From IMG/VR virus record IMGVR_UViG_2778261231_000013: 9,255 bases of DNA; one strand, 5' to 3'. Made by a program: the position numbers and the translations under genes. Origin of the DNA: a virus. Taxonomy: Duplodnaviria; Heunggongvirae; Uroviricota; Caudoviricetes. Positions 1 through 9,255 of the stretch are shown in pieces. Below the pieces are notes generated by a model. The model was not told where the DNA came from. It did not search any database and saw nothing but the letters and a program-made list of their open reading frames with translations. How positions within the stretch are numbered: the first letter of the stretch is position 1; every line of letters starts with the position of its first letter.

Positions 1-243
1 TTACAGTGCCAGCGATAGCTGATCTTCGCCGTGGTGACTTCGTGGAAAAGCTTCTTGTGGCACCATCGCGCCTGGCGCTGGCTGGGTCTGGTTTAGTGAA
101 CCGTCTATTTCCGTCATGCTGGTGAAACAGTACCCGCACAACATATTTTGACACTGGTGATAGCTGCGCCGTACAAGCAAACTCAGCTCAACGCTGGTTC
201 TGGTTTTTGCTATTGCACGGCAGCGAGGACAGCGCATTGCCAT
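1..243 (-). CDS. ogr: Ogr/Delta-family zinc-finger late transcription activator
   Basis: 80-codon ORF with stop at 1-3. Translation carries the Cys-X2-Cys ... Cys-X4-Cys pattern (CPRC ... CQNMLC) and the RTS and YHQCQN motifs I recall from P2 Ogr. It lies immediately downstream of D on the same strand, as in P2. GGAGG (minus strand, 251-255) sits 7 nt upstream of the ATG at 243; a second in-frame ATG is at 237. Confidence 0.85.
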   Translation of the reverse strand: MAMRCPRCRAIAKTRTSVELSLLVRRSYHQCQNMLCGYCFTSMTEIDGSLNQTQPAPGAMVPQEAFPRSHHGEDQLSLAL

Positions 244-291
244 ACGCGGGCCTCCTTTCAGGACTGGTTAATATCAACGCAAGTATAACGC

Positions 292-1410
292 TTAAGACGT
301 TGAATCGTCACTCTCCGCTGTCCAGTCGTCGATTTTTACTTCCAGTTCCAGCGACGTGGTAAACCCTCCCCCACCAATATCATGAACACACCGCGTTATC
401 GTCCAGTTCCCACTGTCGATCGTGGACTTAAAGCCGTAGACGCTGGCGGGCTGTTCCGGGTACAAATCTGCGCGGCCACGCGCCAGGGTGATGCTGAACG
501 TCGCTGCCCCGCGCTGCAACTCCCGCCACTTAGCCGCTGCGGCACGCTTTGCCGCCTTTTCCGTCTTGAAGGTTTTACGGATAACAAAAACGTTGCCTTC
601 GGCCCCGGCCAGATAATCCCCTTCTTTTTTGCTTGATGCTGGTTCTTTCTTTTTGGCCTGGCTGGTTCGTCGCCTGCGGGTGGTTTTCTTCACGGTAGTG
701 GATGGTTTCTTGCCAAAGTTGAGATCAAGCCAGTATGCAGTTACGCCCGTGTACGCGTCGCGGTCAGCTACGTTAAACCGATGTTTATCACCGCATGACC
801 GGACTATCTCGATCACCGGCAGCGGCTTGCCGCTCTGCGTCACTCCCTTGCCCGGCGTGATAAACAGAAGCATACCGTTTTTAATGGTTGCCACCGCGCC
901 CAGCATTTCGGCCATGCGCGTTAAGAAGCTGATATCTGATTCACTCGTCTGATCGGCGTGGTCTATCTCAATCTTCGCCAGTTCTTCGCTGACGCCCGCA
1001 CGCAGATCGTAGCGGCTGGCAATGCTGGCGACCACGTCCCCCACGGTAATATCGTGCCAGCTATATTCCCGCTTCACGTTAAAGGTATCGCGGAAATCTG
1101 CGCTTCTGGCACTGATCGTTAGCTGGTCAGGCGGGCCAGAGTGTCCGATCTCGTCAACCGTATACACGCCCTTAAAAACCAATGGATCATTATCCCAGCC
1201 CAGCGCCACCGATATCTTTGCGCCGCGTGATGGTAAGGCTACCTGCCCGTCTGCATCATCCAGAGTCAGATCCAGCGTGTCCGCTTCAAAGCCCCGGTTA
1301 TCTGTCAGGGAAAGGGAGATCAGCCGGTTATCCAGCGCCGTAAGCTCCTTACCTTCAATCTCAATACTGAACGCCGGGCGCGGCGAATATCGGTTTTCTG
1401 TCGTGTCCAT
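292..1410 (-). CDS. gpD: Tail protein D (P2 gpD-like late control gene D / baseplate hub-type protein)
   Basis: 372-aa ORF of the size and general sequence character of P2 gpD. It directly precedes ogr on the same strand, the P2 D-ogr arrangement. AAGGGG Shine-Dalgarno on the minus strand just upstream of the ATG at 1410. Confidence 0.85.
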   Translation of the reverse strand: MDTTENRYSPRPAFSIEIEGKELTALDNRLISLSLTDNRGFEADTLDLTLDDADGQVALPSRGAKISVALGWDNDPLVFKGVYTVDEIGHSGPPDQLTISARSADFRDTFNVKREYSWHDITVGDVVASIASRYDLRAGVSEELAKIEIDHADQTSESDISFLTRMAEMLGAVATIKNGMLLFITPGKGVTQSGKPLPVIEIVRSCGDKHRFNVADRDAYTGVTAYWLDLNFGKKPSTTVKKTTRRRRTSQAKKKEPASSKKEGDYLAGAEGNVFVIRKTFKTEKAAKRAAAAKWRELQRGAATFSITLARGRADLYPEQPASVYGFKSTIDSGNWTITRCVHDIGGGGFTTSLELEVKIDDWTAESDDSTS

Positions 1411-1477
1411 ATCAACCCCTTCATCATGATGGGGTACATCGTCGCCACGCGCGCGCGCATGAACAACGCCCCGTCAT

Positions 1478-1495
1478 TGTTGCAGGTTGCTGACA
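1478..1495. promoter_or_regulatory. Candidate Ogr-responsive late-promoter operator (TGT-N12-ACA dyad) in the divergent D/FI intergenic region
   Basis: The sequence TGTtgcaggttgctgACA at 1478-1495 matches the TGT-N12-ACA dyad described for P2/P4 late promoters (normally centred near -55). Its centre is about 81 bp upstream of the FI ATG; a weak -10-like GATATT lies at 1533-1538. No experimental support is available from sequence alone. Confidence 0.5.
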
Positions 1496-1567
1496 ACCCT
1501 TATCCATCGCATCGGCCCGCCATTGCCGCAATGATATTCGCAGTCATTAAACTGGCGAGGCAAATAC

Positions 1568-2761
1568 ATGGCCACTAACTACCATCACGGTGTTACCGTC
1601 ACGGAAACCACCGACCTTAGCACGATGATCACCGACATTGATTCGGCGGTGATCGGCGTTGTCTGCACCGCTGATGATGCGGACGAAACAGCGTTCCCGC
1701 TGGATACCCCTGTACTGATTACCCGCGTGGCTAACATGCTGGGCAAGGCAGGTAAAACCGGCACCCTGTTTACCACCCTGAAAGCGATTTCAGACCAGAC
1801 CAGCCCGCAAACCATTGTGATCCGCGTTGCTGATGCTGCAAATATCAAACCGCCAGAAGGCGGCACCGCACAGACTCAGGATCAACTGGTTATTGGCGGC
1901 ACCGATGCAAACGGGCGCTTTACCGGCATGTACGCGCTGCTGTCTGCCGAAATGCGCGTAGGTGTGCGCCCGCGTGTACTGGCTGTTCCTGGGCTTGATA
2001 CGGAAGCGGTAGCCGCACAACTCGGCGTCATTGCCGAAAAGCTGCGCGCGTTTGCTTACGTGGCAGCGAACGGCTGCAACACAATCGCCGAAGTGAAGGT
2101 ATACCGCGAGCAATTCTCCCAGCGTGAAATGATGGTTATCTGGCCTAATTTCATCTGCTACGACACCAACGCCGGGGCTAATGCCACCGTGCCCGTGGGT
2201 GCCCATGCTGTTGGGATGCGCGCCAAAATCGACGCAACGCAGGGCTGGCATAAAACCATTTCCAACGTGCCCGTTAATAACGTGCTGGGGATGGATCGGG
2301 ATATCTATTTCACGTTGCAGGGCACCGATACCGACGCCGACGAACTGAACGCAGCAGGTGTTACCACGCTGATCAAGCAGGACGGCTACCGCATCTGGGG
2401 ATCACGTACCTGCGACGCGGAAACGTATATCTTCGAAAGCTATACCCGAACCGCGCAGATTGTTGCGGATACCGTCGCCGAAGCCCATTTCGCCTATGTT
2501 GATAAACCGCTTACCCCGTCGCTGGTAAAGGACATTGTGGACGGCATCAATAAGAAGCTGACCTCATATGTGACGGCTGGCAAGCTGCTGGGCGCCCGCT
2601 GCTGGTATGACCCAGAACCGAATACCTCGGAAACTCTGCGCAATGGTCAACTGACCATTAAGTACAACTACACCCCTGTTCCACCGCTGGAAAATCTCAG
2701 CCTGGTACAGGAGTTCACCGACGAATATTTCGCTACGTTTTCCAGCGCAGTGAATAACTAA
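1568..2761 (+). CDS. gpFI: Contractile tail sheath protein (P2 gpFI-like)
   Basis: 397-aa ORF, the size of P2 FI, with an N-terminal ...YHHGV... segment as I recall for P2-type sheath proteins. GAGG 7 nt upstream of the ATG. Followed 12 nt later by the tail tube gene, as in P2. Confidence 0.9.
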   Translation: MATNYHHGVTVTETTDLSTMITDIDSAVIGVVCTADDADETAFPLDTPVLITRVANMLGKAGKTGTLFTTLKAISDQTSPQTIVIRVADAANIKPPEGGTAQTQDQLVIGGTDANGRFTGMYALLSAEMRVGVRPRVLAVPGLDTEAVAAQLGVIAEKLRAFAYVAANGCNTIAEVKVYREQFSQREMMVIWPNFICYDTNAGANATVPVGAHAVGMRAKIDATQGWHKTISNVPVNNVLGMDRDIYFTLQGTDTDADELNAAGVTTLIKQDGYRIWGSRTCDAETYIFESYTRTAQIVADTVAEAHFAYVDKPLTPSLVKDIVDGINKKLTSYVTAGKLLGARCWYDPEPNTSETLRNGQLTIKYNYTPVPPLENLSLVQEFTDEYFATFSSAVNN

Positions 2762-2773
2762 CCGGGGGCGCTT

Positions 2774-3289
2774 ATGGCACTGCCTAAGAAACTCAAATAT
2801 TTCAATATGTTCTTTGACGGGGATAACTACTTCGGCATGGTGCCGGAAATCACCCCCGCCAAACTCACCAAAAAAACGGAAGACTACCAGGCGGGTGGTA
2901 TGCCGGGTTCGGTTGCGGTGGATCTTGGCTTCGACGCTGGCGCCCTGGATATGGATATCACGCTTGGCGGTCTGGATGCCGGATTGCTGAAAAAATGGGG
3001 CGTTACCACTGCGGACGGGATGCAAACACGTTTTGCTGGCTCCTATCAGGACGACGCAACCGGCGACGCTGTACCGTGCGAAATCCAGACGCGTGGCCGC
3101 TTCACTGAACTGGATCCCGGTTCGGCAAAAGTCGGGGATGACACTTCGCATAAGTACACCCTGAAAAACACCTATTACAAGCTGACCATCAACGGCGAAG
3201 AGATCATCGAAGTTGATGTGCTCAACATGATCTACAAAGTTGCCGGTGTGGATGTGCTGGAAAAACACCGCGCTAACATCGGCCTATAA
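2774..3289 (+). CDS. gpFII: Tail tube protein (P2 gpFII-like)
   Basis: 171-aa ORF starting MALPKKLKYFNMF and ending ...RANIGL, colinear with my recollection of P2 FII (about 172 aa). Lies immediately after the sheath gene. Confidence 0.9.
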   Translation: MALPKKLKYFNMFFDGDNYFGMVPEITPAKLTKKTEDYQAGGMPGSVAVDLGFDAGALDMDITLGGLDAGLLKKWGVTTADGMQTRFAGSYQDDATGDAVPCEIQTRGRFTELDPGSAKVGDDTSHKYTLKNTYYKLTINGEEIIEVDVLNMIYKVAGVDVLEKHRANIGL

Positions 3290-3303
3290 GGAAACCCGGC
3301 ACC

Positions 3304-3639
3304 ATGAGCAAGACCAAAGAAAACACCGTTATTCTTACCGCCCCTATTACGCGCGGTAAGACCAAAATCACCGAAGTGGCGATCACTTCCGTGCTTAAAC
3401 AGGCTGGATCACTGCGCGGCTTAAAAGCCTATGACGTGCTGACTTCCAACTATGACGCGCTGGTTATTCTGCTGCCCCGCGTTACCGCTCCGGCACTAAC
3501 CGCCGATGAGATTGCCCGTATGGATACTTGGGATTTTTGCCAGCTAGCCAACGCGGTGGTTGATTTTTTGCAACCCTCTTCGGATCTGACCGCGACGGAT
3601 ACGGGCAACGAATCATCCGATGCCCCTGCGAACGCATAG
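3304..3639 (+). CDS. gpE: Tail assembly chaperone (P2 gpE-like), zero-frame product
   Basis: 111-aa ORF between the tube and tape-measure genes, the position of P2 E. AAGGAAA upstream of the ATG. Contains the T_TTT_TTG slippery heptamer at 3564-3570. Confidence 0.8.
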   Translation: MSKTKENTVILTAPITRGKTKITEVAITSVLKQAGSLRGLKAYDVLTSNYDALVILLPRVTAPALTADEIARMDTWDFCQLANAVVDFLQPSSDLTATDTGNESSDAPANA

Positions 3640-3764
3640 AAGACCTGATGGCAGATATCGCCGTCATATTCCACTGGCGGCCGGTAGAGATGGACGCCAT
3701 GACGGTACAGGAAATACTGTTATGGCGTGATCAGGCGGCTGCGCGCAGTGGTGGAGATAACTAA
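3304..3764 (+). CDS. gpE+E': Tail assembly chaperone E+E' fusion made by programmed -1 ribosomal frameshift (predicted, about 153 aa)
   Basis: After slippage on T_TTT_TTG (3564-3570) the -1 frame is open for 64 codons (ATLFGSDRDGYGQRIIRCPCERIEDLMADIAVIFHWRPVEMDAMTVQEILLWRDQAAARSGGDN) and ends at TAA 3762-3764, which abuts the T start at 3765. This fills an otherwise unexplained 125-bp gap and mirrors the P2 E/E' arrangement. Confidence 0.7.
3564..3570 (+). other. -1 programmed frameshift slippery heptamer T_TTT_TTG
   Basis: Zero-frame codons GAT-TTT-TTG (D-F-L) give the X_XXY_YYZ pattern with X=T, Y=T, Z=G, the heptamer reported for P2 E/E'. Confidence 0.7.
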
Positions 3765-6692
3765 ATGGCAGACCGCAATTTAAATATCAGGGTGGCATTC
3801 AGCGCCCTGAATAATATGTCCCGCCCTGTCAACGCGGCGCGCCAGAGTGCCGCCGCGTTGGCGTCTCAAATCAACCAGACTAAAACCAGCATTAAAGGGC
3901 TTGAGCGTCAGGCAACCAGCTTTGACCGCCTCACCGCAGCCAATAAAAAAACCACCGAACAACTGGCCCAGGCGAAAGAACAGGCCCGGCAAATGGCGGC
4001 GGCTTATGGCCCGTTACGCCAGCGCAGCGCCGAACAGGTTGCCGCCCTCAATCAGCAACGTGCAGCCATTCGCCAGTTAACCCAGCAGCAGAAAGGCGAG
4101 CAGACGCAGCTTAACCAGTTGCGGGCCAGCTTCTACAGCGAAGGCATTGCGATCAGCAGCGCCAGCCGGGCGACGGAACAGATCAACCAGCGCACCGCGC
4201 AATACAACCGCCAGCTTGCCGAACAGCAGCGACGGCTTGACGCTGTTAACCAGGCGCAGGCCCGTTACAGCCGCGCCAAAGAAACCGGCGAAAAGATGAT
4301 GAGCGGGGGGATGAAAAGCGCCGCAGTAGGGGCGGCAACCCTAGCACCTGTCGCCGCTGCGGTTAAATCCTACAGCAGCCTTGAAGACGCCATGAAAGGC
4401 GTAGCCAAACAGGTAAACGGCTTGCGTGACGACAGCGGCAACCGCACCCCGCAATATGAAGAAATGCAGCGGGCGATCATGGATGCCAGCGAAAAGCTGC
4501 CAATGGCAAACGGTGCTGTTGACTATGCCGCACTGGTCGAAGGCGGCGCACGTATGGGCGTAGCAAACATCGATGATCCGTGGGAAAAACAAAAAGCCGA
4601 TCTGCTGTCTTTCGCCAGCATGGCGGCAAAGGCTTCTGTTGCCTTTGAACTTCCCGCCGACCAGCTTTCTGAAAGTCTCGGTAAGATTGCCGGGCTGTAT
4701 AAAATCCCTACCCAGAATATTGAACAGTTAGGCGACGCCATAAACTACCTGGACGATAACGCGAAGTCGAAAGGCTCCGATATTATCGACGTGCTCCAGC
4801 GCGTTGGCGGACTTGCCAGCCAACTGGATTACAAGCAAGCCGCCGCGCTGGGTTCCACCTTTCTGACGCTCGGCACCCCTGCCGAAGTTGCCGCCAGCGC
4901 CACCAATGCAATGGTGCGCGAACTCTCAATCGCTACGGTTCAGGGCAAAAACTTTATGCAGGGTCTGGACGCCCTCGGCCTCAGCGCCGAAAAAGTTCAG
5001 AAGAGCATGTCAGTGGACGCGATGGGCACAATCATTTCAGTGCTGGAAGCGTCCAAAAAACTGGCCCCGGATCAGCAGGTAGCCAACCTTACCCAGATTT
5101 TCGGCAAAGAGTTCGGCGATGATGCGCAGAAACTTGCGAACAATCTGCCCGAACTACGCCGCCAGATAGAACTGACGCAGGGCGCAGCCGCTAAAGGATC
5201 CATGAATCGGGAATCGGATATCAACAAAGCTTCCCTTTCTGCTCAGTGGCAACTGACCAAAACCGGCGCGGTTAACGCATTCAGTTCAGCAGGGGAAACG
5301 CTCCGCGAACCGCTGATGGATATCATGCTTACTGTCAGTAAGGTGGTTGGCAGCGTCCGCCGCTGGGTTGAGGCAAACCCGGCGTTGGTTGGTTCAATCA
5401 TGAAAGTCACCGCAGCCATAGGCGCGTTGCTGGTTGTCGTGGGCGGTCTGATGCTGTCCATTGGTGCGGTACTCGGCCCAATGGCACTTGTTCGCCTCAG
5501 CTTCACCACGTTGGCCGGGGAAGGAGGAATAGCGCGGCTGACTGGCGGCGTAATGCGCCTGGGTGGTGCGTTCCAGTGGCTTGCTGGCTCGCCTATGCAG
5601 GCATTGTTAAGCGCCGGTCGCATGGTATTCGGCCCGCTTATCACGCTACTGGCTGGCATTTCTGCGCCCGTCTGGGGGCTGATTGCTCTCTTTTCTGCGG
5701 CAGCTGTGGCCGTCATTAAATTCTGGCAACCGATTAAGGCATTTTTCAGCGGGTTCTTTACCGGGCTGATGGCTGGCCTTCAACCTATCACGCAGGCATT
5801 TAACGCCGTATTTGCACCGCTGGCCCCGATTTTTGACAGTATCGGCAACGCGATCAGCGGCGTCTGGGAGTGGTTTACCAAACTGCTGGAACCGATCCAG
5901 TTTTCCAGCGAAGCGCTGGCATCCTGTACCAGTGCAGGGGAAACATTCGGCAAGGTGGTAGGGGGTGCAATCAGCGCGCTGACTCTTCCCATTCAGTCCG
6001 TAGCCAAAGGGCTGGGCTGGATTCTGGAAAAGCTTGGCGCCATTCCCGACGCAGCGAAAGCAGCGCAGCAGGTTGCGCAGCAAATGACGCCGGAAGCGGT
6101 CAACAATCTGGCAGACCGGGTTAACGCCTTTTCCGGTGACGTGCAGGCAGTCGCGAAGGAAAGCAAAAAAGCCGAAGAGAAAAAGAAAACCGATGAGCAG
6201 AAGAAACAGGACAACCTGATTAACTCGCTCAAAGGCCCGGCCAACATCGTGCCGAAGATGAGCAGTAGCTTGGACAAAATCGCCACCAATACCACGGAGA
6301 AGAAAGACGGCCCCGGCGAAATTGTCTTCAAGAATAAGCAGCCCTATATCCCGATCCGTGGCGGATATTCGGAACCTCTTAAGCAGGCACAGCGCCAGCT
6401 ACCATCCCTTACCGATTGGGTGACGCAGCAGGCCGGATCGCTGATCGCTTCCGTTACCCCCTGGCAGGTTGAGAAGCCCGCCGCCCGGGTGCCCGTTTCG
6501 GCGTCGCCGTCTGCGGCCTCCGTCGCTGCGCTGATGCCTGCACCGGGTGGCGATGTATATAACCTTAACTTCGACTTTAGCGGCCAGAAACTGGATGAAG
6601 AAACCATTATCAGGCGCGTGCGCGAAGAACTTGCGTTAGCGAAGCAGCAGGCCGACCGGCGCAAGCGTTCCCAACTGACCGATCACGTCTAA
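3765..6692 (+). CDS. gpT: Tail tape measure protein (P2 gpT-like)
   Basis: 975-aa ORF in the position of P2 T. Q/A-rich coiled-coil-like N-terminal third, central hydrophobic segments (for example ALVGSIMKVTAAIGALLVVVGGLMLSIGAVLGPMALV), and a charged K/E-rich patch, all typical of tape measure proteins. Confidence 0.9.
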   Translation: MADRNLNIRVAFSALNNMSRPVNAARQSAAALASQINQTKTSIKGLERQATSFDRLTAANKKTTEQLAQAKEQARQMAAAYGPLRQRSAEQVAALNQQRAAIRQLTQQQKGEQTQLNQLRASFYSEGIAISSASRATEQINQRTAQYNRQLAEQQRRLDAVNQAQARYSRAKETGEKMMSGGMKSAAVGAATLAPVAAAVKSYSSLEDAMKGVAKQVNGLRDDSGNRTPQYEEMQRAIMDASEKLPMANGAVDYAALVEGGARMGVANIDDPWEKQKADLLSFASMAAKASVAFELPADQLSESLGKIAGLYKIPTQNIEQLGDAINYLDDNAKSKGSDIIDVLQRVGGLASQLDYKQAAALGSTFLTLGTPAEVAASATNAMVRELSIATVQGKNFMQGLDALGLSAEKVQKSMSVDAMGTIISVLEASKKLAPDQQVANLTQIFGKEFGDDAQKLANNLPELRRQIELTQGAAAKGSMNRESDINKASLSAQWQLTKTGAVNAFSSAGETLREPLMDIMLTVSKVVGSVRRWVEANPALVGSIMKVTAAIGALLVVVGGLMLSIGAVLGPMALVRLSFTTLAGEGGIARLTGGVMRLGGAFQWLAGSPMQALLSAGRMVFGPLITLLAGISAPVWGLIALFSAAAVAVIKFWQPIKAFFSGFFTGLMAGLQPITQAFNAVFAPLAPIFDSIGNAISGVWEWFTKLLEPIQFSSEALASCTSAGETFGKVVGGAISALTLPIQSVAKGLGWILEKLGAIPDAAKAAQQVAQQMTPEAVNNLADRVNAFSGDVQAVAKESKKAEEKKKTDEQKKQDNLINSLKGPANIVPKMSSSLDKIATNTTEKKDGPGEIVFKNKQPYIPIRGGYSEPLKQAQRQLPSLTDWVTQQAGSLIASVTPWQVEKPAARVPVSASPSAASVAALMPAPGGDVYNLNFDFSGQKLDEETIIRRVREELALAKQQADRRKRSQLTDHV

Positions 6693-6702
6693 GGGCAATA
6701 TC

Positions 6703-7152
6703 ATGATGATGATTCTGGGGATGTTCCCCTTTTCACTGCAAACCACGCCTTACCAGAGTGCGAATAAAACCAACTCCTGGCGGCACGTCAAAAACGATCG
6801 CGTGGGGAAATCCCCGCGCTATCAGTTCATCGGCGCAGATGAAGAACCGTTCGTACTCAGCGGCACGCTGTACCCCGAAATAAGCGGCGGTGATGTGTCG
6901 CTTGTCATGCTGGAAACTATGGCTTTTTCCGGGCGCCCGTGGCCCCTGATAGAAGGCACGGGCAGGATCTACGGCATGTATGTCATTGAGCAGATCACGC
7001 AAAACCGGACGGAATTTTTTAAGGACGGGAAGGCAAAGAAAATTGATTTTACGCTCAACCTGAAACGGGTAAGCGAGGACATACGGGAAAAGCTGGCTGA
7101 AACAACTACCGACGATCTCTTCTCTCTGGTGAAAACCAACCTTTCGATATAA
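6703..7152 (+). CDS. gpU: Tail protein U (P2 gpU-like)
   Basis: 149-aa ORF starting MMMILGMF, with SWRH, VGK and TGG motifs matching my recollection of P2 gpU (which also starts MMM). Lies directly after T. AAGGG 7 nt upstream of the ATG. Confidence 0.85.
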   Translation: MMMILGMFPFSLQTTPYQSANKTNSWRHVKNDRVGKSPRYQFIGADEEPFVLSGTLYPEISGGDVSLVMLETMAFSGRPWPLIEGTGRIYGMYVIEQITQNRTEFFKDGKAKKIDFTLNLKRVSEDIREKLAETTTDDLFSLVKTNLSI

Positions 7153-7155
7153 GAA

Positions 7156-7175
7156 AAGCGGGCCTTTGCCCGCTT
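7156..7175. terminator. GC-rich hairpin between convergent U and invertase genes (candidate bidirectional intrinsic terminator)
   Basis: AAGCGGGC (7156-7163), loop CTTT, GCCCGCTT (7168-7175) form a perfect 8-bp stem. An A-rich run precedes it on the plus strand, which gives a U-rich tail for minus-strand transcripts; the plus-strand tail (CGTCTTCC) is less U-rich. Confidence 0.5.
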
Positions 7176-7258
7176 CGTCTTCCGGAACACACCGCCATAA
7201 CTGACCGTGCTACAGCACCGTTAAAAATGACTGTACTCGATACGCACGGCCAGCACGG

Positions 7259-7840
7259 TTAGAACCAGCCATGCGTGCCGGAATCCTTATTCCTGGTCGC
7301 AGGGAATTTTTTGTAAAGCGTAGATATCCCAACATCGTAAATTATAGCAACCCTCCGGCGAGATTCTCCTGCCGCTATTAATCTACCCGCCTGCGCCCAT
7401 TGTTCTGGTGTTAGTTTTGGTCGTCTACCTCCGATCCTTCCCTGCGCGCGAGCGGCCACCAGTCCTGCACGCGTACGCTCGACAATCAATTCTCTCTCCA
7501 TCTCTGCCAGTGCCCCCATAACATGAAAAAAGAAACGCCCCATTGGCGTTGATGTATCAATACTGTCAGTCAAGCTGCGGAAGTTCACGGAACGTTGCTT
7601 TAGCTCCTCCACGAGAATTACCAAGTTCCGCATACTCCGCCCAAGACGATCCAGCTTCCAGACAACAAGCGAGTCTCCTGGAGAAAGGCGCTTTAGTAAT
7701 TTTTTAAGCCCTGGCCTTTCCGCTGTTCTCCCGCTCATTTTATCTTCAAAAATTAGCTCACATCCTGACCGCTCAAGCGCATCACGTTGCAAAGCCGTGT
7801 TCTGGTCATTTGTTGATACGCGCACATACCCAATAAACAT
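7259..7840 (-). CDS. Site-specific DNA invertase, serine recombinase of the Din family (Gin/Pin/Cin/Hin-like)
   Basis: 193-aa ORF with N-terminus MFIGYVRVSTNDQ carrying the catalytic serine, then conserved blocks LVVWKLDRLGRSM, FRSLTDSIDTSTPMGRFFFHVMGALAEMERELIVERT and a C-terminal helix-turn-helix (VAIIYDVGISTLYKKF). It is near-colinear with my recollection of Pin (e14) and Gin (Mu). Confidence 0.95.
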   Translation of the reverse strand: MFIGYVRVSTNDQNTALQRDALERSGCELIFEDKMSGRTAERPGLKKLLKRLSPGDSLVVWKLDRLGRSMRNLVILVEELKQRSVNFRSLTDSIDTSTPMGRFFFHVMGALAEMERELIVERTRAGLVAARAQGRIGGRRPKLTPEQWAQAGRLIAAGESRRRVAIIYDVGISTLYKKFPATRNKDSGTHGWF

Positions 7841-7894
7841 AGTTTTTCATTCCGTTAAAACGATAAATCATGCCATTCGCATAAAAATTATGCA

Positions 7895-7920
7895 TTTTCC
7901 AAAACGTTGGTTTGGGGGAA
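7895..7920. other. Candidate 26-bp invertase crossover site (hix/gix/cix-like)
   Basis: TTTTCCAAAACG-TT-GGTTTGGGGGAA: two imperfect inverted 12-bp half-sites around a central TT dinucleotide. It resembles the Din-family consensus half-site TTATC(C/A)AAAACC (about 9-10 of 12 matches per half). It lies 55 bp upstream of the invertase start, where such sites sit next to gin/pin/cin. Confidence 0.6.
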
Positions 7921-8259
7921 GCGGCCAAATTGCCTGCGATTAGTGGCTCTTTATCATCATCTGGCTGGATAAAAATCCCTGTTATAGAGGGGGAGTCTTT
8001 TATTATCCAATGGGGAAGAATCGGACCTTCTGATAGTAAAACTGGTGTTGCAACAGGAAGTTATCCTATTGCTTTTCCAAATTCTGCATTTATGGCATTT
8101 ATTGCTGAAAAAACCGCAGTATCCACAGGCCCAATAGGTATTAATTCCTGGGGAGTGTCCGAACTAACAAAAACAGAATTAAAGGCCATTTGTGCTGCAA
8201 GGACTATATCAACTTCAGCCGCAACTGAAATAGGTGATTTTCTGGTACTGGGATATTGA
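7912..8259 (+). CDS. Start-less tail-fibre C-terminal variable cassette (silent alternative receptor-binding end; no ATG start of its own)
   Basis: The ORF track starts it at a TTG, but the frame is open from 7885 across the crossover site. Its stop TGA (8257-8259) is followed by a tfa gene, the usual fibre-then-assembly order. It has no promoter or constant N-terminal fibre part in this orientation. Markedly AT-rich. Confidence 0.5.
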   Translation: MGEAAKLPAISGSLSSSGWIKIPVIEGESFIIQWGRIGPSDSKTGVATGSYPIAFPNSAFMAFIAEKTAVSTGPIGINSWGVSELTKTELKAICAARTISTSAATEIGDFLVLGY

Positions 8260-8279
8260 ACTTCCATAAGGATTATAAA

Positions 8280-8729
8280 ATGTCGAGCATAATATACTAC
8301 AGCTCTATAAATAATGCATTTTACCCTGAGCATTTGAAACAAGAATATATTAAATCTAATTCTTTTCCAGCAGATGCAAAACCCGTTAAATATTCTGTTT
8401 TCGAAGAATTTGCACTTAAACCAGCACCAGAAGGAAAATACAGATGCGTTGGTGAAGATGGAATGCCATCATGGGCAGATATTCCACCACCAACACATGA
8501 GGAACAGATTGCCGCAGCCGAATTGAAAAAGCAGCAATTGATTAACCAGGTCAACGAATACATGAACAGTAAACAATGGCCCGGTAAAGCGGCTATTGGT
8601 CGTCTGAAAGGTGAGGAACTGGCGCAATATAATCTGTGGCTGGATTACCTGGACGCACTGGAAATGGTCGATACTTCCAGTGCTCCAGATATTGAATGGC
8701 CTACGCCTCCGGCAGTTCAGGCCAGATGA
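8280..8729 (+). CDS. tfa: Tail fibre assembly protein (Tfa family; Mu U / lambda Tfa-like)
   Basis: ATG at 8280 preceded by AGGA (8270-8273); I prefer this to the upstream in-frame TTG at 8256. The C-terminus ...VDTSSAPDIEWPTPP matches the conserved Tfa C-terminal motif (compare TfaE ...VDTSTAPDIEWP, from memory). Confidence 0.8.
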   Translation: MSSIIYYSSINNAFYPEHLKQEYIKSNSFPADAKPVKYSVFEEFALKPAPEGKYRCVGEDGMPSWADIPPPTHEEQIAAAELKKQQLINQVNEYMNSKQWPGKAAIGRLKGEELAQYNLWLDYLDALEMVDTSSAPDIEWPTPPAVQAR

Positions 8730-9255
8730 CATCTGGCGCGGTGCTGGTATCAGTTGCCGTCACCGCGTCAATGTAATCCAGCACAGCGTTAAGGCGGGTT
8801 GTTTCTGCCTGCGTCAGCTTCCGCCCGGCCTGTAATTTCAGTTGAATCAGACTAATGGAAGCCATTGCAGTATCCATCAGCGACTGGCGCTGTGCTTCTG
8901 CTGCGTCTACTGCGGCGCTATGCTGTGCCTCAGTATCGGTCACCCATTTCTCACCATCCCATTTATCGTATGGCGTTAATGGGGCGATAGTGGTTGTATT
9001 TTCAGGGTAATCACCCGGAGCGGTGATTTCTTTTGATTCTCCTGTTTTGGTGCTATAGACCGTTTCACCGCGATGGTCTGGCACATATTCCCATGAGTTA
9101 AAATCTGCAGAACGGCAGATTGCATAACCAGCCTTATGTGTGCCAGGGGCATCTAAACAGGAACATGCCGGAATGCCGACACCAACGGCAAGATATTCAT
9201 TTGAAGTGGAAATATATTCCCGAGTTTCACCATCATAGCTATAGACGGTAATATT
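8701..9255 (-). CDS. tfa: Second tail fibre assembly protein (Tfa family), 5'-truncated by the window edge
   Basis: The minus-strand frame is open from the window edge to the stop at 8701-8703. Translation (...FNSWEYVPDHRGETVY...KWDGEKWVTDTEA...TDTSTAPDVIWPELPEA) is colinear with my recollection of e14 TfaE. The ORF track's 8701..9084 reflects only the first in-window alternative start (GTG); no ATG/GTG/TTG exists upstream in frame, so the real N-terminus lies past 9255. Confidence 0.8.
   Translation of the reverse strand, partial: NITVYSYDGETREYISTSNEYLAVGVGIPACSCLDAPGTHKAGYAICRSADFNSWEYVPDHRGETVYSTKTGESKEITAPGDYPENTTTIAPLTPYDKWDGEKWVTDTEAQHSAAVDAAEAQRQSLMDTAMASISLIQLKLQAGRKLTQAETTRLNAVLDYIDAVTATDTSTAPDVIWPELPEA

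Follow-up and report, generated by a model that had tools for sequence, protein, structure and literature searches.

Tail-gene order in P2 and in the window

P2 serves as the family template for gene order. In its annotated record, the F operon consists of seven genes (FI, FII, E, E′, T, U and D) that lie on one strand and form one transcription unit, with ogr after D and the fiber genes H and G before FI, in agreement with the reference order used in the initial annotation. Yet one whole enterobacterial branch of P2-like phages, which includes Senquatrovirus, Xuanwuvirus and prophages of 17 labeled genera of Enterobacterales, has a different and stable tail-gene layout. In SEN4 and SEN5 (Senquatrovirus, Peduoviridae), whose subcluster was defined by Casjens and Grose (2016) as cited in PMC5261728, the FI–U block is flipped, and a spacer containing a dyad lies between the divergent D and FI genes. 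In the Escherichia phage P88 (Xuanwuvirus), a fiber gene is followed by inverted fiber cassettes, an invertase gene, U-T-E-FII-FI in reverse and then D, and in a fragment of the Serratia phage KSP20, a gpD-like gene diverges from a gpFI-like gene. The block inversion is not mentioned in the papers on SEN4/5 (PMC5261728), P88 (PMC5285337) and phiSM (PMC6456863), nor in those on P2-like defense hotspots (PMC13586616) and Xenorhabdus tailocins (PMC13280938).

The stretch of DNA analyzed here (the window, 9255 bp) probably belongs to an E. coli P2-like prophage of the Senquatrovirus type, of which it represents the tail end. Two genes were identified on the minus strand from the list of open reading frames and Pfam matches: ogr (1–243), encoding the late transcription activator with its Ogr/Delta zinc finger (Ogr_Delta, E = 1.5e-13; also annotated in RefSeq in a 99.97% identical prophage), and D (292–1410; Phage_GPD), encoding the tail/baseplate hub protein and divergent from FI. 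The plus strand then carries FI for the tail sheath (1568–2761; Phage_sheath_1 and Phage_sheath_1C), FII for the tail tube (2774–3289; Phage_tube, E = 3.4e-61), E for a tail assembly chaperone (3304–3639; Phage_TAC_7, a weak match of 23.1 bits, below the gathering score of 25), T for the tape measure protein (3765–6692; PhageMin_Tail) and U, the last gene of the flipped block (6703–7152; Phage_P2_GpU, E = 4.7e-39). Outside the block, a serine DNA invertase gene (7259–7840, minus strand; Resolvase and HTH_7) is followed by a fiber C-terminal cassette (7912–8259, plus strand) and a convergent pair of tail-fiber assembly genes (8256–8729, plus strand, and 8701–9084, minus strand), with Gp53-like_C and Caudo_TAP matches across 7912–9084. 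Six P2-like tail-module proteins (FI, FII, T, U, D and Ogr/Delta) score above the Pfam gathering score, and the initial annotation's strand assignments, with ogr and D on the minus strand, FI-FII-E/E′-T-U on the plus strand and the invertase/fiber region after U, were borne out. Rfam and tRNA scans over the window gave no matches.

The window shares with the P2 F operon its gene set, the position of ogr after D and the E/E′ frameshift, the last of which is predicted from the reading frames. A T-rich slippery site (TTTTTTG, 3564–3570, plus strand) lies within E just before T, and the −1 frame from it, putatively E′, another tail assembly chaperone reading frame, is open to 3764, the position immediately before the first base of T, so that E and E′ together would span 3304–3764. 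In the 99.97% identical prophage, RefSeq annotates 3690–3764 as a GpE family protein.

The order in the window equals the P2 order with the 5.7-kb FI–U block flipped. Whereas the P2 genes form a single unit on one strand, here D lies on the strand opposite to FI–U, and D-ogr is a separate, divergent unit. In an E. coli prophage that hardly differs from the window, one strand carries V-W-J-I-H together with the invertase gene, D and ogr, and only FI–U is opposite. The D–FI spacer of 157 bp falls within the range of the flipped clade (about 140–200 bp), and U faces the fiber/invertase region, as it does throughout that clade.

Distribution of the flipped order

How widely is this layout shared? 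SEN4 and SEN5 align with positions 1–7350 as one collinear piece at 94.3% nucleotide identity, with the same gene order on the map; this comparison covers the 9-kb window, whereas genus and species are assigned from whole genomes. At about 65% nucleotide identity, the divergent D/FI junction is present in P88, KSP20, Shae_phiSM, phiT5282H, Chuche, 500465-2, 520873, 503458 and others, making about a dozen named phages (22 records when GenBank/RefSeq pairs are counted), and the gene maps of P88 and KSP20 agree with the flipped order. The D protein of the window is 99% identical to that of SEN5 (and SEN4), 63–64% identical to those of P88 (64%), its relatives and KSP20, and 51% identical to that of P2.

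Among complete E. coli genomes, 31 of 5426 contain the junction, which is intact in 32 of the 32 records that carry this prophage. The species-representative genomes contain 33 flipped loci, in which D is 61–99% identical to that of the window, spread over the 17 labeled genera; the P2 order was found there in 47 loci, with a D identity of at most 58%. One further flipped locus carries the label Vagococcus, which is probably mistaken. In IMG/VR, all 80 contigs with a D protein 63–99% identical are flipped. A sibling in the P2 orientation was sought among the E. coli genomes, the species-representative genomes and the IMG/VR contigs, and none was found.

Since every examined relative in this large, old branch shares the layout, it has been inherited and does not stem from a recent rearrangement. 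The initial annotation had left open a lineage-typical arrangement or a large inversion, and the former reading is strongly supported: the same order occurs in SEN4/SEN5, in P88 and in all relatives found with a D identity of 61% or more. The value of this result is chiefly for annotation, in that synteny-based prophage callers, and readers as well, should not score the layout as a rearrangement or an assembly error.

The explanation that we propose, an old and fixed inversion together with divergent late units that share a dyad, is as a whole very probable. An inversion in an ancestor of the large Enterobacterales P2-like branch would have become fixed and then been inherited. One breakpoint would have lain between the invertase (or fiber) genes and the FI late promoter, and the other between U and D. 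With the breakpoints so placed, the flipped block would have taken its promoter and palindromic Ogr-binding dyad along and brought the dyad to a position immediately in front of D. The F operon would consequently have been split into two divergent late units, with FI–U transcribed to the right and D-ogr to the left. A single TGT-N12-ACA site, with a −10 element about 44–49 nt away on each side, most likely drives the two units, like the P/O pair of P2.

The D–FI spacer and its predicted promoters

Could one activator site serve both units? The TGT-N12-ACA dyad TGTTGCAGGTTGCTGACA lies at 1478–1495 in the center of the D–FI spacer (dyad center 1486.5) and is the only one in the window. TGT-N12-ACA is the P2-type late-activator (Ogr) motif, a partial dyad whose center precedes the start of transcription by about 55 nt. 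In P2, the dyad of the F operon precedes the FI ATG by about 82 nt, and the PF start is 57–58 nt from its own dyad center. Of 37 flipped-clade sequences, 29 have the exact dyad, 78.5–85.5 nt from the FI ATG, the same offset as in P2-order phages. The other eight (counted before dereplication), including P88 with five of six, match at 4–5 of the 6 positions. In its dyad and the offset of that dyad, the spacer matches a P2-type late promoter, and activation by Ogr is predicted.

On each side of the dyad, 44–49 nt from its center, lies a predicted −10 element: AATGAT for FI (1530–1535, plus strand; predicted start near 1542) and GACGAT for D (1438–1443, minus strand; predicted start near 1431). 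Counted at an offset of +43 to +45 from the dyad center, xAxxAT was seen on the FI side of 35 of 35 distinct sequences of the flipped clade and of 38 of 39 P2-order sequences. On the D side, 32 of the 35 distinct flipped-clade sequences have it, whereas only 3 of 39 P2-order phages have it on the side of the dyad that faces no gene. The hexamer and dyad counts come from related sequences and are not independent events; the contrast with this other side is the main control. Furthermore, in 33 of 35 sequences, a D start codon with a Shine-Dalgarno-like sequence before it is located 67–81 nt from the dyad center.

This layout mirrors one described in P2 itself, where the annotated record gives one activator site for pO and pP and the starts (3016 and 3127) are each 55.5 nt from the dyad center (3071.5). 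In both cases, a single dyad lies midway between divergent late units; in P2, it serves P and O and its function is known, whereas in the window it would serve D and FI. D thus most likely has a separate Ogr-dependent promoter within the spacer, and the conserved mirror-image arrangement supports the initial annotation's point that D, once separated from FI–U, needs a promoter of its own. We also favor, with some reserve, the view that the inversion was tolerated because the palindromic Ogr site works in both directions: flipping the block together with its promoter would have put this site before D, and a mirror −10 element would have made D-ogr a second late unit off the same bound activator.

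On the other hand, the inversion could be old and fixed while D is transcribed from an ordinary sigma-70 promoter or another signal in the spacer. The D-side hexamer GACGAT is a poor −10 element, some members of the clade have no exact dyad, and a simple consensus scan gave a sigma-70-like site at 1415–1386 (minus strand). That site overlaps the D start codon and is therefore unable to serve D. P2 late promoters, too, typically have a poor −10 element and no −35 element. Moreover, the D-side hexamer is retained at the FI-side offset in the 32 sequences despite about 35–40% nucleotide divergence and is rare on the same side in P2-order phages, and P2 provides the precedent of one such site serving two divergent late promoters. 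We consider transcription of D from such a signal unlikely.

The predicted D late promoter that shares its activator site with the FI promoter is the modestly new element of this analysis. If it is real, the D/FI spacer would join P/O of P2 as an example of an Ogr site that acts in both directions. If, in addition, the inversion was tolerated because of this property of the site, the clade would be a natural experiment on how Ogr-family zinc-finger proteins activate bidirectionally and on how an essential operon can split without new regulators.

Origin of the inversion and the resident invertase

Neighbor-joining distance trees of D, FI, FII and U were built from 36 flipped loci (35 for FII and 33 for U) and 39 P2-order loci, and in each tree one branch parts the flipped from the P2-order loci, so that a single change suffices to account for the two layouts. 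Could the flipped order nevertheless be ancestral and the P2 order derived, or could the layout have arisen several times independently? The trees are simple, unrooted distance trees that carry no support values, and polarity was taken from three outgroups, which leaves some room for such readings. Against them, FI–U and D lie on one strand in P2, in phiCTX (Pseudomonas) and in RSA1 (Ralstonia); likewise, the gene table of the paper on the Burkholderia phage KS5 places D and U next to each other on one strand. These outgroups and the single separating branch in all four protein trees make an ancestral or repeatedly arisen flipped order highly improbable, and the flip is most simply one old, fixed inversion.

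Could the resident serine invertase have flipped the FI–U block at secondary (quasi-hix) sites, either recently or in a manner that is still reversible? The initial annotation had raised such an event as a possibility. The invertase gene and one hix-like site do adjoin the block, and invertases of the Cin/Gin type are able to act on quasi-sites, albeit at a low frequency. The site, a hix/gix-like 26-bp crossover sequence (TTTTCCAAAACGTTGGTTTGGGGGAA, 7895–7920, plus strand) at the edge of the fiber cassette, is the only match to the degenerate 26-bp pattern in the window, and any match occurred in 0 of 200 shuffles. Identity to NZ_LT883142.1 stops at 7916, within this site. The Resolvase and HTH_7 invertase and a 26-bp hix-like site bordering alternative fiber cassettes are features of the Gin/Hin/Cin/Pin-type invertible tail-fiber segments; no partner site was found in the window, whose end falls within the fiber region. 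This system concerns the fiber cassettes from 7895 onward, and nothing ties it to the FI–U flip.

No hix-like site was found at either block junction (1411–1567 and 7153–7258), even with three mismatches to the degenerate 26-bp pattern, and weak hix-core matches elsewhere in the window, including one at 7133–7144 inside U, are within the range of shuffles. A search of the whole window for inverted repeats and a direct comparison of the junctions yielded only the 8-mer CAGTCATT; as the initial annotation had judged, it is not significant, for although it is the longest junction match, a match of at least 8 nt occurred in 358 of 500 shuffles. In 33 related flipped loci, the longest inverted repeats at the junctions are 6–11 nt, and none exceeds 11 nt. 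The block therefore lacks the two inverted 26-bp end sites by which Hin/Gin/Cin-type inversion proceeds.

The invertase gene itself is not part of the flipped block, and this speaks against an event that it drove. It is on the strand of D, ogr and the fiber genes; in P88, it has the same place and orientation, and in P2-order prophages, it lies between the fiber genes and FI. Inversion at the actual hix site, which lies upstream of the invertase gene, would have flipped that gene too, but its position and orientation beside the fiber genes are the same in both arrangements. SEN4 and SEN5, unlike the window, have no intact invertase or invertible fiber cassettes; of the invertase gene, they retain only the final 92 bp, which follow directly on their own tail-fiber assembly gene. 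They and most flipped loci, which also lack an intact invertase, have the same order nonetheless. Finally, a single orientation was seen in the 32 E. coli records, the 33 genome loci and the 80 viral contigs. An inversion by the resident invertase is thus close to refuted and has very little probability left. An assembly error in the source genome is refuted and its probability is negligible, as the same junctions recur in 32 independent complete E. coli records, in the virion-derived SEN4/SEN5 genomes and in many other assemblies.

The old, fixed inversion remains the preferred reading. As for other routes by which it might have arisen, recombination between the P/O and FI promoter dyads would flip O–G and not FI–U, and a breakpoint inside the dyad was rejected, since the D–FI spacer still contains the whole dyad.

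The G+C content across the fiber region (7912–9084) is 0.38–0.45, compared with about 0.55 in the tail genes. Upstream of ogr, in the 3′ end of D, a promoter-like site GTGACG-18-TATACT (282–311, minus strand) matches the consensus weakly (9 of 12 positions); the annotated P2 record has −35 and −10 elements between D and ogr, and the site in the window may correspond to this ogr promoter of P2. The scan also found a G+C-rich hairpin of nine pairs at 7155–7176, between the convergent U and invertase genes, which is likely a terminator. It was called on the minus strand, where a T-run follows the stem, so that it may terminate the invertase transcript; on the U strand, it forms a stem-loop of −22 kcal/mol with no clear T-run. 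A comparable hairpin directly follows U in many, although not all, members of the flipped clade.

Gene order in the window and its relatives

In the window, ogr (1–243) and D (292–1410) lie on the minus strand and are separated by a 157-bp spacer from the plus-strand genes FI (1568–2761), FII (2774–3289), E (3304–3639), T (3765–6692) and U (6703–7152). A second spacer of 106 bp, which holds a G+C-rich hairpin, leads to a minus-strand serine invertase gene (7259–7840) and then to a hix-like site at 7895–7920, to the right of which are a fibre C-terminal cassette and two convergent tail-fibre assembly genes. The identities of the ORFs were all confirmed by Pfam, with only the match of E falling below the gathering score, and the sequence has the signal for P2-type frameshifting between E and E′ (TTTTTTG at 3564–3570, the −1 frame staying open as far as 3764).

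The annotated P2 record agrees with the reference order used in the initial annotation: FI, FII, E, E′, T, U and D form one F operon, H–G lie upstream, and ogr, with its own promoter, lies behind D. In the E. coli prophage NZ_LT883142.1, which is 99.97% identical to the window over 1–7916, the baseplate/fibre genes V-W-J-I-H, the invertase gene, D and ogr share one strand, and the opposite strand carries FI to U only. Together with the P2 order, this strand pattern shows that the observation made from the window's ORFs was correct: the layout is the P2 order with the FI–U block flipped in place.

Is this layout private to the present genome? The Salmonella phages SEN4 and SEN5 (genus Senquatrovirus) gave one collinear match to window positions 1–7350 (94.3% identity), with the block flipped as in the window. 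When a phage collection was searched with a 1.4-kb query across the D/FI junction, both halves were found joined and divergent, at ~65% identity, in P88 and other Xuanwuvirus members, Serratia phage KSP20, Citrobacter phage Shae_phiSM, Enterobacter phage phiT5282H, Escherichia phages Chuche, 500465-2, 520873, 503458 and PhiR44_2, and one Klebsiella phage. The P88 map corresponds to that of the window in each gene, running from the fibre gene through inverted fibre cassettes and the invertase to U-T-E′-E-FII-FI reversed and then D, and the KSP20 fragment has divergent gpFI-like and gpD-like genes. The junction is also present in 31 of 5426 complete E. coli genomes, intact and in one piece in 32 of 32 records. 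The flipped layout is thus not private to this genome but an ordinary lineage trait, the first of the two readings initially offered. It is already on record, as the branch includes classified, annotated phages and RefSeq contains the sequence of the window; no comment on it was found in the papers examined on SEN4/5, P88, phiSM, P2-like defence hotspots and Xenorhabdus tailocins.

The SEN5 RefSeq record carries a 120-nt minus-strand ORF at 22160–22279 noted as "late control protein ogr". This annotation looks misplaced, because in related loci the tblastn match to Ogr, the late transcription activator, is found on the strand that carries D.

Depth of the split and the resident invertase

Using a D-protein alignment, 80 loci were fetched from bacterial genomes (one per species) and each was typed by tblastn. 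All 33 loci in which D was 61–99% identical to that of the window had, in this order, J and I on the plus strand, U, T, FII and FI on the minus strand, and D and ogr on the plus strand. The P2 order was found in each of the 47 loci whose D identity was 58% or lower. The flipped loci carry the host labels Salmonella, Citrobacter, Hafnia, Dryocola, Enterobacter, Pectobacterium, Photorhabdus, Xenorhabdus, Yersinia, Rouxiella, Providencia, Brenneria, Morganella, Kosakonia, Klebsiella, Edwardsiella and Serratia. A Chania contig ending before U has the divergent D/FI junction too. One additional flipped locus is on a contig labelled Vagococcus sp. WN89Y; it is a P88-like enterobacterial prophage, and the label probably reflects assembly contamination or an error. 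In IMG/VR, 80 of 80 contigs with D 63–99% identical are flipped.

In neighbor-joining distance trees of D, FI, FII and U, a single branch parts the 36 flipped loci (35 for FII, 33 for U) from 39 P2-order loci, and identity within the flipped group drops to 54–58% for FI and D. P2, Ralstonia phage RSA1 and Pseudomonas phage phiCTX keep the P2 order. A single inversion in the branch's ancestor, fixed ever since, would explain this most simply; its polarity, from P2 order to flipped, is only likely, because the trees carry no support values and outgroups are few.

Could a secondary-site event of the resident invertase have flipped the block, as was initially suggested? The evidence says no. The longest sequence common to both junctions (1411–1567 and 7153–7258) is the 8-mer already judged insignificant, and 358 of 500 shuffles gave one as long or longer. 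No repeat in the window links the junctions, and when the window was scanned with a degenerate 26-bp pattern for hix/gix sites, allowing three mismatches at most, the one match was the true site at 7895–7920; neither inverted repeats above chance nor hix-like sites were found at the junctions. Across 33 further flipped loci, the maximum length of inverted matches between the junctions was 6–11 nt. Furthermore, the invertase gene lies in fibre orientation in both layouts, between the fibre genes and FI in P2-order prophages that have it and between the fibre genes and U in flipped ones, which argues against its involvement, as a crossover at the real site upstream would have flipped the invertase gene too. 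Most flipped loci, including SEN4/SEN5, lack an intact invertase. The origin of the flip is so old that it is beyond reconstruction from present-day junctions; none of the observations speaks for the invertase.

The 9-pair hairpin (7155–7176) lies between the convergent U and invertase genes; in many, not all, members of the flipped clade a hairpin directly follows U. A role of the window's hairpin as the FI–U terminator is only suggested, because its T-run is on the invertase strand.

The invertase/fibre module itself has apparently been lost or replaced more than once, through breaks within the invertase gene's 3′ end. SEN4/SEN5 retain only its last 92 bp (window 7259–7350, SEN5 14938–15029), right after a tail-fibre assembly gene, and homology of several E. 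coli relatives stops at 7284 or 7267. The identity with NZ_LT883142.1 ends at 7916, within the hix-like site, and the fibre cassettes differ beyond; the crossover site therefore also borders fibre-cassette exchange between prophages. The G+C content of 0.38–0.45 at 7750–8750, compared with ~0.55 in the tail genes, suggests a different source for the fibre cassette.

A predicted D promoter sharing the FI activator site

Could the putative FI activator site also serve D? TGT-N12-ACA, the P2-type late-activator dyad, occurs once in the window, at 1478–1495, in the middle of the D–FI spacer (chance expectation ~1.4 per window; probability of one within the 157 bp ~0.02). The P2 record annotates such activator sites along with transcription starts. 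Of 37 flipped-clade sequences, 29 have the exact dyad 78.5–85.5 nt away from the FI start codon, and the offset is identical in 39 P2-order prophages. With all sequences anchored on the dyad centre, 35 of 35 distinct flipped sequences have an xAxxAT hexamer starting at 43–45 nt towards FI, and 32 of 35 have one at this distance towards D; in the P2-order controls, the FI side carried it in 38 of 39 sequences and the gene-less side in 3 of 39. In 33 of the 35, a D start codon preceded by a Shine–Dalgarno-like sequence is 67–81 nt away from the dyad centre. In the window, the predicted −10-like hexamers are AATGAT for FI (1530–1535, plus strand, start ~1542) and GACGAT for D (1443–1438, minus strand, start ~1431).

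P2 offers a direct precedent, as one activator site is annotated for its divergent promoters pP and pO, whose starts (3016 and 3127) both lie 55.5 nt away from its dyad centre; the O/P spacer of the window's prophage type has an exact dyad as well. On the strength of the dyad, the conserved two-sided hexamers and this precedent, we propose that D–ogr is driven from a site shared with FI, the transcription starts and Ogr dependence being sequence-based predictions. The block would have flipped along with its promoter and dyad, so that the palindrome came to lie ahead of D and D–ogr became an additional late unit using the site of FI. Transcription from the D promoter would continue into ogr, as that of the P2 F operon does according to the annotated P2 terminator. 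The earlier expectation that D needs its own promoter is thereby matched by a predicted one, a small, testable addition to the known layout.

Short ORFs at 1426–1578 (plus) and 1320–1496 (minus) overlap the spacer. They and their counterparts annotated as hypothetical proteins, SEN5_27 and P88 gp50, are probably not genes, because they span the conserved promoter region. On the D side (1449–1482), a conserved GACAAC-N9-GTTGTC-like palindrome overlaps a dyad half-site, with an alternating CG run between it and the −10-like hexamer; the O/P spacer of the window's prophage type shows a similar pattern on its P side. In a related E. coli prophage (L002, 39216–39280), the annotated large terminase start codon and the centre of the O/P dyad are just 55.5 nt apart, which puts the codon close to the expected beginning of the late transcript and may reflect a misannotated start or a near-leaderless mRNA. 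In a Klebsiella sp. WOUb02 locus (L071, ~9339–10185), the FI and D matches are truncated and ~850 bp apart, compared with ~160–200 bp elsewhere, suggesting that the divergent promoter region has been damaged or has received an insertion.

Follow-up and report, generated by a model that had tools for sequence, protein, structure and literature searches.

The DNA analysed here, a stretch of 9255 bp that we refer to as the window, comes from a P2-like E. coli prophage. Salmonella phages SEN4/SEN5 (genus Senquatrovirus) are 94% identical to it over 1-7350, and its first 2 kb are 99.9% identical to the prophage that E. coli NZ_LT883142 carries between fieF and cpxP. Pfam matches, together with the SEN5 and E. 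coli prophage annotations, delineate a rightward tail operon and a leftward unit that is opened by D (98.9% identical to SEN5 D) and continued by ogr (Table 1). The latter encodes the phage's own cognate C4 zinc-finger activator, in which the PF04606 match is accompanied by a CX2CX22CX4C motif. In P2, 186 and Fels-2 the genes FI-FII-E-T-U-D-ogr follow one another on a single strand; relative to P2 the FI-U block of the window is flipped, so that D-ogr and FI-U diverge from a 157-bp spacer.

Table 1. Annotated and predicted features of the window; index counts bases outward from the dyad centre, index 1 being the first base past it.
Feature	Coordinates	Strand	Remarks
ogr, late activator gene	1-243	-	downstream of D; Pfam PF04606, E = 1.5e-13
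Sigma-70-like promoter GTGACG-18-TATACT upstream of ogr	311..282	-	spans D stop codon and D-ogr spacer
D, tail/baseplate hub	292-1410	-	first gene of leftward unit; Pfam PF05954
Predicted PD transcription start, about A1430	1429-1431	-	7-8 nt past GACGAT
Predicted PD -10-like hexamer GACGAT	1443..1438	-	index 44-49, exact mirror of FI side
Alternating tract CACGCGCGCGCGCATG in PD spacer	1446-1461		between -35-like and -10-like elements; includes CGCGCGCGCG at 1448-1457
PD -35-like element TTGTTC	1466..1461	-	17 bp upstream of GACGAT
Ogr-type dyad TGT-N12-ACA, TGTTGCAGGTTGCTGACA	1478-1495		arms reach TTGT/ACAA, 1477-1496; centre 1486.5
Predicted PF -10-like hexamer AATGAT	1530-1535	+	index 44-49; overlaps GATATT 1533-1538
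Predicted PF transcription start	1542-1544	+	A1542 = index 56; placed from mapped P2/186 starts at index 55-59
Rightward tail operon FI-FII-E(E')-T-U	1568-7152	+	Pfam; SEN5 and E. coli prophage annotation
FI	1568-2761	+	Pfam
FII	2774-3289	+	Pfam
E	3304-3639	+	Pfam
T	3765-6692	+	Pfam
U	6703-7152	+	Pfam
Terminator-like hairpin, 9-bp stem	7155-7176	-	between invertase gene and U
Serine DNA invertase	7259-7840	-	Pfam
Tail-fibre and fibre-assembly cassettes	from 7912 on		Pfam

Compared with Fels-2, where the order invertase>FI>...>U>D>ogr occupies one strand, the window carries the FI-U block inverted between the invertase gene and D. The block does not appear to be a presently invertible segment of the adjacent invertase, as no inverted repeats pair its ends and its orientation is fixed across genera; that the invertase took part when the block first flipped is speculation. 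Beyond that gene (7841-9255), tail-fibre C-terminal and fibre-assembly cassettes lie by the Hin/Gin/Cin-type invertase in an arrangement resembling a host-range inversion switch, and the PGAP annotation gives N-terminally truncated copies in the same region. At the other end of the window, the sigma-70-like sequence preceding ogr is likely an independent ogr promoter, and the P2 and 186 records annotate an ogr/B promoter at the position equivalent to 282-311.

The SEN5 record also annotates a 50-residue hypothetical protein, SEN5_27, over the whole spacer between D and FI (NC_028701 20707-20859, corresponding to window 1426-1578 on the plus strand). NCBI PGAP makes no such call in E. coli, and the longest open frame across the dyad switches strand and frame between lineages, although this test is weak for short GC-rich DNA. 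SEN5_27 is probably an annotation artefact over a promoter region.

One dyad and two mirrored hexamers between D and FI

The TGT-N12-ACA element that a first-pass annotation had placed at 1478-1495 lies exactly there (TGTTGCAGGTTGCTGACA), and its near-symmetric position between the two genes holds as well, the centre being separated by 81.5 bp from the FI ATG at 1568 (P2 FI and 186 J: 82.5 bp) and by 76.5 bp from the minus-strand D ATG at 1410 (P2 P: 78.5 bp; 186 orf12: 77.5 bp). The palindrome described for it is confined to the arms (TTGT/ACAA, 1477-1480 and 1493-1496), the inner 10 bp not being symmetric. The element is an exact instance of the TGT-N12-ACA motif of Ogr/B/Delta-dependent late promoters, quoted as a late-promoter consensus in the report on phage Smp131 (PMC3931495), and it is located upstream of late structural genes on both sides, FI-U to the right and D to the left. 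A pattern scan returned it as the sole exact match in the window, against a chance expectation of 1.39 per window and about 0.024 per 157-bp intergenic stretch. A search of 1411-1567 for a second, degenerate dyad with at most one mismatch found none. A role as RNA hairpin or terminator was also rejected: the arms span just 3-4 bp around a gap of 10-12 nt, and a terminator scan of 1411-1567 came back empty. In the literature library that we searched, no paper treats the D/FI locus, for this or any related phage.

To place the corresponding core promoters, positions were counted from the dyad centre and compared with mapped promoters of P2 and 186. The comparison draws on about seven mapped promoters, partly homologous to one another, and used a positional rule with negative controls and not a position weight matrix. 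In P2, the hexamers are TAGCCT for PP and GAAACT for PO, both at index 44-49 with a mapped start at index 56, and GAAAAT for PF at index 45-50 with a start at index 58; in 186, they are TAGCCT for p12, GAAACT for pV and GACAAT for pJ, all at index 44-49 with starts at index 55-59. All six share an A at position 2 and a T at position 6 (hereafter A2/T6), and the non-promoter sides of the P2 PF and 186 pJ dyads, which served as negative controls, have no such hexamer (CCTGCC and CGGGTT, respectively). Applied to the 49-kb host prophage locus (L002), which contains 12 exact dyads, or 24 sides, where 9 dyads are expected by chance, the rule finds an A2/T6 hexamer at 44-49 on all five sides directed toward late genes (FI, D, V, P and O) and on none of the other 19, a split with a probability of 1 in 42,504 by our own arithmetic on these counts. 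A dyad combined with an A2/T6 hexamer 44-50 bp from its centre offers annotators a positional rule for late promoters in P2-like phages.

On the FI side the rule selects AATGAT, which matches TATAAT at 4/6 positions and has no -35 match upstream. The -10 candidate proposed earlier, GATATT, does lie at 1533-1538, but the conserved frame is 3 bp nearer the dyad; it is the frame of the P2 PO hexamer, P2 PF having its own at 45-50. On the D side the same frame holds GACGAT (3/6 of TATAAT), preceded by TTGTTC (3/6 of TTGACA), which leaves a weak core promoter, with a poor -35 and a non-consensus -10, on either side of the dyad. The two hexamers are exactly symmetric, each beginning 43.5 bp from the dyad centre, and the predicted starts at 1430 and 1542 are about 112 bp apart. 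The leader predicted for D, of about 20 nt, contains a ribosome-binding site, GAAGGGG, ahead of the D ATG. The first-pass annotation had favoured GATGTA near 1436-1441 on the minus strand as the best D-side -10, and had on that account considered promoter function toward D uncertain. The sequence actually lies one base away, at 1440..1435, and GACGAT, 3 bp nearer the dyad, is the hexamer that occupies the conserved frame; the doubt thus came from picking the wrong hexamer, as the TTGTTC-N17-GACGAT layout matches that of the prophage's own PV promoter (TTGTTT-N17-GATACT). Compared without gaps, the D half and the PV half of the same prophage are identical at 35 of 60 positions, against a null of 15.3 +/- 3.6.

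Conservation of the spacer among relatives

With gpD as query we recovered 102 loci, which represent at least 10 bacterial genera and 3 phage genera; the genera of the genome scan are Salmonella, Citrobacter, Hafnia, Dryocola, Enterobacter, Photorhabdus, Yersinia, Providencia, Xenorhabdus and Morganella. Their D proteins are as little as 62% identical. FI diverges from D-ogr in 98 of the 102 loci, which together provide 76 distinct intergenic sequences. A dyad of TGT-N12-ACA type, in some cases with TCT/AGA arm variants, is present in all 76 and is the single candidate in 75; these, like the 157-bp spacer of the window, thus have one candidate activator site between two divergent late units. 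In each of the 76, both sides also have an A2/T6 hexamer within 44-50 bp of the centre of the dyad: in 69 spacers both are at 44-49, and in the other seven the D-side hexamer is at 45-50. The divergent layout extends to Xuanwuvirus (Citrobacter phage Shae_phiSM) and Novemvirus (Enterobacter phage phiT5282H).

Position-wise conservation was evaluated by ungapped comparison of eight diverged lineages. In seven of them the stretch from dyad to hexamer is free of indels on both sides; Morganella is the exception, with a 1-nt shift on the D side. Besides the dyad arms, the positions invariant in all eight are G23, A45, A48 and T49 on the FI side and T21 on the D side. Those kept in seven of eight are G(-7), A16, T26, A50 and A56 on the FI side, the last being the predicted PF start, and C8, C34, G35, A45, A48 and T49 on the D side, where the TTG of the -35-like element is also kept across lineages. 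Elsewhere the spacer is mostly unconserved, with 3-5 of the eight lineages in agreement.

The dyad itself varies in a partly coordinated manner. Both arms are changed in the Providencia lineages (TCT-N12-AGA); Xuanwuvirus and Novemvirus have TGT...AGA at D/FI and at P/O alike; and in Photorhabdus-type and Morganella-type contigs extended arms are common to the D/FI and P/O dyads. Strict agreement of dyad type between D/FI and P/O in every genome does not hold, since several lineages agree but contig L097 breaks the pattern, with TCT...ACA at D/FI vs TGT...ACA at P/O; the agreement therefore serves here as supporting evidence only. Among the retrieved contigs, none carries both D/FI and P/O for the Providencia TCT...AGA type.

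Divergent sheath and D-ogr genes with a dyad between them are also seen in Xenorhabdus (L015, L017, L021, L023) and Photorhabdus (L009-L011) chromosomes; a 2026 paper identified the loci of xenorhabdicin tailocins by the araC and ogrK genes on their flanks. In the record of Shae_phiSM (L030) the product names are shifted: the D homologue (2294-3403) is mislabelled 'ogr/Delta-like zinc finger family protein' and the sheath gene (3561-4745) 'late control gene D protein'.

A probable pair of late promoters sharing one activator site

These data support a model in which a single activator site in the D/FI spacer serves a divergent pair of late promoters, PD toward the left and PF toward the right, a reading to which we assign a probability of about 0.85 on comparative sequence evidence. 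Ogr would bind the dyad and recruit RNA polymerase to the weak core promoter on either side. P2 Ogr works by contact with the C-terminal domain of the RNA polymerase alpha subunit. Rightward, the AATGAT core would direct initiation near 1542 and transcription of FI-FII-E-T-U; leftward, TTGTTC-N17-GACGAT (1466..1438) would direct initiation near 1430 and transcription of D, probably reading on into ogr and creating a positive feedback. We infer Ogr binding, the start sites and Ogr dependence from the agreement of the locus with the P2/186 frame and from its conservation (98/102 loci, 76/76 spacers), and on the same grounds the earlier proposal that a single symmetric Ogr site acts on both D and FI finds support. 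Such an arrangement would keep D, and perhaps ogr by read-through, under late control in the many P2-like prophages and tailocin-like loci with an inverted sheath-to-U block. It also suggests how operon inversion could be survivable, as a symmetric activator site would, after the flip, already face the orphaned gene.

The alternatives differ in what they assign to the dyad and in where D transcription originates. Least probable, in our estimate, is that the dyad is a chance match or the site of a protein other than Ogr. The motif is short, with 9 matches expected per 49 kb and more than one in the window as a whole; the expectation for the 157-bp spacer is, however, low, and conservation in all 76 distinct spacers, in some with paired arm changes, excludes chance. 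Like dyads occur at P/O and upstream of V in the host prophage, each with the hexamer frame, and the distance between dyad and FI fits those of P2 FI and 186 J. Hardly more probable is a spacer with no D promoter, in which D would be transcribed mainly by read-through from a distant minus-strand origin, either the invertase gene or an antisense promoter within the tail operon. Upstream of D on its own strand lie 5.6 kb that are entirely antisense to the tail operon, over which such transcripts would have to run, and the hairpin at 7176..7155, just downstream of the invertase gene, would halt minus-strand read-through from that gene toward D. For both reasons D needs a promoter in the spacer, and read-through would in addition leave the conserved D-side elements unexplained.

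A third explanation, unlikely but the strongest of the competitors, retains the dyad as activator site of the FI promoter only and has D transcribed from a sigma-70 promoter within the spacer that does not need Ogr; the two candidates are TTGTTC-N17-GACGAT by itself and, on the minus strand at 1558..1531, TCGCCA-16-TATCAT. The latter is a 9/12 sigma-70-like match in a consensus scan, but no better than chance, 3 such matches having been found vs 1.5 expected. In favour of this explanation, the D side has a -35-like TTG that is absent from the P2 late promoters examined, and a weak Ogr-independent promoter would also fit the conservation of the D-side elements. What it fails to account for is spacing: the distance between hexamer and dyad is fixed within 1 nt in all 76 spacers, for which an activator-independent promoter has no reason, and at prophage PV the TTGTTT-N17-GATACT layout likewise follows a dyad. 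Moreover, D is a structural tail gene and presumably requires late, high-level expression. We therefore favour the two-promoter reading with Ogr acting in both directions.

The PD spacer contains an alternating CG tract, CACGCGCGCGCGCATG, within which C34 and G35 are the positions kept among lineages. The 49-kb host locus contains GCGCGCGCG at no more than three positions, each within a late-promoter spacer: the D side, PV and the P side (further tract coordinates in L002 being 25014-25024 and 31305-31313). The FI and O sides of the host locus have no CG tract. Xuanwuvirus has a similar tract, CGCGCGCG, on its P side, Novemvirus has one on the D side as well as the P side, and Morganella-type contigs have it too; CGCGCGCGATGTGGGAAAG is common to the D and P halves of the Morganella type.

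Taken together, these observations invite a joint reading that we put forward only tentatively and consider rather less likely to be right than wrong, namely that in this lineage the late regulon consists of bidirectional Ogr units that are all asymmetric in the same fixed way, with a conserved alternating CG spacer in one half (P, D and also V) and, in the other, an AATGAT-type -10 without the CG tract (O, FI). If so, the FI-U flip would have put the symmetric PF site beside D and generated the D/FI unit, D would have gained a P/V-type CG half by duplication or convergence, and the tract would be a functional promoter element setting direction-specific strength or timing; it could work as a spacer prone to form Z-DNA and sensitive to supercoiling, or as the target of a second factor. 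In Xuanwuvirus and Novemvirus the S-like gene overlaps V, at 16015-16629/15437-16018 in the former (L030) and at 28012-28650/28647-29228 in the latter (L031), which leaves no room for a separate PV promoter; the two bidirectional dyads, P/O and D/FI, may control almost the whole set of late genes there.

Known and predicted shared-site late promoters in P2, 186 and the host prophage

The closest precedent for the predicted D/FI pair is PP/PO of P2 (NC_001895), recorded as one feature at 3057-3087, 'activator binding site; pO, pP promoters'. The mapped starts of P (3016, minus strand) and O (3127, plus strand) are 111 bp apart, each 55.5 bp from the dyad centre, which we place at 3071.5. The two loci have in common one dyad between back-to-back late operons, A2/T6 hexamers at 44-49 on both sides and an Ogr-family activator. 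They differ in their genes, as PP/PO serves head and packaging functions (P-Q; O-N-M-L...) and the window pair tail genes, in the site itself, which is imperfect in P2 (TGT...CCA) and perfect in the window, and in that the P2 starts are mapped and those of the window predicted. The FI operon of P2 ends with D, which lacks its own promoter; in the window D leads the leftward unit.

Phage 186 provides a second precedent, a single B-protein site (NC_001317, 3798-3817) annotated with 'activation of pV and p12 promoters', where TAGCCT and GAAACT stand in the frame used by the window. It serves head genes under the activator B rather than Ogr, and the tail operon of 186, J...D, runs one way as in P2. 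P2 PF and 186 pJ are the homologous one-way promoters of the operon of window PF, with their -10 hexamers (GAAAAT/GACAAT) at 44-50, but the far side of their dyads faces no late gene, while the far side in the window holds the second predicted promoter. In phage Smp131, PP' and PO' have been placed on the same 18 bp (PMC3931495).

Within the host prophage and SEN4/SEN5, the P/O pair (L002 31269-31286) likewise has one perfect TGT-N12-ACA, between different genes, and is split in the same manner as D/FI: its P side, CG-rich with TAGCCT, resembles the D side, and its O side, with AATGAT, resembles the FI side. The pairs differ in their leaders, which are predicted to be 20-26 nt for D and FI and to be missing for P, the predicted start falling on the A of the P start codon. 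This position of TAGCCT, at 44-49, and of the predicted start on the A of the terminase-large-subunit ATG (L002 31333) recurs in SEN5 and in IMG/VR relatives. The ATG has no preceding ribosome-binding site, and the annotated start of P looks right because homology to P2 gpP begins at residue 5; the terminase mRNA may be leaderless. In the P2 record, PV transcription likewise starts at the first nucleotide of V.

Overall, the records of P2 and 186 already annotate one activator site for two divergent late promoters, at PP/PO and p12/pV, and the idea is correct but not new. The probable D/FI pair leaves the understanding of Ogr-type activation unchanged and is a second such shared-site pair at a new position, a known design with no new mechanism.

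Follow-up and report, generated by a model that had tools for sequence, protein, structure and literature searches.

The window, by which the whole stretch of 9,255 nucleotides analysed here is meant, represents an E. coli prophage resembling the Senquatrovirus phages SEN4/5. Positions 1-7916 are 100% identical to a prophage of E. coli NZ_LT883142 that adjoins fieF and pfkA. The Salmonella phages SEN4 and SEN5 (Peduoviridae, Senquatrovirus) form contractile-tailed virions. The tail operon of the window includes, besides the gene E discussed below, the following genes:

1568..2761, + strand: FI, tail sheath, the first gene of the operon (Pfam Phage_sheath_1, Phage_sheath_1C and Gp18_domIII_N)
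2774..3289, + strand: FII, tail tube, directly upstream of E (Pfam Phage_tube, E=3.4e-61)
3765..6692, + strand: T, tail tape measure, 975 aa (Pfam PhageMin_Tail, E=2.7e-22; TIGR01760 tape_meas, E=3.9e-81)
6703-7152, + strand: gpU, tail operon

No terminator-like site was found on the + strand between the tube gene, E and T, and the E/E' region, located between FII and T, thus belongs to one transcription unit. The tape measure protein T is presumed to be the client of E and E+E'. A GC-rich hairpin of 9 bp (7155-7176, GAAGCGGGC...GCCCGCTTT) is located between the stop codon of U (7152) and the convergent stop codon of an invertase gene (7259), and is likely the terminator closing the tail operon.

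The surroundings of the operon show several features of their own. The ogr gene (1-243) and the gene of gpD (292-1410) lie on the - strand upstream of FI, and the genes between 1568 and 7152 lie on the + strand. In phage L-413C, the order FI, FII, E, T, U, D, ogr is kept on a single strand, whereas in the window the block from FI to U stands inverted with respect to D/ogr and the tail-fibre genes, a layout shared with SEN5. The only TGT-N12-ACA sequence of the window (1478-1495) is found in the 157-nt intergenic region between the divergent D and FI genes, about 73 nt before the FI ATG; about 1.4 matches per whole window are expected by chance. A dyad of this kind serves P2 as the Ogr-type activator site of its late promoters. 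Downstream of U, the - strand encodes a serine DNA invertase (Resolvase and HTH_7 domains, 7259-7840), which is followed by a start-less C-terminal piece of a tail-fibre gene (7912-8259, + strand), a tail-fibre assembly gene (8256-8729, + strand) and an opposed tail-fibre assembly gene (8701-9084, - strand). The region 7259-9084 looks like a Gin/Cin-type invertible host-range segment. Past position 7916 the identity with NZ_LT883142 is lost, a hint of a different orientation or cassette; the search for inverted repeats within the window revealed only short ones.

The region between the tube and tape measure genes contains the following features:

3304..3639, + strand: gene E (0 frame), tail assembly chaperone, major product, as judged by the list of open reading frames, PHROG 103 and a sub-threshold Phage_TAC_7 match
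3561..3563, + strand: TGA closing the -1 frame directly 5' of the slip site, from frame reading
3564..3570, + strand: slippery heptamer T_TTT_TTG in phase with E, with codon 88 as the P-site codon and codon 89 as the A-site codon
3570..3764, + strand: E' extension in the -1 frame, 64 sense codons (3570-3761) followed by TAA (3762-3764)
join 3304..3570, 3570..3764, + strand: composite E+E', a predicted fusion of 153 aa and 16.9 kDa
3648..3752, + strand: P2 GpE (E') domain, extension residues 27-61 by Pfam limits, starting at an internal ATG
3750..3756, + strand: Shine-Dalgarno (SD)-like GGTGGAG for T within the end of E', with a duplex of -6.4 kcal/mol with the 16S 3' end and a 7-nt spacing

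Gene E begins with ATG 3304, ends with TAG 3637-3639 and encodes a protein of 111 aa and 11.8 kDa. The first-pass annotation had placed a TTTTTTG heptamer inside E, and a reading of the sequence gives the same position and phase: T is followed by TTT (codon 88 of 111, 3565-3567) and TTG (codon 89, 3568-3570). Because the TGA at 3561-3563, which the first-pass annotation did not mention, closes the -1 frame upstream, the -1 open reading frame taken from stop to stop covers exactly 3564-3764. SEN5 has such a TGA just 5' of the heptamer as well, and so do six (L017-L022) of the eight related genome loci. Downstream, the -1 frame is open for 64 codons to the TAA at 3762-3764, directly followed by the T start codon, ATG 3765, and all these coordinates had been given correctly. 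The apparent gap between E and T (3640-3764, 125 nt), where no open reading frame is listed, is filled by the -1 frame, as had been proposed, and the mass computed for the predicted fusion of 153 aa agrees with the earlier estimate of about 17 kDa. The ending of E' exactly at the T start codon, to which the first-pass annotation had drawn attention, holds for this clade, but 12 of 15 phage relatives show an overlap of 3-13 nt between E' and the start of T.

Comparison with protein families identified both parts of the putative fusion. The E' extension matches the Pfam family PF06528 (Phage_P2_GpE), scoring 60.6 bits (E=1e-16) where the cutoff is 23. The comparison of the -1 translation with P2 gpE' profiles had been proposed as a way of refuting the frameshift reading, and this match leaves the reading standing. 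The extension also matches PHROGs 1756 and 6416 (tail), the former spanning extension residues 7-64, nearly back to the slip site. Protein E matches PHROG 103, 'tail protein', with E=2.8e-34. Its match to Pfam PF10109 (Phage_TAC_7, tail assembly chaperones E, 41 and 14) takes in profile positions 1-78 of 79 at 23.1 bits (E=7.9e-05), below the gathering threshold of 25 bits. Fusion proteins were assembled for the window and 14 phage relatives; all 15 match PF06528, and 14 of them match Phage_TAC_7 at E<=0.01, the best value being 7.8e-20. This indicates that the window protein, with its score of 23.1 bits, is a divergent relative and not an outsider.

The BLASTP comparison with the gpE+E' protein of phage L-413C, which is annotated with a '-1 frameshift', revealed 40% identity over the full length and through the junction (E=2e-36), with window E residues 4-89 included in the alignment. 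The correspondence to the P2 E/E' frameshift expected by the first-pass annotation is thus borne out. No Pfam families besides Phage_TAC_7 and Phage_P2_GpE were found in E or the fusion at E<=0.01, no NCBIfam model matches either protein, and a sequence search of the PDB gave no match at E<=1. The single-sequence AlphaFold2 model (pLDDT 38) was too poor for a fold comparison with tail chaperones such as λ gpG/gpT.

The conservation of the slip signal was analysed in 23 relatives, comprising 15 phages (representing 14 named Peduoviridae genera, and one unclassified Vibrio phage) and eight genome loci. The phages include L-413C, 186, Fels-2, phiCTX, phiE202, RSA1 and Mana as well as phages of Mannheimia, Vibrio, Halomonas, Klebsiella, Yersinia and E. 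coli; the loci are from Salmonella, Citrobacter, Hafnia, Enterobacter, Dryocola, Serratia and, in two cases, Pectobacterium. In all 23 relatives, E carries an in-phase X_XXY_YYZ heptamer close to its 3' end. The slip site occupies a single column of the protein alignment in 15 of the 16 aligned sequences, and the window shares this column with L-413C, 186, phiCTX, Fels-2 and others; the only sequence off the column belongs to the Mannheimia phage, which has an acidic insertion ahead of the slip site. The -1 open reading frame after the heptamer comprises 51-73 codons in the 23 relatives and ends at points ranging from 13 nt inside T to 38 nt before it.

Of the 23 relatives, 19 have TTTTTTG as their heptamer, and the others have G_GGA_AAG, A_AAT_TTT, T_TTT_TTC or T_TTT_TTT, all of them legal slippery sites. 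The G_GGA_AAG and A_AAT_TTT heptamers belong to Mannheimia phage 587AP1 (L007, 682-688) and E. coli phage 503458 (L009, 643-649), at or near the same place in E, and these swaps are natural variation obeying the X_XXY_YYZ rule. A tblastn search with the fusion protein found 413 phage records, 384 of them with at least 80% query coverage. Among the matches listed, all 58 records with at least 73% coverage were joined from two pieces, as expected for a protein encoded in two reading frames. The arrangement is kept in relatives down to 32% protein identity.

Judged on the window sequence alone, the pattern is only suggestive as something beyond chance. In the genes of the window, the -1 frame is open for at least 64 codons at 7.3% of codon positions; the region 3570-3761 remains free of stop codons in 7.2% of shuffles, and some in-phase X_XXY_YYZ heptamer appears in 23% of codon-shuffled E sequences. 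It is the homology and the conservation that place the frameshift pattern well beyond chance. A second candidate site, A_AAC_CCG, is found in phase within T (5375-5381, codon 538), and the -1 frame after it is open for 112 codons. This site is probably a chance occurrence, because the sequence is a poor slippery one and about 7% of positions are followed by at least 64 open codons.

The selection acting on the two frames was estimated as pN/pS between the window and six loci that are 59-87% identical to it:

Upstream of the heptamer: 0 frame 0.25, -1 frame 2.23
E/E' overlap, 3571-3639: 0 frame 0.92, -1 frame 0.38
Past the E stop: 0 frame 1.18, -1 frame 0.27

Up to the heptamer it is the 0 frame that is under purifying selection, and beyond it the -1 frame. 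The region 3570-3647 contains no ATG, GTG or TTG codon in the -1 frame and already evolves as a sequence coding in this frame, a state that can be accounted for only by entry from E.

The public records read the locus differently. In the RefSeq annotation of the listed E. coli genomes, E' is a separate 'GpE family phage tail protein' of 24 aa that starts at ATG 3690 (window 3690-3764), and in the SEN5 record it is a stand-alone open reading frame of 38 aa, the equivalent of window 3648-3764. Such stand-alone E' frames were located at 6690-6764 in L001 and at 5345-5461 in L002. Following these RefSeq and GenBank entries, E' would be a small gene with its own start, ATG 3648 or ATG 3690, and a frameshift would be unneeded. 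It can be added in favour of such a gene that the Pfam GpE domain starts exactly at ATG 3648 and that 14 of 18 relatives have ATG or GTG at the corresponding position. However, ATG 3648 is essentially devoid of an SD sequence: its pairing with the anti-SD amounts to -1.0 kcal/mol, compared with -4.8 to -8.6 kcal/mol for the genuine start codons of FI, FII, E, T and U, and a start at ATG 3690 would halve the conserved domain. Besides, four relatives (Mannheimia, Vibrio, Klebsiella 3LV2017 and RSA1) possess no canonical start codon at or before the E' domain. E' has no usable start codon or SD of its own. Initiation within E' also leaves the start-less region 3570-3647 to be explained, with its purifying selection in the -1 frame (0.38 against 0.92) and its coverage by PHROG 1756, and would give the conserved in-phase heptamer no reason to exist. 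In P2, the corresponding product is reported to be a fusion of 142 aa (PMC3091744). Independent initiation of E' is thus very improbable.

With high probability, the tail assembly chaperone gene of this P2-like (SEN4/5-like) prophage undergoes programmed -1 ribosomal frameshifting of the P2 type. The majority of ribosomes would read the whole of E, from 3304 up to its TAG codon (3637-3639), yielding the chaperone of 111 aa. A minority would pause with tRNA-Phe on UUU (3565-3567) and tRNA-Leu on UUG (3568-3570), both tRNAs would move back by one base onto UUU_UUU (3564-3569), and reading would restart at GCA 3570 and proceed through 64 codons to the TAA at 3762-3764. The resulting E+E' protein of 153 aa would consist of the N-terminal residues 1-89 of E and the C-terminal GpE/E' domain, with the predicted junction peptide ...VVDFL-ATLFGSDR... 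(NAVVDFLATLFGSDR).

A polymerase could, in principle, produce the same fusion. If RNA polymerase slipped on the T6 run and inserted one extra U in some transcripts, E+E' would be made by ordinary translation; the homopolymeric run is present, and a protein longer by a single Phe could hardly be distinguished by size from the frameshift product. But a run of six bases is short for this process, and runs of about 9 are typical of efficient transcriptional slippage in enterobacteria. The run is, moreover, always in the X_XXY_YYZ phase, and some relatives have the non-homopolymeric legal heptamers G_GGA_AAG and A_AAT_TTT in its place, a pattern that accords with tandem tRNA slippage and not with polymerase stuttering, which we regard as having very little probability. 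Least of all can the open -1 frame be put down to chance or to decay in a prophage that is defective and lacks a functional second product, a reading that the frequencies of about 7% for such open frames and 23% for such heptamers might seem to allow but that is effectively refuted by the PF06528 match at E=1e-16, by the retention of the whole arrangement in 23 relatives down to 32% protein identity and by the purifying selection on the -1 frame, and that is also opposed by the intactness of all neighbouring tail genes.

The first-pass annotation had proposed a search for a stimulatory hairpin or pseudoknot downstream of the slip site, and none was found by folding, by consensus folding or with Rfam. 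The predicted folds of 3571-3620 (z=+0.90), 3571-3640 (z=-0.49) and 3564-3700 (z=-0.65) are no better than those of shuffled sequences. The consensus fold of eight relatives (-8.05 kcal/mol) has an unfavourable covariation term and no covariation support, and the Rfam scan gave no match at E<=1. Upstream, an SD-like GGTGG ends 4 nt before the heptamer (-6.3 kcal/mol), a strength equalled by 13% of background stretches. As a stimulator of the dnaX type it is not convincing, being weak and unconserved in position: its strength and spacing vary widely among the relatives, and it is missing in several of them. P2-type sites are reported to have no downstream structure (PMC3091744), so the absence of a stimulator is no argument against the frameshift; it is neutral with regard to ribosomal or transcriptional slippage. 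It seems unlikely that in this lineage the E:E+E' ratio is tuned by an unrecognised local signal, GGTGG or the TGA 5' of the heptamer, in place of RNA structure, and that the TAA-ATG junction couples T translation only to frameshifted ribosomes; if so, this coupling would tie the output of the tape measure protein to the amount of E+E'.

The possible roles of the two products can be drawn from phage λ. A layout with a frameshift in tail genes upstream of the tape measure gene is conserved (Xu, Hendrix and Duda 2004) and is described in general terms in PMC3091744 and PMC5009743. According to the summary in PMC5009743 of studies of λ gpG/gpGT (Levin et al. 1993; Xu et al. 2004, 2013, 2014), the tape measure protein of λ is bound, and the tube protein recruited, by G together with the less abundant GT fusion, in a fixed ratio; the same summary gives the short product as being in excess and the long one as proposed to bridge the tape measure and tube proteins. 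By analogy, the E part shared by both products may coat the tape measure protein T, and the rarer E' domain may recruit the tail tube protein. A fixed slip frequency would then set the E:E+E' ratio for tail assembly.

The observation is confirmed and its interpretation supported: this is a textbook, already-known recoding event that was left out of public annotation, and it adds nothing to the biology of frameshifting or tail assembly. In public records, E is often named 'hypothetical protein' or tail protein, and the slippage join is absent from RefSeq and GenBank records. Neither the SEN4/5 record nor the corresponding paper mentions a frameshift, the word occurring zero times in the paper. 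The E-E' region of the window is carried by 31 of 5,426 complete E. coli genomes. The value of the finding lies in correct annotation, as these 31 genomes and SEN4/5 present a 'GpE family' open reading frame of 24-38 aa, and the true second product is almost certainly the fusion of 153 aa, which is invisible to ORF callers. Annotation of E+E' as join (3304..3570, 3570..3764) removes both a spurious intergenic gap of 125 nt and a spurious mini-gene.

The closest known systems include those of SEN4 and SEN5, which are 97.6% identical to the window in nucleotide sequence over E-E' and have an identical heptamer, 64-codon extension and TAA-ATG junction. The gene order is also the same, the inverted D included (SEN5 genes SEN5_24 and SEN5_23). 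SEN5 differs by one change in E (A13V), one in E' (the final N to H) and the lack of an invertase after U.

The systems of P2 and of the P2-like Yersinia phage L-413C, which are arranged identically, share with the window the TTTTTTG heptamer, its phase and alignment column (...GFL/ in P2, ...DFL/ here), the direction of the slip (-1), a homologous E' domain (PF06528), the location between FII and T and the lack of a downstream RNA structure. The P2 E/E' frameshift reportedly has an efficiency of roughly 10%. According to PMC3091744, which refers to Christie et al. 2002 (J Bacteriol 184:6522), the TTTTTTG site of P2 gives an E protein of 91 aa and an E+E' protein of 142 aa and is conserved in P2-like phages. 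The differences from P2 are minor. E comprises 111 aa here, compared with 91 aa in P2; its 0-frame tail past the slip site is longer (22 codons), and 26 residues, compared with 19, link the slip site to the E' domain. E' ends right before the T ATG in the window and overlaps T by 8 nt (a 7-nt offset) in P2. Further differences are the TGA closing the -1 frame just ahead of the heptamer and the location of D and ogr on the opposite strand upstream of FI, not downstream in the operon; in the lineage of the window, moreover, the frameshift is unannotated.

The likeness to λ G/GT, which the first-pass annotation had put on a par with that to P2, holds for the gene layout and mechanism and does not extend to detectable sequence homology. 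In both phages, two overlapping open reading frames lie just before the tape measure gene, and the longer product has the same N-terminus as the shorter one. No sequence homology to the λ proteins was detected with Pfam, and the tail is contractile here but of the siphovirus type in λ. The λ heptamer, G_GGA_AAG, differs from the TTTTTTG of the window and is the same as that of one of the relatives analysed here. The roles of E and E+E' as chaperones would follow those of λ by analogy, and, judged by its sequence, the element is a member of the P2 family that resembles λ G/GT only in layout and mechanism.

Follow-up and report, generated by a model that had tools for sequence, protein, structure and literature searches.

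A type of device that is well known among phages is a small recombinase that flips a stretch of DNA, swaps the tip of a tail fibre and changes hosts. The C segment of phages P1 and P7 (Cin) and the G segment of phage Mu (Gin) share the same logic, in which a constant fibre part (Sc) is combined with alternative ends (Sv and Sv') and the chaperones U and U'. In Escherichia coli, invertible fibre loci are found in P2-like prophages (EPEC E2348/69, PMC4272514; L002, L012 and L014), where a Din-family invertase separates the fibre genes from the sheath operon; in cultures of EPEC E2348/69, mapped reads revealed that the P2-like loci invert (Goldberg et al. 2014, PMC4272514), and read-level evidence of inversion in culture covers both P2-like prophages and e14 of E. 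coli (PMC4272514). The P segment of e14 in strain K-12 comprises stfP/ycfK, tfaP, tfaE, stfE and pinE; a crossover site lies just upstream of the invertase start, transcription of the invertase gene leads away from the segment, and the two fibre ends, each with its own tail-fibre assembly chaperone gene (tfa), converge with an overlap of 29 bp.

Here we describe a 9,255-nt stretch of DNA, hereafter the window, in which the gene order and orientation of e14 P recur together with these features of its site, its invertase and its converging fibre ends, and in which the invertase holds the same place between fibre genes and sheath operon as in the P2-like loci. Very probably, the region contains one half, the one nearer the invertase, of an invertible segment that switches the tail fibre, and with it the host range, between two states; its carrier is an E. 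coli prophage of the P2 family, SEN4/SEN5-like and situated next to fieF. An earlier note on this DNA, made from its letters, had proposed such a switch from a Din-family serine invertase, a 26-bp crossover site, a start-less fibre cassette with its own tfa, and a second, converging tfa; we recovered every one of these elements at or near the place it had been given (Table 1), and the interpretation is supported. The second site and the constant fibre gene of the source strain are predicted by extrapolation from complete sister prophages, and an effect of the switch on host range is likewise predicted.

Table 1. Features of the window, with positions in nucleotides and strand where applicable.
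Feature	Positions	Strand	Remarks
ogr	1-243	-	P2-type tail module, Pfam Ogr_Delta
gpD	292-1410	-	P2-type tail module, Pfam Phage_GPD
Sheath FI	1568-2761	+	P2-type tail module, Pfam Phage_sheath_1
Tube FII	2774-3289	+	P2-type tail module, Pfam Phage_tube
gpE	3304-3639	+	P2-type tail module, Pfam Phage_P2_GpE
Tape measure T	3765-6692	+	P2-type tail module, Pfam PhageMin_Tail
gpU	6703-7152	+	P2-type tail module, Pfam Phage_P2_GpU
G+C-rich hairpin, putative terminator	7155-7176		Between converging gpU and invertase 3' ends
Serine DNA invertase, Hin/Gin/Cin/Pin (Din) family	7259-7840	-	Intact, 193 aa; reads away from the invertible segment
Putative recombinational enhancer (Fis-binding 'sis' element)	7755-7822	-	Nt 19-86 of the invertase gene, 5' part
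Start-less tail-fibre C-terminal cassette, Gp53-like_C type, currently silent	7885-8259	+	Functional part from the crossover point, ∼7908
26-bp crossover site	7895-7920		12-bp half-site, central TT (7907-7908), 12-bp half-site
Tail-fibre assembly chaperone (tfa) of the silent cassette, TfaP-like	8280-8729	+	149 aa, Caudo_TAP 1.5e-35
Converging TfaE-type tail-fibre assembly gene	8701-9255	-	Open to the window edge, Caudo_TAP 2.4e-33

Source of the sequence and lineage of the tail module

The window corresponds to the terminal 9,255 bases of the E. coli draft contig NNZM01000022.1 (assembly GCA_002545375.1) and is the reverse complement of positions 1-9255 of L007. The earlier note had the window edge cut through the invertible segment; the segment is indeed cut, but the edge is the physical end of the draft contig, and the missing half is therefore out of reach on NNZM01000022.1. 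Exact-protein look-ups with the invertase, the tfa and the called cassette, which covered the longest contigs only, found no second contig of this assembly, and in such a look-up the exact 109-aa called cassette protein is known only from the source contig.

The P2-type tail module that had been recognised next to the switch is borne out by Pfam families across positions 1-7152, assigned on the identical genes of L007 and, for GpU, matched in the window itself; its lineage, however, is that of the Salmonella phages SEN4 and SEN5 (Senquatrovirus, Peduoviridae), with the block from FI to U flipped relative to P2. The canonical co-directional P2 order (H-G-FI-FII-E-T-U-D-ogr), kept by canonical P2-like prophages such as L002, does not occur in the window, where FI to U lie on the plus strand and D and ogr, joined in relatives by the fibre and baseplate genes, on the minus strand. 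Since this layout is common to SEN4 and SEN5, we regard it as a trait of the lineage. A flip of the FI-U block by the invertase was considered and rejected, as the window contains no further Din-like site with up to seven mismatches; a repeat search found no inverted repeat at the borders of the block. A loose version of the core motif has five matches in the window against 1.4 expected, a count reached by 7 of 200 shuffles.

Invertase gene

The product of the invertase gene carries a Resolvase domain (Pfam, residues 3-135, 5.7e-50) followed by an HTH_7 domain (residues 138-181, 3.9e-13). Its catalytic-serine motif, GYVRVSTNDQ, is intact, with Ser9 present, and the Y-x-R-V-S-T-x-x-Q motif of Din invertases takes the form MFIGYVRVSTNDQ. 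The protein is 84.0% identical to PinE of K-12 e14, 79.1% to Cin of P1 and 78.6% to Cin of P7, and over residues 1-183 it matches the Gin structures 3UJ3 and 4M6F (E=1e-85 and 3e-84, respectively), scoring 289 bits to the Gin structures as opposed to ∼100 bits to gamma-delta resolvase.

The 5' part of the gene contains a putative enhancer, for which Fis binding and dependence are predicted. Here, 58 of 68 nt are identical to the annotated cin enhancer of phage P7, compared with 366 of 540 nt over the whole gene. When the gene is set against five other Din invertase genes, codons for the same amino acid are themselves identical in 61-79% of cases within codons 7-29 but in only 33-42% within codons 30-178, an approximately two-fold excess with a one-sided Fisher p of 0.001-0.015 in four of the five comparisons and of 0.098 in the fifth. 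This evidence is indirect, since gene 5' ends are commonly under other constraints too.

On the other side of the gene, the hairpin between the converging gpU and invertase 3' ends gives a terminator-like match, with nine pairs of which six are G-C, and is likely a terminator. A scan of positions 7100-9255 for sigma-70-like promoters returned two matches, as against 3.7 in shuffles, and we claim no invertase promoter.

Crossover site

The crossover site, which had no coordinates in the earlier note, reads TTTTCCAAAACG TT GGTTTGGGGGAA, lies 54 bp upstream of the invertase start, and forms the invertase-proximal boundary of the invertible segment. It agrees with the pinE-proximal site of e14, TTTTCATAAACGTTGGTTTGGGAGAA, at 23 of 26 positions and is the sole match to that site in the window when up to three mismatches are allowed; such a match occurred in none of 200 dinucleotide-preserving shuffles (expected by chance, 0). 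Around the core TT, 8 of 12 positions agree between its two half-sites, and the whole site aligns with the cix sites of P7 and with each of the two sites in every complete relative. Related loci part ways inside the right half-site; homology to LT883142 (100% identity) stops at position 7916, and homology to the segment of UPEC_U013 begins at 7901.

The search with up to seven mismatches found no second site in the window, and the captured half holds no third site of the kind expected for a multi-state, shufflon-like switch. A switch of that type was rejected, the relatives that carry the cassette pair of the window having two sites.

Silent fibre end and the two chaperone genes

The frame of the fibre cassette follows a TAA at 7882-7884 and runs open from 7885 to a stop codon at 8257-8259 without an ATG, and the 'TTG start' at 7912 falls within the crossover site. 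It reads ...FQNVGLGEAAKLPAIS..., with FQNVGLGE encoded across the site. The cassette matches Pfam Gp53-like_C at 2e-09 and agrees at 115 of 119 positions (96.6%) with the C-terminal 119 residues of the complete 213-aa fibres of the E. coli prophages L015 and L028, in which the cassette end is fused in frame at ...ENLGLGE, followed by AAKLPAIS; to the C-terminus of StfP from K-12 it is 39% identical. The tfa that belongs to it encodes a protein 51% identical to K-12 TfaP, the two being nearly the same in their C-terminal halves. The exact 149-aa Tfa recurs in many P2-like and e14-like prophages, in active or silent position, and always directly follows a Gp53-like_C fibre end wherever one has been called.

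The converging TfaE-type gene, presumably the active copy, is identical to residues 17-200 of K-12 TfaE at 177 of 184 positions (96%). It is truncated by the contig end, which removes ∼16 codons, and its start is predicted near 9303; in relatives, the 200-aa TfaE-type gene directly follows the fibre gene. The 3' ends of the two tfa genes overlap by 29 bp, exactly as those of tfaP and tfaE do in e14. Both orientation states of this cassette pair occur in nature. A search of phage databases with the segment returned only the two tfa genes (∼90%, in assorted P2-like phages) and no full-length match.

Complete relatives and observed inversion

Complete prophages of the same lineage share the integration site next to fieF. 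Three features predicted by the earlier note are present in every one of them except the decayed L006: on the minus strand a fibre gene runs into the segment, an inverted second site lies a few kb to the right, and it is the plus-strand cassette that is silent. Seven relatives (L001, L003-L005 and L022-L024) show the succession of invertase, site, silent cassette with its tfa, converging tfa and fibre gene, followed by gpI, J, W and V, and the fibre gene holds a second, inverted site ∼1.7-1.9 kb from the first. An example is L001, whose fibre gene occupies 11183-12475 on the minus strand and contains the site at 11642-11667, with the sequence ...FLQNLGLGE.... Exactly two inverted sites at this distance of ∼1.7-1.9 kb are found in L001-L005, L011, L012, L014, L015, L018 and L022-L024, and L004 matches positions 1-7916 of the window with 100% identity.

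Inversion is documented in sister prophages by two pairs of complete genomes, the members of each pair being apparently clonal. A stretch of 1825 bp in 0H23 recurs as its exact reverse complement in 0H25, as does one of 1826 bp between 2020N21-246 and 2020N21-246-1, with zero mismatches in the flanks in either case. In both pairs only the right half-sites are swapped, so the crossover falls within TTGGTTTGGG. These prophages, caught in either orientation, have an invertase 96% identical to that of the window (186/193), so that the window invertase differs from one seen to invert at 7 of 193 residues. Two read-based assemblies with an identical invertase break at the crossover site. L006 also has an identical invertase, yet its site is decayed (left half-site and central TT only) and it has no partner site; carrying the invertase thus does not guarantee a working switch.

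Proposed mechanism

The biochemistry of inversion is established for Hin, Gin and Cin, and we modelled the mechanism on it. Dimers of the Pin/Cin-type serine invertase would bind the 26-bp site at 7895-7920 and a predicted inverted partner ∼1.86 kb to the right, near 9756-9781 and within the fibre gene, where the minus strand should read about TTCT-C-AAAACCTTGGTTTGGG. The two sites would be brought together at the Fis-bound enhancer within the 5' end of the invertase gene, and strand exchange at the central TT would flip the segment. The constant N-terminal part of the fibre, predicted on the minus strand outside the segment and ending in ...QNLGLGE at the site, would then be joined alternately to one of two ends, namely a StfE/Collar-type end with the TfaE-type chaperone, which would correspond to the assembled orientation, or the Gp53-like end (7908-8259) with the chaperone encoded at 8280-8729.

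Alternative explanations and possible module exchange

The visible half could be genuine and the switch nevertheless be frozen or decayed, if the source strain has lost the partner site, the activity of the invertase or the constant fibre gene. Precedents for such decay exist, as L006 combines the identical invertase and a half-site plus TT with a different 640-aa fibre and no second site, the same cassette pair adjoins IS1 in L018-L020 where no resolvase gene is called, and stfE of K-12 e14 is annotated as a pseudogene; moreover, the contig ends before the decisive part. However, both half-sites, the central TT, the invertase reading frame and both tfa frames are intact in the window, and the full architecture is present in five complete sisters whose invertase is the same or 96% identical, two of them caught in both orientations, and we therefore consider a frozen switch unlikely. 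A very improbable explanation is that the locus is an artefact of assembly, in which a Senquatrovirus-type prophage was misjoined, at the short repeated site, to the P segment of another, e14-like prophage in the same genome. From 7901 on, the segment does have its closest match (97%) in an e14-like element of UPEC_U013, the contig of the window is the only one with the exact called cassette protein, and it ends within a multi-copy tfaE-type gene. Nevertheless, the elements have only ∼16-20 bp in common across the site, which would not suffice to mislead a modern assembler, the right half-site of the window (GGGGGAA) differs from the e14-like copies, and the order of invertase, silent Gp53-like cassette, 149-aa Tfa, TfaE and fibre recurs in P2-like prophages of many finished genomes (L002, L012, L014, L016 and L021).

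The invertase might also act mainly in trans on other segments, such as e14 P or those of other prophages, and the adjoining cassette be a passive relic. Din invertases cross-complement, a subject on which the title of a 2006 study by Kutsukake reportedly bears, and sites of the e14 and P2 types differ from that of the window at only 3 of 26 positions. Action in trans is, however, compatible with a local, two-state switch, and with the local site intact and optimally placed, and sister prophages flipping their own segment, a role mainly in trans appears highly implausible. Together with the local two-state switch, which we prefer, we tentatively entertain an idea about its origin that we think possible but hold in some doubt, namely that the whole segment, with two ends and two chaperones, is a portable module swapped between unrelated prophage families by invertase-mediated recombination at the site and not by ordinary homologous recombination. 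Its range may span Senquatrovirus-type P2-like prophages, canonical P2-like prophages and e14-like elements with Mu-type baseplate genes. Hints in this direction are a sister prophage that is 100% identical up to 7916 and then continues into a different segment, an e14-like element that is 97% identical from 7901 on, and one relative whose junction lies exactly after the central TT.

Significance and comparison with known systems

The region opens no new biological question, and its main practical value lies in annotation: a small 'hypothetical' or 'gp53-like' ORF next to a recombinase is a silent fibre end and not an independent gene, the prophage would be able to present two receptor-binding tips, and draft assemblies tend to break in or near invertible segments. 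It also provides a natural example of SEN4/SEN5-type phages, which lack such a device, gaining a ready-made e14-type host-range switch in E. coli.

The locus had been likened to Mu G, P1 C and e14 P alike. The architecture of the switch supports this, but the closest system is e14 P (PinE 84%, TfaE 96%), not Mu G or P1 C. The cix sites of P1 and P7 share the core AAACCTTGGTTT with the site of the window, and their enhancer lies within the invertase gene, where that of the window is also predicted. In contrast, the C segment of P7 measures ∼4 kb as opposed to a predicted ∼1.86 kb here, the 3' end of cin abuts cixL in P7 so that cin is transcribed into the segment, whereas in the window it is the 5' end of the invertase gene that faces the site, and the fibre ends of P1/P7 and Mu are unrelated in sequence to those of the window.

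Among P2-like prophages of E. coli, L002 and L012 carry the cassette pair of the window and the exact same 149-aa Tfa. Canonical members are co-directional, in the order H G, segment, invertase, FI...U D ogr, unlike the Senquatrovirus-like window with its flipped FI-U block, and their invertases are only 77-78% identical to that of the window (148-151 of 193 residues). One of the EPEC loci has three sites and four states, whereas only a two-site layout is indicated here.

The identity of the window to e14 is 84% for PinE, 96% for TfaE, 51% for TfaP and 39% for the C-terminus of StfP, in addition to the 23 of 26 positions of the site. The two differ in their host element, a P2-family myovirus prophage here and a cryptic prophage in the case of e14, in the silent cassette, which is another Gp53-like variant in the window, and in the invertase, which has 193 aa and a divergent C-terminal tail as compared with the 184 aa of e14 PinE; in addition, the stfE side of e14 is an annotated pseudogene. 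SEN4 and SEN5, for their part, are 94.4% identical in nucleotide sequence to the window over positions 1-7258 and share its unusual layout of ogr(-) and D(-) with FI-U(+), but they have neither an invertase nor an invertible segment, and homology stops at the stop codon of the window invertase; after gpU they continue instead with a fixed fibre, a macro-domain gene and a single tfa. They were recovered as particles of myovirus morphology (PMC5261728).

Components of the probable fibre switch

The window corresponds without any difference to positions 1-9255 of its source contig locus, read as the reverse complement; these are the last 9,255 bases of NNZM01000022.1 (assembly GCA_002545375.1). 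The adjoining host DNA (fieF, pfkA and sbp) shows 100% identity with chromosomes of E. coli, so that the host organism is E. coli. From the sequence, the earlier note had proposed a Din-family serine invertase, a 26-bp crossover site and a start-less C-terminal fibre cassette with its own tail-fibre assembly chaperone gene (tfa) and a converging second tfa, and each of these parts is borne out (Table).

Table. Features of the probable invertible fibre locus, in window coordinates.
Feature	Position	Strand	Description
Serine invertase	7259-7840	-	193-aa ORF; Resolvase catalytic domain and HTH_7 domain
Putative Fis-bound enhancer	7755-7822		nt 19-86 of the invertase gene; similarity to P7 cin element
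26-bp crossover site	7895-7920		TTTTCCAAAACG-TT-GGTTTGGGGGAA; 54 bp upstream of the invertase start
tfa of silent cassette	8280-8729	+	149 aa, Caudo_TAP
Converging TfaE-type tfa	8701 to edge (9255)	-	Caudo_TAP; 177/184 identical to K-12 TfaE

Besides its two domains, the invertase has the motif GYVRVSTNDQ with Ser9, shares 84% identity with K-12 PinE and 79% with P1/P7 Cin, and matches solved Gin structures over residues 1-183 at E=1e-85, much more strongly than it matches resolvases. Within its gene, the enhancer candidate shares 58 of 68 positions with the annotated P7 cin element (68% identity for the whole gene), and synonymous codons are conserved there about twice as often as elsewhere in the gene (one-sided Fisher test: p between 0.001 and 0.015 for four comparisons out of five, 0.098 for the remaining one); an enhancer is plausibly located here, the sequence conservation being supportive but short of conclusive. 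When the e14 site was used as a query with up to 3 mismatches, the tabulated site was the sole match in the window, and none of 200 shuffles matched.

The cassette frame follows a TAA at 7882-7884, runs through the site without an ATG, reading ...FQNVGLGEAAKLPAIS..., and stops at 8257-8259. It encodes a Gp53-like_C domain and is identical at 115 of 119 positions to the C-terminal residues of complete 213-aa fibres from other E. coli prophages, where ...ENLGLGE is joined to AAKLPAIS. The 3' ends of the two tfa genes overlap by 29 bp, as do those of tfaP and tfaE in e14. In the assembled orientation, the cassette (7908-8259) and its tfa are the silent set, and the expressed set would consist of the TfaE-type chaperone and an unseen fibre end, whose StfE/Collar type is taken from relatives with the same cassette pair. 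The protein-position index lists this exact 149-aa Tfa in 494 blocks. It is present both in prophages of canonical P2-like type and in others whose baseplate genes are Mu-type, and takes either the active or the silent position; at some loci (L018, L019) its neighbour is IS1 or a fragment of IS1, and no invertase gene is called there.

The feature is indeed cut by the window edge, as had been noted: position 9255 is the physical end of a draft contig, at which the tfaE-like gene still lacks about 16 codons to its start. This is likely a repeat-induced assembly break, the tfaE-type gene being multi-copy in E. coli prophages.

Complete relatives and natural inversions

Exactly this invertase protein is encoded on 15 contigs; the long ones among them all carry the same prophage, inserted at one chromosomal site beside fieF. 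In all complete relatives except one decayed sister prophage (L006), the order is invertase, site, silent cassette with tfa, converging tfa and fibre gene, and a second, inverted site lies inside the fibre gene, about 1.7-1.9 kb from the first, where the fibre reads ...LQNLGLGE...; downstream follow gpI, J, W, V and the remainder of a P2-type morphogenesis region. As the start-to-start spacing of the sites is 1861-1863 bp in L002 and L012, two canonical P2-like prophages with the window's own cassette pair, the partner site is predicted near 9756-9781, about 500 bp beyond the contig end.

Inversion itself is seen within two apparently clonal pairs of finished genomes, whose invertase is identical to the window's at 186 of 193 residues. 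Between 0H23 and 0H25, the 1825 bp separating the sites are exact reverse complements with identical flanks, and between 2020N21-246 and 2020N21-246-1 a stretch of 1826 bp is inverted with no flank mismatches. In both pairs the left half-sites are fixed and the right ones exchanged, which confines the exchange to TTGGTTTGGG, containing the central TT; through the inversion, an annotated fibre of 1284 or 1293 nt becomes one of 1179 nt, and each of the two tfa proteins moves to the other strand. The window's cassette pair is likewise known in both states: canonical P2-like prophages have it silent beside the invertase, and e14-like elements, that of UPEC_U013 for example, have it joined to a fibre N-terminus. 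Two Logan read-based assemblies with an identical invertase (L010 and L009) end at 7913 and 7931, inside the site and 11 nt past it, a suggestive match to what a culture of mixed orientation would give. Inversion at read level has been published for e14 and EPEC P2-like prophages (PMC4272514).

The observation is confirmed and its interpretation as a switch supported: the locus is very probably a Pin/Cin-type host-range switch, an already well-known kind, and is mildly notable only for its Senquatrovirus-type backbone and for recombination breakpoints exactly at the crossover site. In Hin, Gin and Cin, the established steps are dimer binding, action of a Fis-bound enhancer and exchange at a 2-bp core. 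By this knowledge, invertase dimers would bind both sites, the Fis-bound enhancer would trap the two together, and strand exchange would take place at the 2-bp core; the present analysis contributes the parts and the natural inversions, the remaining mechanism being taken over from these systems.

Alternative readings and possible segment exchange

A switch frozen or decayed in the source strain is possible, given that the decayed sister prophage, although its invertase is identical, retains no more of the site than the left half and the central TT (L006 9900-9950, Logan SRR20646446; ...AAAACGTT followed directly by CGATTGG...), has a different 640-aa fibre and lacks the second site; all visible parts in the window, however, are intact. 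The sister copy is a dead switch. Its junction coincides exactly with the crossover dinucleotide and may be the trace of a deletion made by the invertase or of an exchange with a secondary site.

Homology also changes at the site in the window itself: the related prophage in LT883142 is 100% identical over 1-7916 and then continues into another segment, and the UPEC_U013 e14-like segment is 97% identical from 7901, so that the breakpoints at 7901-7916 bracket the site core. A chimeric assembly across the site is unlikely, as the shared core is merely about 16-20 bp and the same gene order recurs in many finished genomes; from these alignments, whole invertible segments appear to have been swapped at the site between unrelated prophage types. 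That the invertase acts on other segments in trans would be compatible with the switch and is no true alternative to it.

Comparison with known systems

The P2-type tail module of the earlier note holds for the tail genes, which are of the P2 family, but not for a canonical P2 backbone. Over 1-7258 the window is 94.4% identical to SEN4 and SEN5, two P2-like phages of Salmonella (Senquatrovirus) that have been recovered as particles and have the morphology of myoviruses (PMC5261728); unlike the window, they are without any invertase. The SEN5 homology ends at 7258, one base before the invertase stop codon, and the invertase and segment thus form an added module that belongs to the E. coli members. 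Where these hold the invertible segment, SEN5 has a macro-domain protein gene between its fibre gene and tfa (L027 13912-14736). The FI-FII-E-T-U block (1568-7152) lies on the opposite strand to D/ogr (1-1410) and to the relatives' fibre and baseplate genes, a flipped layout shared with SEN4 and SEN5, whereas in canonical P2 all these genes are co-directional; since a 157-bp spacer (1411-1567) separates the divergently oriented D and FI, D cannot end the FI operon as it does in P2. Neither inverted repeats nor Din-like sites were found at the borders of the FI-U block in the window. In the interval 3640-3764, which separates gpE (3304-3639) from the tape-measure gene, a short GpE-family ORF (24-38 aa as called in relatives) occupies the expected place of the P2 E/E' programmed frameshift, but gene callers differ on its extent.

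The closest system to the switch is the e14 P segment of K-12, in which the genes stand in the same order and the invertase is turned the same way with respect to the site, with TfaE 96% and PinE 84% identical to their counterparts in the window. The C segment of P1/P7 and the G segment of Mu follow the same logic but differ in size and fibre ends, and in P7 C it is the opposite end of the invertase gene that faces the site.

Follow-up and report, generated by a model that had tools for sequence, protein, structure and literature searches.

A crossover site for a Gin/Pin-type DNA invertase at the edge of a silent tail-fibre cassette in a P2-like prophage of Escherichia coli, with a candidate invertase promoter beside it

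A short palindromic sequence that lies between a DNA invertase gene and an open reading frame lacking an ATG raises two questions: whether it is a crossover site at which that reading frame is exchanged onto a tail fibre, and how the invertase is transcribed from the short leader that the sequence borders. We address both for a 9,255-nucleotide stretch of DNA (the window), which is the tail region of a P2-like E. coli prophage. Read as its reverse complement, it matches the final 9255 nt of contig NNZM01000022.1 (assembly GCA_002545375.1), so that base 9255 is the contig end and lies inside the invertible segment described below. In the DNA beyond the prophage, the E. coli genes fieF-pfkA-sbp are found at 100% identity. 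The left end of the window carries ogr (1-243) and gpD (292-1410) on the minus strand, followed on the plus strand by the genes for sheath FI (1568-2761), tube FII (2774-3289), gpE (3304-3639), the tape measure protein (3765-6692), and gpU (6703-7152). The right end holds the invertase gene (7259-7840, minus strand), a silent tail-fibre C-terminal cassette (7885-8259, plus strand) with its own tail fibre assembly (chaperone) gene (8280-8729, plus strand; Pfam Caudo_TAP, 1.5e-35), and the 3' part of a second tail fibre assembly gene (8701 to beyond 9255, minus strand; Caudo_TAP, 2.4e-33), which belongs to the other, currently expressed-side set. For comparison, we used E. coli genomes collected by DNA similarity, 73 loci from other species with a related invertase, and 8 contigs with an identical invertase protein.

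The arrangement of the tail genes deserves a separate description. The FI-FII-E-T-U tail block (1411-7258) is on the strand opposite to gpD/ogr and to fibre gene H and the invertase gene, so that it converges on the latter. This order is common to the relatives L001, L028, and L080-L087; E. coli F467 (L002) has the canonical P2 order. We considered the block from FI to U as an invertible unit in its own right and rejected this, given that it is without flanking crossover-like sites; the inverted-strand block looks like a fixed feature of the lineage. Located 5' of the sheath gene is a dyad of the form TGT-N12-ACA (TGTTGCAGGTTGCTGACA, 1479-1496), which we take to resemble the Ogr-dependent late promoters of P2. 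Between the gpU stop and the invertase stop lies a G+C-rich hairpin (7155-7176), terminator-like on the minus strand, with 9 pairs (6 of the 9 being G-C); it is likely the invertase terminator and possibly bidirectional.

The sites of Hin, Gin, and Cin are 26-bp imperfect palindromes with AAACC..GGTTT arms around a 2-bp core, and the sequence at 7895-7920 fits this description. A scan of the window with the degenerate Hin/Gin/Cin consensus, allowing up to 3 mismatches, returned 7895-7920 as its single match (1 mismatch; 0.01 matches expected by chance), and the one mismatch is also present in the element e14. On the plus strand the site reads TTTTCCAAAACGTTGGTTTGGGGGAA, that is TTTTCCAAAACG TT GGTTTGGGGGAA, with an outer half at 7895-7906, the central TT at 7907-7908, and an inner half at 7909-7920. 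It is the invertase-proximal site and corresponds to gixR of Mu. The invertase ATG occupies 7840-7838 on the minus strand; the spacer 7841-7894 is therefore 54 nt long, and the nearest base of the site is the 55th upstream of the ATG. The first-pass annotation had placed a 26-bp crossover site of a serine DNA invertase at 7895-7920, 55 bp upstream of the invertase ATG: its coordinates are all correct on direct reading, and the type of site agrees with the sole consensus match in the window and with the intact invertase that adjoins it. The distance from site to ATG is identical in Mu, e14, and about 25 other loci. Sister prophages with a 100% identical invertase match the window base for base between the core and the ATG, leader included, and on the inner side they diverge at the core or within a few bases of it.

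Some further sequences in this part of the window resemble pieces of such a site or recur elsewhere. The last codons of gpU contain AAACCAACCTTT (7133-7144), which resembles the centre of a crossover site and is inverted relative to the real one; when tried as a second site, it proved to have poor flanking half-sites, and the resemblance is probably due to chance. Just right of the gpU terminator hairpin lies CGTCTTCCGGAA (7176-7187), which resembles an outer half-site and is followed by about 75 nt homologous to the long site-to-ATG leaders (108-116 nt) of a different class of invertase modules (L028, L004, L020, and L026). This stretch (7176-7250, plus strand) is directed at the invertase gene's 3' end and has a left flank that does not resemble a site; it seems to be the decayed remains of an earlier module or rearrangement. 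The 48 nt after the invertase stop (7213-7262) are repeated at 85-90% identity elsewhere in such prophages, in the same orientation after the lysozyme gene (L001, 14802-14850; L080, 3251-3298), and could be a terminator or promoter element.

The adjoining gene encodes a 193-aa serine DNA invertase with a Pfam Resolvase domain (residues 3-135, 5.7e-50) and an HTH_7 domain (residues 138-181, 3.9e-13). Its ORF is intact and has the catalytic Ser9 in MFIGYVRVSTNDQ. By these protein features it belongs to the Din family (Gin/Cin/Pin/Hin), and the closest characterised protein among the phage matches listed is P1 Cin, with 79% identity (tblastn). In the Gin and Cin systems, a Fis-binding recombinational enhancer lies in cis in roughly the first 100 bp of the invertase gene. 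The 5' end of the gene in the window also contains a putative recombinational enhancer: positions +19 to +90 (7822-7751, minus strand) are identical at 60 of 72 bases to the enhancer annotated at +19 to +90 of P1 cin, and they include two 15-mers of the form G-N13-C, 49 bp apart. Because the region is also coding, this identity is not independent evidence, and we count it as homology only; on that footing, 7751-7822 is probably a Fis-dependent recombinational enhancer.

If 7895-7920 is a crossover site within a fibre gene, the reading frame of the cassette should run through it. We found that the plus-strand frame is open from 7885 to 8259 without a stop, beginning KLCIFQNVGLGEAAKLPAISG... and reading ...IFQNVGLGEAAKLPAISG..., with a TAA (7882-7884) just outside, in agreement with the first-pass annotation, which had described the frame as open from 7885 straight through the site. 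No meaning attaches to the three codons upstream of the site (7885-7894) as such; the relevant point is that no stop interrupts the frame on the inward side of the core, and the exchangeable part of the cassette is 7909-8259. The cassette has no ATG, and the TTG at 7912, which lies inside the site, has no ribosome-binding site. The short ORF that would start there (7912-8259) matches Pfam Gp53-like_C (2e-9). We then read every site in the frame that puts the core at codon positions 2-3. In this frame the sites encode N(L/V)GLG(E/D/T), except at one decayed locus and in one poor match to the pattern, and the core falls at codon positions 2-3 at almost every site, in expressed and silent copies alike, including those of Mu, P1, and e14. 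Upstream of the distal copy there are 97-355 open codons, which are the constant part of the fibre; the invertase-proximal copy has 1-56 open codons upstream and usually about 100-250 downstream. The site in the window has 7 open codons upstream and 117 downstream.

A protein search with the cassette recovered both its silent and its expressed forms. The silent form is a protein of 130 aa (P0001, ...FINVGLGEAAKLPAISG...). Four further proteins carry the same cassette in frame behind four different constant parts of fibres, with the junction exactly at the peptide that the site encodes: ...ALTNLGLGEAAK... in P0004, ...ALENLGLGEAAK... in P0005, ...LLTYLGLGEAAK... in P0006, and ...VLDYLGLGEAAK... 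in P0007, all of the form ...N/Y-L|GLGEAAKLPAISG.... At the junction, the V of the silent form (codon GTT) becomes L (CTT) once the cassette is joined to a constant part, a change that recombination at the core predicts. A model junction in which the constant part of the sister L081, through the TT, is followed by window positions 7909-8259 stays in frame and gives a fibre of 319 aa. The earlier proposal that recombination at the central TT fuses this cassette in frame to a constant fibre part is supported by the phase of the sites, by the four database fusions of the same cassette, and by this translation of the junction after inversion. The rest of the segment is laid out accordingly, with the Gp53-like_C cassette (plus strand), a Caudo_TAP gene (plus strand), and a Caudo_TAP gene on the minus strand, the two chaperone genes being convergent as in the Mu G and e14 P segments. 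The window thereby holds one of the alternative tips of a tail-fibre segment, and the second cassette lies off the contig.

We searched for the partner site and found none in the window at up to 3 mismatches, where an inverted-repeat search returned only short chance pairs, and none on contig NNZM01000022.1, because the contig stops inside the invertible segment. The identity of the core dinucleotides can consequently be demonstrated only in sister and related genomes. A pair of sites is present in about 30 related loci, Mu and e14 among them, and in every locus where we located both sites, one core is the reverse complement of the other (TT/AA or TC/GA). Inverted pairs with identical core dinucleotides occur in L080-L082, which have the identical invertase, in F467, and in the other two-site loci. 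In the sister prophages with an identical invertase, the distal site reads TTCTCAAAAACC TT GGTTT(G/A)GGAGAT and lies inside fibre gene H, and we expect the partner of the window's site to be TTCTCAAAAACC TT GGTTTGGGAGAA or similar. E. coli F467 carries the segment of the window itself, at 99.6% identity over 1365 nt, with the partner inside H. We considered whether L080 and L081 represent one segment in opposite orientations; their cassettes are related and not identical, and so the pair gives no proof of this. L086 was also tried as a carrier of the flipped window segment and was rejected because its 11 nt of flank are mismatched. The sister L083, which has the identical invertase and an intact leader, encodes a fibre of 640 aa, and we recognised no crossover sites at this locus, where the switch has seemingly been lost or replaced.

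Contig ends cluster at this position. Among the 73 related loci, 19 contigs end within about 200 nt upstream of the invertase start, as do those of L086 and L087, and about a dozen start inside the 26-bp site itself. L086 and L087, both of which encode the identical invertase, have contigs whose first base lies 11 nt ahead of the site or 5 nt ahead of its core. Breaks at the site are expected if the reads hold both orientations, and they could also be explained by repeated fibre genes in several prophages.

Comparison with characterised switches shows which of them the window resembles. The Hin/hix system of Salmonella uses the same invertase family, a 26-bp site with a 2-bp core, and a Fis/enhancer mechanism; it differs in that hin lies inside the invertible segment and in that inversion moves a promoter and does not swap coding ends. 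As in the window, the G segment of Mu has its invertase gene on the outside and pointing away from the segment; its proximal site is 54 nt upstream of the start codon, TGGCATGAT stands at the same offset in the gin leader, and the fibre frame passes through the site with the core at codon positions 2-3 (QNLGL), with convergent chaperone genes in the segment. Mu differs in that its two sites are identical, with a GA/TC core, and encode GLQE (QNLGLQE at both gix), whereas the window has an AA/TT core and an outer half-site beside the invertase that starts with CG, not GG; moreover, the window's host phage is P2-like, and its Gp53-like_C cassette has about 117 aa, compared with about 320 codons for Sv in Mu. 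The P segment of e14 (PinE, stfP/stfE) shares these particulars with the window, having a proximal site of TTCTCCCAAACC AA CGTTTATGAAAA with an AA core and a CG outer half, a 54-nt pinE leader containing TGGCATCAT, and an N(L/V)GLGE junction, and its invertase is about 84% identical to that of the window. However, e14 is a defective lambdoid element of E. coli K-12 in which stfE is a pseudogene and the cassette sequences are others. Inversion of the e14 segment at the same repeat has been shown experimentally (PMC12529663).

The C segment of P1 and P7 is similar in having the related Cin, an enhancer in the 5' end of the gene, and a frame that passes through the site as LNLGL. It differs in that cin reads towards the segment, with cixL at its 3' end, and in that the cin leader is unrelated and has no site nearby. 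According to the P1 record (AF234172), cin spans 31660-32220 and its 3' end is overlapped by cixL (32215-32234); the promoters predicted for it, P1cin and P2cin, are at 31538-31621, about 600 bp from cixL. P1 is therefore no precedent for an overlap of site and promoter, and the first-pass annotation erred in citing cin/cix as a known case. The precedents to cite are Mu gin/gixR and e14 pinE, both of which have the 54-nt leader.

This leader (7841-7894, minus strand) is homologous to those of Mu gin and e14 pinE, and its length is fixed in most relatives in which a site adjoins the gene. When we aligned 41 leaders from many genera, Mu included, the sole strongly conserved block was TGGCAnnnT: the C, the A, and the final T are invariant (41 of 41), and T-G-G are present in at least 39. 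As in the expression modules of Mu gin and e14 pinE, the block lies 26 nt before the invertase start in the window, and the site 54 nt before it. Matched to a sigma-70 promoter of the extended -10 class, the conserved positions are its TG, -11 A, and -7 T. The window's copy of the block is TGGCATGAT (7867-7875), with the TG at 7875-7874 and the hexamer CATGAT at 7872-7867; it is the top-scoring promoter candidate on the minus strand of the window, although a standard sigma-70 scan returned no minus-strand promoter in the leader. The hexamer at the -35 position, ATGCAT (7890-7895), is 17 nt from the -10 and consists of the last base of the site (7895) and the next five bases. It matches the consensus at 2-3 of 6 positions, which is weak. 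In 27 of 29 site-adjacent leaders, TG comes first after the site, corresponding to the TG of TTGACA, and the T of TGGCA stands exactly 19 nt past the site; the sequence between site and block is poorly conserved and only its length is fixed. Where the site is further away (by 22 nt in L013 and L021, and in a Pantoea/Mixta group), the block retains its distance from the ATG, so it is a signal for expression of the gene and not part of the site. A sigma-54 reading of TGGCA was rejected, given that the -12 GC is absent in the window, in L001-L003, and in others, and that the invariant T (hexamer position 6) would go unexplained.

Judged from this pattern of conservation, the invertase is most likely read from a weak extended -10 promoter, TG-n-CATGAT at 7875-7867, with transcription predicted to start near 7861-7859 and a 5' UTR of about 20 nt. 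With only 54 nt between site and ATG, a promoter or 5' UTR must abut the site, as the first-pass annotation had argued; the overlap that it offered as the other option does not extend, in the best model, beyond 1 bp of the -35 hexamer, and the core promoter would lie almost wholly outside the site. The promoter of gin is reported to touch IR-R.

Other readings of the leader account for some of these observations. The invertase might instead be transcribed from upstream, whether from a start within the segment or through read-through from the late fibre operon, and the 54-nt leader would then contain no invertase promoter; the 5' UTR would include the site, and TGGCAnnnT would function as an RNA element or a protein-binding one. 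The minus strand does carry H and the expressed chaperone gene as well as the invertase gene, a single weak terminator-like site (8128-8114) separates H from the invertase, and the GCAU of the block can pair with the start codon in both single-sequence and alignment folds. However, the alignment fold reaches -0.54 kcal/mol, with 3 compensatory changes against 4 broken pairs, the fold of the leader alone (z = -1.6) is no better than that of shuffled sequences, and no Rfam family was found in the window, and we therefore rejected a conserved RNA structure in the leader. That the invariant positions are exactly those of an extended -10, and that the distance from block to ATG is fixed even in the two loci with the displaced site, also argue against transcription from upstream, which we regard as unlikely. 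Still less likely, in our judgement, is the stronger form of the first-pass proposal, a promoter that overlaps the site fully, with a -10 of CATAAT (7892-7887) or GAAAAT (7899-7894) and a -35 within the inner half-site, in which case bound invertase would occlude the promoter and the -35 would vary with orientation. CATAAT in the window matches the consensus at 5 of 6 positions, but it is not conserved, being seen only in the window, L001, and L034, and the -35 matches at 2 of 6; GAnAAT across the outer end of the site is common in relatives, and invertase binding already accounts for conservation there.

The segment itself may also be read in other ways. The site and cassette could be real by descent and belong to a segment that no longer inverts, for instance because the partner has been lost or has decayed; the partner was not assembled with the window, L083 has the same invertase and is without recognisable sites, and a decayed half-site is present at 7176-7187. 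We think such a frozen relic improbable, to much the same degree as transcription from upstream, since the invertase ORF is intact with Ser9 present, the site is one position off the consensus and shares that difference with e14, and the contig breaks inside the segment, with two other same-invertase assemblies breaking at the site. RefSeq annotates relatives of 7912-8259 as 'gp53-like domain-containing protein', with ORFs of 99-130 aa, as though this were a free-standing gene and not a silent cassette. Such a gene would have as its sole start the TTG inside the site, unaccompanied by a ribosome-binding site, and longer fibres end in the same sequence, with the LGLGE that the site encodes lying exactly at the join; this reading is very improbable.

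We consider it likely that the window contains the invertase-proximal end of a Gin/Pin-type invertible tail-fibre segment, with an extended -10 promoter abutting the site, and that it works as follows, by analogy with the family. A dimer of the 193-aa serine invertase would bind the site at 7895-7920, and a second dimer would bind the inverted partner site in fibre gene H, about 1.8 kb rightward and beyond the contig end. The Fis-bound enhancer in the 5' end of the invertase gene would promote synapsis of the two sites, staggered cuts 2 nt apart would open each at the central TT, and the intervening segment would be turned over, presumably also in this strain. Because the core fills codon positions 2-3 of N-L-G-L-G-E in the silent cassette as well as in the expressed gene, inversion would join the constant part of H in frame to 7909-8259. 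It would also place the chaperone gene at 8280-8729 in the transcribed orientation, and the swapped cassette would change the receptor-binding tip of the fibre.

The geometry also bears on regulation. Invertase bound at the site would cover approximately -60 to -35 of the proposed promoter, which makes autoregulation of the invertase plausible. Orientation-dependent expression of the invertase is unlikely, because an inversion would leave everything downstream of about -47 unchanged and would exchange one inner half-site for another that is almost the same. Whatever the orientation, some transcripts could also arrive by late read-through, since H and the invertase gene share a strand. We also considered whether the rigid geometry, with exactly 19 nt from the end of the site to TGGCA, is under selection and not a chance inheritance across the approximately 27 diverged modules that show it (from Mu, from e14, and from the P2-like prophages of many enterobacterial genera), such that occupancy of the proximal site by the invertase would be coupled to invertase transcription. 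We put this forward tentatively, as a possibility that we hold to be doubtful.

Overall, the system is real, well understood, and ordinary, belonging to the tail-fibre switches of the Mu-Gin/e14-Pin type, and its significance beyond annotation is small. For annotation, a short 'gp53-like' ORF that neighbours a 'recombinase family protein' gene in a P2-like prophage is a silent fibre tip and not a gene of its own, draft assemblies very often break at or within such sites and segments, and predictions of phage host range must count both cassettes. The conserved spacing between site and promoter in Gin/Pin modules also supplies a concrete promoter model for autoregulation of the invertase, a question to which we found no answer in the accessible literature. 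If the proposed coupling is true, it would amount to autorepression or to a transcription-dependent control of synapsis, and would be a general feedback that sets switching rates.
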